Below, in pieces: positions 1 to 64,000 of a DNA stretch of 64,000 nucleotides (positions are counted from its first letter, which is position 1; each line of letters opens with the position of its first letter). Both the position numbers and the translations under genes were made by a program. Source of the stretch: an uncultured virus (IMG/VR IMGVR_UViG_3300025502_000012) (lineage: Duplodnaviria; Heunggongvirae; Uroviricota; Caudoviricetes); the IMG/VR virus record IMGVR_UViG_3300025502_000012; one strand, written 5' to 3'. The notes beneath the pieces are model-generated. The model searched no databases. It saw nothing but the letters and a program-made list of their open reading frames with translations, and had not been told where the DNA came from.

Positions 1-678
1 ATAGTTTTTTACAACTTCTATGTCATCATTATAATACTGTAAAACTTGATTTATGAGTCTTCTTATTTTTGCTTCACCATTATTTGCTTTTGTAATGTCT
101 TGGTCTTTTAATATATCAGTAATATTAGATTCCATCTCATCTATATTTGACTTATCTATTAAACCTTTATCAATATTATATTGTACAATATCTTTTGTAG
201 ATTGAGCAACTTGTTCATCACCTCTACCTCTTTTAACATATTCAAGGTTAGCGTTTTCATTTGACTGCCAAGTTTTAGCATTTTGAAATGTATCGAACTC
301 TACAACTGCAACAAATAAATCTCCATTTTTACTATCATAAAAAGCTTGGAAAGTATGTTCACCTGTAAGTAAAACTAACTTACCGCTTTTAGTTATTATT
401 ACCGTAGGTGATATATAATTACCTTCTCTCCACAAACCGCTTTCAATTAAAGAAACTAAATCTTGTTTATGTTGATTATCAACTGCTCTTATATTTGAAA
501 GTTTATGTCCACTTATTTTAGTAAGTAACATTAATAAAGGTATTCTATAAAAACCAACAAACGTCATACCTTTAACAGCTTTAGTTTTGAATTTTGGTCT
601 TACTTGACCAATGTCAGCAACTTTAAATTTTTTTATTTCATTATAAACTTTTTTAATTATATTTTTTGTTTCAAACAT
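1..678 (-). CDS. ParB/Srx-like domain protein, truncated by window edge (not in ORF track)
   Basis: Open frame from ATG 678 to the window start: MFETKNIIKK...NIRAVDNQHKQDLVSLIESG..ISPTVII..LVLLTGEHTFQA, resembling the ParB N-terminal GxH(R) motif; sigma70 promoter upstream. Confidence 0.55.
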   Translation of the reverse strand, partial: MFETKNIIKKVYNEIKKFKVADIGQVRPKFKTKAVKGMTFVGFYRIPLLMLLTKISGHKLSNIRAVDNQHKQDLVSLIESGLWREGNYISPTVIITKSGKLVLLTGEHTFQAFYDSKNGDLFVAVVEFDTFQNAKTWQSNENANLEYVKRGRGDEQVAQSTKDIVQYNIDKGLIDKSNIDEMESNITDILKDQDITKANNGEAKIRRLINQVLQYYNDDIEVVKNY

Positions 679-684
679 ACTATT

Positions 685-713
685 ATTATACATTAAAATT
701 GGTTAAAAGTAAA
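685..713 (-). promoter_or_regulatory. sigma70-type promoter, probably leaderless
   Basis: TTTACT-17-TATAAT, 6 nt before ATG 678. Confidence 0.65.
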
Positions 714-743
714 TGGTCTGTATTGTCACAGGTAATACCTTGT

Positions 744-773
744 AAAACGTGGGTGGCCACTACACCACCCACA
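744..773 (-). terminator. Rho-independent terminator after AAA ATPase gene
   Basis: GTGGGTGG/CCACCCAC stem with 8-nt loop, followed by GTTTT on the minus strand. Confidence 0.6.
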
Positions 774-797
774 AGGACTACACTATGATTGATAGAT

Positions 798-2018
798 TTA
801 GTATCCAGATGAATCCTCATCTTTATCCGACTCACTATCATTGTCTTTCATTTGTTCAGCTATATCAGATTTCTTCTGGTCGTCCATAATGCTTTCAGCA
901 TTGGCACCAGCGTCAACCTTTGTATATAACTCTACAAAAGAATTTTTTGTATCATCATCAAATCTATTAGTACACATTTGAATCGCCTTCATCTTATTAT
1001 CAAAGATACCAAACGCTTGTGTGATATGTACCAGTCTTCTAGTTGAGATAATCTCATCAACACCACCATCAAAATAAGTTTTTCTGATTACATCTGCCCA
1101 AGTAGTCAACTTATCAACAAACTGATCGTCTGTCTTACCAGCGGCTTTTAAAGTGTTGGTTAGTATCTTTTTTTCAATCTTCATTGTTGGATAAGATTGT
1201 TCAAAGGTAATTGGAAATCTTTCCAAAAACGCTTCGTTTAAAACATTAGTACCGATAAACTTACCGTCTTCGGAACCTTGACCTTTTGTATTCGCAGTAG
1301 CGATAACATTAAAGCCATCTTTTGGTTTAACGAATTTGTTAATCTTTTTAACAAAGACACCTGAACCCTCAAGGATAGGTTGTAAACACATAATCTTATT
1401 ACTTGCCAAGTCAACCTCATCAAGTAAAAGAATAGCACCTCTTTCCATCGCCTCAATTACAGGACCATTCTGCCATACAGTCTGACCATCTTTTAATCTA
1501 TAACCACCAAGTAGATCATCTTCATCTGTCTCAATAGTAATATTAACTCTGATCAATTCTTTTTTCAACTCGGCACACGCTTGGGTTACACCCATAGTTT
1601 TACCATTACCTGAAAGACCTGTAATAAACACAGGATAGAATTGGTTTGATTTAATAATTTGTTTTACGTCTGGATAGTTACCAAAACTTACAAAGATTGG
1701 ATCTTTTTTTGGAACAATATCACCAACTAAACTTGAAACAACATAAGCGGCTTCTGTCTTCGTAGCTTCAACAGGCGCCTCCATTAACTGTTCGTTCTCG
1801 GTAGTTTTACCTTCAAGTGGTAACTTGTAAGTACCTCTGTCAACTTTGTACTTATCTGTCTTTAACCACGATGGGTTTTTTAATTTCTTTTTTGATACTA
1901 GAGAATTGATCTCAGCTCTAGTAAGAGTATCTGACTTGTAGTGTTTATACAAAACGGATACTTGTTCTTTTTGACTAGTGTTTAAGTCTATCATAGTGTT
2001 GTACTCCTTTTTTTTCAT
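798..2018 (-). CDS. cobS: MoxR/CbbQ-type AAA+ ATPase (phage CobS-like); true start probably ATG 1994
   Basis: Walker A GLSGNGKT, Walker B LLLDEVD, ATANT sensor, FLERF; AAGGAG RBS before ATG 1994. Confidence 0.85.
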   Translation of the reverse strand: MKKKEYNTMIDLNTSQKEQVSVLYKHYKSDTLTRAEINSLVSKKKLKNPSWLKTDKYKVDRGTYKLPLEGKTTENEQLMEAPVEATKTEAAYVVSSLVGDIVPKKDPIFVSFGNYPDVKQIIKSNQFYPVFITGLSGNGKTMGVTQACAELKKELIRVNITIETDEDDLLGGYRLKDGQTVWQNGPVIEAMERGAILLLDEVDLASNKIMCLQPILEGSGVFVKKINKFVKPKDGFNVIATANTKGQGSEDGKFIGTNVLNEAFLERFPITFEQSYPTMKIEKKILTNTLKAAGKTDDQFVDKLTTWADVIRKTYFDGGVDEIISTRRLVHITQAFGIFDNKMKAIQMCTNRFDDDTKNSFVELYTKVDAGANAESIMDDQKKSDIAEQMKDNDSESDKDEDSSGY

Positions 2019-2031
2019 AGTTTATACATTA

Positions 2032-2060
2032 ATTATATCAGGATTAGTTTTAATTGTCAA
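2032..2060 (-). promoter_or_regulatory. Consensus sigma70 early promoter
   Basis: TTGACA-17-TATAAT with extended -10 TG. Confidence 0.85.
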
Positions 2061-2095
2061 CCCATTAAATTGCGTTGATATGTCTATCTTATTCA

Positions 2096-4297
2096 TTACG
2101 CAACCTCCTGAATAAATTGATTTAACAATATTCTACTAACGATTCGCCCTTTCATTGACTTTTTAAACAACTTGGCGATACCACCGGCTTTCATATCATC
2201 TTTAATAGAATCTAAATTAGTATTCTCAATATTCATTTTTTTACCATTCAATAAAAAGTATTTACTATATCCTTGTTTGTTTACTTGCGCAAACTTGTTT
2301 TTAGATATATTACTTTGTATAATTTTTCTTAACTTTTCTTTATGGTTATAATCTCTATAATTGTTTACATACTCGTCCATATCCCATGCTCTTATTTTTT
2401 TAGTCACAAAGAAACCAATAGTTTTAACATTATGTTGTTTTCTTAATATGTCTAATAATAATGAAGTGTACTCATCACTTCTATAATTAGGTTTCTCTTT
2501 ATTTGAATATGCTTTTTTACCAACCTTAATAATTGGAGTAGAACCATGACCATTGTAAGTTTTACCATCATCAGTCATTGTATTACCGAAACACCAGTTA
2601 GCGCCTCCGTCTGTAAGAGTAATCACTGACATTTTTTCAATATTGTTTTTACTTTTAAATATTGGTATCATTTGATTTAACGCAATCAAAGCTTGATTTA
2701 ATGGAGTAGACCCTAAATAAAATTCTGTTGGGCAACCAAAGTTATCACCTTTATATCCTGGAACAACTCCAGAGTGATTAAATCTACCATGATACGATAG
2801 TGCCATTGACCAAATATACATTAAAGACTCATCTAATTTTGTTTTCTTCATACCGTTTTTAGCAATACAAACTAAATGACATTTTTCCATAACTACATTA
2901 CCATATTTGTAAGTAAAAACTTCTTCACCTATACTTTTTTGAGTTTGGCTCCAAGTTGAACCACCAACTTCACTTGTAAAGAAATAAACTTCATAAGGTA
3001 TATTTACTTTTTGACAAAACCAAACTAAATTCATTAGTTGTTCTGTAGTCTGTTTAATAGTATCACACATTGAACCTGACCAATCTAACAACATAATCAT
3101 ACCATGATTTTTAGCGTCAGGTATAATAGTTAATCTTTTGAATATATCATCACTAAATTTGTAATCTTTTAATTTTAGAGGATCAATAGTACCTGTCTTA
3201 GCTGTACTACTTCTCTTATACGCAGTTGCTGCTTTTTTCATTTCAAACTCTTTAACAAGATACATTACTGTTTTCTTATTATCACTTTTGAATTTTTTGT
3301 AAGCTGGTTTCAACCATTCGTAATATTCTTTGTCACCTTGATATTTGTTAATATGTTCTTTAATATGTACTCTCATCTTACTTAAAAATGTATCATTAGA
3401 AACTATCATTTTATTCAATTTACATTTTGGTAAAGTATAGTATGAATAACTTTTTTCTTCATCATGTAAACTAGCCATCTTATCTTTCATAAATTCATCA
3501 GTAATTGAAACTAATGCATCTGGCGCAACACCTTCACCACCACCTTCTTTAGCTTCAGCGTTAGTAATAGTTTGCTCACTACCATCTTTTTTATCTTCAC
3601 CATTATCTTCAGCTTCTGGACCTTTACCATTCTCACTAGACTCTTCACTTTCAGATTTGTCTTCATTCTCGTTAAGGTCGTAATTCTCAGCAATTGGGTG
3701 ATCGTCAAAATCAGGTAATTTCTTTAATTTCTCAACTTCTTTTTTTTGCCAATTCAATAATAGTTTAGCAAGATCAACAACATCATCAAAAGTTTTCAAT
3801 GCGTCAACCTTACTTAACCATTTTGTATCAACAGTGGAGAAAGAAATCGGTAATCTTTTTGAAGACTTATAAAACAAGTTAATTTTATCAATCAACATTA
3901 ATTCTTTGTTTAGGTCTTTACCATTAGTACCAAAGAAATTTTGTTTTTCTAATAAGTCAAAACCGTTTAAGTAATTCTTAACAACACCTGGGTATTGTTT
4001 TTGTATAATTTTATCTATTCTACAATCTTCTAATACATTTACATATGATCTTAAAGAGTCATCTTCTATCTTTGCCCAACCGTCTGTTGGAGTATGTAAA
4101 GCGTGAGCGCATTCGTGTGCGATTAACATATCGTACACATCACCTTTTTGATTTTTGAAAATTGGTAGTGTTAAAACTCTATGTTTCGTATCAAACGAAG
4201 CGGTTTTAACTTTATTATGTTGTATTTCAATATTCTCGGTAGCGATTAACTTTGCGAGTATTGATTTTGTATCTAAATTAATTGTTTGTGTGTCCAT
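2096..4297 (-). CDS. Zincin-like peptidase + VWA domain protein (CobT-like partner of the AAA ATPase)
   Basis: HECAH (HExxH) near the N-terminus, acidic linker, MIDAS DWSGS...T...LTDG. Confidence 0.8.
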   Translation of the reverse strand: MDTQTINLDTKSILAKLIATENIEIQHNKVKTASFDTKHRVLTLPIFKNQKGDVYDMLIAHECAHALHTPTDGWAKIEDDSLRSYVNVLEDCRIDKIIQKQYPGVVKNYLNGFDLLEKQNFFGTNGKDLNKELMLIDKINLFYKSSKRLPISFSTVDTKWLSKVDALKTFDDVVDLAKLLLNWQKKEVEKLKKLPDFDDHPIAENYDLNENEDKSESEESSENGKGPEAEDNGEDKKDGSEQTITNAEAKEGGGEGVAPDALVSITDEFMKDKMASLHDEEKSYSYYTLPKCKLNKMIVSNDTFLSKMRVHIKEHINKYQGDKEYYEWLKPAYKKFKSDNKKTVMYLVKEFEMKKAATAYKRSSTAKTGTIDPLKLKDYKFSDDIFKRLTIIPDAKNHGMIMLLDWSGSMCDTIKQTTEQLMNLVWFCQKVNIPYEVYFFTSEVGGSTWSQTQKSIGEEVFTYKYGNVVMEKCHLVCIAKNGMKKTKLDESLMYIWSMALSYHGRFNHSGVVPGYKGDNFGCPTEFYLGSTPLNQALIALNQMIPIFKSKNNIEKMSVITLTDGGANWCFGNTMTDDGKTYNGHGSTPIIKVGKKAYSNKEKPNYRSDEYTSLLLDILRKQHNVKTIGFFVTKKIRAWDMDEYVNNYRDYNHKEKLRKIIQSNISKNKFAQVNKQGYSKYFLLNGKKMNIENTNLDSIKDDMKAGGIAKLFKKSMKGRIVSRILLNQFIQEVA

Positions 4298-4304
4298 GTA
4301 GCTA

Positions 4305-4390
4305 ATACTATCAGGATTAACTTTAAAGTCAACCCTTTAAATTGCTAATGTTTATGTAGGTTATTTGATGTAAATGTTCTTACTTTGTTC
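4305..4390 (-). promoter_or_regulatory. Early promoter module with LexA-like box
   Basis: GAAC-N7-GAAC (4376-4390), TTGACT-16-TAGTAT with TG extension, 7 nt before ATG 4297. Confidence 0.65.
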
Positions 4391-5669
4391 TTTTTAACAC
4401 TTTTTCGTATATATTAGACGCTAGATTCTTCATCATTAGAGGTGCAACCATACGACCGATTCTCTCAGCCTTCTGGTCAAACTTACCTTGTAAGTTATAA
4501 TCATCTGGTAAACCCATAATTCTTATTAACTCTTTAATAGTAAACTTTCTATTCTTATTATAATGAAATACACCAGATACACTCATCTGTTGTCCTCTTT
4601 GTGTTAGTGTGGGACAAGGTAAGTTCTCAGCAGGTCTTATCATATTAAACATTGATTTCTTATAGTTTATATCTACAAAATGATATTCTTTGTCAGTATC
4701 CCATTCATAGTGTTTAACATCTGTATTCATTAATTGATCTATTGTAGTATTACTATTTGATACTACTGGCTTCGCATTTTTCTCTTTGAAACCCATCGCT
4801 TTGTATTCTTCCCATTTATCTTTGGGTATAATTCGTATTGAGTTCTCACTTGGTTTAAGATGTTTCTTTGGACCAAAAGGTAATATCTCTACCCACTTCT
4901 TTTGAAAGCCACCTTGTACATAATCGTATAATTCTTTTTCTTCTTCTTCATTGTTCTGTACATCTTCAATAGATTCTTTTAGTGATATTTGTTTAGGATA
5001 TGGTTGTGGATATAGTTCATTTTCCATAGTCATAAAGTTTAATCCAGCCTCTTCCATTATATCGTTTCTTACAGCAATAAAGAAACATCTTTGTCTTCCT
5101 TGTGGAGTACCATAGTCTGCGGCATTTAATACTTTACCTACAGCTTCATAACCTAATTTACCAAATTCGTTTATAATTCTATTAAAATATTCTTTCGCTT
5201 CTCCCATTGTAATACCAGCAACATTTTCACCAATTACTACTTTAGGCATTATCTCTCCAGCAATTCTTGTAAATTCAAAGAATAAATCTTCTATGTTTTC
5301 TACTTGTTTTCCGTCTGAATATGTCTTGGTTTGATCCCAACCCTTTTCTCTTTTACCAGCAACACTAAACGCTGAACATGGAGGAGAACCATCAAGTATA
5401 TCTAATTCACCTTTCTTAATACCTGCCGCTTTTAAAAAATCTTCACCAGTAAGTTTCTTTATATCATCTGGTAATATTGGGGTATTTGGATAATTTGATT
5501 TATAAGTTTCTTGTGCTGATTCAACAAATTCATTTACACATAATATCTTACCACCTGCTAATCTATAACCTGTTGAAGACCCACCACCACCAGCAAAAGT
5601 AGAGATAACATTAAATAGTTCTTTATTAGAGTTATCAATAACTTCTTTTAAGTAGTATGGTTTAAACAT
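4380..5669 (-). CDS. dcm: DNA (cytosine-5) methyltransferase
   Basis: Motifs FAGGGG, GSPPC, ENV, QGRQR, C-terminal RIGRMV. Confidence 0.9.
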   Translation of the reverse strand: MFKPYYLKEVIDNSNKELFNVISTFAGGGGSSTGYRLAGGKILCVNEFVESAQETYKSNYPNTPILPDDIKKLTGEDFLKAAGIKKGELDILDGSPPCSAFSVAGKREKGWDQTKTYSDGKQVENIEDLFFEFTRIAGEIMPKVVIGENVAGITMGEAKEYFNRIINEFGKLGYEAVGKVLNAADYGTPQGRQRCFFIAVRNDIMEEAGLNFMTMENELYPQPYPKQISLKESIEDVQNNEEEEKELYDYVQGGFQKKWVEILPFGPKKHLKPSENSIRIIPKDKWEEYKAMGFKEKNAKPVVSNSNTTIDQLMNTDVKHYEWDTDKEYHFVDINYKKSMFNMIRPAENLPCPTLTQRGQQMSVSGVFHYNKNRKFTIKELIRIMGLPDDYNLQGKFDQKAERIGRMVAPLMMKNLASNIYEKVLKRTK

Positions 5670-5675
5670 AATGTA

Positions 5676-5704
5676 ATATTATCAGGTTTGTTTCAATTTG
5701 TCAA
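5676..5704 (-). promoter_or_regulatory. sigma70 promoter, probably leaderless
   Basis: TTGACA-17-TAATAT with TG extension, 6 nt before ATG 5669. Confidence 0.75.
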
Positions 5705-5712
5705 TGTTGTAA

Positions 5713-6285
5713 TTATGGTAAGTATCTATTGTCTTTTTTACTCTCGGCACGCATTTTTGTGACCCTATCCATCTCTTTTTCTGCTTTCTTATAAGCACGC
5801 TTTAGTTTAAATTTAGATGCGTGTTCAGTAAAGTTTCTTCCTAGTATATGATCGTATTCATGTTGAAATATACGACTAAACATTCCATCAAAAGTACCTT
5901 CTTGTAAATCACCTTTCTCGTCTTCGTATTTGACTGTGATTTTTCTAGGTCTTGTTATTGATAAAAATACAAATGGGAAAGTTAAACAACCTTCTTGCAT
6001 AACTACAGTTTCTTCACTAGAGTTAATTATGATAGGGTTAAAACAAGCTATCTTTAAACCATTTTCTAAAGTAAGATGATCTCCTAATACAAACATATTG
6101 AAAGGTAAACCAACTTGATTAGAAGTTAAACCTATTCCACCATATTTTTTCATAGCAGCAAACATAGATTCAGTTAATTCTTTTCTATCTTTAAAGCCTT
6201 CTTCTTTTAACACATCATCAGTAAATGGTGCTAGTGCTGTTTGTACTCTCGGGTCTGATGGTGGTATTAATTTTAGTTCTTTCAT
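5713..6285 (-). CDS. def: Peptide deformylase
   Basis: GIGLTSNQVG, EGCLT and QHEYDH motifs. Confidence 0.92.
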   Translation of the reverse strand: MKELKLIPPSDPRVQTALAPFTDDVLKEEGFKDRKELTESMFAAMKKYGGIGLTSNQVGLPFNMFVLGDHLTLENGLKIACFNPIIINSSEETVVMQEGCLTFPFVFLSITRPRKITVKYEDEKGDLQEGTFDGMFSRIFQHEYDHILGRNFTEHASKFKLKRAYKKAEKEMDRVTKMRAESKKDNRYLP

Positions 6286-6293
6286 ATTATATC

Positions 6294-6710
6294 CTATTTA
6301 GTTGCCATTGATATTCCAAGTCTTGGTGTTAAGGGTATTACATTGTGATAAGTTCCAGCAGGAACAGTAATCAAGTCACCCGGTTTTAATATATGTTGTT
6401 CTCTTTGATCTATAATCCATAATGTTTGTCCTTGACATTGCCAATATATAACTTCCATAGTATCTACATGATTGCCAAATGTTCCTGTACTACTTGCTAA
6501 GTTCATATACATATGCGCATACTTTTGTTCTAATTGTTCCAATACTTTCATAACTGATGGCATTAGATGAGCACTAAACGAAACATAAAATCCTGGTTCT
6601 TTCATTTTTAGTTCTAGTTTATTATTGATAGTATGATCTAAATTATCTATTGCTTCTGCCCAAGTTGAAGTATTTAAATTAAATTCTGTTTTAACAGATA
6701 CATTAGACAT
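6294..6710 (-). CDS. Cupin/JmjC-like protein
   Basis: HVD...LKPGDLITVPAGTYHNV cupin signature. Confidence 0.75.
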   Translation of the reverse strand: MSNVSVKTEFNLNTSTWAEAIDNLDHTINNKLELKMKEPGFYVSFSAHLMPSVMKVLEQLEQKYAHMYMNLASSTGTFGNHVDTMEVIYWQCQGQTLWIIDQREQHILKPGDLITVPAGTYHNVIPLTPRLGISMATK

Positions 6711-8418
6711 ATTGTAGCTCCGTAAAATTATGTTCTTTCTTAAACTTAATTATGTTTGTAAATTTATCAAATAGTATATCGCCTTTGTGTGATATGATAA
6801 AGATATTTTCTTTGTCTAATTTCTTAACTATCTTAAAGAAGTCATCTGTACCTTGTCCATCTAACGAGCTATCAAATATTTCATCAAGTACCATTAAGTT
6901 TGTATTGGCACTGTTCTTCATCTTCGCAATAGCACGCCAAGTAAATACAAGAGCTAAATCTATTCTCATTTTTTCACCCTCGCTAAAGCTATTATAATCA
7001 AAAACATCTCTGTGTCTGCTCTTAACAGTTTCATTAAATTCTTCATCTAAATGAAAGTTAACAAAGAAGTCCATAGATTGTAAATGTTGATTAATTAATT
7101 GATTCATAATGGGTAGATACTTCTTAATGATTTTAGCTTTAGCACCTTTGTCACCAAGTATCTCTCTTATAACATCAAGGTATTTCTTCTCTTCAGTAAT
7201 TCTAGTTAATTCAATTTTTGTTTGTTCTAATTGATTTTTAAGTTCTACTAGTTGACCTTCAACATCTTTACTGTCTTCATCTTTACCCTCTAACAATAAT
7301 ATTTCATTATGTAAACTATCACTAAATTTCTTTATCTCATCTATTGAAGTATTAAGTTTTGACATTTCTATATTAATATCATACATCTTATTTGATACTT
7401 TGTTTAAATCAGTAATTTGATTTTCTACTTTAGCTAGTTCTGATACTAAATCTTTCATACCATCATTCAAAGTGACTATCTTTTTCTTTTCATAATCAAT
7501 CTTACTATCTTTAAACTTATCTTCTATTTGCTGTGTACAAGTTGGACAATTATCATTTTCTTCAAAAAATTGTAAATTCTTTTCGTGTGTTTGTAAGTTT
7601 TGTTCTATCTTTGTTTCTAATTTTTCTAATTGTTTTTGTTTAGTTTCAATCTTGTTCTTATCTTTAATAGTATCTTCTAACTGCTTATAATCATTATCTA
7701 ACTTTTGTATTTTTCTTAAATACTGTTCTTTAGCATCTGTATTTTTTTGTAGTTTACTTCTCTTAATATCAATGTCGCTTGTACTTCTATTCTTTAATTC
7801 ATCAAAATGTTTTGTTTCTATTTCATATTTTGATTCTATTAAATCACATTGGTGTCTAGCTTCTGTAATTTGTTTAGATAAATCGGTTTGTTGATTTCTT
7901 GTTAATATATCCATATGAGATAAAACTCTTATGTCTAATATTTCTTCTACAACCTCTCGTCTATGTCTTGGTCTCATCTGCATAAATGGTTGATAAGAAG
8001 AAGAACCTAGTACAGCAATCTGTTTAAATGCTCTATAATTTAATCTTAATATTTGATCTTCTAATACATTTTGATAATCTACACTTGAAGCGTCTTGGTT
8101 TTGTAATACATCATCACAATAGATTTCAAATATAGCTGGTTTGATACCTCTTATAATTTTATAGTTCTTTGTACCGACTTGAAATTCGGCCTCAACAATT
8201 GTATCACCGTTATTAATAGTATTAACAATTTGCTCTTTTTTGATATTTCTAAATGGTCTATTAAATAACGAAAAACATAATGCGTCTAGCATAGTTGATT
8301 TACCTGAACCATTACCACCAATCATCAAAGTCATTTGTGATTTTCTTAAATCTATCTCAACAAAAGTATTACCTGTTGATAGAAAGTTTTTCCATTTTAT
8401 TTTCTTAAAAATAATCAT
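6703..8418 (-). CDS. gp46: Recombination endonuclease ATPase subunit (Rad50/SbcC-like)
   Basis: GGNGSGKS, CPTC zinc hook, FSEGE signature, LDEIFD. Confidence 0.95.
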   Translation of the reverse strand: MIIFKKIKWKNFLSTGNTFVEIDLRKSQMTLMIGGNGSGKSTMLDALCFSLFNRPFRNIKKEQIVNTINNGDTIVEAEFQVGTKNYKIIRGIKPAIFEIYCDDVLQNQDASSVDYQNVLEDQILRLNYRAFKQIAVLGSSSYQPFMQMRPRHRREVVEEILDIRVLSHMDILTRNQQTDLSKQITEARHQCDLIESKYEIETKHFDELKNRSTSDIDIKRSKLQKNTDAKEQYLRKIQKLDNDYKQLEDTIKDKNKIETKQKQLEKLETKIEQNLQTHEKNLQFFEENDNCPTCTQQIEDKFKDSKIDYEKKKIVTLNDGMKDLVSELAKVENQITDLNKVSNKMYDINIEMSKLNTSIDEIKKFSDSLHNEILLLEGKDEDSKDVEGQLVELKNQLEQTKIELTRITEEKKYLDVIREILGDKGAKAKIIKKYLPIMNQLINQHLQSMDFFVNFHLDEEFNETVKSRHRDVFDYNSFSEGEKMRIDLALVFTWRAIAKMKNSANTNLMVLDEIFDSSLDGQGTDDFFKIVKKLDKENIFIISHKGDILFDKFTNIIKFKKEHNFTELQYV

Positions 8419-9025
8419 GTGGTAATTTATCTCTATTAGCTATTTCCATATTACCTGATACACTTATTCGTGTACAATCTGATCTAAATGGTACAACCCA
8501 ATGTTGTAATAATGCTGGAAAAATAATAAAATCTCCTGGTTGTGGTGAAATAGTAAAGCCAGTTGTGGCCCAACGAGGTCTAGCTTGCTGTGAATATTCA
8601 AACATTAACTCACCAGGACCTACTGTTGTTCCGGTATGATTTCTTTGTTCTTTTCTTAATACTTCTGGTACATCTAAAAACAATACAAATGAATAGGCAC
8701 CACCGTGTGTATGAATAGGATTAAAGTCACCAGGCCTCATATAGTTTATCCATAAATCAATAGACTGTAGTTGTACATCTAAATTTTCTATCCTATGAAA
8801 TTTACAATGACCATCTCTATACGCTTGCATATATGGTGTCATTCTACTATAAAAGTTTTCTTCGGTTTCTCTATCAAACTTATATGTATCAATACCTATA
8901 CTAGCTAACTTATGATTGTATTTGTTCTTTAATTTAGAACCAGCTAATAGTAAATCATCTATAATGCTTTGTTCGCATTTAGTCTTCATTACAAAAGGAC
9001 CAAAATTTAGTTCTTGTATTTCCAT
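8405..9025 (-). CDS. 2OG-Fe(II) oxygenase-like protein
   Basis: LWINY..DFNPIHTH...IIFPALLQHWV...RISVSGN. Confidence 0.85.
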   Translation of the reverse strand: MEIQELNFGPFVMKTKCEQSIIDDLLLAGSKLKNKYNHKLASIGIDTYKFDRETEENFYSRMTPYMQAYRDGHCKFHRIENLDVQLQSIDLWINYMRPGDFNPIHTHGGAYSFVLFLDVPEVLRKEQRNHTGTTVGPGELMFEYSQQARPRWATTGFTISPQPGDFIIFPALLQHWVVPFRSDCTRISVSGNMEIANRDKLPHDYF

Positions 9026-10089
9026 TATCTTTCTATTGCATCTGTAAATAGTTCTTTAACTACTTTCTTTAGTTTACTTTTATCTAAATCAGTATCTATT
9101 TGTTCAACATAATTACCTAAAAATGTAAGTGTGTCTTCGCCTTGATCTAATATGTTTTCTTTTACACTAGCTGTTATATCAGTATTCAAATCTTCTATAA
9201 TGTTTATTTCATGTGTGTTAACTGTATTGTGTAATTTGTCAATTAGGTTATTAAACATATCTTCGTTTGTTTTGTTTGTCACAAATACTTTAACAAAGGT
9301 ATTTTCAAATTGAGTTAAATCTTTTTTAGTATAATCATTTTCTTTATCATTATAAACAAGTTTTTTATGTAAACGAATAGGATTGGGTATTCTTTGTAGT
9401 TCTCTTGTTTCTGTATCAAATACATGGAAACCTTTTGGACATTTATAATCTGACCAAGTAATCTCATATTGAGCGCCACAATAATATATTTGACCATCAT
9501 CTGATTTTTTATGAAAGTGACCAGATATAACTTTTTCAAATCTTTTAAATAACGACTTATCTAAACCTTGATTATTATAAGCACCATTATGCATTTCAAA
9601 ACCTTTTATCTCTAAATGACCCATCGCAACTTGTGCTTTACTATTTTGTATTTCTCTTAAAGAGTGTTCGTAATTCTCATCACATATCCAAGGTATGAAT
9701 AGTATATCTAATCCACCAAGATTAACAGTTTGAGCTTTATCATAAATCCACGGCTCATGTTTACCGTCATAGGTTGTACACAATTCTGTAATCGCATTTA
9801 CTTCATTTGTATTTTTATAATAGGTGTCGTGGTTTCCTAATATGATATGAGTATCAACTCCTTCTTCCCATAATCTTTTCATAAACTTTTGTCTAAAAGT
9901 ATGTGCTGTTTTAAAGTTGATAAACTTTCTTCTATCAACAACATCACCTAAGTGTACAAAGGTTTTAATATCATGTTCTTTTAAATAAGGGAAAAATACC
10001 TCATCATAAAAACGCATAAAATAATCCAGGAATGCTGAACTGTCATTTCGTGCACCGAAGTGCGTATCATTTAATAACGCAATTTTCAT
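9025..10089 (-). CDS. gp47: Recombination endonuclease nuclease subunit (Mre11/SbcD-like)
   Basis: DTHFG, GDVVD, GNHD and SGHFH phosphoesterase motifs. Confidence 0.95.
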   Translation of the reverse strand: MKIALLNDTHFGARNDSSAFLDYFMRFYDEVFFPYLKEHDIKTFVHLGDVVDRRKFINFKTAHTFRQKFMKRLWEEGVDTHIILGNHDTYYKNTNEVNAITELCTTYDGKHEPWIYDKAQTVNLGGLDILFIPWICDENYEHSLREIQNSKAQVAMGHLEIKGFEMHNGAYNNQGLDKSLFKRFEKVISGHFHKKSDDGQIYYCGAQYEITWSDYKCPKGFHVFDTETRELQRIPNPIRLHKKLVYNDKENDYTKKDLTQFENTFVKVFVTNKTNEDMFNNLIDKLHNTVNTHEINIIEDLNTDITASVKENILDQGEDTLTFLGNYVEQIDTDLDKSKLKKVVKELFTDAIER

Positions 10090-10099
10090 AGTTTAATAA

Positions 10100-10636
10100 T
10101 TAAGCAAAAAAGTGTAGAGAGGCTTTAGCTTTCTTTTTTTTCTTAGCTTTAGGTTTAACCTTTTTAGTAGGTTCTTCCATCTTAATATTCTTTTGTAAAA
10201 ATTCTCTAAACTGATTTTTAAACTCACCATCTTCGCCAGGTTGTAAAGCTACATCATCATAATTATTATCCATAATAAGTTTATGTTTGATTGTAGTTTG
10301 TTTCTTTTCTTTTTGTATTCTTCTTATAAAAGCGTAATAGATGATTTGTGTAAAATAAGCGAAAGGATTAGAAGACTTTGCTGGATTGAAATTGTCTAGG
10401 TATTGTAAACAATTTTCTATACCATCGCTAACCATATCGTCCCTAAATGTATAGTTTATAAAATTAGGTCTATATGATAGGTGATTAGCAATTTTTAAAA
10501 AACAACTACCAATGTAATCTGACACTAGTGGTTTATCTGTCTTATTCTTAATCGCTTTATTTACTGCTTTCTTATAGGCTGTCATTGCCTCTAAAAATTC
10601 TTTGTTATTTACATAATGTTCTTTTTTTGCTGCCAT
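10100..10636 (-). CDS. gp55: Late-transcription sigma factor
   Basis: HYVNNKEF, NFINYT and NPFAYFTQIIYYAFIRRIQKEKKQ motifs. Confidence 0.95.
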   Translation of the reverse strand: MAAKKEHYVNNKEFLEAMTAYKKAVNKAIKNKTDKPLVSDYIGSCFLKIANHLSYRPNFINYTFRDDMVSDGIENCLQYLDNFNPAKSSNPFAYFTQIIYYAFIRRIQKEKKQTTIKHKLIMDNNYDDVALQPGEDGEFKNQFREFLQKNIKMEEPTKKVKPKAKKKKKAKASLHFFA

Positions 10637-10642
10637 ATTATT

Positions 10643-10671
10643 AATATACTATACTTTCTCTTAAAAGTCAA
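10643..10671 (-). promoter_or_regulatory. sigma70 promoter for gp55, probably leaderless
   Basis: TTGACT-17-TATATT, 6 nt before ATG 10636. Confidence 0.7.
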
Positions 10672-11221
10672 CCGTAATGCTAGGATCCATATCAAATATA
10701 TTCATATTGATACTAATGGCTGTCTTTCTATTTGTTGATTGTAGTAAAGGTGATCTATGAGGTATAAGTGAATTGAATAGTATAATATCTCCTTCTTTTG
10801 CATCTACATTGATTCGCTTATTCTCGTATAAATCATAAAATTCTGTAAGGCCTTCTTTGTTATTAATTTCTAGTAGATAAACAGCAAGTAGATTAGCGTT
10901 ATTGTGATAGTGCCAGCCATGTTTATCATTTTCATAATATTGTTGATACCATATATTAGAAACTTGTATATCTGATACCTTATAGAGTTCTCTAATATCT
11001 TCAAAAAAGGTCGTTTCATTTTTGATTAATTTGTAATATTCTCTGTCCATAGGATGCGTTTCTAGCATATAATCAGTCGCCGTCACAGCATAATTATTTT
11101 TAGCAATAGGAAACTTATCAGCACTATCAATATAGGACAGTATTTTATCTTTGATTTTACTATGATTTTTTAAGGAATAGACTAATATATTGCTATCAAA
11201 TTTTTTAAAGTTTTCATTCAT
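10661..11221 (-). CDS. 2OG-Fe(II) oxygenase-like protein
   Basis: WYQQY..HGWHYH...EGDIILFNSLIPHRS..RKTAISIN. Confidence 0.8.
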   Translation of the reverse strand: MNENFKKFDSNILVYSLKNHSKIKDKILSYIDSADKFPIAKNNYAVTATDYMLETHPMDREYYKLIKNETTFFEDIRELYKVSDIQVSNIWYQQYYENDKHGWHYHNNANLLAVYLLEINNKEGLTEFYDLYENKRINVDAKEGDIILFNSLIPHRSPLLQSTNRKTAISINMNIFDMDPSITVDF

Positions 11222-11228
11222 AATAACA

Positions 11229-11256
11229 TTGACTTTTACAACTTTCCGTATATAAT
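11229..11256 (+). promoter_or_regulatory. sigma70-like promoter oriented antisense to the uvsW operon
   Basis: TTGACT-16-TATAAT on the + strand; no + strand ORF downstream. Confidence 0.5.
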
Positions 11257-11293
11257 AGAGCGTGTTGAGCGATTATAGAGGTAATATAGAATA

Positions 11294-11722
11294 CTAGTGT
11301 AGCGTTCCATTATCATCATAATCATCAAGCTCTTCTTCTTCAAATATATCATTTAACTTTTCATTTTCTTTATTGGAAAACCTGACTCTTTCAAAGTCCT
11401 TTTTCTCAGGCACTTTTACCTCTTTATCATAAGCTTGTGCTACATGGTGATATGATTTTGTCATATCCGTGTTGGCATTTGTTATAGTTAATATCTTATC
11501 TTTTGGAATAGAAATAATATGATCTAGTGTGTAAGGTGTCCATTTAATAAGAGCTACATAATCTTTAAAACCACCAGGCGTAAGCTGTGGAACATACTTA
11601 ACATGCAATGGTTTTTCTAACCTCAATAAGGGTGACTTTTCAGTTAATTGTTCTTTAGGAAAAGAACATACTATATCATCACCATTAACTAACTTAACTA
11701 TTTTTATAGGTTGAGTAGTCAT
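11294..11722 (-). CDS. Conserved T4-like hypothetical protein downstream of uvsW
   Basis: IVKLVNGDDIV N-terminus typical of marine T4-like phage proteins; TAAATA late promoter upstream. Confidence 0.7.
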   Translation of the reverse strand: MTTQPIKIVKLVNGDDIVCSFPKEQLTEKSPLLRLEKPLHVKYVPQLTPGGFKDYVALIKWTPYTLDHIISIPKDKILTITNANTDMTKSYHHVAQAYDKEVKVPEKKDFERVRFSNKENEKLNDIFEEEELDDYDDNGTLH

Positions 11723-11726
11723 ATAA

Positions 11727-13208
11727 CTATTTAGTCAATTCAACATTGTGAATTTCGTAATTAAAATCCTCACTATTGTATATGCTTATTCTTTCTTTAA
11801 AATGTTGTAGCGTATAATTTGTTTTATCTTTATAAGATATATCATCAGCTATATCATATAGAGTGGCTGAGCTATTATCATCTTTTAGTCTTAAGCCACG
11901 ACCAATAGATTGTAAGTTTCTTATCCGTGACTTGCTAGGACTAGCAAAAATAATGTTATGCAAGTTCCGTATATTAATGCCCGTAGAGAAAGTCCCATAA
12001 CTTGCCACGATAATAGCGTTGTCAGACTTCTCTGTAATTTCTCTAATCTTTTCTCGTTCATCAGTTTCTACTCCACCATGTACATAAAAGACATTTTTAT
12101 CGGTAGCCTTTTCTTGTATCATTTCTAATAATTTTTTACCGTGCTTTTCTACATATTGAAACAAGCATAATGTATTACCATTTAAAGAAGACGCTAGATT
12201 TCTTATATACTTATTTCTCTTTTCATTAGATACCAAGTAGTCCATTTCTTCCTGGTATGTCTTGTCTTTCATAAAACTACGAGCTGTTTGATCGTGTTGT
12301 AATACTAAACACATAATTTTTAAATCAGCTAGTTTACCTGATTCCATTAGTTCACTTGTAGATACTACTTTGTTTACACTTCCAAATAAACCCTCTAATA
12401 CCAACTTGTGTGTTTTAGTTCCATCAAGTGTTCCTGTCAAACCGACTCGGTATTTACACTTTTCTAACTTCGTCATTAGTTTAGTTAATGACATAGCTTT
12501 AAATAGATGAGCTTCATCACCAATAATCATACCAAATTGGTCAAACCATTTCTTAGGTAAATTATAAACTGATTGCCAAGTAGATATAACTACTCTCTTA
12601 TTAGTTTCTTTTTCATGGCCAGAATATATCCTATGTACATTTCTTTCACTATTATAACCATAGTCTTTAAAGTCCTTAAATAACTGCTCTACAAGCGATG
12701 TAGTGGGCACTATAATCAGGATCTTGTCTTGTTTAGTATCTTTCAGTCGTAATAAATTAAATATCAACATGAGATAGACTATGAGAGATTTACCAGATGC
12801 TGTAGGCGATACAAGTAAACATCTATCTTTTTGTACTGAATATTTAAAAGCTTCTCTTTGATAATCTCTAACTTCAAAAGGAAGTTTAAGCGCTTTGATT
12901 AGTTCATCTAATTTTTTTTCATCTACCTTAGTGTCACCCATTTTAGTACCATCAACAACTTGAACATCATTGTCTTTACACCATTGTATTATGTACGGAT
13001 ATAAACCAGCATATATCTGTCCAGTGGCATATGAGAATAATCTAATCTTGCCGTCCCATACCCTATTACGGTATTGTGGCATAAACTTATACCCTGGTAC
13101 TTCAAAGGTAAAGTGTTGACCAAGCTCTCGTCTAATATCAGCGTCAGCTTCTATCTTCAGATATACTTCATTCTTCTTATCTATAATTAGGTATCGGACA
13201 ATTGACAT
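11727..13208 (-). CDS. uvsW: SF2 DNA helicase UvsW
   Basis: SPTASGKS, DEAH, TGT and QSIGRGLR motifs. Confidence 0.95.
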   Translation of the reverse strand: MSIVRYLIIDKKNEVYLKIEADADIRRELGQHFTFEVPGYKFMPQYRNRVWDGKIRLFSYATGQIYAGLYPYIIQWCKDNDVQVVDGTKMGDTKVDEKKLDELIKALKLPFEVRDYQREAFKYSVQKDRCLLVSPTASGKSLIVYLMLIFNLLRLKDTKQDKILIIVPTTSLVEQLFKDFKDYGYNSERNVHRIYSGHEKETNKRVVISTWQSVYNLPKKWFDQFGMIIGDEAHLFKAMSLTKLMTKLEKCKYRVGLTGTLDGTKTHKLVLEGLFGSVNKVVSTSELMESGKLADLKIMCLVLQHDQTARSFMKDKTYQEEMDYLVSNEKRNKYIRNLASSLNGNTLCLFQYVEKHGKKLLEMIQEKATDKNVFYVHGGVETDEREKIREITEKSDNAIIVASYGTFSTGINIRNLHNIIFASPSKSRIRNLQSIGRGLRLKDDNSSATLYDIADDISYKDKTNYTLQHFKERISIYNSEDFNYEIHNVELTK

Positions 13209-13214
13209 TATTAT

Positions 13215-13643
13215 TTAAATAGCGCCACTAGTGAATTTACGCCAATCAATAGCATTCTTTATTTGAAAACCACGATTTGATAATTGTCTGAGTGTTCTAT
13301 CTAAAAAATCTACTGTTGTCTGTAAGTAATCTACTTTTTGTTTGAGTTTTGCCAACTCCATATCTGAATCTAAATATTTGTCAATATCTGTTTTAAGTAA
13401 TTTAAAACTAAATGGTTTTTTCGCATATATACTTGGATCAGCTTTACCAGTATAGTATTCCCATTTTTCTCTTTTTAGTATATTGTATTCAGTATCACTA
13501 CGACTTAACATTAACTTGTATGTTGTTAAATGTTTTAAGTAGGTATTAAATATTTGTGGTGTTTTTAATGATTCTAAATCTAATTCAGTATCATTTATTT
13601 TAAGGTCTTTTGCGGCCTGTGTTTGTAGTTCTTCTAATGTCAT
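13215..13643 (-). CDS. uvsY: Recombination mediator UvsY
   Basis: C-terminal RGFQIKNAIDWRKFTSG; adjacent to uvsW. Confidence 0.9.
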   Translation of the reverse strand: MTLEELQTQAAKDLKINDTELDLESLKTPQIFNTYLKHLTTYKLMLSRSDTEYNILKREKWEYYTGKADPSIYAKKPFSFKLLKTDIDKYLDSDMELAKLKQKVDYLQTTVDFLDRTLRQLSNRGFQIKNAIDWRKFTSGAI

Positions 13644-14242
13644 AATATTTCAAAGTTGTATGCCAATGATATTTTTTGTTTGTTTGTTTTGTTTTGCTGT
13701 ACTCCGTGTTTCACATTGGACTTGAACATAACCAAAGTTCCAGCTTCTGGTTGAATACTCATTGTTGAATATGTATAAGGGTTGTCTTTATCAAATACAC
13801 TCTTTACACCTTTTGGTTCAGGCGAATAGAAGATTACATTACCTGTACCTTCTGGCGCAGTTAGATAATATATTATAGATATATCTGAATAATCTATATG
13901 GTCGTGTACTTCTTGGTAATCGTGTTTATCATAAATGTTAAACCAACCAGATACTTTTGTCTTAAATGGCTTTTGATTATAACCTATCATATTAGCATAT
14001 TGTTGTACTTCACTTATAATCCAATCATTAAGAGATTTAAATTTTACATTGTCCATTAAGTTATGTGTACCACAAGTATTATAAACATCACTATACCAAT
14101 TTTTACCACCTTGACTAGTTGTTTCTTGTACACTAATACATTCATCAACTAATAATTTTTCTATTTGATTGTGATTTGGATTTTTACTTATGTTAATCAC
14201 TGTAGGAAATAATGTAAGAGTTTTCATAATACTATTTATCAA
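13640..14242 (-). CDS. 2OG-Fe(II) oxygenase-like protein
   Basis: WFNIY..YQEVHDH...LVMFKSNVKHGV...KISLAYNF. Confidence 0.85.
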   Translation of the reverse strand: MINSIMKTLTLFPTVINISKNPNHNQIEKLLVDECISVQETTSQGGKNWYSDVYNTCGTHNLMDNVKFKSLNDWIISEVQQYANMIGYNQKPFKTKVSGWFNIYDKHDYQEVHDHIDYSDISIIYYLTAPEGTGNVIFYSPEPKGVKSVFDKDNPYTYSTMSIQPEAGTLVMFKSNVKHGVQQNKTNKQKISLAYNFEIL

Positions 14243-14847
14243 GCAAAAAATACTGCCTGACTTAATCTAAATTGATTGAAATTTTTATCATTGTTTATAG
14301 CGCAACCATGTAATAGTTTTTTTGCGTTAAATAATATCGCAGTATTAAATGGTGTATCTATGTGCTTCAATAGCTTAAAATTTTTCTTAGGTTGCCACGG
14401 AGCTATATGTTCATGTACCTCTGTTAGATATTTGGTTTCACCTTCATATAAATTCAACCCATTGTCTTCATTTTCATTATTTAAATAAACAAGTAAAGTA
14501 TATCCTTGATCGTAATGTGGCCACCAATAGTTTTCTTTATAATTATTAAAGTCACTAAAAAACCATTTCTGCATATTAGTTATAATATTACTATCAAAAT
14601 TTGTACATTTTTGTTTAGTAAAATTTTCAAAGTATCGTATCATATTTGTTAATCTATCACTATGACCACTATGTCGGCAATCTAAAAAATGTTTACCATT
14701 AAAAGTATTTCTATTTTCTTTGTGTAAATTTAATTGACTGTTTAGTAAATGCTCGTATATTACACTAGGGTGTTTGTAAAAGTTTAAAAATACATGAGCA
14801 ACTTCATCGCCTACTGGTATATCTACTCTTTGATTTATATTAAACAT
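14239..14847 (-). CDS. 2OG-Fe(II) oxygenase-like protein
   Basis: WPHYD...FNTAILFNAKKLLHG...RLSQAVFF. Confidence 0.75.
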   Translation of the reverse strand: MFNINQRVDIPVGDEVAHVFLNFYKHPSVIYEHLLNSQLNLHKENRNTFNGKHFLDCRHSGHSDRLTNMIRYFENFTKQKCTNFDSNIITNMQKWFFSDFNNYKENYWWPHYDQGYTLLVYLNNENEDNGLNLYEGETKYLTEVHEHIAPWQPKKNFKLLKHIDTPFNTAILFNAKKLLHGCAINNDKNFNQFRLSQAVFFA

Positions 14848-15368
14848 TAATAAGTTGATGTTATAGACCTTCTGGGTTGATAATATATATTAATAATTAC
14901 TCTAACATTTTCATCTGTTTGAGATACAGCTTTATGTTGTTCTCCATCAAATATTAATACACTATTTTTTATAGATGGTATTTTTATTTTTTCATCTAAC
15001 AATGTATAACCATTATTTGTATTTACATAATAAATCGCTACCTTCTGATTTATAAAATGATCTGCAGATAGTGGTTCAGAAAATACAGGTTGGGGATTTT
15101 TTAAATATAGATTTGCTCTAACTCTTAACAAATCCATATCTTTCATATCTTCTTTTTCTAATCTAGCTAGTATCGTATTATTGATACCTTTAAAGAGTTT
15201 ATCTTCTTCCATACCTCTGCGTTCATAAAAAACATGAGTAAAAAAGTGTGGCATGTAAAACCATGGAAACACAGGATCTGGATCAATAGGTTTTGGTGGA
15301 TTAATCATTACACTTTCTATCTCATCAGCTTGTTTTTGTGGTAAGTAATTTTCTATTATTTTATACAT
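14847..15368 (-). CDS. 2OG-Fe(II) oxygenase-like protein with degenerate HxD motif
   Basis: Paralogous to 15361..15867 (FPWF, RVRANLY, NTNNGYT, distal His) but the HxD position reads SAD. Confidence 0.65.
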   Translation of the reverse strand: MYKIIENYLPQKQADEIESVMINPPKPIDPDPVFPWFYMPHFFTHVFYERRGMEEDKLFKGINNTILARLEKEDMKDMDLLRVRANLYLKNPQPVFSEPLSADHFINQKVAIYYVNTNNGYTLLDEKIKIPSIKNSVLIFDGEQHKAVSQTDENVRVIINIYYQPRRSITSTY

Positions 15369-15867
15369 AATTTATATTAACATTCCATCTAGCTTTAGCA
15401 TTTGTACAAGATGTACTAGCATGGTTTTTACTAGCGTCAAAAAGAACAGCTCTATTTTCTATTGATTCTATTTTATCATAGTTTCCTTGTTCATCATATA
15501 GTAAAGTATTTCCATTACAAGTATTAAAAGATAATACACAAGCTTTATGTGACATTTCATAATCTATATGTGGGTGATGCATTTCAATTTTTTCTGTTTT
15601 AGGATATAAGTTTAATTTCATTCTTATTAAAGAAACAATTTTTAATCTATCTGATAGTATTTTAAATTGACGAAAGTAGTCGCTATAAAGCTGAGGCCAT
15701 CCTTCATAATCGTAAAGTATGTGTGTAAAATAAGAAGTATTGTCATCTAAAGTGTGGACGGCATTTATTTGAGGTTGAAAAAACCAAGGTACATCATACA
15801 TTACTAACTTTTGTAATCTTTTAAAATCTTCTACCGGTAAAAAATTATCTATTATTTTATAACTCAT
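15361..15867 (-). CDS. 2OG-Fe(II) oxygenase-like protein
   Basis: HPHID...ENRAVLFDASKNHAS...RWNVNINY. Confidence 0.8.
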   Translation of the reverse strand: MSYKIIDNFLPVEDFKRLQKLVMYDVPWFFQPQINAVHTLDDNTSYFTHILYDYEGWPQLYSDYFRQFKILSDRLKIVSLIRMKLNLYPKTEKIEMHHPHIDYEMSHKACVLSFNTCNGNTLLYDEQGNYDKIESIENRAVLFDASKNHASTSCTNAKARWNVNINYV

Positions 15868-16391
15868 AAATTCAAATTATTGTTAAACTTAAAATCACTA
15901 TTAAATGATATTATAGTTTTTCTTTCTCCTGTATTCTCTTTACTTCTATGTAGTACACTTGCTGGAAAAGTCAATAGTGAGCCTTCTCTAACTTCTAAAT
16001 CTATTATCTTTTTATCATAGTTGTCATATAATTGTGTAGCAAAACTTGTATCTGGTAATTCTACAAAGTATATGTTAGTGTAGTTAGTACCATTGTGATT
16101 GTGCCAGCAATGTTTATCACCCTTTTCATATTGTTGAAACCAGCTATTAGTAATATCAAAACCGTCAGCATGTAAATAGTTTACTAATTTTTTGTATGGA
16201 ATAGGTAATATATTTTCTAAAAAATATTTAAGATATGATGGGTTAGTTTTTTCTGGCCAATCAGTATTTGAAATATTATCAAATGACTTTTTGGGTAAGT
16301 CGTCTATTAAACTTAATAGTTTTTGTTTGTGAGATAAATGATCAGAAATATCATTTATAAAGATTTCATAATTTAAACTGTCAATTTTCAT
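15864..16391 (-). CDS. 2OG-Fe(II) oxygenase-like protein
   Basis: WFQQY..HCWHNH...EGSLLTFPASVLHRS..RKTIISFN. Confidence 0.8.
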   Translation of the reverse strand: MKIDSLNYEIFINDISDHLSHKQKLLSLIDDLPKKSFDNISNTDWPEKTNPSYLKYFLENILPIPYKKLVNYLHADGFDITNSWFQQYEKGDKHCWHNHNGTNYTNIYFVELPDTSFATQLYDNYDKKIIDLEVREGSLLTFPASVLHRSKENTGERKTIISFNSDFKFNNNLNL

Positions 16392-16407
16392 AATAAAAAA
16401 AGTATAA

Positions 16408-17034
16408 TTAAGTTGTCGTCACGCTAGCTCTACTTGCACTTGTTGTAGCAAAATCGTATATTTCATATTGAAAAGATACCGTTGCTGTTAGATAATCTAC
16501 ATCTGCCGCTTGTTGATTATATTGTAATCCAGTTAATCCAGTTGGAAACATATTTCTAAATCTTACTTCTAATGCTGAATTGTTTTTACTTGTTAGAATA
16601 GATAATGTTGCATCAGAATATACTCCACCAGTATTTGCTGGTCCGTATTTAACCTTACCTATTTCACTAGATACACTTTGATTTTTTGCTGGGAATCTAT
16701 CATTACCGGCTGAAACTAAATTTTGAAATTCGTTATAATCTCTCGGAAAACCTAATCCAACTAACCAGCCATGTATCTCTTGGAAGTTTTCTAAATTCTC
16801 ATCTACCATAAAAGTCATTTGTAGTGGCTCGTATGTTAACTTCTCGCCAGGAATTGGAATATCTTTAAATGGTGTAGGTTGTACCATATCAGCACCCAAT
16901 GTGACACCAGGTACATTTACTGCTGTACAAAAGTATTCTACTTTAGGTAATTTTGATATGTTAAATTTAAACTGAGTAGGACTAGCATAATCCAGTTTAG
17001 TAGGTTGGCGTGACAATGAGTTTACAACAGTCAT
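16408..17034 (-). CDS. gp3: Tail tube terminator / completion protein
   Basis: YASPTQFKF..LPKVEYFC, FMVDENLENFQEIHGWL; position after gp23. Confidence 0.85.
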   Translation of the reverse strand: MTVVNSLSRQPTKLDYASPTQFKFNISKLPKVEYFCTAVNVPGVTLGADMVQPTPFKDIPIPGEKLTYEPLQMTFMVDENLENFQEIHGWLVGLGFPRDYNEFQNLVSAGNDRFPAKNQSVSSEIGKVKYGPANTGGVYSDATLSILTSKNNSALEVRFRNMFPTGLTGLQYNQQAADVDYLTATVSFQYEIYDFATTSASRASVTTT

Positions 17035-17038
17035 AATA

Positions 17039-17290
17039 CTATTTATCCTTATCTTTATCTACTTGTTCCCAATCTTTTTCAGTGGCAAGTTTCTCTAGTT
17101 CTATTTCTTTTTGAGTAAGTATCTTTTTCTTTTCTTGTACTTTCTTTATTTCTTCGTCAATAAATTCTAGTCTATTTTTCTTCTCAGGAAACATTACTAA
17201 TACTATACTCAATATTACTAATACAATACCAAATATCCAAGCATATTGGGCTAGTATCTTCTTAAATCTTTTTGTTTCTTTCCTGTTCAT
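17039..17290 (-). CDS. Small membrane-anchored coiled-coil protein (start revised to ATG 17290)
   Basis: TATAAATA at 17296-17303 directly precedes ATG 17290; one TM helix; the upstream extension overlaps the gp23 terminator. Confidence 0.65.
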   Translation of the reverse strand: MNRKETKRFKKILAQYAWIFGIVLVILSIVLVMFPEKKNRLEFIDEEIKKVQEKKKILTQKEIELEKLATEKDWEQVDKDKDK

Positions 17291-17295
17291 ACTAC

Positions 17296-17303
17296 TATTT
17301 ATA
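17296..17303 (-). promoter_or_regulatory. T4-type late promoter
   Basis: TATAAATA. Confidence 0.8.
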
Positions 17304-17318
17304 ACGCTTAAAAAAGGC

Positions 17319-17344
17319 AAAAAAAGAGGCGCCGAAGCGCCTCT
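17319..17344 (-). terminator. Rho-independent terminator after gp23
   Basis: AGAGGCGC-TTCG-GCGCCTCT followed by a T run. Confidence 0.9.
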
Positions 17345-17368
17345 CTTTAGATATTTGGTAAACAAATA

Positions 17369-18742
17369 TTACATTAAGTTCGCAACTTGGACTCTTCTGT
17401 AGTATCTGTTAGAGTTTGCTGAACCAGCATCATTTACTGCAGTAGCAGCACCTGATTGAGCGCCAGTTTCCGCAAATGGGTTAGCCACTAAACCGTATCT
17501 AGTTTTGAAACCAATTTTCGGTTGGAAAGTGTCTTGTCCAACTGCTCTAACCATTTGTAAAGGTACATAAGGACAATAGAACATACCTGCATCGTAAGGT
17601 GAAGTTCCTTTGTATCCAACTACAAAGTACTGCTTAGCAGCAGAGTTTGCACTGTATGGATCAATATATACTTTAAATCTACCGTTAAGAACACCAGCAA
17701 AAGTATTACCAGTATCGTCAACATTTAGATTGTTATTAAGAGCAGGAGCGTAATCTAATACGCCAGCCATTTGTAGTGCAGATGCAACATCTGAAGAAGT
17801 AATAAGGATATTTCCTTTTCCTCTTCTTGTTCTTTGTGCAATAGTGTTAGCTTCTCTTTCTACTTGGAACATAAGTCCTTTGAATCTCTCAACTGACCAT
17901 CTACCATTTGAGTCTGTATCTAAATCAAATACACCCTCAGTAGTTGTGTTGATTGAACCAGAGTTAGCTGATGCGCCTTTTTCTGCATTGATGTAGATAG
18001 TTCTTACAACTTCTCTGTTGATTTCCGAAAGGATTTCAGCAGATAAAATGTTTGCAAGTTCTGTTTCTGCATCTAGACCATGGATTGCTTTTAAGTCTTG
18101 AGCAAGTTCCATAGTGTATTCAGCTTTAAGAGCTCTAGATCTAGCAGTCACTGTAGCTTTCTCAATTGAGAATGCCATTTCAGCAAAACTATTAGCTCCA
18201 GCATCACCTAATGCTTCAGCAGTTCCAGTAGTCATACCTTCAGTTTTTCTGAAAGCAGCTGCTGGAGAGTCATTTAGGACTGCAGGGTTAGTACCTGTTT
18301 GTCCACCATCACCTGAAACGCCTGAACCACCACCAGATTGACCAGTAGTTGAATCACCCGCAGCATTTCTACCAGAGAAATCAGTATCTGCTTCATCAAA
18401 CATAGCTTCTCCGCCACTTGCTGAAGTGTATCTGCTTCTCATAGCAAAAATAAGACCAGTAGGACCAGTCATAGGTTGTACGCCAGCGATATCGTAAGCG
18501 ATAAGGTTTGGCATTGCTCTTCTTACTAATGAAATTAAAATTGGATCCCAATTTGCTGTTCCACCAGTGTTATTTGTAGGTGCTGCTTCTGTCATAAAAG
18601 CTGCATCTTCTTTTTGTGCTCTTTCTTGGTTTTCCAAGATAGTAGCTGTAACGGCTCGTCTGTAAGAGTCAGTGATCTTAGGAAGATCGCTGTGTTCTAG
18701 GACAGGCTGCCATTTTTTTTCGTAAGTTTCAGATAAGTACAT
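17369..18742 (-). CDS. gp23: Major capsid protein
   Basis: QPMTGPTGLIFAMR, ALKAEYTMELAQDLKAIHGLDAE, FQPKIGFKTRYG. Confidence 0.98.
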   Translation of the reverse strand: MYLSETYEKKWQPVLEHSDLPKITDSYRRAVTATILENQERAQKEDAAFMTEAAPTNNTGGTANWDPILISLVRRAMPNLIAYDIAGVQPMTGPTGLIFAMRSRYTSASGGEAMFDEADTDFSGRNAAGDSTTGQSGGGSGVSGDGGQTGTNPAVLNDSPAAAFRKTEGMTTGTAEALGDAGANSFAEMAFSIEKATVTARSRALKAEYTMELAQDLKAIHGLDAETELANILSAEILSEINREVVRTIYINAEKGASANSGSINTTTEGVFDLDTDSNGRWSVERFKGLMFQVEREANTIAQRTRRGKGNILITSSDVASALQMAGVLDYAPALNNNLNVDDTGNTFAGVLNGRFKVYIDPYSANSAAKQYFVVGYKGTSPYDAGMFYCPYVPLQMVRAVGQDTFQPKIGFKTRYGLVANPFAETGAQSGAATAVNDAGSANSNRYYRRVQVANLM

Positions 18743-18765
18743 TATACTTTTCTCCCTCTATATTA

Positions 18766-19929
18766 TTACTTGACAATTTTTATGTCTTTTGTTTTACTTA
18801 TAGCGGCGCTATAAGCAGCCATGCTGTTTGTTAAATCCGCAGGTTCTACTGTAGATCCATCGCTTACCGCCACATCATCTATTTCAGATGAAGACTCTAC
18901 TTTTTTACCAAAGTAAGACTCTTTAAGAGTTGATACCTTAGTTTTAAAATCTTCTTCATTTGAATACTCAACTTCTTCAGCAAGTTTGTTAAATTTCTCC
19001 TTAGCAGTATCAGCTAAATCAGAAGACGATTCATCAATGATGTCTTGTCTTTTTAATTCGCCAATTGCTTTGTTTTGTTCAACATTCTTTGTTATTTGCT
19101 CATTAAGTTTTGCTTCAAGGTTTTCAATCTTAGTCGCTTGATCTTCAAGCACATTATATTTTTCATCTGGAACATCTATGTAATGATCTTCAAATAACTT
19201 TTTAAGACCACCGATAAAGTCCTCAGCAATTTCACCTTTGATTCCACGCTCTATTGCTAGTTTGTTTTCTTGCATCCATTCCTCAACAACATAGTTCAGG
19301 TATGAATCCACTTTTTCAACTAACTCAGATTTTGTAGTATCAACTTCTTCTTTTAATTTTTCCTCGTAAGACGCATGCATCTTCTTCTTAGCTTCTGAAA
19401 CTTTTGATTTCACTGCTGCTTCAAAGATAGTCGCTGCCTTAGATTTAAAATCTTCAGATAAGTCTTCGTCTTTAGTTAAAGCTTCAACATCTGCAGATAT
19501 GTCAATAGTGTCTTCATCAGACTCTTCTTTCATATCTTTTTTGTCTTTATGAGCATCCTCTTTCTTCTCTTTATCTTGCGATTTTTTAAGAGCGTCTAGA
19601 GCAGCTTTAGGCATTTCGCCTTCTTTAACTTCCGATTTCTTCTCATCTGCCGTGTCATCTTTCTGGTCTTCTTCCTTAAGCTTAGGCATTGCATCAGCAG
19701 CACCTTGATTAGCTTGTGGAGCTTGTCCAGAGATTTGACTTGTTTTCTTTGTGGCGTCAGGATTGCTGTCTGTTGGTTTTACAACAGCAGGACCTAAATC
19801 TTCAGCACTATTAGATAGTGGAGAAGGCTCAGCCGCTACAGCATTCTTTTTTGGAGCGTCTGCTTGTGGATTAATTGCTTCCACTACCGCTTCCTGTTCC
19901 ATCGCCTCAATATTTTTTTGTTCGGCCAT
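18766..19929 (-). CDS. gp22: Prohead core scaffold protein
   Basis: Acidic coiled coil, FKSKAATIFEAAV, YVVEEWM; lies between gp21 and gp23. Confidence 0.9.
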   Translation of the reverse strand: MAEQKNIEAMEQEAVVEAINPQADAPKKNAVAAEPSPLSNSAEDLGPAVVKPTDSNPDATKKTSQISGQAPQANQGAADAMPKLKEEDQKDDTADEKKSEVKEGEMPKAALDALKKSQDKEKKEDAHKDKKDMKEESDEDTIDISADVEALTKDEDLSEDFKSKAATIFEAAVKSKVSEAKKKMHASYEEKLKEEVDTTKSELVEKVDSYLNYVVEEWMQENKLAIERGIKGEIAEDFIGGLKKLFEDHYIDVPDEKYNVLEDQATKIENLEAKLNEQITKNVEQNKAIGELKRQDIIDESSSDLADTAKEKFNKLAEEVEYSNEEDFKTKVSTLKESYFGKKVESSSEIDDVAVSDGSTVEPADLTNSMAAYSAAISKTKDIKIVK

Positions 19930-19983
19930 TAGAAATCTCCTTTGATTTATTTATTAAGCTTAATAAATTTCCTTTGTATTGGA

Positions 19984-19991
19984 TATTTATA
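19984..19991 (-). promoter_or_regulatory. T4-type late promoter
   Basis: TATAAATA upstream of gp22. Confidence 0.75.
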
Positions 19992-19994
19992 AGA

Positions 19995-20639
19995 TTACAG
20001 TTTTTTAAGAAATGATTTGAATATGTCTAGTTTTTTTTCTTCTAGGACAGTTCTCTTTGCCTCTTGGATTTGTCTTTTCCAAGCTTCAATATCTACTTGT
20101 TTAAGAACACCACTGTCCCAAATCCACTCTCTACTCTCCATAATACCCTCTACGAAGGCGTCTGGAGCTGATGGATCTGCCACAATATCAGCCGCTGTGG
20201 CTAGATAAAAGTCGTCTTTTACAAAATTAATTCCATTTCTACTTATTATAGAACCCATACCTCTACTAGAAACTCCTAGTTGAGCGCCCTCATCAATAAG
20301 ACCTTTTACAATCTTACCATAAGGTGTGTCCATAATTTTTGCTTCACCAACAAAATTGTCTCCATCTGGTGTTAAACTTTTCACCATATGACAAACTCTT
20401 TCCAAGTTTACCGTTGGTCCATCAGGGTGTCCTAACTCGCCAAAAGCTCTATTTTTATTGATAAATTCTTTTGTATATCTATTCACTTCTCTAACCATGA
20501 TTTCTCTAGGATAGACTCTTCCATTTCTATTTTTGATATTTGATTGTAAGAATATACCTTTGATTTTATATTCTTTCTTGCCATTCACTTCTTCAGTGAT
20601 ATAATCGGCTGATACTACTTCTTCTGAAATTAATTTCAT
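19995..20639 (-). CDS. gp21: Prohead protease
   Basis: NRNGRVY, GELGHP, GVSSRGMG, DIVADPSAPDA. Confidence 0.95.
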   Translation of the reverse strand: MKLISEEVVSADYITEEVNGKKEYKIKGIFLQSNIKNRNGRVYPREIMVREVNRYTKEFINKNRAFGELGHPDGPTVNLERVCHMVKSLTPDGDNFVGEAKIMDTPYGKIVKGLIDEGAQLGVSSRGMGSIISRNGINFVKDDFYLATAADIVADPSAPDAFVEGIMESREWIWDSGVLKQVDIEAWKRQIQEAKRTVLEEKKLDIFKSFLKKL

Positions 20640-20660
20640 AAATTCTCTCTCTTTGTCTAA

Positions 20661-20668
20661 TATTTATA
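20661..20668 (-). promoter_or_regulatory. T4-type late promoter
   Basis: TATAAATA upstream of gp21. Confidence 0.75.
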
Positions 20669-20675
20669 AACTTTA

Positions 20676-21068
20676 TTACCTAAACTCTACAATAATCGTA
20701 TAATTATCACCAGTGACAAAATCTTTTGTAGATAATAAAATATCTCCTGTAGGCGTTGTAGCATTGTTCGCTACTTCGTTTCCAGCAGTTCTTAAATCCC
20801 AATAACCATTACCAGACAACAATAAAGCAGTGGCAGTTGTTGCGCCATCCCATAGTATTTCTACTCCAGCTTTGTTATTATTTGTGTTAATTGAGTACCA
20901 AATTTTTGATATTTTTCTATTACCATCTTCAGTCATAAAAGTTAATTCTGAAGCATCTACTTTTTTTACTAGTGTTTCACCAGTTCCATCGGATAAATTT
21001 GTAAGTTTCGCTACAAATTTGACACCTGAAGTATCTGATATTGTTTGTGATGTGACTGTATCTGCCAT
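20676..21068 (-). CDS. Hypothetical virion-associated protein
   Basis: Intact ORF in the head operon; shares LSG.G...L and GDILLS with its neighbour. Confidence 0.65.
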   Translation of the reverse strand: MADTVTSQTISDTSGVKFVAKLTNLSDGTGETLVKKVDASELTFMTEDGNRKISKIWYSINTNNNKAGVEILWDGATTATALLLSGNGYWDLRTAGNEVANNATTPTGDILLSTKDFVTGDNYTIIVEFR

Positions 21069-21430
21069 TAGTTATATCCTGTTTCTTTATGTGCTTCTAT
21101 TACGACATTATACTTTGTCACATTAGAATCACTGGATAGAAGTATATCTCCTATCGCATCTTTTATTTTTTCTTCAGTAGGTTTCAAACCATAATTACCA
21201 CGACCTGATAACTCTACTTTTTTTTCTGTGTCGTTCTTAAAAAACACAGTAATTGTACCTGTACCTTGTATCTCGTAAACAATATTTGCTACGGATACTT
21301 TAGGTTCTGAACTTGCTTTATTTGAGTTTACAACATCAATTAAAGTTTGTTCTTCTTCTTTCCCAATACCATTTGAGTTAACAATGATATGAAAATCATT
21401 ATCAACTAACTTTGTAGTTGATATAGTCAT
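21068..21430 (-). CDS. Hypothetical protein, paralog of 20676..21068
   Basis: KVSVANIVY, LSGRGNYGL, GDILLS. Confidence 0.65.
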   Translation of the reverse strand: MTISTTKLVDNDFHIIVNSNGIGKEEEQTLIDVVNSNKASSEPKVSVANIVYEIQGTGTITVFFKNDTEKKVELSGRGNYGLKPTEEKIKDAIGDILLSSDSNVTKYNVVIEAHKETGYN

Positions 21431-21432
21431 AA

Positions 21433-21684
21433 TTAACTTCTTGGTGATCCAACAGCTGCTGCTTTAGATGTACCACAAGTAATTTTTTCAGATGGATGCT
21501 TTTCTATAATAACAGTATCACCGTCTTCTAGGTAAAACTCACCTATCTTTGTACTACCATTAGCTAGTTCAAGTATTCCAGTCACATCTGCAGTAGCTGT
21601 AATTCTAACAAATACCGCTCTACCAAAATCGTTATCAGAGGGATTTGTTATAATGTCGCCTTTAACTATAAAAGTCTGTGCCAT
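21433..21684 (-). CDS. Hypothetical head-region protein
   Basis: Intact ORF, tightly packed in the operon. Confidence 0.6.
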   Translation of the reverse strand: MAQTFIVKGDIITNPSDNDFGRAVFVRITATADVTGILELANGSTKIGEFYLEDGDTVIIEKHPSEKITCGTSKAAAVGSPRS

Positions 21685-21685
21685 G

Positions 21686-21928
21686 TTATTCTTCTCCTAA
21701 TTGTTCTATTAATTCTTTATCAAAATAATCATAAAATTTATGTTTGTTAATATTATGAAATTCTGATACTTTATTAACAGAATTTTCAAACTTCTCAATA
21801 ATATTTCCAGTTTCTTTTTCAATCAACTTTATTATATCACCAACTGCTTCTTTCATCAACGGTGATAACTCATTGAAACTGTTTGAATCTATTACTAGAT
21901 TCTCTTTTACTAATTTACTGACCTGCAT
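21686..21928 (-). CDS. Hypothetical head-region protein
   Basis: Intact ORF, tightly packed in the operon. Confidence 0.6.
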   Translation of the reverse strand: MQVSKLVKENLVIDSNSFNELSPLMKEAVGDIIKLIEKETGNIIEKFENSVNKVSEFHNINKHKFYDYFDKELIEQLGEE

Positions 21929-22217
21929 CCTCTTGTCCTTGTGGTGTTAAGTCTATTTGTGCTTCACCATCTTGGCCTAGAGCTCCAGCTACAGAACCAT
22001 CTGGATTGAAACTACCGGGTTCAGCAATTTCAGGTTTTGGGTCGCTATGAGATTCTGCGTCAAGTGTTCCATTAAACAAATTACTAGCAACTTCTTTTCT
22101 TTGACCATCTAACGAATCACCTACTTTAACTCTTAACGCATCTTTGAATGCATCTCCAGCCGAAGCGTTGTCGCCATTTGCTATTTGATCTATAAAACTT
22201 TTTACTTCTTCACTCAT
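21915..22217 (-). CDS. Small acidic prohead core protein (gp67-like by position)
   Basis: Immediately after the portal gene; acidic; GGAG RBS. Confidence 0.55.
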   Translation of the reverse strand: MSEEVKSFIDQIANGDNASAGDAFKDALRVKVGDSLDGQRKEVASNLFNGTLDAESHSDPKPEIAEPGSFNPDGSVAGALGQDGEAQIDLTPQGQEDAGQ

Positions 22218-22227
22218 TTTATTACTC

Positions 22228-23757
22228 CTATGTTAAATCGTCACTATCTGTGACTTGAGCCATTGGGTCTTGGATAACTTTAGATTTAATTTCTTTTCTA
22301 ATTTGTCTATCCATATCTTCAATTTCTCTTTCATTTTGTTTTAATACATGCTTTCGCACATACTCTACTGAGAAGAATTTACCAATGTAATCTCTCATCT
22401 CGTTTGCCAATGCTAATCTCTCTCTTAACAATTCAGTTTGTTTAAGTTCAGCAAAGTGGCCATCTTGTAGAAAATCATATTGTAAACAATCTCTAACTGT
22501 ATACCAATCTGTTTCAGCGATAATACCTTTTAAGACTAATTGTGTTCTTAAAATATCATTGAACAGTTCAGTAAATTTCTTTCTTAATCTTTGTACAAAC
22601 TTCGTAAATTTCAATTCATCTCTTGTAATTTCTGAAGCTCTACCTAGATTAAAACCTTGAGAAGCTTCTAATCTACTTGTTGGTACATTCAATGATCTAT
22701 AAAGTTTAGCTCTAAAATATTCAATATCTGCTATCTCACCTAGATTTTGACCGCCAGGCAAAGTAGTAATATCAGTACCTCTTCCACCCTCTCTACTTGG
22801 TAGCCAGAAGTCTTCCAACATTGACATATAATTTCTGTCATCTTTTATTTCTCCTGTTCCAGCGTCATAGACAAGTTTATTTCTATATCTTGCCATAACA
22901 TCTCTTAAATATTGTTCAGCTTTTGCCTTAGGCAAATTACCTACATCAATCTTAAATATTCTTCTTTCAGGTGCTCTAGCTATACGATAGATCACTGCTG
23001 AATCTTCAATCATTCTTAATTGATTAACAGGTTTAATCGCCTTATGTAAATAAGACAATACCATGTTTTTGTTTTGGTCAATTAATCCTGATGCACAGAA
23101 AGCGATTGTATCTGGTGCTATCTTAATACCAGATTGACCAGTTGTACCTGATAAACCTCTTTCGTTATATAAAAAGTATTCAATATATTCATCAACAACA
23201 GCTAAACTGTTTAGTGATGATGGCATTGGAGTGTCAGGTCTTTTCTTCCTAACTTCTCTAATCTTTTTGATCTTTCTAGGATCAATATACTTTAATTCTG
23301 TTATACCTTTTTTAGGACTTTCTCTATCAATGACCTTTTGAAAAAAGATCCTTCCATCAACATACCACCTTCTAAAAAGGTCATGTCCTTTTGTATTGAA
23401 ATTCATTAACTTCAACACTTCTCTAAACTCGTCTTCTATCTTACCTCTAACTTCTTTTCCATAAGGTAAGTCAGTTAAATTCACTCTTACTGCATCTTTC
23501 AATTCATTAGCAACAATAGCCTCATTGACAATATCTTCTATCGCCATATCACATTCAGGGTGTAAAGCTATTTCTCTATATCTACGAACTAGGTCCTGCT
23601 CTGTCTTCGCAGTACCTTCCATGTCAAGGTATGATCCAAAGTGTCCTCCAGCATTGACCGTTTGTGTACCGTCATCTGCTTGAGCTGTTGTAAACGCTTG
23701 TTTTGGATCAGCTTGTTTCTTTAGTTTTGTTATTGAAAAGCCGAATAGTTCTGCCAT
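22228..23757 (-). CDS. gp20: Portal protein
   Basis: IYRIARAPERRIFKIDVGNLPK, EDFWLPSREGGRGTDITTLPGG. Confidence 0.97.
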   Translation of the reverse strand: MAELFGFSITKLKKQADPKQAFTTAQADDGTQTVNAGGHFGSYLDMEGTAKTEQDLVRRYREIALHPECDMAIEDIVNEAIVANELKDAVRVNLTDLPYGKEVRGKIEDEFREVLKLMNFNTKGHDLFRRWYVDGRIFFQKVIDRESPKKGITELKYIDPRKIKKIREVRKKRPDTPMPSSLNSLAVVDEYIEYFLYNERGLSGTTGQSGIKIAPDTIAFCASGLIDQNKNMVLSYLHKAIKPVNQLRMIEDSAVIYRIARAPERRIFKIDVGNLPKAKAEQYLRDVMARYRNKLVYDAGTGEIKDDRNYMSMLEDFWLPSREGGRGTDITTLPGGQNLGEIADIEYFRAKLYRSLNVPTSRLEASQGFNLGRASEITRDELKFTKFVQRLRKKFTELFNDILRTQLVLKGIIAETDWYTVRDCLQYDFLQDGHFAELKQTELLRERLALANEMRDYIGKFFSVEYVRKHVLKQNEREIEDMDRQIRKEIKSKVIQDPMAQVTDSDDLT

Positions 23758-23792
23758 AATAATCTCCTTGTACTACTACTTATAATGGATTT

Positions 23793-23816
23793 AAAAGAGG
23801 GGCTTAGCGCCCCTCT
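23793..23816 (-). terminator. Terminator-like hairpin after gp19
   Basis: AGAGGGGC-5nt-GCCCCTCT then TTT; followed by the late-promoter variant TATAAGTA (23777-23784). Confidence 0.7.
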
Positions 23817-23830
23817 AGTATATCTAATTA

Positions 23831-24358
23831 TTAAGTTGTAGTATTTGTTTCAAAATACTGGTACGCAAACTCAACAGAAAAAGTTTCAACTTCTCCTTTT
23901 TGATCGTAGTCTAAAGCTATTTCAGCTAAAGATATTGGGTACGCACCTCTTAAAGTATAAGACTTAATTGTATTACCGTTTCTATCTAAATGATCAACGA
24001 ATGCATCAACTTGATAGTCAACAGGATTTGTTAATCCTTCATTGTCAGTCATGTTGTTGATTCCATTTTGCCATCTTTCAAATGCGTTTCTTAATTTGAA
24101 ATTTGTATCATTTAATACTGTGATAGACCAATTTGGTATTGTTCTATCGCCAGCGATCTTAACAGCTCTTCCTCTAAAATTAACATCAATATTTTCAATT
24201 GACATTCCAGGAATAGCAGCTGATCTACATAAAAACGCTAGGTCTTCTATTTCTCCACCAACTTGAGCATAACCAGGGAAAGGCATTGTCACCTTAAACT
24301 GATTGGCACGAGCGCCACCGCCTGCAAGTTTAGCTTTGAAGTCATTTATGTTTGCCAT
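23831..24358 (-). CDS. gp19: Tail tube protein
   Basis: GGGARANQF, FRGRAVKIAGDRT, LRNAFERW. Confidence 0.95.
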   Translation of the reverse strand: MANINDFKAKLAGGGARANQFKVTMPFPGYAQVGGEIEDLAFLCRSAAIPGMSIENIDVNFRGRAVKIAGDRTIPNWSITVLNDTNFKLRNAFERWQNGINNMTDNEGLTNPVDYQVDAFVDHLDRNGNTIKSYTLRGAYPISLAEIALDYDQKGEVETFSVEFAYQYFETNTTT

Positions 24359-24379
24359 TTTTTATTTCTCCTCTACTAA

Positions 24380-26323
24380 TTAACCGCCAGCGACTTCTTC
24401 AAAAGCCACGCCAGTTCTTGTTGCGATGAATTGTAATGTAATAAAGTTGATTGATCTTGTTGGTTTAACAAAGATCTCAGCTATAAACTCATTTCTATCA
24501 ATTACTTCACCTGTGTTGTTAGTTTCATCACATACTACTAAAAAGTCTGTGATACCTCGTCTGCCTTGTACTTCTCTTAGGAAAGGCTCAACTATGTTTC
24601 TAAAGTTTGCTCTTGTAAATTCATCATTGAACTCAAAAAGTTGAAATTTAGAAGCTGTTGAGATAGCCTTTTCCAATGTAATGAATAATCTTCTTACATT
24701 GATTCTATCAAAAGCACTTGGTGAACTTAATCCAGTTTTATCACCGAAAAGAACTGTACCTTGACCTGGGAAAGTTGACACAGGGTTAACTCTGCTAGGG
24801 TAAAGTTGATCTCTTTGGGATTTAGTTGGATTGTATGCTAGTTTAACTGCGCCTCTTACTATACCTCTGTTTAATCCAGCGGGAGAGTACCAAGCGTCAG
24901 CAACTAAATCAGTTCTTGCTGCTAATCCAGCAATATCACCATTTAATGGAACAAATCTGTAAACATCATTGTATCTGTCATAACAATATTTGTATCCACT
25001 ATCAAATACAACATATGAACTTGATCTAATACTATCAAAGAAACCGATAACATTAGTAGTTTGTGTATTTGAGTTAGTGATATTAACTACATCTGCTCTT
25101 TGTGGTGAAGCAAAAACGATTGCATCTTTTCTATTCTCTGCAAGAGTGATTAGATTATCAACATGCGTTGAACTTCCACTTGGGCCTGTAATTATTAAAC
25201 CTACATCAACTGTTTCAGCGTCTGAAAACTTTTCATAAGCTGTTTTTAATTGACCAGCAGTCACAGAAGAGCCATCAGCTCCAGCTGTAAGTGATTCAGA
25301 AGTTGGTGAAGTCACAGAAGTATAGGTTGTACCTGTTGCTGCTGTTCCCCAATTAGTTCCTGAAGCGTTGTGATCAGTCCAGTAAATGTATTGTGATTTA
25401 TTTTTGATTACTGTTGGATAGTAGTTTGTGTCTCCTTGCGGAGTTTTTGCGTCAGATGCTTTAGATACTTTAGAAAAAGTTTCAATAACTGCTCCTGGAG
25501 TACCTGAAATACCACCGTCTTCATCAATGACTACTACATGGATTTCATCGCCTGAGCCACTTCTATCTGAAGCCCATGCTGATGTTCCTGGAGCGCCATC
25601 TACTGAATCGTAATACTTCCATCTTCTTTTTATTCTTGCGTCATCTGCAATAGCCGTTTGAACACCACCAGCTCCTCTAGGGTGTTGTACTAAAGTTATT
25701 GAAGTCGCAGCTACTGCTGTCAATCTATACTTTTCGCCAGAAGTAAAATCTACTCCTCCGCCAGTTGTAGAGAACTCAATAATGTCACCTACATTTAAAT
25801 ATGTAGTTGCATCTGAATCCATAGTGATTGATGTATCGCCAACAGCGACATCAGCTTGATCTATTTGTTCTGCAGTTGTTGTTGTAGCTTCGTAAGCTGC
25901 TGCTGATGGACAAGTTGCAACTTGTAGGTTATTACCCCAACTTCCACCACTTTTTGCTGTGAAAGTTATTGCGGTTGCTTGACCAGAAGCATAGTTATTT
26001 TCGTAGTCGTCATCATTTTTGATTAAAATACTTGAACCTGAAGTATTTGCATTCGTTAATGATGTATTTTGGGCTCGTACTACTCTTAATGCGTTAGAGT
26101 ACGCCAAGAAGTTAGCAGCTGAAAAAAAATACTCAAAGTTTGTTGAGTCTGGTTTTCCAAATGTTTCTACTAATTCTTGTTCACTAGAAATTGCTACGAT
26201 TTCGTCAACTGGACCTTTTGCGAATTGACCTGCAAAGGCTCCGATTGATGTTGAGACCGCAGGAATAATTCTACTTAAATCTTTTTCCTGTACGAGAACA
26301 CCTGGTGATACTTGAAATGCCAT
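24380..26323 (-). CDS. gp18: Tail sheath protein
   Basis: SPGVLVQEKD, WYSPAGLNRG, FDRINVRRLF. Confidence 0.97.
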   Translation of the reverse strand: MAFQVSPGVLVQEKDLSRIIPAVSTSIGAFAGQFAKGPVDEIVAISSEQELVETFGKPDSTNFEYFFSAANFLAYSNALRVVRAQNTSLTNANTSGSSILIKNDDDYENNYASGQATAITFTAKSGGSWGNNLQVATCPSAAAYEATTTTAEQIDQADVAVGDTSITMDSDATTYLNVGDIIEFSTTGGGVDFTSGEKYRLTAVAATSITLVQHPRGAGGVQTAIADDARIKRRWKYYDSVDGAPGTSAWASDRSGSGDEIHVVVIDEDGGISGTPGAVIETFSKVSKASDAKTPQGDTNYYPTVIKNKSQYIYWTDHNASGTNWGTAATGTTYTSVTSPTSESLTAGADGSSVTAGQLKTAYEKFSDAETVDVGLIITGPSGSSTHVDNLITLAENRKDAIVFASPQRADVVNITNSNTQTTNVIGFFDSIRSSSYVVFDSGYKYCYDRYNDVYRFVPLNGDIAGLAARTDLVADAWYSPAGLNRGIVRGAVKLAYNPTKSQRDQLYPSRVNPVSTFPGQGTVLFGDKTGLSSPSAFDRINVRRLFITLEKAISTASKFQLFEFNDEFTRANFRNIVEPFLREVQGRRGITDFLVVCDETNNTGEVIDRNEFIAEIFVKPTRSINFITLQFIATRTGVAFEEVAGG

Positions 26324-26419
26324 AGGTTGTTTCTCCTCTTTAATTAGCTAATTATCATTTTTAATTTATCAAAATCCGTAAGTTTTCTTACGACCATATT
26401 CAATTTTATCAGTTGTAGA

Positions 26420-26427
26420 TATTTATA
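26420..26427 (-). promoter_or_regulatory. T4-type late promoter
   Basis: TATAAATA upstream of gp18. Confidence 0.75.
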
Positions 26428-26446
26428 ATAACAAAAAATTGTAGTT

Positions 26447-28102
26447 TTATTGACCCTTTCGGACTGCTGGATACCAACGAGTACCATACTCGTCAATAGT
26501 TTCTTCATTGGCTGGGTCACTATTGATACCATCATCTACAAATCCAAATGGTGCCATATCTTGTTCTATAAGATTTTGTTGTTCCATGTACATCTGATTT
26601 CGTATATTTGAATCAGATAATTCCTTAAAGTACGGCTGATTAGATAACCAACCAAATATGACTAAACACATGACTAAATCGTCATTACAGCCTTCTTCAG
26701 CCATCCAACTATTACCCTTACGACTAAATGTTGATACTTCTTCTATTATAGAGAAGTCATTGACTTGTATCTTATCACCCTCTATAAGCGTCTTAAAATT
26801 CGCACAACCAACCTTTTTTATCTGTTTTGTCATACGAACTCCTAATGATGTACCTCTACCTGAGAACATCGCTCCAAGTATTTGACCAGCTCTACCCTTT
26901 TGAGTAGTCATCAATATATTAGGATATTCTAACTCGTAATGCATCGCCTCTGATATAGATTGACCTAGATCATTGACTTCAATTAGTGTATGTGCTTCAT
27001 TGTATGCTATTGCTGTTTGTGCTATTATGTTTGGAAAGACAAATGGTTTGACTTCATTATTTTTGTAAGTACACACTACTTCATATGGAATCTTTTTACT
27101 GTCATCTTTTGTGACATCTATAATTATAAACGCAGAGTAATCTCTACCTGTACCTCTGGCGACATCAACACAACAAACATACATACGACCCTTTTCTGGC
27201 TTCTTAAACATCTTCAAACCATTCCTAGATTGTATTGGATCAAAATAAGGTAAATTTTTAATCTTCGCTGGTGAGATAAGAGTATCTACTGAACCTAAAA
27301 ATTCACATTCAAACTCTTGTTGAAATTGTTCCTCACTAGTATTTCTAATGGTCATCTCTTTCCATTTTTCATCTCTACCAGGAACTTCTGACCAATGAAC
27401 TTCTATTGGTATATAATCATTTCTTTTATTGATAGCATCAATCCATAATTTATAGTATTGATTCATACCATGAGGTGTAGATACAATAATCATCTTTGTC
27501 TTTGTACCAGATGAAATTGTAGGATAAACTGAACTAAAAAACATCTCTGCGATATTCGCTGGTACGAAAGCAAACTCATCAAGGAAGATTATATTATAAG
27601 AACCTCCCCGAATGGCACTTGAAGATGTGGCAGCGGCGACTATGGTTGATTTGTTTTCTAATTCAATATTACCTTTGTTCCAATTGATTACACCTTGTTG
27701 CATCCATTTAGGTAAGTTTTCATAAGCAAGTTGTAGTCTTCCTAATATATCTCTAGCAGTTGTTGATTTGTTAGCAAGTAAAGCGATATTAGAATTAGGA
27801 TTAAATAAAGCGTAATGTAAAAGATAAGAAATTGTAGTCGTTGACTTACCAGACTGTCTAGGTAATTTACAAATTGTAAATCTGTTATCATGTATAGTCT
27901 GTACAATCTTTTTTTGAAAGTCGTACATCTTAAAAGGAACAAGACCCAAATCAAGCGATACAATACGAACATATGTCTCCATAAAGTAAATTGGATCTCC
28001 AGCACACTTTTGATATTCTAATATTTGATCTTTAGTAAACTCTTGTGGTGTGTTTACTTTTTTAAGGTTTGGATTACCTAGATATTGGTCTTGTCCACTC
28101 AT
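26447..28102 (-). CDS. gp17: Terminase large subunit
   Basis: YLGNPNLK, PRQSGKS, FLDEFAF, STPHG, DDLVM. Confidence 0.97.
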   Translation of the reverse strand: MSGQDQYLGNPNLKKVNTPQEFTKDQILEYQKCAGDPIYFMETYVRIVSLDLGLVPFKMYDFQKKIVQTIHDNRFTICKLPRQSGKSTTTISYLLHYALFNPNSNIALLANKSTTARDILGRLQLAYENLPKWMQQGVINWNKGNIELENKSTIVAAATSSSAIRGGSYNIIFLDEFAFVPANIAEMFFSSVYPTISSGTKTKMIIVSTPHGMNQYYKLWIDAINKRNDYIPIEVHWSEVPGRDEKWKEMTIRNTSEEQFQQEFECEFLGSVDTLISPAKIKNLPYFDPIQSRNGLKMFKKPEKGRMYVCCVDVARGTGRDYSAFIIIDVTKDDSKKIPYEVVCTYKNNEVKPFVFPNIIAQTAIAYNEAHTLIEVNDLGQSISEAMHYELEYPNILMTTQKGRAGQILGAMFSGRGTSLGVRMTKQIKKVGCANFKTLIEGDKIQVNDFSIIEEVSTFSRKGNSWMAEEGCNDDLVMCLVIFGWLSNQPYFKELSDSNIRNQMYMEQQNLIEQDMAPFGFVDDGINSDPANEETIDEYGTRWYPAVRKGQ

Positions 28103-28105
28103 CTG

Positions 28106-28417
28106 TTATATCCTTTTATCATTTTTTATAATAACCTCAATATGAGTATATCCAAGTTTGTTCGCTTGTGTCACTCTTTGACTACCTTTTAAAACACTAT
28201 ACTCTTTTTCAATATATGGTTGACCTGTTGCACCAAATCTATTCTTTTGTTTAGTATGTTTAAAGACTTCAATTGGATTATCCATAATATCTTTTATATT
28301 TTCAACACCGTCTGTTAATTTAGGGTTATACTTTTCGTAATAAGTATTATAAGTTAAATCACTTATCGCTAGTATTGTCTTCTTTTGGTGTGATGTTTTT
28401 GCTTTCAATATTTTCAT
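28106..28417 (-). CDS. Small hypothetical protein, ParB-like motif
   Basis: YSVLKGSQRVTQANKLGYTHIEVII resembles the ParB G..R..A...LG core. Confidence 0.5.
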   Translation of the reverse strand: MKILKAKTSHQKKTILAISDLTYNTYYEKYNPKLTDGVENIKDIMDNPIEVFKHTKQKNRFGATGQPYIEKEYSVLKGSQRVTQANKLGYTHIEVIIKNDKRI

Positions 28418-28835
28418 CTTTTTTTAACATCTTTTGTAATTCAGCTGTTGATCCTACAAACAATGCGTTTTGTATTTTTGGATTAACGCCTTTTGGTAAT
28501 TCTTTTAAATCTTTTAATTTTTTTTGTAGGTCTTGTAGTTTATCTACTGTTTGTCCTACTTGTCCTATAAGTTGACCAGCAACTTCATATGCTCTAGGGT
28601 GTTGTCCTTCTTTAGCTATATCTAATATACCTTGAATAGCCTCATTACCTTTATCAATTAAATTGTAATAACTATCTCTACTATAATTGTAATCGTTATC
28701 AATATCTTTTTTTTCATCACCTTCTTTACGAATTACAGGAGAGTTAAATTCTTGTTTAACTATTAACTTTTCATGCTCCTCTGGACCACTACCTATTCCT
28801 AATATATCATTTACCTTGTCTTCTAATTTAGTCAT
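28359..28835 (-). CDS. gp16: Terminase small subunit
   Basis: DYNYSR, HPRAYEVAGQLI, NALFVGSTAELQK. Confidence 0.9.
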   Translation of the reverse strand: MTKLEDKVNDILGIGSGPEEHEKLIVKQEFNSPVIRKEGDEKKDIDNDYNYSRDSYYNLIDKGNEAIQGILDIAKEGQHPRAYEVAGQLIGQVGQTVDKLQDLQKKLKDLKELPKGVNPKIQNALFVGSTAELQKMLKKDENIESKNITPKEDNTSDK

Positions 28836-28839
28836 ACTA

Positions 28840-29421
28840 CTATTTATGGGTTTGATTTACACTCATATTCAACCAACCAGTTGCTATGTACTTTTCTTGT
28901 GTTGTAGATACTACACCTCTGTGAGTATGTGTCCACTCTGCTGGCCACATAACTGTTAGACCTTTTTTAGCTTCAACTTTATATTTTTGGTACAACCATT
29001 CTGTTCCAGCATTATCTAAATCATTTAAGTATGTCATGTAAACAATAACTCTACTTAACTCATCAAACATATAAGAGTTTCTTTCGTAATGCCAACTTTT
29101 ATATCCACCACCAATTGGATAGTGCTGTATGTTCATTGGTAATTTTAATTGTAAAGGCATATTACAAAACTCATATTTTTTTCTATATTGCTCTACACCT
29201 ATTGATATAACTTCATTATGGTATCTTACCACAGATGGATCTTTAGAATATGTTGGAACAACAACATCAATAGAATCTTTTATAGACTTATCAATTCTAG
29301 TGTGTTTACCAGAACCGGTATAACCAAAGTCTTTTGTTTCTGTATTGTTTTTATGATACTCTATTAATGCGTCACAGATAGAGTCATCTTGGACTTGAAA
29401 TGTATGTATAAAATTTTCCAT
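28840..29421 (-). CDS. 2OG-Fe(II) oxygenase
   Basis: WHYE, YMTYLND, WPAEWTHTHRG, KYIATGW. Confidence 0.88.
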   Translation of the reverse strand: MENFIHTFQVQDDSICDALIEYHKNNTETKDFGYTGSGKHTRIDKSIKDSIDVVVPTYSKDPSVVRYHNEVISIGVEQYRKKYEFCNMPLQLKLPMNIQHYPIGGGYKSWHYERNSYMFDELSRVIVYMTYLNDLDNAGTEWLYQKYKVEAKKGLTVMWPAEWTHTHRGVVSTTQEKYIATGWLNMSVNQTHK

Positions 29422-29438
29422 AATGTAATATAATCTAT

Positions 29439-30245
29439 TTATTCGTCAGTATCTGTATCAGGATTGTATTTCTTACCGTCTGTGTGAGCTGTTATTGTTG
29501 TTGTAAATCCAAAATCATCATCAGCGTCAGCGCTAGTAGGATTAGGTACAGTAATAATTCTTGTTTCTCTTGCTTTAGAGTTTACATCTGTATTAGAATA
29601 TATGTCAGCTTGTGTTTCTTTAATGACTTTTTGAGTATTCGCTGGACCAAATAAGTATGTCTTCGCTGTAAATCCTAAAGTATAAACTACAGCTCTTCTC
29701 GCTGAGAAGTCACCATTATAACTATCTTCGTAATTAACATTATTTAAAACAATAGGAACATCTCTTTTAATATCTAATTCAGGTATCGCATTTACAGTCA
29801 CAGTATAGTCTGGTTGAAAGAAAGGTAAAATTTGTTCTATAATTTGTAATCCACCTTCAGCTGTTGCCGTAAATGAATATAAGTTGTATGATATATTATA
29901 AGGAACTGGAGTATAATTATAATTTAATACTTTACCATCTGCACTTGTCTTAACAGTTTTGTACTTCTGCATCCTTGATAGTTTACGACTACCATCATAT
30001 TCAATTCCAGTAATCTCAAAACCCATACGAGGTAAAGTAATCGCAAATTCTCTATTGTCTAAATCAGGTTGTTGATCTAATCTAACTAAAAACTTTTCTT
30101 TAGGAGCATAAGCTAAAGGAACTTGAATACTTTGTACTGTAGTACCACTAGAGTCTTTTCTTTTAATCTGTATGTTATTGAATATTTGACCAAAGGCAAT
30201 GGTCATTCTTCTCATACTTTCGTTGTAAAAATATTTTCCAAACAT
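29439..30245 (-). CDS. gp15: Tail sheath stabilizer
   Basis: VPLAYAPKEKF, LPRMGFE, QIIEQILPFFQP. Confidence 0.93.
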   Translation of the reverse strand: MFGKYFYNESMRRMTIAFGQIFNNIQIKRKDSSGTTVQSIQVPLAYAPKEKFLVRLDQQPDLDNREFAITLPRMGFEITGIEYDGSRKLSRMQKYKTVKTSADGKVLNYNYTPVPYNISYNLYSFTATAEGGLQIIEQILPFFQPDYTVTVNAIPELDIKRDVPIVLNNVNYEDSYNGDFSARRAVVYTLGFTAKTYLFGPANTQKVIKETQADIYSNTDVNSKARETRIITVPNPTSADADDDFGFTTTITAHTDGKKYNPDTDTDE

Positions 30246-31043
30246 TTAAAAATCCACATCTCCGAACGGGTTTCGTTCTGTAAAGTCTAATATATCATCT
30301 GCAGTTGACGCTGTGTCAAAACCAGCAGCACTATCTAAATCTAAATTATCAGCATAAGGCGATTGAGTTTGTAAAGCGTAATCTTCATTAATAAAGTAAT
30401 TAGATTCTCCATCAGCACTATCGTTCTCTAATAACAATGCACCTGTTCCACCATCTGTTGCTGTTTCTAAACTAACTTGATGTTGTAATTGATCTAAAGT
30501 GTATTTGTCTTCAGCCGCATCTATTCCATCAACGCCTGTATTTAATTCTTCAGAACTGTATTCCCATCTAGTACATACTAGTTTATAAACAGGTAAATTT
30601 CCTAATTGAAAGAAAGGCTCTTGGTCTTGTACAAATTTAATTTCAAAAAAACTATTCATCAAAGGCATATAAATTATATCGCCTTCGTTTGGTCTTCCTT
30701 CAGCAATCAATGTAGCTTTTTCATCTACTGCATCGTTAAATCTTCTTTTCGCAACCATAAAGGTTGTATCTTCTCTAATCTCTAAACCAAACTTATTAAC
30801 TATCTCTTGTTCACCAGCAAAACCTTCAGTAGTTTCCATATACATTTCAAGTAAAAGTGCAGATGAAAATTTAGACAGCATATCTTCGCCTAAAATTAAA
30901 TCTCTATTTACTAGTGTTCGTGGTAAGTAATAACAATCTTGGCCGTAGATTTTTAGGCCTTCTATGATTAAGTCTTCGTATAATCTTTGTTCTTCGGTAG
31001 AACCTATGCCTTTGCCAGCTTGAAAATAATGATTGACTGCCAT
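30246..31043 (-). CDS. gp14: Neck protein
   Basis: YYLPRT, KFGLEIRE, RPNEGDIIY, PFFQLG, NPFG. Confidence 0.93.
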   Translation of the reverse strand: MAVNHYFQAGKGIGSTEEQRLYEDLIIEGLKIYGQDCYYLPRTLVNRDLILGEDMLSKFSSALLLEMYMETTEGFAGEQEIVNKFGLEIREDTTFMVAKRRFNDAVDEKATLIAEGRPNEGDIIYMPLMNSFFEIKFVQDQEPFFQLGNLPVYKLVCTRWEYSSEELNTGVDGIDAAEDKYTLDQLQHQVSLETATDGGTGALLLENDSADGESNYFINEDYALQTQSPYADNLDLDSAAGFDTASTADDILDFTERNPFGDVDF

Positions 31044-31047
31044 GGCA

Positions 31048-31857
31048 TTATCCTATCATCATTGCTGGGTTTAATTCGTAAGTTGTTCTTAATTCTGTTT
31101 CTAATTTATCAATATCTGCTAAAGCTTCTGAATATATTTGACCACCATTTAAAGAAACTCCACCAATCATTGCTACTCCATTAAATTTAGACAAGTTAGC
31201 GCCCCATTGTTTTTTGAATAATGCAGTCACATATCTTTTTAAATATAAGTCATTATATACATCTGTGAAAGTATCAGGATCTAATTTTCTATAACATTCT
31301 ATAACTAGATATTCACCAATTTGTAAATCGTTTTTCCAATCCATATCAATGTATAGTCTATTATCGTGTTGATTAAATCTCATAGGTTTTTCACCAACAA
31401 GTATATGGTCTAGGAAATCCAACTGTCTCATAACTACATCAAAGTTAATTATAGAAGTTGAAGAAAAATCATAAAGGTCGTTTAATCTCATTTGGTATCT
31501 AACATCAAATAAGTTTAAATTGCCTTTACTTGAAAATGGTAATACATTAATTACCGATACAACACTTTCAGGTACAACGATAAATCCTTGTCCTTCTTTC
31601 CAAGTTGAAGTAATTGAATTTTTAGTAGTTGATTCAGAAGAAGCATCTACTGTCATTCTATTATAATCTTCTTGTGTATATTGATATTTTAGATATGTTC
31701 TTCTTATAGCATCATAATGATATTGTGTAAAATATTGTAATGCTTCGTCAATTCTATCTTCTAATTGATCATCATCAGCGTTAATTTCAATCACAGGTTT
31801 CCCTAGTGCTCTTAACGCATATTGTTTTAACGATTCTCTTGTTGCTGGTTGTGCCAT
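31048..31857 (-). CDS. gp13: Neck protein
   Basis: LRALGKPVIEIN, KQWGANLSKF, GGVSLNG. Confidence 0.93.
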   Translation of the reverse strand: MAQPATRESLKQYALRALGKPVIEINADDDQLEDRIDEALQYFTQYHYDAIRRTYLKYQYTQEDYNRMTVDASSESTTKNSITSTWKEGQGFIVVPESVVSVINVLPFSSKGNLNLFDVRYQMRLNDLYDFSSTSIINFDVVMRQLDFLDHILVGEKPMRFNQHDNRLYIDMDWKNDLQIGEYLVIECYRKLDPDTFTDVYNDLYLKRYVTALFKKQWGANLSKFNGVAMIGGVSLNGGQIYSEALADIDKLETELRTTYELNPAMMIG

Positions 31858-31883
31858 TTATTTTCCCTTATTCTACTGGAGAA

Positions 31884-31891
31884 TATTTATA
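31884..31891 (-). promoter_or_regulatory. T4-type late promoter
   Basis: TATAAATA upstream of gp13. Confidence 0.75.
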
Positions 31892-31894
31892 ATA

Positions 31895-32674
31895 CTAACC
31901 TAATGCAATAGCTTGCGCTATGGCGAAAGATTGTACAGCTAAACCTGCTACTAATGCTGATCTACTAATCTTTTTAAGACCACCACCTGAAGTATCTATT
32001 GCCAGTAATACATCATCAGTCGCTACTGAAGTAATTTCTGCTAATGCACTTACAGCTTTAGAACTAAATTTACTACCGTCAGCTACCATGATATTACCAG
32101 ATGTGTTTGTTCCTAGTACAATATCATTGCTTGATTGAGTTAATCCACCTGTAATACTTAAACTCTCACCCATTTCAATAACTGTTGAGTCTGCTGATGT
32201 AATAGTATTTCCAGTTATAGTAATACCACCAGCTGTTAAACTTGTTATACCTGTAATTGAAGAACTAGCAAAAGTAATTGCGCTTGTAGGTATATTTGAA
32301 AGAGTATTAGAAGCACCACTTATAGTTTTGTTTGTAAGTGTGGCAGTTGTATCTTTGATAGCAGTCTGTATTTGAGCTAATGTTGCTCTTCCCTCACTAC
32401 CACCATCTGAAACCATAAATTGGTCACCTGATACTAATGTTGCTGCGGTTAAATTTGTTGCTGTATCAATATTAATGATTGCTTCAACTGCGCCAAATTC
32501 TAACGCACTAGCACCACTATTTACTTTTAATACTTGTCCTGCTGAACCGATAGCCAAAGAAACACCTATACCTCCGTGTGTTAAAGGTATAAATTCACCT
32601 GTTTGGTATTCTGCTAGACCAGTGGCATTACCACCGTCATCAAATACGGTTCTTACTGGTACTTTTGAACTCAT
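31895..32674 (-). CDS. Fibre-like virion protein
   Basis: Thr/Ser/Gly-rich, TLTNKTI repeat, C-terminal FAIAQAIALG; TATAAATA at 32693-32700. Confidence 0.7.
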   Translation of the reverse strand: MSSKVPVRTVFDDGGNATGLAEYQTGEFIPLTHGGIGVSLAIGSAGQVLKVNSGASALEFGAVEAIINIDTATNLTAATLVSGDQFMVSDGGSEGRATLAQIQTAIKDTTATLTNKTISGASNTLSNIPTSAITFASSSITGITSLTAGGITITGNTITSADSTVIEMGESLSITGGLTQSSNDIVLGTNTSGNIMVADGSKFSSKAVSALAEITSVATDDVLLAIDTSGGGLKKISRSALVAGLAVQSFAIAQAIALG

Positions 32675-32711
32675 TTTATTCTCCTATTAAACTATTTATA
32701 TGTATTTTTTA

Positions 32712-34181
32712 TTAGAAACTAAACAATTCAAATTTTGCTTGTGTCGTTCCGTTTGCCTTTTTAAATGATGTAAATACTGATGCATTTGAAGACCCTGCTG
32801 CCATTGTAAATGTAGTGGCCGCTGTACTCAAACCTCCAGCTTGTGTGAATAGTTGTACATCTTTTGTAGATACACCCACAGAGTTTGACTTCGCTATTCT
32901 ATCATTACCTAATTTTGAACCAGCAGGTAAAGTCACTCCTGTTGAAGAAATCAATATCTGTCCTGTTCCATCACCCGAAATTGTTGCTCCAGCCAAGTCA
33001 ATCGTATTACCTGACAAGTAAATATCACGCCATCTTCTGTTAGGTGATCCTAAATCATAAGTTAATGTTGTTAATGGTTCTAAATTTGAAATAAATCTTG
33101 CTGTGACATTGATTGTATCTTCTGTTGAATCTCCAGTATTGACACCAATAACTGTATCACCTTTTAATGTAGTATCATTTGAAACTTCTAATGTTGAACC
33201 AGCAACATATACATTTTGAAAATAACCATTTCTAAAATTCTTAGCTGATGAACCAATATCTCTACTATTGTTTGTATCAGGTATAATATTTTGATCTACT
33301 GCTGATAGGTCACTAGCAACTTCACCGAAGTCATATTGTTTTGTTGACGCATTATATTTTAAAGCGAAACCATCTGCTTGACTTGAAATATCCACATCGT
33401 CCATGTTAGATATTTTGGTACTACCACCACCACCTAGAGATTGTAATTGTAAAGTTGTTAATTGTTTAAATCTACTAAATTCTGATGTTAGTTTTTCTAT
33501 ATTAGTATCACCTGACACAATATCCTCTTTGATTGATTGTGCGTGTTTAGTCAATTCTTTTACAACATCATCTTTGTTTGTAATTTCTACATTAGCAGTA
33601 TCAGCAATTCTATCTTGTTGTAAACTTCTTATAGGTGTTGTTTCAGTATTGATAACTTGTTTAACATTGTTTATTAAATCTTCAGATACTAGATTTGTTG
33701 TAGATTTTGATTTAATAAATTTAGTAAAGTCATTCTCAGTAATATTAGTTTTGACAATTTCTTCTTTTTGATATGTACTAACAGCACTTGTTAAGTCTTT
33801 TAGTGTGTCTAATAATTTGTTTTCATCAATAGTAGCTTTAGTTTTATCTTTAACAACATTATCAAACTTAGGCAAATCAAATAATGCTTTAAGTTTTTCT
33901 TGTTTTTGTTGTTCTGATAGTATTGCTACTTCTAGTGATTTTTTCTCTTTCGCTAATTCTTGTAGTTGATTATCTTGTTCTTTACTTACAGCTAATTCTA
34001 ATTCTTTCTTTTCTGCTAAGAGAGTTGTATATTCTGAATCTTGTTGAGCTTTTACTTCTTCTTGTAATTTATTTTTTTCTTTGATTAACTCTAATATCTC
34101 TTTATCTTGTTCTTCAGATTTGATAGTATTATCATAATTACCTGCAAGTTGATTAAAAAACTTTTCTAAATCTTTTGTCAT
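32712..34181 (-). CDS. Coiled-coil plus fibre-like virion protein
   Basis: Charged heptad N-terminal half, GGGG hinge, repeated DLGS..RW..IY-type motifs. Confidence 0.6.
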   Translation of the reverse strand: MTKDLEKFFNQLAGNYDNTIKSEEQDKEILELIKEKNKLQEEVKAQQDSEYTTLLAEKKELELAVSKEQDNQLQELAKEKKSLEVAILSEQQKQEKLKALFDLPKFDNVVKDKTKATIDENKLLDTLKDLTSAVSTYQKEEIVKTNITENDFTKFIKSKSTTNLVSEDLINNVKQVINTETTPIRSLQQDRIADTANVEITNKDDVVKELTKHAQSIKEDIVSGDTNIEKLTSEFSRFKQLTTLQLQSLGGGGSTKISNMDDVDISSQADGFALKYNASTKQYDFGEVASDLSAVDQNIIPDTNNSRDIGSSAKNFRNGYFQNVYVAGSTLEVSNDTTLKGDTVIGVNTGDSTEDTINVTARFISNLEPLTTLTYDLGSPNRRWRDIYLSGNTIDLAGATISGDGTGQILISSTGVTLPAGSKLGNDRIAKSNSVGVSTKDVQLFTQAGGLSTAATTFTMAAGSSNASVFTSFKKANGTTQAKFELFSF

Positions 34182-34531
34182 TAGAATTTTGTCACCTCTG
34201 GATTAATAGTAATAATACCATTGTGTACTTTTTCAATAGTGGAGTCTGCCAATATTAATTCTACATCATATACATAACGACCTGCGTCTATCGCAGCAGT
34301 TATAGTATCTGTAAGTGTTAATTTGTAAGTACCAGCAGTACCTGAAACTATTGAACAAATAAATGTGGCAGTTCTTGTAGATGAAGAAAAACCTTTTCTC
34401 ATTTGAGCTTGTATGGTTAAACCACTAATATCGTATGCTGTAGATCCATCGGTTGTGATTGTTAGTGTTCTACTAAAATCTGCGCCTTGATCTATTACAA
34501 AATTTTCTGCTGTTTTTTGTGTGATTGCCAT
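34181..34531 (-). CDS. Small virion structural protein
   Basis: IDQGADF, AQMRK and GRYVYDVE motifs common in T4-like marine phages. Confidence 0.65.
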   Translation of the reverse strand: MAITQKTAENFVIDQGADFSRTLTITTDGSTAYDISGLTIQAQMRKGFSSSTRTATFICSIVSGTAGTYKLTLTDTITAAIDAGRYVYDVELILADSTIEKVHNGIITINPEVTKF

Positions 34532-34579
34532 TGTTCTCTCTCGTTATTAGTATATTTATGTATTTTATATTGTACATTT

Positions 34580-35200
34580 TTATTTAATTGATAAAGAATA
34601 CTCCATTTTTCCTAAGTCCCCTTTAATAAAAGCGTTGAAAGCTAGTGAATATCTACAATCATTATTCATATTTTTTGTCACAGAATGGTTTAAATGAGAT
34701 GGAAATAATAATATATCACCAGCTTTTACTTTAACTGCAACTACTTCACTATTAATCATATTGTCTTCTGTGTATTCAAACCTTAACATCTCAGGAAAAG
34801 CAGATTTGTTAAAGTGTTGATGGAACTTAATGTCACCAGAGTCTTTAGGGGTTTTTAAGTAATATACTCCACTTACTAAAGAATTAGCATGATAGTGCAT
34901 ACCTGACCAATCACCCTTATTGTGTTTTACTAACCAAGATGTAGTAAAATAAAATTTAGTACGCTCATCTACTTTTAACCAATCTCTTACATAATTATTT
35001 AAATGATCTTCTATATCATTCTTTAAATCCGTTTGTTCTAATATGTTTCTATCTTTTGATATATCACCATTATCAGTTTCCATTCTTTCAAATTTAGTAG
35101 TATTACAGAAATCTAACCACTTGTCTTTTACTTCAATCGTAGATTGGTAAATAGGAGTTGGCCACGCCTCATGTTTACTGTAAGCTATTGGTGTACTCAT
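34580..35200 (-). CDS. 2OG-Fe(II) oxygenase-like protein
   Basis: HYHANSLVSGVYYL, LLFPSHLNHSV, RYSLAFN. Confidence 0.88.
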   Translation of the reverse strand: MSTPIAYSKHEAWPTPIYQSTIEVKDKWLDFCNTTKFERMETDNGDISKDRNILEQTDLKNDIEDHLNNYVRDWLKVDERTKFYFTTSWLVKHNKGDWSGMHYHANSLVSGVYYLKTPKDSGDIKFHQHFNKSAFPEMLRFEYTEDNMINSEVVAVKVKAGDILLFPSHLNHSVTKNMNNDCRYSLAFNAFIKGDLGKMEYSLSIK

Positions 35201-35868
35201 CTTGTAGGTTGTCCATAGTAGAAATGAGTTATTGTAAACTTACCACTGCTACCATTATCTTGTTGATTAAATTTTAACGCATTAGATTTATGTAAAAACA
35301 TTGATGGAAACAAAACTGCTCTATTATGTTTTAGTTTAATTGTTGTATTTGATTCTTCAAACTCTAAATCACCACCTTCAAATGATTTTGGTTCTTTTAC
35401 AAACCAAATTAAATTTGTCCAATGATAAGAGTCATGGTGAGAATTGTAGTAATCACTATTATTATAATATGATACAAAAGAAGTAATAGCATTTGATGAA
35501 AAAAATGATCTACCATAATGACCACAATCATTTATCTTATGATGTAATTCTAACATCTTTTGTTTATATGTACAATTTAAGATATTAGATTGGTTTCTAC
35601 TTTCATCTCTATAAATCTTGTCTAGGTAATATCTATTATGTTTTCCTTTAGACTCTCCATTAGCCTCTTTGGCTACAATACCATCTTCAGCTTTGTCAAT
35701 TGGATTACTAGCATAATATTCTAATTCTTTCCAAATACCTTGTTCTTCTTCAGGTGTATACCAGTTGTCTACCAGAACAAATGGAAACATTGGATTATCT
35801 TTTATTGTTCTTATTTCCCAACTTTGTTTAATATCTTTTATATCATCTTTAAAATTAATACTAATCAT
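35197..35868 (-). CDS. 2OG-Fe(II) oxygenase (prolyl-hydroxylase-like)
   Basis: HHD, FEGGDL, LFPSMFLH. Confidence 0.85.
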   Translation of the reverse strand: MISINFKDDIKDIKQSWEIRTIKDNPMFPFVLVDNWYTPEEEQGIWKELEYYASNPIDKAEDGIVAKEANGESKGKHNRYYLDKIYRDESRNQSNILNCTYKQKMLELHHKINDCGHYGRSFFSSNAITSFVSYYNNSDYYNSHHDSYHWTNLIWFVKEPKSFEGGDLEFEESNTTIKLKHNRAVLFPSMFLHKSNALKFNQQDNGSSGKFTITHFYYGQPTR

Positions 35869-36607
35869 AAACTATTTTATCAGTTTTCTTTTTATCATGT
35901 TCAAGTGTATATTTTTTCTTTAGAGTAAATATGTCTTTTGGTAATCCTATAAAAGGTCTTTTATCATAAGTTATATTGTTCTTACCTTCTCTCTCATTAT
36001 AGTGTAGAAAGACTTGAGCGTGATTATTAGCAGGTAAAGGTTCTCTCCAATGTTCTACTTCACACCCTCTATATATTATCAAATCTCCTGGACTTAAATG
36101 TACTGCTGCTCCTGGAGTACCAATATCTCCATCTTTAGGACCAACAAACATAGGCCAATTCCAGTTTTTTTCTTTTAAGTTTTCATTGTCATAACCTAAA
36201 CACATTGTAGTTGATATTTCACAACTAGGTCTATCTTTATGTCTAGTTAATTCTGTTCCTTTTGTATAAAGTCTATGATATGAATAAGTAGGAGTTAGTT
36301 TTAATCCACAAGCATGTTCTATTTTATGAGTTATTAAAATCATTAATGTATCAAAAAACATATCCCCATATTTACTAAAATCACCTGGCGCTTGCTTATC
36401 TGTAAATGTACCCCATACTTCTTTATCATAATTACCATAACCCAACTGTTCATCTAATAGAGTTAATCTTGTACATTCAAATTTAACATAGTTATAGCAA
36501 AAAGTTGCCATATCTTTATCAATTACTTTTTCTAATTTAACCCAACCATGTTCTTTAAAAAATTCTGCTGCTGATGTATTCATAATTTTATCTAAATGGT
36601 TTACCAC
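35861..36607 (-). CDS. 2OG-Fe(II) oxygenase-like protein
   Basis: PTYSYHRLY, HKDRPSCEIS, YRGCEVEHWRE, QVFLHY. Confidence 0.85.
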   Translation of the reverse strand: MVNHLDKIMNTSAAEFFKEHGWVKLEKVIDKDMATFCYNYVKFECTRLTLLDEQLGYGNYDKEVWGTFTDKQAPGDFSKYGDMFFDTLMILITHKIEHACGLKLTPTYSYHRLYTKGTELTRHKDRPSCEISTTMCLGYDNENLKEKNWNWPMFVGPKDGDIGTPGAAVHLSPGDLIIYRGCEVEHWREPLPANNHAQVFLHYNEREGKNNITYDKRPFIGLPKDIFTLKKKYTLEHDKKKTDKIVYD

Positions 36608-37355
36608 ATAGCCATAATACTAATGAATATCTGGTACCTCTTGTTATAGGTGTGACTTGATGATATGTAAAAGATGGAAAAAATATTATAGAACCTTGAG
36701 GTCTTATCTCTATACACTCATGGAATCTTTTTCCTCCAGCATGTGGACCAAAATCAAATTTTAAATTACCACCATCGTAAGATCCTGCCTCATTCAAATT
36801 AATTGTCATAGATATTTTTCTAACTTTACCTACTAAATTTTCATTGGGTGTGTAAGTTGGTGGCCACTTACCGTCTTTATCAGTTGGTGTGACACCTGGT
36901 ACATATCTTTTATATGCTCTATGATTACAACCACCGCCGTCTGAATGCCAACCATAAAACTGATTTAATCCATACTTTGTAAATTGTATATCTTCACCAA
37001 AATCTATATCATACTTCCAGCCAGATTTTTCATTAGCTTCTATTAAGTATGGCCATATCAAATCATAAACCCATTGGTCATTAAACCAAGAAGTTTCACT
37101 ATCTCTTACATATGAGTGTTTTTCAGTATCTTCAACACCAGTTTCTTTATAGAGTTGCTCGTGCGTCTTATCGCCTAATGGAATCCCACCAGAATCATCA
37201 CCTTGTTTGTGATTATTGCCTAATGTAGTGGCTGCTGTAGATAAGCCTTTTGACTTTTTATTAATGAGTAAGGATTCACCATAATCAATAATTTTTTTAC
37301 ATTGATCAGGCGAAAGTGCGCTTTTAAAAAAGTAATATGAATTACTAGGTTGCAT
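36588..37355 (-). CDS. 2OG-Fe(II) oxygenase (PKHD-type)
   Basis: WHSD, RKISMTINL, YDGG, FPSFTYHQVTPITRGTRYSLVLW. Confidence 0.9.
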   Translation of the reverse strand: MQPSNSYYFFKSALSPDQCKKIIDYGESLLINKKSKGLSTAATTLGNNHKQGDDSGGIPLGDKTHEQLYKETGVEDTEKHSYVRDSETSWFNDQWVYDLIWPYLIEANEKSGWKYDIDFGEDIQFTKYGLNQFYGWHSDGGGCNHRAYKRYVPGVTPTDKDGKWPPTYTPNENLVGKVRKISMTINLNEAGSYDGGNLKFDFGPHAGGKRFHECIEIRPQGSIIFFPSFTYHQVTPITRGTRYSLVLWLCGKPFR

Positions 37356-37381
37356 AATATAATATACTTATATAAAATAAT

Positions 37382-37768
37382 TTATTGCTTTTTCAATTTG
37401 CTTTTGTTATAGTTTTCTACTATTTTTTTAACAACAAAATCACCCAGTTCAGCATCTACTGTATATCCATATATAGGTACTCTTATTTTACCTTCTGGTT
37501 TACTTACCAATCTATGACCTTGTAAATGTGATTGAAAGTTTGGTATGTTTTTTGTACATTGTATCCACATATTTTGAGATAAGTCTATCTCTGGATAATC
37601 TGTTATTTGATATTTAAGTTTTAATTGTTCACAAAACATATCCAAAGGTATCTCTTTGTTAGTTTGTAAATCTCTAATTAATTCTTTTATAACTCTTTTG
37701 AAATTCTCGTCCGTCATCATATCTTTATTAAATACGATTTCTTTTTCTGAATTATTATCACTTGTCAT
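37382..37768 (-). CDS. Hypothetical protein
   Basis: Intact ORF with AGGAG RBS and TATAAATA at 37800-37807. Confidence 0.6.
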   Translation of the reverse strand: MTSDNNSEKEIVFNKDMMTDENFKRVIKELIRDLQTNKEIPLDMFCEQLKLKYQITDYPEIDLSQNMWIQCTKNIPNFQSHLQGHRLVSKPEGKIRVPIYGYTVDAELGDFVVKKIVENYNKSKLKKQ

Positions 37769-37813
37769 TGTTATTCACTCCTTTTAATTATTCACTATCT
37801 ATTTATATGATAC

Positions 37814-37836
37814 AAAAAAGGCGTCCTAAGACGCCT
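37814..37836 (-). terminator. Rho-independent terminator
   Basis: AGGCGTC-TTAG-GACGCCT followed by a T run. Confidence 0.8.
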
Positions 37837-37851
37837 CTTTATAAATTTGTA

Positions 37852-39369
37852 TTATGCTTTGATGATAACTACGCCAGATCCACCTGTTGATCTAGGGTTA
37901 TCAGCAGGACCAGTTGCTTGAGGTCTTCCAGCACCACCAGAACCTCTACTATCTAATCCATCAGCTGGAAAATCTACAGTTGGCGCAGGGTTTGGACCAC
38001 CGCCTCCTGTACCACCAGCACCACTAGCACTTCCACCACCACCAGCGTATATTACTGAAGTTGTTCCGTCTGATACTGTGTAAGCTCTTCCATCTCCACC
38101 GGTTCCACTAGAACCAGGTGTACCTGCAGTACCAGCGCCACCGCCGCCGCCGCCACTTGATCCACCGTTGTTTCCGAAGCCATAAGCTCCTGATTGACCT
38201 GGTTGAGTAGGTTGAGTTGCTATACCAGCTGGTCCTTGTAGACCTCTACCTGATTGTCCACCACCACTTCCGGAACCTCCCGCTGTACCTGGTTGATAAC
38301 CGATAATGTAAAATCCTTGTTTACCAACACCACCACCTTTAGCAGTTAATGTTCCAAATACTGAATCTTGTCCATCTGTAAATTCACCACCGCCACCGAC
38401 TGTGACTGGCATTGTTGCACCTGGTGTCACTGTGAAACCTGGAACGAATATTAATCCACCGGCTCCACCGCCACCATTATTTCCGTGTACTGCTGGGTCT
38501 GCACCTGCTGGACGATTACCGGGATAACCCCTTGACCCTCCGCCACCAGCAACTACTAGTACATCTACTGCAGTTGTTCCTGTTGGTACAACATAGTCTG
38601 CGGATGCAGTTAATGTTGTAAAACTTGGACCAACGACTGTAATAGAAAAATCTCTAAATGAAATGTTTGAGTTTGCGTCTGTTGCTTTTAATCTAAAGTT
38701 GTAAATTACATCTGAAGTAGGTAAAGTACCCGTCACAGAACCGCCGATAGTCGCTTGACCATTATCTCCAGCTGTTAATGTCATTCCTGGTGGAAAAGAA
38801 CCTGATTCTAATTCAAAAGCAGGATCACTTCCTGACTCTGGGTCAAAAGCTTCTACAACAAAACTTCCTGATGCTCTACAAGAACCTAATGAACCTGCAG
38901 TTGTCACAAATGTTGGAGCTCCATCAACATTAATTTGATTTTCTAAAACAAGTGTTAAACCTGTACCGTTTGTGACTGATATATCATAAGGTTCGTTAGC
39001 GTTTAAAAAGTTTGATTTAGCAGCAACACAAGTTAATTGTGTTAAGCTATCAATTGACACAGAGTTAAATACTACATTTGCTCCACCATTAGTAATTAGT
39101 TTTGCTGTTGTACCTGCATTAAATCCTGTACCTGTGACAGTAAAAGCTTGAGTTCCACTACCATCACCTCTTGCTACTGAAGTAGGAGATATGCCTGTGA
39201 CAGTTGGTGCTTGAATACCAATGCTTGCTGTGTTAGTTTGTCTTAATTGATTTAAACTTGTATCGTAAATTAATACTTTATCATCTGTAGCTACTGATGC
39301 TTGTGGATTTACAGTATGCCCAGATACTACAGTTTGATTTAAATTTGATTGTCTTATTTTTCCCGCCAT
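37852..39369 (-). CDS. Putative receptor-binding fibre protein with Ig-like and glycine-rich domains
   Basis: IPT/Ig-like segments followed by a GGGG-rich C-terminal domain ending GGSGVVII. Confidence 0.7.
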   Translation of the reverse strand: MAGKIRQSNLNQTVVSGHTVNPQASVATDDKVLIYDTSLNQLRQTNTASIGIQAPTVTGISPTSVARGDGSGTQAFTVTGTGFNAGTTAKLITNGGANVVFNSVSIDSLTQLTCVAAKSNFLNANEPYDISVTNGTGLTLVLENQINVDGAPTFVTTAGSLGSCRASGSFVVEAFDPESGSDPAFELESGSFPPGMTLTAGDNGQATIGGSVTGTLPTSDVIYNFRLKATDANSNISFRDFSITVVGPSFTTLTASADYVVPTGTTAVDVLVVAGGGGSRGYPGNRPAGADPAVHGNNGGGGAGGLIFVPGFTVTPGATMPVTVGGGGEFTDGQDSVFGTLTAKGGGVGKQGFYIIGYQPGTAGGSGSGGGQSGRGLQGPAGIATQPTQPGQSGAYGFGNNGGSSGGGGGGAGTAGTPGSSGTGGDGRAYTVSDGTTSVIYAGGGGSASGAGGTGGGGPNPAPTVDFPADGLDSRGSGGAGRPQATGPADNPRSTGGSGVVIIKA

Positions 39370-39378
39370 AATTTCTCC

Positions 39379-39621
39379 CTATACCGGCATTTCTCTAACG
39401 ATTAAATCGTCTGATGGTGCTGGTGCAACTACCATTGTTAAAGTTGTTCCTGATATTGAATAATCAGCTGATTTAGATTGTGTCACTCCATTAAGTGTGA
39501 CAATAGTCTTATCTTCAGTCATGCCTTGTGTGACAGTGAAAGTTTTTGTAGACCCATCGGCTGTCATCGCTCTTACTTTAATCTCTGTAGGATTATCTTT
39601 ACCATTTATATATCTTACCAT
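39379..39621 (-). CDS. Small fibre adaptor-like protein
   Basis: Single copy of the DGS..TFT...NG...DY.ISGTTLT...AP repeat. Confidence 0.6.
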   Translation of the reverse strand: MVRYINGKDNPTEIKVRAMTADGSTKTFTVTQGMTEDKTIVTLNGVTQSKSADYSISGTTLTMVVAPAPSDDLIVREMPV

Positions 39622-39654
39622 TTTGTCTACCTTATTATAATTCTTATTGTGTTA

Positions 39655-40023
39655 TTACACATCTTCTAAAACTGAACATACTACATCAATTGAAGAACCT
39701 GCTGAAGCTTCAGCTCTTAAAACATCGGCATTTGTACCATCGTTTATTAGAACTATCTTATTACCTTGCATTATTTCAACTGTTGTATTACCTGGAACTT
39801 TTAATCCGTTAACGATATAAGAATCGTTTGAACCATCTTCATTATCTAAAAATAGTCCTACTGTTCTCTCTGCTGCGTTTTTATTACAAACAGATATACC
39901 TATTACGATACTTTCTAAAGCTGATGAACCAGCACCTGCTGGGACACTATAAATTGCGTCTCCTGAAGCACCTGTTCCTGTTCCGACATTCGGTTTTGCG
40001 AATCTTTTAAAATCGTTAGCCAT
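39655..40023 (-). CDS. Small virion protein following the IALG-terminated fibre
   Basis: MANDFK...IVIGISVCN...GNKIVL...SVLE; TATAAATA at 40049-40056. Confidence 0.65.
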   Translation of the reverse strand: MANDFKRFAKPNVGTGTGASGDAIYSVPAGAGSSALESIVIGISVCNKNAAERTVGLFLDNEDGSNDSYIVNGLKVPGNTTVEIMQGNKIVLINDGTNADVLRAEASAGSSIDVVCSVLEDV

Positions 40024-40104
40024 TGTTTTTTTTATCCTTATTCTTTTATATTTATATAGTTTTAAATCTTAATACTAACTTTTTTTAGTAATAAAACCGT
40101 TTTA

Positions 40105-40533
40105 TTATCCTAATGCTATCGCTTGTGCGATTGCGAAAGGTTGAGTTGCCACTGATGTACTATTAATAGTCATTGTAGCTGCCTCTATATTACCAGTAGC
40201 TGTGACACTACCTATGCCAAGACTTGTAATACCTGATAGTGTATTATCTAAAGATACAGTCAATGTATCTGTTGCACTTACAACAGCATTTATATTATTA
40301 GACCCCACCACATTTAAGGTATCTCCACCAGAAATAGCTTGTGTAGTAGAAGACGAATCTCTCAAAGTAAATGAAGATGTTGCTCCAAAAGCTTCATTGA
40401 TAGCACTTACTAAACTAGATTTATCACTAGTATTTAGACTAGTTAAATCTCCTACATCTGTACCCGCTAACGAGTTAAATGTAGTACGAAAAGTATTTAG
40501 TGTATCTGTTGTTGCTACTGATCTTATTGCCAT
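40105..40533 (-). CDS. Short fibre-like virion protein
   Basis: TDTLNTFRTTFN N-terminus, KSSLVSAINE, C-terminal FAIAQAIALG. Confidence 0.65.
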   Translation of the reverse strand: MAIRSVATTDTLNTFRTTFNSLAGTDVGDLTSLNTSDKSSLVSAINEAFGATSSFTLRDSSSTTQAISGGDTLNVVGSNNINAVVSATDTLTVSLDNTLSGITSLGIGSVTATGNIEAATMTINSTSVATQPFAIAQAIALG

Positions 40534-40534
40534 C

Positions 40535-40756
40535 TTATTGCTTTACAACTCCTTTTATCAAATCTTTAATTTCTCTTAATTCTGCCTTTAGATTATTTAT
40601 CTCTATTACAACGCCTCTTATTTCATCACCTTGTTTTTCTCTTGCATTAACTCTCGCCATATATAACGAATATTCGTTTTGATTAGTATTGATGATACCA
40701 TTTGATCTTGTATCTCTTACTAAACTTTCAAATCCTTCTACTTTTACTTTTGCCAT
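40535..40756 (-). CDS. Conserved small hypothetical protein
   Basis: KVEG..LVRD..S.GIINT motif plus C-terminal coiled coil. Confidence 0.65.
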   Translation of the reverse strand: MAKVKVEGFESLVRDTRSNGIINTNQNEYSLYMARVNAREKQGDEIRGVVIEINNLKAELREIKDLIKGVVKQ

Positions 40757-40757
40757 A

Positions 40758-43700
40758 TTATAACGCCAATGCTATTGTTCTAAAGTCTTTTAATCTTGCT
40801 GGTAGAGATGATACTGTACCATTTATAACTATCTTAATTTGAAAAGATGTAAATTCAGGTAAATCTTTTTTACTAAATTTGTAATCTTTAAAATCTACAT
40901 CTAATACTACATCACCATTTGACGGATCAACAGTGACATCTGAAGTACCATCTATATTGAATGGAGTAAATTCTATATCTTCTATTCTTCTTGTTTCCTC
41001 ACCACCTGATAATCTAAAGAAACATTTAATAGATGAACTTGATCTTACACTAGCAGCTAATCTAACATCTAACGCAGTTGAAGCATTAGCTAAGTTAATT
41101 GGTTTTGTTATATAAGAACCTGAAGAAGAACCACCTTCTATTGCTGTGTCATCTTCGTAATCTACTGTATTTGTAATTTTTGCTATAACTTTTGAACCAC
41201 TTGCTGGTGCAACACCCATAGTTAAAGTTGTACCTGAAACTGTAAAGTCGTCAACTGGTTGTAATTTTTTACCATCTTTTTTAATTGATAGAATATGAAC
41301 ACTACTTGGTGTACCAGATAATGTAAATGCAACTGTTGAACCATCTCCTGTAAATGTGCTTGTAGATGATATTGTAGGATTATTTAATCTATTTGTAATC
41401 GCAAAAGCATTTATTCTTTTTAAATCTATTACTGGCGATAAATTAGCATTTGTTGAACTCATTACAAAATTCATAACAATTGATTTAGAACCTGACATTT
41501 CATTTGTTTGGTTAATATCACTTGCAACTAGTTTTGGATTATCAAAGTAATAGTTATCACCTATTACAATATTTTCAGCAGCAGATGTTGCTTGTAAGCT
41601 AAACGCTGTTTCTGAACCGTGAACTGATCTACCTGTTGTAGTTCTTAAAGTAGCTGTTAAAGCAGTTGCTGGTTGTACTATATGACCAATTTGTGGCTGT
41701 AATACATCATACAATCTATTTTGTGTAGCTGTCACAGCTGTACCACCAACATCACCTGTTGCGTTTGCTGTACCAGCTGTTGTAATATCATAACTATCTA
41801 AAGTTATGTTTGAAATACTTGTATATGTTCCATTAATCGCAGAATGAGCTATACCATTGTAAGTACCAGCAGGTATCCCAGCGATTATAACATTATCTGT
41901 TATAGAATGCATTCCATGATTTTTATGGAACACTCTTATTATACCAGTACCATTAAATGTTCTTAATGAATTGGTGTCTAAAGTTTTTACAGGTAGAGTA
42001 GCATTTGCTAATGTTAAAGTACCAGATGTAGTTGTATCAAATACAGCTTTTTTTAATTTGAACTTCATATCTTCCATTTGTTCAGGCGTCCAAGTACGAT
42101 AGTTAGCAGATTTAAACAATACACCACTTGATGGTTGTTTAGATACTGTTCTATTTGTATCAAGTGCTTTTTCACCTAATCTTGCTATGTAAGCTGTGTA
42201 ATCTGTTGAGTCTGAATATAATACTATACAATATTCAATACCTTCTTGTAAATAAACAGGACTATTAAAAGTAAATGTAGTTGCTGTAGAACCATCTGTA
42301 CTTGTATTTACAGAACCTGGATTTAAATATTTTTGTGCGAATGGTATAACTTTTTGTCCAGGATAGCCATTGATCATATTTCTTATTTCTGCTCTTACTG
42401 GAATTGTATCTGATTTAGTAGCAAAGAAAGCGTCTAAAGAAGTGATATATACACCATCTGTATCATCAATTATAAATGATTGCGCTAATGGATCGCCTCC
42501 ACCACCACGATTATTATTTTGAGGCTGTCTTACCGCAACAACTCTACTTGCTGTTCTAGTTGTAGTTTGAGAAGATGTGACTGATGTTCTCTGTATTGAT
42601 GCTTCTCTTGTAGCAACAATAGCTTCTTGTGTTGTTTCTAATAAACCTTTAGCAGAATAATCACCTTCAGCTGATGTGGCAACATTTGTTCTATCTTCAC
42701 TATTTGTAGATGAACTTGTTAATCTAAATATTCTTTTACCTGTTCTCCATTTAGGATTTGAAGTATTATTTGGATCAGGAATAGCAAATGAACCTTTTAC
42801 ATAACCATTTGTATCTGTAATTAAATTTCCACCTAATGAACCTCCGTCAGGAGTAATATAAGCGGTAATTACTATGTTATCAAAATAACCATAAACTTTA
42901 GTATTTGGTCTTAAACCATAACCTTCAAAAGTTATTGTTCTACTTCTAATAAATGGTATAAAGTTAACTGACATAACTCTAGCACCTAAACTTTGTCTAA
43001 CTGATTGAGGTACTATTGTTGTTCTAATACCTGCTCTTGTTTGTACAACATCTCTACTTGTAGTTTGTACTAAAGAATTACCTTGCCAGCTATTACTTGA
43101 TCTAGGATTACCTGACCATTGATCTTGCCATTCATTCCACTCAGTACCTACTGGTAATTCTTGTGAAGTATTACTTAATCCTAACTCTCTTGCTAAGTTA
43201 TCAAATGTACCATTAAGATTTACAACTAATTCAGGAGCAACTCTTGTTTCTTTCCATTCATCAACTGGTGGGTCCAATTCTACATTACCAATCCAATTAA
43301 ATACTAAAAATGGATTTAAGTTTTCTGTTTTAGTAGCATATGGTTGTTCTAAATAAGTTGCTTCTGTATATGGTAAAGTAATTAGGTCACCTGTTTTAGC
43401 ATAATTAGCTGCTGTTCTATCAGCCGCTAATATAGAAGTTAAATCATCATCAACTTCTTCCATTTCAATAACATCTTCACTAAATGGGGTTCTTGCTTCA
43501 CCTCTTGCTCTATCAATAGATAGTTTGTAATCATTGTTCCCTACATCACCAACATTGTGGCCTGTAAAGTTATCTACAACAAATCCATTTTTAAATCTAT
43601 CAAAACCATTTTCGTCTTGTATCTGTAAACTTTGAGCATCAGCTTCTAATAAAGAAAGTTGAGTATAGTATTCTATATTTTTAATTCTATTTTCTAAAGA

Positions 43701-46700
43701 GCCAATATCTCTCATTGTGTATCTGCTATTATCTTCAGCTCTTACTAATACTTCATCTGTATTTAAAGTATAACTTGGTATAGTTAATGTAGCTAATAGT
43801 AAATGTCCATCTAAATTTCCTGGCTCTAATGGATTGATAGCACTAGCACCTTTTAATATTTTTAAATCGCCTTGTCTAGTGATGAAAACTTTATCTATTC
43901 TATTTAAGAAAAATTCAAAGTCTGTTGTTATATCTGAATTGAATTGTGGTATATCAATAGTTGATCCACCTGTTCCATCAAAACTTCTATCGTTATTACC
44001 TGAATTTATTGTACTAGCATCATCTACTCTAGGTCTATAATCTAAACAATCTCTTAATTGAAATTTACTACCTGTTGTATCTGAATTATAACTTGGAATA
44101 TCTTCATAGTCAATTACCCCAGCATAAGAATCAACATCAAAATAATCTCCTGATCCATGTGAGAAGAAATCAAAGTTAACAAGTAATCTACCTGTTGGTC
44201 TAATCGCACCAGGTTTTAATTTTAATCTTCCTATGTCATAGAAATTATCTCTTTGTCCATTATCTAAATTAAATCTATTTGTAATATCTGTATGTGAAGT
44301 TGTAGCAACTGTTCCAAAAGCAGGTGACATATAAACATTATTGATTTTGAAAATATCAGCTTTACCTAAACCAATTGTACCACTTTCAATAGTTGCTTGA
44401 GTTGAAATAGCAACTGTTGAGCCACTGTTTAAAGCTTTTGTTTTTGAACCAGCAACCGTTCTTACTATTGTTGCTAAAATCTTTAATTTATGTCCTTGAA
44501 AATTAGCACCTAAATCTACTGTTAGTGTTTTACCTGTTGGTGAACCACCTAATGTAAAGATAGAATCACCTTCGTGGTTATTTCCACCTAAATTTAATAC
44601 ATCTCCAACTGCGCCAGTTCCACCAGCGCCAGTTGTCATAACTGTAGCAGTAAAATCATCACTTGCGAAAGAAGCAAATGTTTCATTTGTACCTGCAGTA
44701 ATTGTGACATCACCATTTGATGATAATGTACCTGTGAAGTTTCTTCTAACATTAAAGTTAGTATCTGTTGCATCACTGTTTGCAGTTGTTTTTAAAGTTT
44801 TAATTGTGACATGAGGTAAGTCAAATATTGAAATATTGTTTTCAGGATTTGTAAGTTTTGCTCTTTTAACTGTTAATACTGAAGCTGTAGTGACATCACT
44901 ACCACCTACATTAGCTGTTAATTCTAATTCTGTTTGAGATACAATATACTTAACTATACCGGATACTGTTCCGTTTGCGTTATTTGTAAATGAAACTGTA
45001 TCTCCTATTTTCAAATCTGTTGTAAAGTTTGTACCTTTACCAAATACAGTTGCATCACTATTTGCTACTGTGACATTACCTGTAATTGTAGTATTTGATC
45101 CGTATGTACTTGTTGTGTCAGCATCTGCTGTGTATGTTGGAGAACCAGCCATACCAATTTGTTTAACAGAGTTTATATCTCTTGTTTTAACTCCATTGAA
45201 TCCTAAAGTATCAGCTTGAATTGTTCCTGTCGCAGAAGAAGTAGCACCTGATATAACTTCACTAGCACTAAATGTACCTGAAACATTTGATAGTACAACT
45301 ACTGTGTGAGAGGCTGTAGGATTACCTGACTGTGCTGTGACATTTAATGATGTTGTACCATCACTATCAAATAATTCAAAAGTATTTGTTGTAGTGTTTC
45401 TTACAACACAAACTCTTGCGCCTGAGTTAACCGTACTATTTACAGAATATGTTCCACCTGTTAGAGTAATTTGTTGACCATCTCTAAATCCGTGAGAAGA
45501 TAAAGTTGCAACAGAAGGATTGGCAGCTGTAATCGCTATCGCTGCTGATTTAGTAGCAGTGACACTTTGAACAGTACCAGTTGCACCTGAAGTAGCACCT
45601 GATACAACTTCACCTGTTGAAAATGAAGCAGATGTTGTTAAGTTTAGATGAGTAAACATTTCAATATCAAATAAGTAGTGTCTGTATATTGAAGATGTTG
45701 CGTTTATATCACTTGATTCAGTTGCTGATACAGTTTCAAAACCACGAGATTTAGCACGACCAATTTGTGGTACAGTTGTACCCACAGTTGATTGTTGCGT
45801 TCCTCTAACAGCTGTTTTTGTATCAAATAAATTAACTGTTTTAAAAGCTTCTACATCACCAGAAACAAACCCTACATCTGGTTGTCCATAAACATTGTTT
45901 ACATTAATAAAGTTTTTTACATTAAATCTTGTTTTATGATTATTAGCTGTTTCAAAATCTCTAGCTTTTTCTACATCAACAAAAGTTGTTCCAATTCTTT
46001 CAGATTCATAACCTTTTACATAAGCTTTAAATGGAGATACTCCAAGAGCAAGTTTAGTAGCTAAACCACCATTACCACCTGTATAGATACCTCTGTTATT
46101 ACCTGACGATAAATGTTCTCTAACATCAAAGTCTGGATTAGTTAAAACATAATCACCTGATTCGTCAAATGTTCTACGAGCAAGTGTATCTTCTAATACA
46201 GCATATTCAGTGCTTCTAACAATAGATTTTGTAATTCCTTCTTCTACTCTAGCAATTTCATAAAAATTTTCATCTTCTGTTGAAGCCAAAGTTTTTTTAG
46301 CAAGTGATAGTAATATCTTAAATCTGTGTGCGCCTGGAGCATTTGCGTTTGATGAACCAGCTGCGTTATCATTTAATGTTGCATCATCATTAGGTGTCAC
46401 AAAACTTTCTGTGACTGTAAAACCTACTCTATATGATGGTGTGTTTGTGTACTTGTCTAATACTAAACTTCCAGTATCTATTTGTACAAAAAAACCATTA
46501 ATGTAATATACACCTGTTTCAATAGCTGCAGCTGAACCTGTATGTGTAGTTGCTACAACTGCTGATAATGAAACACTATCACTATTTGTTCCTGTGATTG
46601 TTTCACCATCTGAAAATACTAAATCTGTATTGTTTGTTCCAGTCTTATTATATTTTACATAAAGAGTATCTGGGTCAGTACCATCGGTTGCTTCTGTTGA

Positions 46701-47027
46701 AACAATTTTTGCTACTACACCTGAAGTACCACCTGTGATAGTTGTACCCGTTGTAAATTGTGCTAATGTGTTTGAACCTGCAATACTTGTTAACTTAACA
46801 GATGTGTACTCTGTGTCAATAGATACTTGACCAGGGATAATCATTGCTCCTTTTTTGAACAGATGATCGCCAACTCTCTCAATTTGGTTTTGTAATAGTG
46901 TTTGTGACTGTGTTAATTCTCTCGCTTGAACTGCAAATGACGGTCTAAAAAGTATTCTGTGAAACTTTTTTGACTCTGTAAAGTCATCATAATAAGGCGA
47001 GAGGTTAAAGTCTGTTGGACTTGGCAT
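40758..47027 (-). CDS. Large virion structural protein (VrlC-like)
   Basis: PYYDDF..FHRILFRP..VQARELTQ, APGAHR, RFKNGFVVDNF, DPLAQSF. Confidence 0.85.
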   Translation of the reverse strand: MPSPTDFNLSPYYDDFTESKKFHRILFRPSFAVQARELTQSQTLLQNQIERVGDHLFKKGAMIIPGQVSIDTEYTSVKLTSIAGSNTLAQFTTGTTITGGTSGVVAKIVSTEATDGTDPDTLYVKYNKTGTNNTDLVFSDGETITGTNSDSVSLSAVVATTHTGSAAAIETGVYYINGFFVQIDTGSLVLDKYTNTPSYRVGFTVTESFVTPNDDATLNDNAAGSSNANAPGAHRFKILLSLAKKTLASTEDENFYEIARVEEGITKSIVRSTEYAVLEDTLARRTFDESGDYVLTNPDFDVREHLSSGNNRGIYTGGNGGLATKLALGVSPFKAYVKGYESERIGTTFVDVEKARDFETANNHKTRFNVKNFINVNNVYGQPDVGFVSGDVEAFKTVNLFDTKTAVRGTQQSTVGTTVPQIGRAKSRGFETVSATESSDINATSSIYRHYLFDIEMFTHLNLTTSASFSTGEVVSGATSGATGTVQSVTATKSAAIAITAANPSVATLSSHGFRDGQQITLTGGTYSVNSTVNSGARVCVVRNTTTNTFELFDSDGTTSLNVTAQSGNPTASHTVVVLSNVSGTFSASEVISGATSSATGTIQADTLGFNGVKTRDINSVKQIGMAGSPTYTADADTTSTYGSNTTITGNVTVANSDATVFGKGTNFTTDLKIGDTVSFTNNANGTVSGIVKYIVSQTELELTANVGGSDVTTASVLTVKRAKLTNPENNISIFDLPHVTIKTLKTTANSDATDTNFNVRRNFTGTLSSNGDVTITAGTNETFASFASDDFTATVMTTGAGGTGAVGDVLNLGGNNHEGDSIFTLGGSPTGKTLTVDLGANFQGHKLKILATIVRTVAGSKTKALNSGSTVAISTQATIESGTIGLGKADIFKINNVYMSPAFGTVATTSHTDITNRFNLDNGQRDNFYDIGRLKLKPGAIRPTGRLLVNFDFFSHGSGDYFDVDSYAGVIDYEDIPSYNSDTTGSKFQLRDCLDYRPRVDDASTINSGNNDRSFDGTGGSTIDIPQFNSDITTDFEFFLNRIDKVFITRQGDLKILKGASAINPLEPGNLDGHLLLATLTIPSYTLNTDEVLVRAEDNSRYTMRDIGSLENRIKNIEYYTQLSLLEADAQSLQIQDENGFDRFKNGFVVDNFTGHNVGDVGNNDYKLSIDRARGEARTPFSEDVIEMEEVDDDLTSILAADRTAANYAKTGDLITLPYTEATYLEQPYATKTENLNPFLVFNWIGNVELDPPVDEWKETRVAPELVVNLNGTFDNLARELGLSNTSQELPVGTEWNEWQDQWSGNPRSSNSWQGNSLVQTTSRDVVQTRAGIRTTIVPQSVRQSLGARVMSVNFIPFIRSRTITFEGYGLRPNTKVYGYFDNIVITAYITPDGGSLGGNLITDTNGYVKGSFAIPDPNNTSNPKWRTGKRIFRLTSSSTNSEDRTNVATSAEGDYSAKGLLETTQEAIVATREASIQRTSVTSSQTTTRTASRVVAVRQPQNNNRGGGGDPLAQSFIIDDTDGVYITSLDAFFATKSDTIPVRAEIRNMINGYPGQKVIPFAQKYLNPGSVNTSTDGSTATTFTFNSPVYLQEGIEYCIVLYSDSTDYTAYIARLGEKALDTNRTVSKQPSSGVLFKSANYRTWTPEQMEDMKFKLKKAVFDTTTSGTLTLANATLPVKTLDTNSLRTFNGTGIIRVFHKNHGMHSITDNVIIAGIPAGTYNGIAHSAINGTYTSISNITLDSYDITTAGTANATGDVGGTAVTATQNRLYDVLQPQIGHIVQPATALTATLRTTTGRSVHGSETAFSLQATSAAENIVIGDNYYFDNPKLVASDINQTNEMSGSKSIVMNFVMSSTNANLSPVIDLKRINAFAITNRLNNPTISSTSTFTGDGSTVAFTLSGTPSSVHILSIKKDGKKLQPVDDFTVSGTTLTMGVAPASGSKVIAKITNTVDYEDDTAIEGGSSSGSYITKPINLANASTALDVRLAASVRSSSSIKCFFRLSGGEETRRIEDIEFTPFNIDGTSDVTVDPSNGDVVLDVDFKDYKFSKKDLPEFTSFQIKIVINGTVSSLPARLKDFRTIALAL

Positions 47028-47038
47028 TTATTTTCCCT

Positions 47039-48499
47039 CTAAAATTCAATTATTAATTTAACATTCTCAGTTTGATCTGAAGCTCTTGTAATTGGTGCTC
47101 TATTTTCTACATATAAAACATCACCAACATCAGCGTCTAACTCACCAGCACTATATCCACTTGTAAATGCTATACTATCTACCGTTGTTGATGAAGTTGA
47201 TGGTGTAGCTGTAGCACTTGAACTTTGTCCTGTGATAGTATTAGTACCAGAAAACGCTGTTTGATTACCGTTAGTATCAACACCTTCATCATTAAATCTT
47301 GTTTGTATGTAATAAAGAATATTGTTTGAACTATCCCATTCTACAACTTTACCGACTGCGCCAGTAGTTGCTTGATTAATTTCTTCATCTGCTGTAAAAG
47401 TACCAGATGGACTTGTCACTAAAACTGCTTTTGTACCTCTTAAAGTAGTTGCCGATGCGGGCGAACCACCTGACTTAGGGTCTCTCATTAAAGCAACTCG
47501 TCTAAAATCATTTGCAGTTGTAAAGTCACCAGAGTTTGCTGCTTCAGTAGCTTCAAAGTTAGTGTTCAACATTACAAAATACCCACCTAATTCTTGTACT
47601 GCATTAAATCCATGTCCGCCTCTTGGCTCAACAATACAATCTAATTCTGTACCTGATAAACTTGTTGCACCAGCAGCCACAATATCTGCAACTCTAATAT
47701 ATCCAAAAGTGTATCCTGAACCTGCGTTTGTGACTGTCACAGATGTGACTGCACCACCAGAAACAACACAAGTCACTACTCCACCTGTACCATCTCCTCT
47801 AATTGCTATACTAGTGTGCGTACCATTAGTACCACTTGCACCAGCAGTTTTAATTTTTACAACATTTATTGCTCCAGCAGTAGCTGCTGAACTAACTGTT
47901 GAATCAGTTGCAACTGCCATAAAGTCTGTTGATAAAAAGTTTGCTGCTTGAGCCGCTGATAGTGAATACATATATTTCCATTTGTATCCATCTCCAGTTG
48001 ATAAAATAGATGTAGATGTTCCAGTAGGTTCTACTGTTGAATTAGCATTACTATTGTTATCTAAACATTTGTAAACATGGTTTGCACTTGATAGTACATA
48101 ATAAGTAGCGTCAAATAAAGTAGTCGCACCACTATTTGCTGCTTGTACTGAAGTACCACCTGTTATTCTATTACCATAGTCGTGTCTGTAATAATCGTAA
48201 ACTGTACCTGTTGCCCAATTTCTTCTTGGTATAACATATGAAATATCTGAACTAGAAATTTTCTTAGCCGCCAACATATCATCAAAATAAAAGAACTCAT
48301 CTTGTATTGAATCTACTGGTGTTAGAGGAGCTGAATCTGAACCCTCATTTGTTGTTCTACTATCACCTCTAGTTGATGTAGCAAACGCTTGAGGTCTACC
48401 AATACCCATGTAATACACATTTGCTCCAGATTCAGTAAAAGACTCTGTAAACTGTTCTGCGTTGTGTATTCTAAATTTATTTGTTATTATTGCTGGCAT
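47039..48499 (-). CDS. gp8: Baseplate wedge subunit
   Basis: VYKCLDN, DGYKWKYMY, LYVENRAPITRASDQTENVKLIIEF; TATAAATA at 48516-48523. Confidence 0.88.
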   Translation of the reverse strand: MPAIITNKFRIHNAEQFTESFTESGANVYYMGIGRPQAFATSTRGDSRTTNEGSDSAPLTPVDSIQDEFFYFDDMLAAKKISSSDISYVIPRRNWATGTVYDYYRHDYGNRITGGTSVQAANSGATTLFDATYYVLSSANHVYKCLDNNSNANSTVEPTGTSTSILSTGDGYKWKYMYSLSAAQAANFLSTDFMAVATDSTVSSAATAGAINVVKIKTAGASGTNGTHTSIAIRGDGTGGVVTCVVSGGAVTSVTVTNAGSGYTFGYIRVADIVAAGATSLSGTELDCIVEPRGGHGFNAVQELGGYFVMLNTNFEATEAANSGDFTTANDFRRVALMRDPKSGGSPASATTLRGTKAVLVTSPSGTFTADEEINQATTGAVGKVVEWDSSNNILYYIQTRFNDEGVDTNGNQTAFSGTNTITGQSSSATATPSTSSTTVDSIAFTSGYSAGELDADVGDVLYVENRAPITRASDQTENVKLIIEF

Positions 48500-48533
48500 T
48501 TTATTTCCTTATCAATATTTATAATCGTTTTTG

Positions 48534-48627
48534 TTATGGTTTCGTAGGCCATACTAAATTACTTAAATTTACTGCTATCAGCAGTAAATTGGATTCTTAC
48601 TCCATCTACTAGTTTGTATCTTGGCAT
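48534..48627 (-). pseudogene. Internally deleted, frameshifted tail-fibre assembly chaperone remnant
   Basis: MPRYKLVDGVRIQFTA start with AGGAG RBS and TATAAATA (48653-48660); the typical C-terminus NLVWPTKP-stop lies in another frame only about 20 nt later. Confidence 0.6.
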
Positions 48628-48665
48628 TGTTAAGTTTCTCCTTGTTCTCTTTTATTTATAATAGA

Positions 48666-48851
48666 TTACGAAAGACCATACATAGTAATTAAACCATCTA
48701 TATAGGTTCCTGTATCTCTAAAAAATCTTATTTTTGTTAAAGCTGCTGGTATTGATGTAGCATTGGCTATTGAAGCATTTTCTATTAGTGGTCTATTAAT
48801 AACACCACCTGTTAAAACATTGTAAGCTAAATTTCTAGTTATTGTACCCAT
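48666..48851 (-). pseudogene. Probable internally deleted fibre gene (N- and C-termini fused in frame)
   Basis: MGTITRNLA.. N-terminus joined directly to the IRFF..G....G.ITMYGLS C-terminus in only 61 aa. Confidence 0.45.
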
Positions 48852-48852
48852 A

Positions 48853-50370
48853 TTAGTTTAACCTTAATAATCTTATGCTGATCTCAGCAGATGCTGCTGG
48901 AGCAGTCACAAATGTTAGAGTTGTGCCTGAAACTGAATAGTCATCTGTAGGTGTCATTAATACACCATTGACTGTTGTTATTAAATCATTGACTGTTCTA
49001 CCAGATGCGATTGTAAATCCTACTGTTGATCCATCACCTGTTGCTGCTGTATTAGTATATGTAGCAGAACCTGATAAAGGTAAATATCTAATTGAAATTT
49101 TATTACCTGCGCCTGGCGCAGCAGCAAATGTTAATGTAGTACCTGAAATTGTATAGTCAGTAGTAGGAACAAATATTAATCCGTTTACTGTCACAATTAC
49201 ATCATTAACTGCTCTACCAGCTGAAATAGTTGTTGTAGCTGTAGAACCATCTCCTGTAGCAGTACCGTTTGAATATGTTAAAGCACCATTTGAAAATCCA
49301 CCAACGACTTGTATAACATGACCCATGTATGCGTGGCTAGAACATTGATAGTATAATGTTAAAGGTGTATCTTTATCAATAACTATTTGAGTATAAGCAC
49401 CACCACTTCCTGGTGTACCATTTGTAGTGACACCTGTTGTATATGCTTCAGCTTTAGCTGGGTCTTGGTAAAATAATAATGGGTGACCTGAGTTTGTACC
49501 GCTTGCTTGGTCAAATCTATATATACCTGGTGATAATTGTAAAGCTGGACCTTGGTCACCATCTAAAACAAATTTGTTTGATGAACCTGTACCATTATAA
49601 TAATGTTCTGCTGCTTGAGCGGCAACTGTCACTACTATGGTTTTTGTAGGTGTAGCTGAAGATGATCTATGAGATATATAACCTACATCTCTAACCACTG
49701 CGTTTGCTTGGTCTAAATCTGTACCACCAGAAAATCCTGTTAATGTAATTGTATTACCAGAAATAGCTGATGTGACTGAACCAGCGAATACTAATGTTTC
49801 TCCTAGAGCAACAGTATCAGTTGATGAATCACTTCCTTCTATTGTAATTATTGAATTAGCTAATTTTGCGTTTGCGATAGAGCCAGCTAATTGACCACTT
49901 GTTATCGCAGCACTACCTGTTAAGTTTGAAGTAGTTAAACCTGTAATCGTATTATTACCAGCAGCGATAGTTTTATTAGTCAATCCTTGTGTACCTGCTA
50001 GTGTTGCCACCGTTGCGTCAATAGCAAAAGATACTTGATCTGTCGCAACACCAGTTGTTGTAATACCTGTACCACCAGCTAATAATAAAGTGTTGCCAGT
50101 TGAAATTGTTTGATTTGTCCCACCATCACCGGAAACAATGAAATCTGAATTTGCTGCAGCTGTACCTGGTTTGAATTTACCAGTACCTGAATCAAATACT
50201 AATGCTTGTCCATTAGTTGCGCCTGCTACTGAAAAAGTAATTGTAGTGCCATCACCTAATGCTGTATAAATTTCTGTAAAGTTATCGTTAACTAAATCAC
50301 CACCAGCACGAATTGTACTACCTGTACCATCGTTAGCAGTTGTTCCTATATTAATTATTTGTTTGGCCAT
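48853..50370 (-). CDS. Baseplate/tail-fibre connector-like protein (gp9/gp10-type N-terminus)
   Basis: MAKQIINIGTTANDGTG..R.....N.NF.EIY; LYYQCSSHAYMG; two C-terminal GDGST repeats. Confidence 0.75.
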   Translation of the reverse strand: MAKQIINIGTTANDGTGSTIRAGGDLVNDNFTEIYTALGDGTTITFSVAGATNGQALVFDSGTGKFKPGTAAANSDFIVSGDGGTNQTISTGNTLLLAGGTGITTTGVATDQVSFAIDATVATLAGTQGLTNKTIAAGNNTITGLTTSNLTGSAAITSGQLAGSIANAKLANSIITIEGSDSSTDTVALGETLVFAGSVTSAISGNTITLTGFSGGTDLDQANAVVRDVGYISHRSSSATPTKTIVVTVAAQAAEHYYNGTGSSNKFVLDGDQGPALQLSPGIYRFDQASGTNSGHPLLFYQDPAKAEAYTTGVTTNGTPGSGGAYTQIVIDKDTPLTLYYQCSSHAYMGHVIQVVGGFSNGALTYSNGTATGDGSTATTTISAGRAVNDVIVTVNGLIFVPTTDYTISGTTLTFAAAPGAGNKISIRYLPLSGSATYTNTAATGDGSTVGFTIASGRTVNDLITTVNGVLMTPTDDYSVSGTTLTFVTAPAASAEISIRLLRLN

Positions 50371-50518
50371 TGTTCTCTCTTAATAGTGATATTCTATCAT
50401 TTGGTTTAGGGGGTGTCTTAAAAGTAATACTATTATCTTCTAATTTATACTCCTCTTTTGTTAAAACTTTATCATTTATCTTAACAATCAATTTCCTGTT
50501 ATTATTATTTATAATCAT
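50351..50518 (-). CDS. Small protein with one degenerate fibre-adaptor repeat (not in ORF track)
   Basis: MIINNNNRKLIVKINDKVLTKEEYKLEDNSITFKTPPKPNDRISLL..., 55 aa. Confidence 0.45.
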   Translation of the reverse strand: MIINNNNRKLIVKINDKVLTKEEYKLEDNSITFKTPPKPNDRISLLRENNGQTNN

Positions 50519-50520
50519 AA

Positions 50521-53097
50521 TTAAACTGCATCAAAGGTAATGCTTGTATTATCAAATGAAGCTCTATCTTCATCAAAACTATCGTTAGATATATGGAATA
50601 TTTCAGCTGGTAAAGCAAATTGAGTTTTTAGTTTATGTGAAAAATCACCTAAAACATTTAATTCACCATCAATACTAGCATTTAGTGTTCCCATTAATCT
50701 TAAATCGTTTAATTGTGCCAGTTGTATTTGACTAGCGTAATGGGTATTTAATATTAAATGAGATAAAGAGTGTAAGTTAGGACCAGCTACAGCTCTACCG
50801 TATTTGGTAGTATTATTTCTAATTGTAGTTAACTCTTTAAATTTCAAGTCAAATCTCATATGTCTAACTAAAGTTATATCTCTTGTATTAGGTGTAAAGT
50901 GTTCAACTGTACTATCTGTAAAATCTGGATCAATTCCTCTTTCAGAATTTGCTCTTAAAGAAGTACCATCATCTGTTGTACCTAATCTTCTACCAAATAT
51001 TGTAGAGAATAAAGTATTTACAATTGATGCAATTTGTTCGTAATCTACACCAGAATTAATTCCTGTTATCTGTTTTATTTGAGCATCAATTTGTGATTGA
51101 ATGTCTACTTGTCCTGTGAAATAAAAACCAGATGTATGCATAGTCTTCTTAAAACTATCTCTCCAGTCAGCTATTGTACGACCAACTTTAATTACATAAG
51201 AAAAATCTTGGTAGTATAAACTATCTTGTACTCTCATTGAAGTTTCGGAAGTCCAACTATCTTGGTTTATAAAAGTACCAGCTGTATCAACAACATTACC
51301 TATTGTCATTGTTGCTGTTGCTAAATCATTTTTTTCTACTGTAGCAGTTGCACCACCACTAGAAGTTATAGGTGTATTTTCAGCAAAGACACCTGTTGAA
51401 CTAGAAACTTTTAATACACCTGTACTTAATGTATAAGACACTACGGTAGCTGTTATTGCTGTTGAAGAACTGTTAACACCTGAAATTGTATCACCAGCTA
51501 AAAAAGAACCTGTTAAATTTGATATAATTAAATAACTTGGTAATGCTAATGTAGGTGGAGAGGGTGACGCTTCATAACCTGCGCCAGACTCAATAATCTT
51601 TACTCCTAGTATTCTACCTATATCTGTACCATAAGCATAGACAACTGCGCCTGAGCCAGTTGTAGTAGCTGCTGCTACCACTGGTAAAGATTTATAATTA
51701 TTTCCAGCTGATATAATTCTTATATCTGTAATATCGTTTGAGCCTGATCCACTTTCTTGTACAATCTTATTTCCTGTGTACGAATCACCTCTAGTTGTTT
51801 CATCTTCTAATACAATGTGATCAGTAGAAGTAGCACCAACTGTTCCGTTTTCTGTTGTAATACCACCATTAACAACTGAAACTTTTGCTCTTGCTGAACC
51901 ACCACCTGTGTTTGTATTTGTAAATACTATATCATCACCAATCTCATAACTTGAACCACCACTTGCTATTATAAATTCTGTAATACCACTACGACCAACT
52001 GCATCAACTTGAACAATAGCTCCTTGTCCACCACCTGTTGTTGTTATCGAATCATTTTCACTATACAAACTACCATCGTTAGTAATTGTTGTTGTACTAG
52101 GTATTCCTGTGATTGTAGCTTTAATGTAAATATCATCTTCATCACTTGCTGTACCTCTGATAACTTCACCAGTAGTAAAGGTGCCTACAATTGTATCAGC
52201 GTTTAATATAAATTCTGATACTTCATTTATACCTATTTGAAATTTAAATATGTTTTCTATGATAGCAGTTGCACCAGAAGTTTCACCTTCTATTGAACGA
52301 CCAATTAATTGTGATGTTTCACCATTTACAGTAAGTGCTCTTAATATCTTACTTGTACTCCATTTACCATCTGATGCTCTTAAAATATTTTCTCTAGGAT
52401 ATATTGTTTCAGATTCTAGGCCAAATAACAATCTAAAAAATAATTGATGTCCACGATTAGTACCTTTTGCTTTGTAAACTGATTTAATATTTTTAATTAA
52501 CTTTCTTTTATCAACACCTGTACTTAAAATTTCAGGTAGAGTGTTTAAAAACTCATTTCTAAACTTTGTTAAGAAACTAGATATTGCTTTATCTGGATCT
52601 CTAAAGTTTAATAAATCTTGTATTGTGTTTACAGGGTTAGGTTTGTAATTATTGATTATTGCTGTTGCGATTGAACTAGCACCTACTATTGTTTCACCAT
52701 CAATAAATTTATCTTGTGCTGATATGAAAAGTCTATTGTTATTTAAATCTTCAGCAAGAACTGTTGCTGTTGCGTTTGAAGTTTGTCCAGTAATTGTTTC
52801 ACCTCTAGTAAACTTACCAAAAGTTGTACTTTCCAAAAGTATCTTATCACCAGCATCTAATTGTGTTCTATCTGTATCAATACGAGAACCATCTAAAATT
52901 AATTCATTTGTTTGAGCAGTTTCTGTTTCTAGTTGAATGCCGTCAGTTGTTTGAACAGAAGTCACACCTAACTCGGCAGACTCCATAAAAGTATAATAAG
53001 TTTTTAAAAACTCTAAAAATTTAGGGTGTTGTTCTAATACGAACTCTGGAACCTGTTGATTGACCAGGTTGGATATTTTGTCTGTGAACTTAGCCAT
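50521..53097 (-). CDS. gp7: Baseplate wedge subunit
   Basis: QVPEFV, YKAKGT..LFFRLLF, ASDGKW, QDSLYYQDFSYVIK, H.SGF. Confidence 0.8.
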   Translation of the reverse strand: MAKFTDKISNLVNQQVPEFVLEQHPKFLEFLKTYYTFMESAELGVTSVQTTDGIQLETETAQTNELILDGSRIDTDRTQLDAGDKILLESTTFGKFTRGETITGQTSNATATVLAEDLNNNRLFISAQDKFIDGETIVGASSIATAIINNYKPNPVNTIQDLLNFRDPDKAISSFLTKFRNEFLNTLPEILSTGVDKRKLIKNIKSVYKAKGTNRGHQLFFRLLFGLESETIYPRENILRASDGKWSTSKILRALTVNGETSQLIGRSIEGETSGATAIIENIFKFQIGINEVSEFILNADTIVGTFTTGEVIRGTASDEDDIYIKATITGIPSTTTITNDGSLYSENDSITTTGGGQGAIVQVDAVGRSGITEFIIASGGSSYEIGDDIVFTNTNTGGGSARAKVSVVNGGITTENGTVGATSTDHIVLEDETTRGDSYTGNKIVQESGSGSNDITDIRIISAGNNYKSLPVVAAATTTGSGAVVYAYGTDIGRILGVKIIESGAGYEASPSPPTLALPSYLIISNLTGSFLAGDTISGVNSSSTAITATVVSYTLSTGVLKVSSSTGVFAENTPITSSGGATATVEKNDLATATMTIGNVVDTAGTFINQDSWTSETSMRVQDSLYYQDFSYVIKVGRTIADWRDSFKKTMHTSGFYFTGQVDIQSQIDAQIKQITGINSGVDYEQIASIVNTLFSTIFGRRLGTTDDGTSLRANSERGIDPDFTDSTVEHFTPNTRDITLVRHMRFDLKFKELTTIRNNTTKYGRAVAGPNLHSLSHLILNTHYASQIQLAQLNDLRLMGTLNASIDGELNVLGDFSHKLKTQFALPAEIFHISNDSFDEDRASFDNTSITFDAV

Positions 53098-54950
53098 TAG
53101 TAGTTAGATGTTGTTGTATAACCTACGCCAGCATCAGCAGAGCCACCAACAAAGGTATCTGCCTCTACTGTGATTGTTGAATTTGCTGTATCTATTTCTA
53201 AAATTTGATCTCTTACAGGAACTATGTCATATGACGCTGGTTCAACAGTCACTTCAATTACAGATGATGTTGCACTTCGTATATTTTCTATTGTTGCAAC
53301 TGTTAATGAGTTAATTGTGACCTGTCCTGTTGAATAGTTTATTGTACCTTGTGTACTGTTTACATATGTTCTAACAGCACCTACAAAATAAAATCTTCTT
53401 ACATTACCATTACCATCATCATCTAGGTAATAAACATTAGTATCATTTGGAACTTTGAAACCAGTTGAACTTATTACACCACCAGCACTTGACTTGTGGC
53501 CTGCATGAGGATTGTGAACACCATTTCTAAAATAAACATCATATCTAGTTGATGTATTTAATGTAGGAGTAAATGATTTTCTAACTTTTAAACTAGTGAC
53601 ATTAGATAATATACTATTGTCTGTGTTATCAATTAAGCCTATAATTTTTGAATGTCTAAACACACCATCAAATTTATTTAATGTATCAGTATTATAAGCT
53701 GTTAATGCTGTAATAACATCTGATTTTAAAGTGTCAAGTGTTTTAGTTGTTGCTCTTTCATCATATTTAACAGTTGTTGTTAATACTAGCGATGTAGTTT
53801 CTGGATCAACAATTTCTGGTCTAACAGAGGCAACATTGTATTTTCTTAATTGAGCTACAATACTTTCTTTTGTAGCTTCGGTAAGTGTAGAGCCTGACGC
53901 TGCTTTAACAGCAATCTTTACTACACCATAAATTGGAGTTTCATCATCTTCTCCACCCCAAGCTGAAACTGATTGAGCATTTGGGTATAATTCTTGTACT
54001 AGTGTTTCATAATCAGAAGTAGTGACTGCTCTATCTTGTCTAGCATATTGTAAAGGAGCATTATATCTAATTGATTCTTTTGTTTGTGCTTCCGCTCCAC
54101 CTTGAGCACTTGAAACTGTTGTGATTGAAACATTTGTAAATCCGCCAACATTACCTGATAGAGTAAATAGACTTGCTCCATTTGCGTCAGCTTTATTAGA
54201 AACAATATATTCTAAAATTACTATATTACCATCATCTAAATTTTTACCTACTGTACCATCTCCAAAATAAACTTCAAATTTTCCATCTTCACCTTCTTGT
54301 AAGAAATAAGCTTTTGTAGTAGGGTCAATTGATGTAATACCTGTAGCTTTTGTCCAAGTATTTAAAGTAGTATCTGATACTGAATTTTGTACTGAAACTT
54401 TTAATGTAGAAGTATCCGCATTAGCACTTGGTATAATAAATCTTTGATCTGGATCAGAACTATTTGCTGTATATTTAAAAGTGACTAGTGTACCTTCAAA
54501 AACAGATATGTTTGAAAATTTGTAAACACCATTTAGTGGTGTTGCTGTGTGAGTTGCGTTAGTGACAAATTGATAAGTCGTTCCGTCAACTGTAGATGTG
54601 AAAGTTGTACCTTTTGTCATTGTGACTGCAGAACCAGAACCATTATTAATTAGAATATCAATTATTCCTGCTGATGCTTTTGGTGATGTTGGAGTATATC
54701 CTAACATCTTCGCCAACGATACAATATTTTTTCTAATGTCAGCACTGTCTAGGTACATTTCATTTGCTAACATATTAGCATTGAAACCTAGGTAGTGAGT
54801 ATTGTAAGCAAGAACATCTAAAAGAACTGCGAAACCTGATCCTTCAAAGTTATAATCTTGGAACTCTGATTGATTTTGTAAAAATGTTTTTAGATTGCTT
54901 TTGATATTATCAAAGTCTAATTCTGATACTTCTAATTTATTACTTGCCAT
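53097..54950 (-). CDS. gp6: Baseplate wedge subunit
   Basis: LDFDNIK, DYNFEGS, LAYNTHY, QDRAVT..DY, WGGED. Confidence 0.93.
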   Translation of the reverse strand: MASNKLEVSELDFDNIKSNLKTFLQNQSEFQDYNFEGSGFAVLLDVLAYNTHYLGFNANMLANEMYLDSADIRKNIVSLAKMLGYTPTSPKASAGIIDILINNGSGSAVTMTKGTTFTSTVDGTTYQFVTNATHTATPLNGVYKFSNISVFEGTLVTFKYTANSSDPDQRFIIPSANADTSTLKVSVQNSVSDTTLNTWTKATGITSIDPTTKAYFLQEGEDGKFEVYFGDGTVGKNLDDGNIVILEYIVSNKADANGASLFTLSGNVGGFTNVSITTVSSAQGGAEAQTKESIRYNAPLQYARQDRAVTTSDYETLVQELYPNAQSVSAWGGEDDETPIYGVVKIAVKAASGSTLTEATKESIVAQLRKYNVASVRPEIVDPETTSLVLTTTVKYDERATTKTLDTLKSDVITALTAYNTDTLNKFDGVFRHSKIIGLIDNTDNSILSNVTSLKVRKSFTPTLNTSTRYDVYFRNGVHNPHAGHKSSAGGVISSTGFKVPNDTNVYYLDDDGNGNVRRFYFVGAVRTYVNSTQGTINYSTGQVTINSLTVATIENIRSATSSVIEVTVEPASYDIVPVRDQILEIDTANSTITVEADTFVGGSADAGVGYTTTSNY

Positions 54951-54951
54951 T

Positions 54952-55380
54952 TTATCTTAATCTTTCTAAAAATGTTTCTACTGTTATTGGTTGTACTACT
55001 CCTATTACATAGAAACTAATTGATACTGCATATCTATTTCTATCTAAATCTGGTTTAGCAATAATTTGTACTAATTTAATTCTTGGTTCAAAATTATTTA
55101 AAACTTCTTCAATTTTTCTTTGTAAGTTTAGAGCTGTCAATGGTGTCACTGGCTCAAATAATAATGCTCTTACATTACCACCAATCTCTGGGTGAAAAGG
55201 TCTTTCAAAGTGATTAGTTTGAATTAAATTTCTAACACTTCTTTTAACTGCCTCTGCGTCAGTCAATTTATTTACATCATTAGTGACTACATTTCTATTA
55301 AAGTCTAAATCTAGGTCTTTGTATATACGACTTGATCTTTTACTTTTATTAGATACATTTTCTACACTATAATTAGGCAT
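54952..55380 (-). CDS. gp25: Baseplate wedge subunit
   Basis: AVKRSVRNLI.T...ERPF.P..G, FEPRI; TATAAATA at 55386-55393. Confidence 0.92.
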   Translation of the reverse strand: MPNYSVENVSNKSKRSSRIYKDLDLDFNRNVVTNDVNKLTDAEAVKRSVRNLIQTNHFERPFHPEIGGNVRALLFEPVTPLTALNLQRKIEEVLNNFEPRIKLVQIIAKPDLDRNRYAVSISFYVIGVVQPITVETFLERLR

Positions 55381-55395
55381 ACCAATATTTATACA

Positions 55396-55689
55396 CTAAC
55401 CAGAGGATACATTTGAGCTTCCTGTAGAAGCAGCATTAGGTACCCAACTACCATGACCACCAGTTGCGTCACCAACTCTATGAATAGCGATACTATTTAC
55501 TCTAACTGTTGAACTACCTGCCACAGCAGGGTCGCCACAACTTGTTGTATCACCAACTCTAATTGAGGCAGCGCTGTTTATTGATACATTTGGCGAACCA
55601 CCTGTATATGCTGTTTGATGAAAGGGATTGGGTGTTGGACTTGCGTGTCCTACATGAACATCTAAACCTGATCTAACACATGCTGGCAT
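55396..55689 (-). CDS. PAAR-domain spike tip protein (T4 gp5.4-like)
   Basis: GSPNVSIN, RVGD..SCG, RVGD..GGHG, GSSNV. Confidence 0.88.
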   Translation of the reverse strand: MPACVRSGLDVHVGHASPTPNPFHQTAYTGGSPNVSINSAASIRVGDTTSCGDPAVAGSSTVRVNSIAIHRVGDATGGHGSWVPNAASTGSSNVSSG

Positions 55690-55832
55690 TATTTTCCTTG
55701 TGAGTTGTAAACTTTAAACGATCTTTTCTTACTTTTGTTCATTGAACTCAATTTTACGCCTTTTCTATTTCCTTGTGATGTTTTTTTAGGCATTCTTTCG
55801 TGTGGTACATAACCTTTTGATATTTTAGCCAT
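55689..55832 (-). CDS. Small basic protein (not in ORF track)
   Basis: MAKISKGYVPHERMPKKTSQGNRKGVKLSSMNKSKKRSFKVYNSQGK, coupled by TAATG overlaps at both ends. Confidence 0.7.
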   Translation of the reverse strand: MAKISKGYVPHERMPKKTSQGNRKGVKLSSMNKSKKRSFKVYNSQGK

Positions 55833-56086
55833 TATCTACTACTTTGAGCGAGTTTTGCCGCTGCTTTCTTTTTTTCTATTATTATTGCCTGTCTAATTTT
55901 TCTACCTACTGGTATTTCAACAGAATCACTAATTTGTTTGCCTCTTTTACTGATATATTCAACACCAATAATTTTATCTTTAAAATCACCTTGAACAGCT
56001 ATGATAGCTTTCTTCAAACTCATTTTTTCAACTTCTTTTTCATCACCATTTTCATTCCAAAACTTAAACATTCTCATTTTACTCAT
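55832..56086 (-). CDS. Hypothetical basic protein
   Basis: Intact ORF with GGAG RBS, coupled to the next gene. Confidence 0.65.
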   Translation of the reverse strand: MSKMRMFKFWNENGDEKEVEKMSLKKAIIAVQGDFKDKIIGVEYISKRGKQISDSVEIPVGRKIRQAIIIEKKKAAAKLAQSSR

Positions 56087-56091
56087 TATTT

Positions 56092-56250
56092 TTATGCTCC
56101 ATTAAATAAATCTTCATTATTTGTTATTTTTTCTTCTTTTTCTTCGTGTCTGCAGTTTCTACAACACAAAGTTTCTCCAGCTTCATCATATTTCTGCCAA
56201 CAATACTTATCACAGTGGCAATTGTGTCCGCAATTTTGACAATATATCAT
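56092..56250 (-). CDS. Small Cys/His-rich metal-binding protein (not in ORF track)
   Basis: MIYCQNCGHNCHCDKYCW...LCCRNCRH; 8 Cys + 3 His in 35 aa; TATAAATA at 56257-56264. Confidence 0.65.
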   Translation of the reverse strand: MIYCQNCGHNCHCDKYCWQKYDEAGETLCCRNCRHEEKEEKITNNEDLFNGA

Positions 56251-56264
56251 ATATCTTATTTATA

Positions 56265-56447
56265 TTAGTATTTACAACGCACATTTGCGTGTTGTAGATT
56301 CGTTTCTGTCAATTTTCCCTTATTTTCTAACGCTGAATCACCAATTTTTTCTAAATCTGGCCTAATTTTACACGCTTTTATTGAACAAGAACAAACCATG
56401 AACAAAATAATTAAAAAACTGACTAATAGCAAGGGTTTTTTTATCAT
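56265..56447 (-). CDS. Putative small lipoprotein
   Basis: Basic N-terminus, hydrophobic stretch, lipobox-like VCSC. Confidence 0.45.
   Translation of the reverse strand: MIKKPLLLVSFLIILFMVCSCSIKACKIRPDLEKIGDSALENKGKLTETNLQHANVRCKY
56389..56403 (+). promoter_or_regulatory. Alphaproteobacterial LexA-like box
   Basis: GAAC-AAACCAT-GAAC upstream of the + strand early cluster (extended -10 TGATATATT at 56495-56503). Confidence 0.5.
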
Positions 56448-56512
56448 TTATTTTGCTTTTTAACCATTTTATTACTGTACTATTCTATTTATCCTGATAT
56501 ATTAGCTAGTAT

Positions 56513-56725
56513 ATGATAAACAAAAACATAAAAACAAATAATATGACGATAGTTAGAAATATCGCATATAAACAAATAGAAAAAATGAATAAGAATATCA
56601 AAGAAGTTATTGAAGTTGATAATACTCTATTAACTATGATTGATATTAATATGAAAAACGCTATTAACAAAATTATTAACGACTACAAATTAAAACAACA
56701 TTTTGATTGGTTAGAAATCAAATAA
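56513..56725 (+). CDS. Early hypothetical protein
   Basis: First ORF of the + strand cluster. Confidence 0.6.
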   Translation: MINKNIKTNNMTIVRNIAYKQIEKMNKNIKEVIEVDNTLLTMIDINMKNAINKIINDYKLKQHFDWLEIK

Positions 56726-56744
56726 CAACAAGGGAGAAAACACT

Positions 56745-57029
56745 ATGACTACACTATCTACTAAAGCAATGAGTGACATTGAGAAATACAACAAGTTGAG
56801 AGAACAAGAAATATTAGATTTAACTAACAAGTATAGATCAGATAAAAAAGAAACATCTGTTGTTAAAGGTATACCGATTGAACTATTAAGTAGATTTAAA
56901 ACTTACATGAAAGTTATGAAAAAAAATGTTAGATTTAGATACAGAGGTATTACTACAGATTTATATGACAGACCACAATCGTTTTGTCATTTAGCTGGTG
57001 CAACAAGTTTCGCAATATATAAAAAATAA
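56745..57029 (+). CDS. Early hypothetical protein
   Basis: GGGAG-AAAACACT-ATG RBS. Confidence 0.7.
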   Translation: MTTLSTKAMSDIEKYNKLREQEILDLTNKYRSDKKETSVVKGIPIELLSRFKTYMKVMKKNVRFRYRGITTDLYDRPQSFCHLAGATSFAIYKK

Positions 57030-57044
57030 CAAAAGGAGTAAACT

Positions 57045-57248
57045 ATGAAAACACAAAAAAACAAAATGAAAAAAGTATATGAATATATGACAGTATTCTT
57101 CGCAGTACTAGGTACCTTAGCTATGGTATCAGCAACTGGTGCGGTAGAAACTGATCAATGGCTATTAGGTGCGGCAGCTGTGAGTACAGGTATTGCCAGC
57201 TTTATTATATCATTATTTTCACAACAATTATATTCGGAGGCTAAGTAA
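57045..57248 (+). CDS. Small two-TM membrane protein
   Basis: AAGGAG RBS; two hydrophobic segments. Confidence 0.7.
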   Translation: MKTQKNKMKKVYEYMTVFFAVLGTLAMVSATGAVETDQWLLGAAAVSTGIASFIISLFSQQLYSEAK

Positions 57249-57505
57249 TGATTAAAGAAATGAACACTTTTAATAATAAGTTATTTTCAATGTCTATTGA
57301 AGACTTGAATAACACTAAAGACTTAATCGCTGACATTATTAAGAACAAAGTAAAGTCTGTAATGAAAGTTGGTATGAAAGTTAATGTGGTACAAAAAACT
57401 AAAAAGACACCAGGTGTGATTACAAAAATCATGCAATCAAAATGTTTAGTTGATTTATCTGGTAGAGTATACAGAGTACCTATGTCAATGTTGGAGGTTG
57501 CGTAA
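57248..57505 (+). CDS. Small hypothetical protein, SH3/KOW-like C-terminus
   Basis: KVGMKVNV...G.ITKI....CLVD....YRVPMSML; GGAGG RBS. Confidence 0.65.
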   Translation: MIKEMNTFNNKLFSMSIEDLNNTKDLIADIIKNKVKSVMKVGMKVNVVQKTKKTPGVITKIMQSKCLVDLSGRVYRVPMSMLEVA

Positions 57506-57849
57506 TGATAAGAGTAGAAGAAAAATCAGAAACACTATTAGCTGGTATCGGTAAAATGATTGACGCCATGGTTGTTGATTATAGTAAAGGCAATACTAAT
57601 GAAAGAATGTTTAACGAATACAAAGATGGTTTTAAAACTATCGTTGGTCAAAAGTTTATCAAAGTGACTAATAACGGTAGTGTAAAAGCTTTTGTTGTTA
57701 AACAAGACGATGGTAGATTTAAAATGGGTGATATACTTAAAGCATCTAGTTGGAGAGCTCCAGCAAAGAATAGAGCTAGAGGTAATGTACTAGAAGCTGG
57801 TTATTCTATTCAATGGACAGGACCATTATATTTGAGAGGTTATAATTAA
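57505..57849 (+). CDS. Conserved marine-phage hypothetical protein
   Basis: GDILKASSWRAPAKNRARGNV...WTGPLYL; GGAGG RBS. Confidence 0.75.
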   Translation: MIRVEEKSETLLAGIGKMIDAMVVDYSKGNTNERMFNEYKDGFKTIVGQKFIKVTNNGSVKAFVVKQDDGRFKMGDILKASSWRAPAKNRARGNVLEAGYSIQWTGPLYLRGYN

Positions 57850-57850
57850 A

Positions 57851-57979
57851 ATGAATAATAAAAGAAATAAATTAGAAAGAAAACTAGATGAATACAATCA
57901 CACAATGGAGTTGATCAGAACTATCATTCCAGTTGCGATATTATGTCTTCAGGTAGTTATATTGGTAAAACTTATATGA
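57851..57979 (+). CDS. Small membrane protein (not in ORF track)
   Basis: MNNKRNKLERKLDEYNHTMELIRTIIPVAILCLQVVILVKLI; GAGG RBS; ATGA overlap with the next gene. Confidence 0.6.
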   Translation: MNNKRNKLERKLDEYNHTMELIRTIIPVAILCLQVVILVKLI

Positions 57980-58140
57980 TAAAAAAAGGTAAATGTACAG
58001 TATGTAAAAAAGTATTCATATTAAAGAAAGATGAATCACTTATAGGTAAACTAGGAATAATACCTGTTGATCTATGTAAGACACACTTAAAAAAAGTTTT
58101 ATCTTATGATGAAATGAATTTAAATGATACAAGGGTATAA
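57976..58140 (+). CDS. Small zinc-finger-like protein (start revised to 57976)
   Basis: CTVC...CKTH. Confidence 0.6.
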   Translation: MIKKGKCTVCKKVFILKKDESLIGKLGIIPVDLCKTHLKKVLSYDEMNLNDTRV

Positions 58141-58358
58141 TGGACAAGTATCTTAAATGGATAGCGACAGGATTTCTAATGATAGGTTGTGCTGCTAACT
58201 CTGTGGGTATATATCCACTAGGACCAATCACTACTTTAATAGGTGGGTTCTGTTGGTTGGCCGTAGCTATCATGTGGAAAGAAGCCGCACTCATAACAAC
58301 CAATCTTGTATTATCAACAATCACTATTGTCGGTTTAGTATATACATATATTCATTAA
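58140..58358 (+). CDS. Small multi-TM membrane protein
   Basis: LKWIAT...IYPLG....G...W; hydrophobic throughout. Confidence 0.7.
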   Translation: MDKYLKWIATGFLMIGCAANSVGIYPLGPITTLIGGFCWLAVAIMWKEAALITTNLVLSTITIVGLVYTYIH

Positions 58359-58363
58359 CACAG

Positions 58364-58437
58364 GCAGGTGTAGTTAAACGGTATAACACCTATTTGTGGA
58401 ATAGAAGTCGGTTGTTCAACTCAACCCGCCTGTACCA
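58364..58437 (+). tRNA. tRNA-His(GUG)
   Basis: Acceptor GCAGGTG/CGCCTGT, D arm, anticodon loop TT-GTG-GA, T arm GGTTG-TTCAACT-CAACC, A73, encoded CCA. Confidence 0.92.
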
Positions 58438-58440
58438 AAT

Positions 58441-58596
58441 TTAAATTCCTTGTAGTCTAGGATCCTTAGAAAAAAGATTTTTCTTCGCCTTTGGTCTAGC
58501 GACACTATCTTTACTTCTTTTTCTTAATTGAGCTCTAGTAGAAATTTCTTTACTTATCTCTTTTCTTTGAGCTCGTAGGTCTTTTATTAAGTCCAT
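58441..58596 (-). CDS. Riboswitch-associated small basic protein, 51 aa (not in ORF track)
   Basis: MDLIKDLRAQRKEISKEISTRAQLRKRSKDSVARPKAKKNLFSKDPRLQGI with AAGGAG RBS. Confidence 0.8.
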   Translation of the reverse strand: MDLIKDLRAQRKEISKEISTRAQLRKRSKDSVARPKAKKNLFSKDPRLQGI

Positions 58597-58613
58597 ACTT
58601 TCTCCTTTTAAAA

Positions 58614-58666
58614 GAGCGTTTCTTCAACCTTTGTGGTTTACTTCCGTCCGTTTCCGGATAAACGAT
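58614..58666 (-). ncRNA. Glutamine-I riboswitch (glnA RNA motif)
   Basis: CGTTT-A-TCCG(GAAA)CGGA-C-GGAAGTA-AACC(ACAAA)GGTT-GAAG-AAACG-C: three-way junction with GGAAGUA/GAAG E-loop. Confidence 0.85.
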
Positions 58667-58671
58667 ATAAC

Positions 58672-58679
58672 TATTTATT
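58672..58679 (-). promoter_or_regulatory. Late-promoter variant driving the riboswitch transcript
   Basis: AATAAATA-GTTAT-A puts the predicted start at 58666, the riboswitch 5' end. Confidence 0.55.
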
Positions 58680-59619
58680 CAACTTTTGACACAGCATCCT
58701 TTAAATTTTCTAAAGGTACTAAACCTAAGTCTAATAGATAACCTCTTTTACCTGCGGCTTTTTTAGAAGTAAACTCTTTTACATATTCATCAATACCTGG
58801 TATGACACCAATGTGTTGATTTTTTACATAAAAGAATAATGGTCTACTTATTGGATAAGAACCATCTTGTATTGATTCTAAAGATATTTCTACATCTTCA
58901 ATTGTATGTGCTTGAACTTTATCCATTGAGTTATCGTAATAAGAGAAACCAAAAATACCAAAGTATTGTGGCTCACCTACTAACTTGTTAATAATCAAAG
59001 TATCGTTTTCACCCACTTCAATAACTGGTCCATCTTCTCTTAAAAGATAACAAGCCTTTTTACCTTTTTCTTTTAAGATTTCTTCTGGACAACCTTTTTT
59101 CATCACTAGACTATTCCAAGCATCTCTTGTACCAGATGTTGCTGGTGGAGTTAGAATTGCTATTTTATAGTCTGGTAAACTAGGATCAATATCTGACCAT
59201 TTAGTTGGTCTAGGACCTAAGTCAGCCATTGCTTCCCATAAGTGTTTTTTTGTAAAGTTATATTCTTTACCTTTTACAGAACTTGTAAATGCGATACCAT
59301 CTAATCCTACTATAACTTCAGTAATATCTGTGACACCATTATTTTTACAAAGTTTTATTTCTTTTGATTTGATCTTTCTACTTGCGTTTGACATATCGGG
59401 TGTGTTTACTCCGATACCAGCACAAAATAATTTCATACCACCACCAGTACCTGTAGATTCAATTACAGGTGTTTTAAACTTTCCTGACTTACCAAATCTT
59501 TCTGCTACAACTGTTGAAAATGGATATACGGTAGAACTACCAACTATATTAATTTGATCTCTTGCTTGTGCTGTTATTGTCATCAAAGACATTATAAAAG
59601 CGATTACTAATAATCTCAT
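58675..59619 (-). CDS. pstS: Phosphate ABC transporter substrate-binding protein
   Basis: Signal peptide, IVGSSTVYP, ESTGTGGG, ASR.IK, SGTRD, YPISRPLFFYVK. Confidence 0.93.
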   Translation of the reverse strand: MRLLVIAFIMSLMTITAQARDQINIVGSSTVYPFSTVVAERFGKSGKFKTPVIESTGTGGGMKLFCAGIGVNTPDMSNASRKIKSKEIKLCKNNGVTDITEVIVGLDGIAFTSSVKGKEYNFTKKHLWEAMADLGPRPTKWSDIDPSLPDYKIAILTPPATSGTRDAWNSLVMKKGCPEEILKEKGKKACYLLREDGPVIEVGENDTLIINKLVGEPQYFGIFGFSYYDNSMDKVQAHTIEDVEISLESIQDGSYPISRPLFFYVKNQHIGVIPGIDEYVKEFTSKKAAGKRGYLLDLGLVPLENLKDAVSKVE

Positions 59620-59652
59620 CTTATCTCCTATGTTTGTTAAGACTTAAAGTAT

Positions 59653-59793
59653 TTACCTTTTCTTTTTAGACTTTAACAAAACTTTAACAATTCTCTTTTC
59701 GTCTTTAGGTTGTTTCTCAATTAGCTTAAGGAAATAAATGGTGAGTAGTGAGTTGGGTTGGTAGGAGGTGTATTCGCTTCGTTTCTTATTCAC
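59653..59793 (-). CDS. Possible small basic protein (GTG start)
   Basis: 46-codon frame MNKKRSEYTSYQPNSLLTIYFLKLIEK...KKKR behind CTAAATA (59806-59812); overlaps the Pho box. Confidence 0.35.
   Translation of the reverse strand: MNKKRSEYTSYQPNSLLTIYFLKLIEKQPKDEKRIVKVLLKSKKKR
59669..59690 (-). promoter_or_regulatory. Pho-box-like tandem repeat
   Basis: TTGTTAAAGTT-TTGTTAAAGTC, 11-bp period, about 50 nt upstream of the pstS start. Confidence 0.6.
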
Positions 59794-59814
59794 AAAGTTT
59801 ACTTTTATTTAGTA

Positions 59815-60810
59815 TTACTTTGCTTTGAATAATATCCTTAAATAACGAGGTCCAGTATCAGTAGATGTAGTACCTCTAAATTGAAAATCTATCTCATAGT
59901 TATGTCCATTGACAACTGCTCTAAATCGTATAAAGTTATATTTTCTTACACCTGTTTCAGCATAACCATAACTGTCTTTAGTTAAACCAGATAATGAAAT
60001 CTTATGACCAAATCCTTTTATATTATCAATATGATTATTACCTGGACCAACTTTCAATACTAATACAATATCAGGTCCTAAGCATTGTATTAATAAATCT
60101 CTAAATCTTGTCAGTATAGATGAATAGTTATAATTCTTTGGTGTCTTTGCCGCATACTCTTTACCAAATGCTTTACCCATTTTAACACCATCAAAACCAA
60201 AGAACTCATTAATCATTGTTCTTACACTAGCAGTCGGTGATCTAAAGTAATTAATCACAGTCGCATTATAGATGTAAAATGAATTACTAAACTTTAAAGA
60301 TAGATGATGTAATACACGATTGCTTTTATTGTAGATATTGACATCAGATACTTTACCTTTAACATTGTTCGTCACAGTTGCTTTTGTCTTTGTAAAAGTA
60401 GGAGGTCTACGAGTATTTTCTGAACCCACTCCTTTAACATAATAACTGCTATCTTGTTTTAATCTTATAGTCTTAACTAATTGTTGAATAGTGTCAGGGT
60501 GTTTTAACTCATCATAGTCAGCACCTTTTAACCAGTTATTTAAATCAGCAACGATTTGGTCTTCAAACTTTAGACCACCCGCACCTTTTGCCGCCATAGG
60601 CTTAAACACTAATACTTGACTAGCGCCTGTGACATCTAATTCTGTAATCTTCTTTCGTGGGTTAAAGAGTATTCTATTTCTTTTAAAATACTTCTCCGTT
60701 TGTTCTTGTAGTGAAGTCCGATCTTTAGACCGAGCAAACAATTGCTTTCCCTTAACCTCAAACTTTACCCCTTTATAGAAGTCTAACTTTTCTAACTGTT
60801 GTTTTAACAT
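59815..60810 (-). CDS. PD-(D/E)xK-like nuclease-fold protein
   Basis: GLKFEDQI helix, SDVNIY...HLSLK core; TTGACT-17-TAGAGT promoter upstream. Confidence 0.5.
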   Translation of the reverse strand: MLKQQLEKLDFYKGVKFEVKGKQLFARSKDRTSLQEQTEKYFKRNRILFNPRKKITELDVTGASQVLVFKPMAAKGAGGLKFEDQIVADLNNWLKGADYDELKHPDTIQQLVKTIRLKQDSSYYVKGVGSENTRRPPTFTKTKATVTNNVKGKVSDVNIYNKSNRVLHHLSLKFSNSFYIYNATVINYFRSPTASVRTMINEFFGFDGVKMGKAFGKEYAAKTPKNYNYSSILTRFRDLLIQCLGPDIVLVLKVGPGNNHIDNIKGFGHKISLSGLTKDSYGYAETGVRKYNFIRFRAVVNGHNYEIDFQFRGTTSTDTGPRYLRILFKAK

Positions 60811-60895
60811 AATACTTACTCTATACTATATTTAGAGAAAAGTCAACAGAGAAATTTCGCTAAATTTTCAGAGTCGCTGGAGGGGGTGCTTGGCA

Positions 60896-61174
60896 CTAAT
60901 AAAGAAAGTAATCCTTAAACTTATTATACCAGTATTTCCCTGATTCTCTTAAAGTTTCATTCTGTTGTCTTAATCGTTCTAGTTTCCGTTCTAAGACACG
61001 CAGAGAAACTTTACTGATTGGCCGTTCAACCTTATACGACTTTTCTACTCTTTCAATTACAAAGTCAATATCGGGACAAGTATAGTCCGGTACTTTAGGA
61101 GCTAAACGCTTTAATCTTTTTAGATGTTTACTTCGATCAGTCTTTGTATTGACCTTATTAGTCCTTTTAAACAA
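60896..61174 (-). CDS. Hypothetical protein
   Basis: APKVPDYTCPDID, LERLRQQNETLRESG; TATAAATA at 61257-61264. Confidence 0.6.
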   Translation of the reverse strand: MFKRTNKVNTKTDRSKHLKRLKRLAPKVPDYTCPDIDFVIERVEKSYKVERPISKVSLRVLERKLERLRQQNETLRESGKYWYNKFKDYFLY

Positions 61175-61319
61175 ATCCGTGTCCTTCTATTGAGGATAGT
61201 CTAATCGCTGATGTGATGTGAAATTCGCTTGTTGTTGTTTTTCTTAAATACTCTATTATTTATAGACTCTATGGTTCCCTGAGACCATTCAACATGGATA
61301 TGTATAAGAACTCTGAACT

Positions 61320-61916
61320 CTACACTATAACGCTACAATTAAACGCTAAGGATATTCTATCGCTATCAGAATTGTTTGTCATCACTCTGTGTGTCAAAAA
61401 AGACGGAAACAATATTAACTCATTAGCAATTGGATTGTATTCATAATCAATGGTATTGTACGGCGTGTAATTATCTACTACATTCTTACCAAAGAACATA
61501 TCAAACATAGAAATCGGATTTGTAAAAACAATACCACCACTCCCTTTAGGAACACTTAAATAGAACACACCAGAGATTAACGACAATGGGTGTCTGTGAG
61601 CTATATTATAAGAACCAGGAGGATTAATGTTAATCCATAAATTGTCTATCTTTGTAGGCATTTTCATTCCAAGTCTTTGACAATACGCATTACAAGTATA
61701 ATCAATATCTTTAAACAATTCATTTAACGGAAGATGAGCGCCGGTTAGTATTTGACTTTGATAACCACCATCATTAGATACGACAACACTTGGATTGTTT
61801 CGTTTGTATTGAAGGACATAATCAATCATAGATTTGTTATCCAGATGATCAAACACTGTGTTGTATAATGGGGTTTTAAATATGTCTTGTATCATGTCGT
61901 CTATTGTATCATACAT
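61320..61916 (-). CDS. 2OG-Fe(II) oxygenase-like protein (true start may be ATG 61895)
   Basis: WININ..SYNIAHRH..ISGVFYL, LFPSFLTHRV, RISLAFN. Confidence 0.88.
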   Translation of the reverse strand: MYDTIDDMIQDIFKTPLYNTVFDHLDNKSMIDYVLQYKRNNPSVVVSNDGGYQSQILTGAHLPLNELFKDIDYTCNAYCQRLGMKMPTKIDNLWININPPGSYNIAHRHPLSLISGVFYLSVPKGSGGIVFTNPISMFDMFFGKNVVDNYTPYNTIDYEYNPIANELILFPSFLTHRVMTNNSDSDRISLAFNCSVIV

Positions 61917-61947
61917 TATTTATAAAGTCAATACTAAGCGTAAAAGA

Positions 61948-62033
61948 GAACAAACAAAGAACACGACTTCAAAAATACCCTACAAAAACAATGCAAATAA
62001 ACCATTGACATTCCACCGAATCTATGTTATACT
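61948..62033 (+). promoter_or_regulatory. Early promoter module with LexA-like box
   Basis: GAAC-AAACAAA-GAAC (61948-61962), TTGACA-17-TATACT with TG extension. Confidence 0.75.
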
Positions 62034-62060
62034 AAATGAATAACCAAAGGAGAAAACACT

Positions 62061-62231
62061 ATGATAAAAAACACTATAACAAAACAATCACTATTTAATA
62101 CATTTAAGACTTTAAATGATAATAAATCAAAGATATCGTTTCTAACGAAAATGAAGAATCTTAAATCATCTACAAATAAGTTGAAACATTTAGATATCAA
62201 TTTTGATAATCTAATTAAACTATACTCATAA
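62061..62231 (+). CDS. Small early hypothetical protein (not in ORF track)
   Basis: AAGGAG-AAAACACT-ATG; MIKNTITKQSLFNTFKTL...DINFDNLIKLYS. Confidence 0.7.
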   Translation: MIKNTITKQSLFNTFKTLNDNKSKISFLTKMKNLKSSTNKLKHLDINFDNLIKLYS

Positions 62232-62255
62232 ACTAACAAAGAGAGAAAACACACT

Positions 62256-62705
62256 ATGAAATATAATAGAAACTTAAACCTTGATATTGATAATAACGAT
62301 TATTATTATAGAATCAACAAAAACAAAAACAATCATATCGTACAACAAAAAGTAGACAGACCACAATATCTAAAAGATGATATAATGAGATTATCAACAA
62401 ATGAGTCACTTGATACGATTAGTGAAGTGTCGCCAGTTGTAGTTGATAATTGTTTAGAAGAATTTAAAAGACAAAATTTTAAAGAAGTAGTATCTTTAGT
62501 ATTGTCTTCTTTAAGACCACATGAAGAAAGAGTATTGCGTTTACGATTCGGTATAAACACAGAAGAACATACCTTAGAAGAAGTCGGCGTGAAGTTTCAT
62601 TTAACAAGAGATCGAATTAGACAAATAGAAGCGAAAGCGTTAAGAAAGTTAAAACACCCTTCTCGTTCTAAAGAATTGAAAGACTTTCTATCTCAATGTT
62701 TATAG
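62256..62705 (+). CDS. Stand-alone sigma-70 region-4 (RpoD C-terminal-like) protein
   Basis: [52 protein letters not shown]; no region 2. Confidence 0.9.
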
Positions 62706-62887
62706 TCTAAAAAATATACTCGAAAAAAATTCAATATAAAGACTAAGCAATGAGCCGGAGATTGAGCGCCACCTTAATAGTACGAGAAAAAAAATAACTC
62801 TCAAGGTATGCCTTAAAGTTGTTATTACATTTATAGATTAGAAATAGCAACAGCTTTCATAAAGGCCTTTTCTATATACTGAGCAAT

Positions 62888-63964
62888 CTAAGGATTTAAA
62901 TCTATTGTAGAGCCTCGGTGTGTGACACCACCAGTAGTATTGGAAGTCTTTGTTCCTTCTATTGTTTCTGTTGTATTGCCGGCTACTTCTACCGTATAGT
63001 TCCCACCAACTTTTAAATTGTAGTCACCGCCGGCATTCATATTAATCTTTCCTTGTACTGTGTGTATATTAACATCGCCACTGTCTACTTGTATATTAAT
63101 GGAAGCGCCGGCTCCTATCTGTATATCATAGTGATTGTCCGTTGTATTACTCTTATTGATAAACAGCTTATGTCTGCCATCTATTGTAATGTCTGATTGG
63201 CCAGCGATTGCTATTCTTTTGTTAGCACTCATTAGCTCATACGAATCACCTTTGATTATCTCAATCTTATTGCCATCCTTGTCTATCTCATATGATGTTC
63301 CTGTTCTATGGCTCTCGTGTATTCTCTCATTGCCGCTGGTGTCATCAAATTCTCTTATATGTCCACTCTCACTTTCATAGACATGATTGTATGGATAATG
63401 CGCAGCATACGGTATCGCTGGCTGGTCAAATGTGTCACCATCAGACGAAACAGCATCAGAGCCATCGGCGTTGACAAAGGCGTTAAAGTCAGCTGTGGCT
63501 ATCCCAGTTAATCGTGTTGATTGTCGTAATGTTAAAGATAGATGTGGATTGTCCTCATTGTTCACAGCTAATCTATTGACATCAGGTTCTTGTTTGTATT
63601 TGGGATAGATACCATTCGGGTCATAGAATCCACCAGCTTGCGACAGCTCCGATGGCTTCCCTGGTAAAGAACCAAGGACCAATGGCTCTTGCTTATTGTT
63701 CCCATCTCTAAAGTATCCAAACACCCAAGAGCCTTCTACTAGACCTAATGGCGTTTGACCTAATCCACTTATACCTGAACTTGTAATAGGAAGAACAACT
63801 TGCGCCCATGGTAAATCAGCTGTAGGAAGAATACTTTGATTGCTTGTGTGATGGCCAAGTGCTCTCACTCTTACTCTGCCTGCGAACTCCGGGTCTTGTC
63901 TATTCTCTACAACGCCAACGAACCACAGAAAACCATTGTGTCCTATAAATTTGTCATTAATCAT
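62888..63964 (-). CDS. gp5: Baseplate hub/spike protein, no lysozyme domain
   Basis: WFVGVVENRQDP...GRVRVR, LPWAQ, GSWVFGYFRDG, YPYNHVYESESGHIREFDD, C-terminal beta-helix repeats. Confidence 0.92.
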   Translation of the reverse strand: MINDKFIGHNGFLWFVGVVENRQDPEFAGRVRVRALGHHTSNQSILPTADLPWAQVVLPITSSGISGLGQTPLGLVEGSWVFGYFRDGNNKQEPLVLGSLPGKPSELSQAGGFYDPNGIYPKYKQEPDVNRLAVNNEDNPHLSLTLRQSTRLTGIATADFNAFVNADGSDAVSSDGDTFDQPAIPYAAHYPYNHVYESESGHIREFDDTSGNERIHESHRTGTSYEIDKDGNKIEIIKGDSYELMSANKRIAIAGQSDITIDGRHKLFINKSNTTDNHYDIQIGAGASINIQVDSGDVNIHTVQGKINMNAGGDYNLKVGGNYTVEVAGNTTETIEGTKTSNTTGGVTHRGSTIDLNP

Positions 63965-64000
63965 TTTTATTTTTTCCGATATGCCTTTTGTTTTAATACA

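What the first reader, a model, noticed from the sequence alone, without database searches (positions are those of the whole stretch)
58441..58679. Phage-encoded glutamine riboswitch controlling an unannotated small basic protein
Seen: the minus strand right after the pstS stop reads ATCGTTT-A-TCCG-GAAA-CGGA-C-GGAAGTA-AACC-ACAAA-GGTT-GAAG-AAACG-CTCTTTTAAAAGGAG-AAAGT-ATG. P1 (CGTTT/AAACG), a GNRA-capped P2, the GGAAGUA junction, P3 and GAAG reproduce the three-way junction of the glnA-motif (glutamine-I) riboswitch. Directly after P1, CTCTTT can pair with AAGGAG and hide the Shine-Dalgarno of a 51-aa ORF with 16 Arg/Lys and 6 acidic residues. A late-promoter variant puts the transcript start at the aptamer 5' end. 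Established: this class binds L-glutamine, forms a long-range pair between a junction G and a C just 3' of P1, and in cyanobacteria switches on gifB, which encodes the basic glutamine synthetase inactivating factor IF17. Inference: glutamine binding opens the anti-SD hairpin, so the phage makes this peptide only when host nitrogen is replete. The peptide may be a GS-inactivating factor or another nitrogen-metabolism effector in a non-cyanobacterial host.
Basis: partly seen in the sequence, partly recalled or inferred. Interest (0 to 1): 0.92.

Follow-up and report, generated by a model that had tools for sequence, protein, structure and literature searches.

The report
Phage glutamine riboswitch gating small protein
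A virus of abundant ocean bacteria carries a glutamine-sensing RNA switch placed directly in front of a conserved 51-residue viral protein of unknown function, an arrangement already known in outline from cyanobacteria and from related phages.

Summary
Window 58666-58613 (minus strand) matches the Rfam glutamine riboswitch RF01739 over the full model at 53.1 bits (cut-off 35). The window comes from a relative of Pelagibacter myophages Mosig and HTVC008M. An AATAAATA late-promoter box ends 5 nt before the aptamer. A hairpin (CUCUUU/AAGGAG) starts at the C that follows P1 and covers the Shine-Dalgarno of a 51-codon ORF.

- **ORF:** it is a real gene. Across 61 DNA variants dN/dS is about 0.2, and at least 484 viral stretches encode it.
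- **Pairing with the aptamer:** 117 of 120 aptamer-bearing viral loci have a short ORF directly behind the aptamer, from about seven unrelated families. 40 of 80 loci encoding this peptide have the aptamer.
- **Leader hairpin:** it co-varies across families.

The mechanism matches the model published for Synechocystis gifB, so it is not new. Glutamine riboswitches in Mosig and Melnitz are also published, but were assigned to control of tmRNA. In Melnitz I find an unannotated short ORF behind the aptamer instead.

The peptide matches no known family and is not DUF4278. Its proposed role as a glutamine synthetase inhibitor remains untested. This scan has noted the general phage pattern before on other DNA.

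The parts
58672..58679 (-). T4-type late-promoter-like box AATAAATA; it overlaps the pstS stop codon and lies 5 nt upstream of the aptamer's first base
   Evidence: Sequence. A TAAATA-containing box ends 0-14 nt upstream of 68 of 94 distinct phage aptamer sites (mode 5-6 nt), against a background of 0.014. The window's minus strand has 15 TATAAATA plus 9 [ACG]ATAAATA, and the plus strand has none. Promoter activity has not been shown.
58613..58666 (-). Type-1 glutamine riboswitch aptamer (glnA RNA motif, RF01739): P1 58664-58660 with 58621-58617, GAAA-capped P2, junction CGGAAGUA, P3, GAAG
   Evidence: 53.1 bits, gathering score 35, E 7.9e-9, full model. P1's fifth pair co-varies: CG 35, UA 15, GC 1 in 51 leaders. 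The annotated P3 pair reads GC 42, AU 23, GU 4 in 70 distinct rows.
58616..58616 (-). C directly 3' of P1, the partner of the long-range G-C pair of the glutamine-bound state and also the first base of the anti-SD arm
   Evidence: This column is invariant in all 51 aligned leaders. Its role is taken from the Klahn 2018 passage that cites Ren 2015. It was not tested here.
58602..58616 (-). Anti-SD hairpin: CUCUUU (58616-58611), loop UAA, AAGGAG (58607-58602, the Shine-Dalgarno)
   Evidence: The hairpin is present in the MFE and centroid folds. The equivalent hairpin co-varies across leader classes. Blocking the last G of P1 and the following C weakens it from -3.5 to -1.5 kcal/mol in the window's sequence.
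58441..58596 (-). 51-codon ORF for a basic peptide: predicted helix at residues 3-33 plus an extended conserved tail; ATG at 58596-58594, stop at 58443-58441
   Evidence: ORF listing. 105 homologous clusters, 84 of them exactly 51 aa. Alignment A1 has invariant K26 R27 S28 D30 P35 K36. dN/dS is 0.20 overall and 0.13 in the C-terminal 31 codons. AF2 model has pLDDT 83.
58675..59619 (-). Context: upstream pstS-like phosphate-binding protein gene, not part of the cassette
   Evidence: PF12849, E 1.4e-40. The same gene order (pstS, then aptamer, then 51-aa ORF, then opposite-strand tRNAs) is found in Mosig, with two extra genes in between.
58364..58437 (+). Context: convergent tRNA-His (GUG) gene that starts 4 nt beyond the ORF's stop codon
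   Evidence: A terminator-like stem on the minus strand at 58426-58410 lies inside it.

Best explanation
This is a self-contained late-gene cassette of a T4-like phage that probably infects SAR11 bacteria. The cassette has four parts in order: a late-promoter box, a type-1 glutamine riboswitch aptamer, a hairpin that hides the Shine-Dalgarno, and a 51-codon gene. Without glutamine, the C after P1 and the next five bases pair with AAGGAG and block ribosome loading. When glutamine binds, the aptamer claims the last G of P1 and that C for the closed P1 and the long-range G-C pair. The hairpin is weakened and the peptide is translated. So the phage would make the peptide late in infection only when the cell's glutamine pool is high. 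Shown here: membership of the aptamer family, conservation and co-variation of the hairpin, the coding status of the ORF, and the tight aptamer-ORF linkage. Inferred: glutamine binding, the ON direction, the transcript start, and everything about what the peptide does.
For: - Aptamer: full-length RF01739 hit at 53.1 bits against a cut-off of 35. Mosig has the same aptamer (50.0 bits) directly before its 51-aa homologue.
- Linkage, aptamer to ORF: of 120 viral loci found by an aptamer pattern, 117 have an SD, a start codon and a short ORF within 70 nt of P1. The other 3 are cut by the locus end. The ORFs fall into about seven families (B 43, A 27, C 17, E 15, D 9, F 4, G 2).
- Linkage, ORF to aptamer: 40 of 80 peptide loci that have upstream sequence carry the aptamer-leader unit, which ends at or within 4 nt of the start codon in the matches I compared.
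- Hairpin: it is present in nearly all of 54 unique leaders. Pairing of each leader's own 5' arm with its own SD region sums to -105.3 kcal/mol, against -79.0 +/- 5.6 for shuffled partners, with 0 of 20000 permutations as good. On the 23-row seed, 5 of 8 hairpin pairs change on both sides and 94% of cells are paired. On the Infernal alignment of 104 matches (70 distinct rows), 8 of 8 pairs change on both sides and 89.7% of cells are paired. Whole-structure pairing there is 95.2%, against 63% or less when partners are slid.
- Energetics: blocking the last G of P1 and the following C lowers hairpin stability on average from -7.6 to -4.0 kcal/mol. For most family-A variants it drops from -4.9 to -0.6.
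- Promoter: box enrichment at 68 of 94 distinct sites against a 1.4% background.
- Coding: 61 distinct ORF DNA versions have 37, 28 and 49 variable sites at codon positions 1, 2 and 3, and dN/dS is 0.20.
- Published model: passages of Klahn 2018 describe the same mechanism for gifB and show an ON response.
Against: - RNAalifold on the unselected 51-row MAFFT alignment recovered P1 and P2 but did not predict the leader hairpin. The hairpin's 3' arm is not in one register across leader classes.
- The alignments that do show co-variation were either a seed of 23 rows that I chose from 51 or were fitted to my model.
- The permutation test using only the five variable arm bases is weak: 2175 of 20000 permutations are as good.
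- The window's leader folds no better than shuffled sequence (z = -0.72).
- With the G and C blocked, the window's own sequence still forms a slipped hairpin (-1.5 kcal/mol) and the predicted SD accessibility does not rise (0.20 to 0.18). B-type hairpins stay near -5.7 kcal/mol. Two-base exclusion alone therefore does not explain switching.
- Exceptions: three family-A leader types (L065, L077, L163) have the aptamer but no such hairpin. L026, L049 and L080 have a different hairpin.
- No ligand binding, transcript start or translation has been shown.
Confidence: 0.82

Rival explanations
1. The aptamer regulates something other than the downstream ORF. One version is the tmRNA, as proposed for Melnitz. 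Others are the upstream pstS message, or timing of lysis through another route.
For: Buchholz et al. 2022 (passages) describe the Melnitz riboswitch as lying in the 3' domain of ssrA and controlling it. In the window the aptamer starts only 8 nt after the pstS stop codon.
Against: The window has no tmRNA. In Melnitz the Rfam tmRNA matches end at locus position 1498. The aptamer (1506-1554, 52.8 bits) lies downstream of them and is followed by the same kind of leader and by an unannotated short ORF of family C. 117 of 120 aptamer loci have a short ORF directly behind the aptamer. Upstream flanks differ between copies while the aptamer-ORF unit is kept.
Confidence: 0.05
2. The cassette is real but the logic is different. 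Either glutamine represses the peptide (an OFF switch), or the leader hairpin is a constitutive element for stability or low basal translation and the aptamer acts in some other way.
For: Nearest-neighbour energies leave a substantial hairpin in place after the two shared bases are removed: about -5.7 kcal/mol for B-type leaders, and a slipped -1.5 kcal/mol hairpin in the window. Some leaders have no anti-SD hairpin at all (L065, L077, L163). In cellular copies upstream of amt and glnA the start codon lies 76-106 nt from P1, so not every member of the class works the same way.
Against: The only tested member with this architecture, Synechocystis gifB, is switched ON by a glutamine upshift. The response is lost with a P1 mutation and restored by the compensatory change (passages of PMC6212724). 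The hairpin's 5' arm always begins at the two bases the bound state needs.
Confidence: 0.1
3. Peptide function, version A. The 51-aa peptide is a functional analogue of the cyanobacterial glutamine synthetase inactivating factors IF7 and IF17. It would bind the host's glutamine synthetase when glutamine is high.
For: The regulatory layout is the same as for gifB. The peptide is small and basic, with a predicted helix and an extended conserved tail. Other phage aptamers precede genuine DUF4278 (IF17-like) ORFs: family E matches with E 3e-9.
Against: There is no DUF4278 or any other family hit for this peptide. The profile search over 1.84 billion representatives found only 52 short relatives with no annotation. 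PDB gave only weak coiled-coil matches at E 0.2-1.3. Half of the sampled loci, including three Pelagibacter podophages, encode the peptide without any riboswitch. So its action need not be tied to nitrogen status. No binding test was run.
Confidence: 0.12
4. Peptide function, version B. The peptide acts on some other host or phage target, for example nucleic acid, the ribosome or RNA polymerase. Myophages have merely placed it under nutrient-dependent control.
For: The charge is strongly basic (16 K/R of 51). The tail contains a nearly invariant linear motif. The peptide occurs both with and without the riboswitch in different phage types that infect the same host group. It is found almost only in viral DNA: at least 484 viral stretches, against 4 contigs in the genomes of 185,579 species.
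Against: Nothing specific points to any one target, and no similarity to known nucleic-acid-binding or ribosome-binding families was found.
Confidence: 0.6

Closest known systems
Type-1 glutamine riboswitch of the Synechocystis sp. PCC 6803 gifB (IF17) leader (Klahn et al. 2018, PMC6212724; passages read)
   Same: Same aptamer family (RF01739). Same position directly before a small basic protein gene. Same proposed expression platform: the C after P1 and the following bases pair with the ribosome binding site, and glutamine binding melts that helix to switch translation on.
   Different: The carrier is a phage of a heterotrophic host, not a cyanobacterium. The promoter looks like a T4-type late promoter rather than an NtcA-regulated one. 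The protein is not DUF4278 and has no detectable relation to IF17 or IF7.
Glutamine riboswitches reported in Methylophilales phage Melnitz, Pelagibacter phage Mosig and related marine virome contigs (Buchholz et al. 2022, PMC9004378; passages read)
   Same: Same phage group and same RNA family. Mosig's copy is the direct counterpart of the window's copy: the 84-nt leader query aligns at 94% identity over 98% of its length.
   Different: In the passages I read, that paper assigns the switch to control of the two-piece tmRNA and speculates on lysis timing. It does not mention a downstream small ORF. Here the switch is a leader of a 51-codon gene, with no tmRNA nearby. In Melnitz itself the aptamer lies after the tmRNA and before an unannotated short ORF. 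I did not see that paper's supplements.
Downstream-peptide motif / type-2 glutamine riboswitch before short ORFs in marine picocyanobacteria (Weinberg et al. 2010, PMC2864571; Klahn et al. 2018; passages read)
   Same: A glutamine-sensing leader placed before very short conserved ORFs (17-100 aa) of unknown or IF17-like function.
   Different: It is a different aptamer family (RF01704). It is restricted to Synechococcus and Prochlorococcus according to those papers, and its ORFs are often DUF4278-like.
IF7 / IF17 glutamine synthetase inactivating factors
   Same: Small, basic proteins made when glutamine is high.
   Different: No sequence similarity was detected. A role for this peptide in glutamine synthetase control is untested.

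Membership tests
Glutamine riboswitch, type 1 (glnA RNA motif, Rfam RF01739) | Covariance-model score at or above the curated gathering score over the full model | tested here: met
   53.1 bits against 35, model positions 1-53 of 53, E 7.9e-9
Glutamine riboswitch, type 1 (glnA RNA motif, Rfam RF01739) | Three-helix junction (P1, P2, P3) supported by compensatory changes in relatives | tested here: met
   P1 fifth pair: CG 35, UA 15, GC 1. P2 pairs and one P3 pair show both-side changes (P3: GC 42, AU 23, GU 4) in 70 distinct rows. Only one P3 pair was annotated.
Glutamine riboswitch, type 1 (glnA RNA motif, Rfam RF01739) | Conserved junction sequences CGGAAGUA and GAAG, and a C directly 3' of P1 | tested here: met
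   All are present in the window. These columns are invariant in 51 aligned phage leaders.
Glutamine riboswitch, type 1 (glnA RNA motif, Rfam RF01739) | Selective binding of L-glutamine with formation of the long-range G-C pair | not testable with these tools
   Needs in-line probing, ITC or NMR
Glutamine riboswitch, type 1 (glnA RNA motif, Rfam RF01739) | Location in the 5' leader of the regulated gene, with an expression platform that overlaps the ribosome binding site | tested here: met
   The aptamer ends 17 nt before the ATG. The hairpin 58616-58602 contains the SD. The hairpin co-varies in relatives, with the caveats given in the Against line.
IF17 / DUF4278 (PF14105) glutamine synthetase inactivating factor family | Match to the DUF4278 profile | tested here: not met
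   No Pfam hit at E up to 1 for the window peptide. A family-E phage ORF scored 3e-9 in the same call, so the test works.
IF17 / DUF4278 (PF14105) glutamine synthetase inactivating factor family | Binds and inactivates glutamine synthetase | not tested
   No complex prediction or assay was run.
T4-type late transcription unit | TATAAATA-like box about 6 nt upstream of the transcript start | tested here: inconclusive
   An AATAAATA box lies 5 nt upstream of the aptamer. The box is enriched at 68 of 94 distinct sites against a 1.4% background. The transcript start was not mapped. RNA-library contigs cannot show ends.

The most novel reading that the evidence does not exclude
Marine T4-like phages run a portable 'glutamine regulon'. 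Late-promoter plus riboswitch cassettes gate at least seven unrelated micro-protein families. The 51-aa family described here would be a phage-made, glutamine-gated inhibitor of a central host enzyme, possibly glutamine synthetase, in SAR11-type bacteria. It would be analogous in action to cyanobacterial IF7/IF17 but unrelated in sequence.
Probability: 0.13. Interest if true: 0.8.

Novelty: new member of a known kind. Interest (0 to 1): 0.45.

Why it matters
SAR11 bacteria and their phages are among the most abundant biological entities in the ocean, and nitrogen status shapes infection outcomes there. The finding gives a concrete and testable unit: a roughly 240-nt cassette that should make one small phage protein only when glutamine is high. 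It corrects the published reading that this switch controls a tmRNA in related phages. It also points to a set of unstudied micro-proteins, of which this 51-aa family is one, as the actual outputs of glutamine sensing in marine phages. The RNA mechanism itself is not new.

Tried and rejected
- **Own genome.** The window's assembly is not held. The nearest record, G001, is a 37-kb fragment with no RF01739 hit, so it says nothing.
- **Peptide family searches.** Pfam, PHROGs and NCBIfam gave no hit. ESM Atlas gave no usable hit and holds no model. PDB gave only weak coiled-coil matches to geminin and a kinesin-like protein at E 0.2 and 1.3. The search for longer proteins returned 15 singletons of 93-151 aa, probably gene-call extensions. 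No fold search was run, because the model is a single helix plus a tail.
- **RNAalifold.** On the unselected alignment it did not call the leader hairpin.
- **Single-sequence folding.** The energy is not better than shuffles.
- **RNA libraries.** Contigs of four metatranscriptome runs from four studies cover about 58440-58668. Contigs from RNA libraries cannot prove transcription, strand or ends. I use them only to show that flanks diverge at the cassette borders. Parts of the stretch without cover mean nothing.
- **Complex prediction with glutamine synthetase.** Not run.
- **Papers.** PMC3127080 (Ames and Breaker 2011) is not held. I did not read Ren 2015 and cite it only through Klahn 2018's passage.

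Full report
**Observation.** An Rfam scan of the whole window at gathering thresholds returns two hits. One is a tRNA. The other is the glutamine riboswitch RF01739 at 58666-58613 (-), covering the full model at 53.1 bits against a cut-off of 35, with E 7.9e-9. The next ORF on that strand, 58596-58441, encodes 51 residues. By my count 16 are Lys or Arg and 6 are Asp or Glu. The gene just upstream is a PstS-type phosphate-binding protein (PF12849, E 1.4e-40). A tRNA-His gene on the other strand starts 4 nt beyond the ORF's stop codon.

**What genome this is.** blastn against isolated phages finds Pelagibacter phage Mosig EXVC030M at 77% identity across pstS through the small ORF, and shorter matches to HTVC008M and HTVC103P. 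Mosig has the same aptamer (50.0 bits) directly before an annotated 156-nt 'hypothetical protein' gene, Mosig_00116, with tRNA genes on the opposite strand behind it. So the window is from a T4-like pelagimyophage relative. Its own assembly is not held.

**Promoter.** The box AATAAATA (58679-58672) overlaps the pstS stop codon and ends 5 nt before the aptamer. I examined 94 distinct aptamer sites with at least 40 nt upstream, taken from L001, L003-L123 after removing identical copies. Of these, 68 have a TAAATA-containing box ending 0-14 nt upstream, most often 5 or 6 nt. TATAAATA is the commonest form (38) and AATAAATA the next (12). Only 1.4% of all positions in the same loci meet this criterion. 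The window's minus strand carries 24 such boxes and the plus strand none. This fits a T4-type late promoter that starts the RNA at about the first base of the aptamer. The T4 rule is from my own knowledge, and no transcript start was mapped.

**Aptamer followed by a short ORF is the rule.** In 117 of those 120 loci an SD, a start codon and an ORF of 20 or more codons follow within 70 nt of the last P1 strand. The other three are cut by the locus end. The ORFs are short, at most 87 residues, and fall into about seven families:
- B: 43 loci
- A, the window's family: 27 loci
- C: 17 loci
- E: 15 loci
- D: 9 loci
- F: 4 loci
- G: 2 loci

Only a representative of family E matches DUF4278, the IF17 domain (E 3e-9). 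The representatives of the other six families that I scanned have no significant Pfam hit. The family B representative matches phrog_32989, of unknown function.

**The leader hairpin.** In the window the C after P1 and the next five bases (CUCUUU) can pair with AAGGAG, which is the SD. The loop is 3 nt and the energy is -3.5 kcal/mol.

Evidence for it:
- RNAfold of 54 unique leaders shows a hairpin that starts at the last G of P1 or at the following C and ends in or just after the SD, in nearly all of them. Energies range from -3.2 to -12.4 kcal/mol, and the arms differ between ORF families.
- I made a permutation test over 17 leader classes. Each 7-nt 5' arm pairs better with its own SD region than with those of other classes. 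The sums are -105.3 against -79.0 +/- 5.6 kcal/mol, and 0 of 20000 permutations are as good.
- I chose a 23-row seed from the 51 leaders, leaving out family-A-type leaders, the exceptions and near-duplicates. On it, 5 of the hairpin's 8 pairs change on both sides and 94% of cells are paired.
- A covariance model built from that seed found 104 matches in 100 sources (window, L001, L003-L100). On Infernal's alignment (70 distinct rows), 8 of 8 hairpin pairs change on both sides and 89.7% of cells are paired. One pair reads AU 37, UA 18, GU 3, CG 1. Whole-structure pairing is 95.2%, against 63% or less with slid partners.

Evidence against it:
- With only the five variable bases the permutation signal is weak: 2175 of 20000 permutations are as good.
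- RNAalifold on the unselected 51-row MAFFT alignment recovered P1 and P2 but not this hairpin, because its 3' arm is not in one register across classes.
- The Infernal alignment is fitted to the model.
- The window's leader alone folds no better than shuffles (z = -0.72).
- L065, L077 and L163 have a family-A ORF and the aptamer but no such hairpin. L026, L049 and L080 have a different hairpin.

**Switching logic.** Passages of Klahn et al. 2018 state that the type-1 aptamer switches gifB translation on after an ammonium upshift. A P1 mutation abolishes the response and the compensatory change restores it. They also state that the C after P1 and the adjacent bases can pair with the putative ribosome binding site, and that glutamine binding is postulated to melt this helix, citing Ren et al. 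2015. The window has the same layout. I tested the idea crudely by forbidding pairing of the last G of P1 and the following C:
- Mean hairpin energy over 56 leaders goes from -7.6 to -4.0 kcal/mol.
- Most family-A variants go from -4.9 to -0.6 kcal/mol, and the predicted probability that the SD is unpaired rises from 0.02 to about 0.5.
- The window's exact sequence keeps a slipped hairpin (-1.5 kcal/mol) with no gain in accessibility.
- B-type hairpins stay near -5.7 kcal/mol.

So exclusion of two bases is at most part of the mechanism. The ON direction is inferred from the gifB precedent.

**The ORF is a gene.**
- A search of 5.8 billion clusters gives 105 relatives, 84 of them exactly 51 aa, none with a Pfam domain.
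- In 38 aligned members the C-terminal 30 residues are nearly invariant (K26 R27 S28 D30 P35 K36 invariant), while the first 20 residues vary.
- I analysed 61 distinct DNA versions, selected as 51-codon ORFs that contain the conserved basic motif. This call therefore does not test length conservation. Variable sites number 37, 28 and 49 at codon positions 1, 2 and 3. dN/dS is 0.20 overall, 0.13 for codons 21-51 and 0.35 for codons 2-20.
- AlphaFold2 with this alignment gives one helix (residues 3-33) and an extended tail, with mean pLDDT 83.

**Distribution.**
- In one genome for each of 185,579 species only 4 contigs encode it. All four are in MAG or single-cell bins of mixed taxonomy.
- Among isolated phages, tblastn finds it only in four Pelagibacter phages: the myophage Mosig and the podophages HTVC103P, HTVC104P and HTVC023P.
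- Of 84 peptide loci searched with the model, 4 lack upstream sequence. Of the remaining 80, 40 have the aptamer-leader unit ending at or within 4 nt of the start codon, judged by comparing listed match ends with the ORF starts. The other 40, including HTVC103P, have none. These 80 are the best-matching loci, so the proportion is not representative of the whole family.
- The peptide is joined to at least three aptamer and leader flavours.
- RNA-library contigs of four runs cover only about 58440-58668. They diverge from the window at 58664-58668 and at 58440, in two cases into another flank that carries a TATAAATA box.

Together with the varied upstream flanks, this suggests a portable cassette. 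It does not prove transcription.

**Comparison with print.**
- Buchholz et al. 2022 (abstract and passages) already report glutamine riboswitches in Melnitz, Mosig, a Prochlorococcus phage, ten pelagimyophage MAVGs and five GOV2 contigs. They interpret the switch as controlling the tmRNA gene and perhaps lysis.
- In the Melnitz record the Rfam tmRNA matches end at locus position 1498. The aptamer (1506-1554, 52.8 bits) follows. It is succeeded by a leader of the same type and by an unannotated short ORF of family C that starts at the ATG at 1577-1579. The annotated CDS there is on the opposite strand. The geometry therefore favours a small-ORF leader in Melnitz too.
- Two cyanophage papers merely list the riboswitch among non-coding RNAs of T4-like cyanophages.
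- Weinberg 2010 lists the motif for 'Cyanobacteria, marine' and notes tandem copies.
- My searches were 'glutamine riboswitch' with 'phage' (22 papers), with 'SAR11' (3 papers), with 'linchpin' (1 paper), and 'glnA RNA' with 'Pelagibacter' (3 papers). In the passages I read, none links the switch to this 51-aa family. I saw no supplements.
- Earlier notes of this scan (e1-5361874, e1-5684530) already record phage glutamine riboswitches before short unrelated genes on other DNA. A look-up by sequence found this peptide in no earlier window.

**Peptide function.** No test supports or excludes a role as a glutamine synthetase inhibitor. There is no DUF4278 or other family hit, no annotated distant relative among 1.84 billion representatives (52 hits, all 31-125 aa), nothing from the ESM Atlas, and only weak coiled-coil matches in the PDB. 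Three podophages carry the gene without the switch, which argues that its activity is useful regardless of glutamine and that myophages added the nutrient gate.

**Noticed.** The order that contains the MAG reached through L203 holds 46 species genomes, and 20 of them have RF01739 hits over the cut-off. Some are on contigs of more than 380 kb. The hits lie upstream of an ammonium transporter (tandem aptamers), a glutamine synthetase-like gene and a secreted protein of about 122 aa, in genomes of about 29-33% GC. A 2025 paper reports RF01739 in SAR86 MAGs. So the class is not confined to cyanobacteria, and a heterotrophic host could itself use it.

**Verdict.** This is a real, well-formed type-1 glutamine riboswitch cassette in a pelagiphage. 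It gates a conserved phage micro-protein by a mechanism already proposed for cyanobacteria. It is a new member of a known kind. The new points are the identity of the regulated gene, the reinterpretation of the Melnitz and Mosig switches, and comparative support for the SD-sequestering helix.

Noticed in passing
L207-L213 (G002, G004, G007, G019, G021, G027, G033); e.g. L208 1503-1615, L213 1503-1552 (minus strand of locus): Cellular glutamine riboswitches in AT-rich, small-genome bacteria. 20 of 46 species genomes of the order containing the 'Rickettsiales bacterium MED606' MAG have RF01739 hits over the cut-off, some on contigs of more than 380 kb. Downstream genes are an ammonium transporter (tandem aptamers), a glutamine synthetase-like gene and a secreted protein of about 122 aa. 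The start codons lie 76-106 nt after P1, with no obvious anti-SD arm. The papers I read place this class in cyanobacteria, unassigned marine DNA, or (2025) SAR86.
   Followed up: partly
L123 1506-1675 (Melnitz EXVC044M record 46398-46567): In Melnitz the aptamer lies after the tmRNA and is followed by an unannotated short ORF of small-ORF family C that starts at the ATG at 1577-1579. The annotated 33-aa CDS MelnitzEXVC044M_89 is on the opposite strand over the same DNA and is probably a miscall.
   Followed up: yes
L021, L027, L040, L041, L067, L072, L087, L089, L092, L113 (aptamer at about 1501-1630 in the long loci): Aptamers whose P3 region holds a long insertion containing a second, partial aptamer-like core. 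They are followed by YRG-repeat (DUF4278-like) ORFs. Tandem aptamers occur in L016, L029, L093 and L100. Earlier notes of this scan describe such nested forms in cyanophages.
   Followed up: no
L065 1455-1528 (-), L077 212-282 (-), L163 2437-2503 (+): These family-A ORFs lie behind aptamers with a different P3 and a leader that forms no anti-SD hairpin. L163's aptamer also has P1 changed to CGUUG/CAACG and an altered P2. How these copies would switch, if they do, is unexplained.
   Followed up: partly
L026 1501-1587, L080 1501-1587, L049 1501-1588: A different leader design: a hairpin of unrelated sequence starts right after P1, and the SD lies about 15-25 nt further on, before YRG-repeat ORFs.
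   Followed up: no
window, whole; minus against plus strand: TATAAATA occurs 15 times and [ACG]ATAAATA 9 times on the minus strand, and neither occurs on the plus strand of the 64-kb window.
   Followed up: no
window 58140-58358 (+) and 57505-57849 (+): Small plus-strand genes next to the cassette match DUF6552 (E 2.1e-9) and DUF7717 (E 2.9e-6). Their function is unknown.
   Followed up: no
window 58380-58760: The public DNA runs that hold this stretch best are labelled salt lake metagenomes (11 of the 14 DNA runs holding it, two of which may be the source). Marine metagenomes hold half to two thirds of its sampled words.
   Followed up: no
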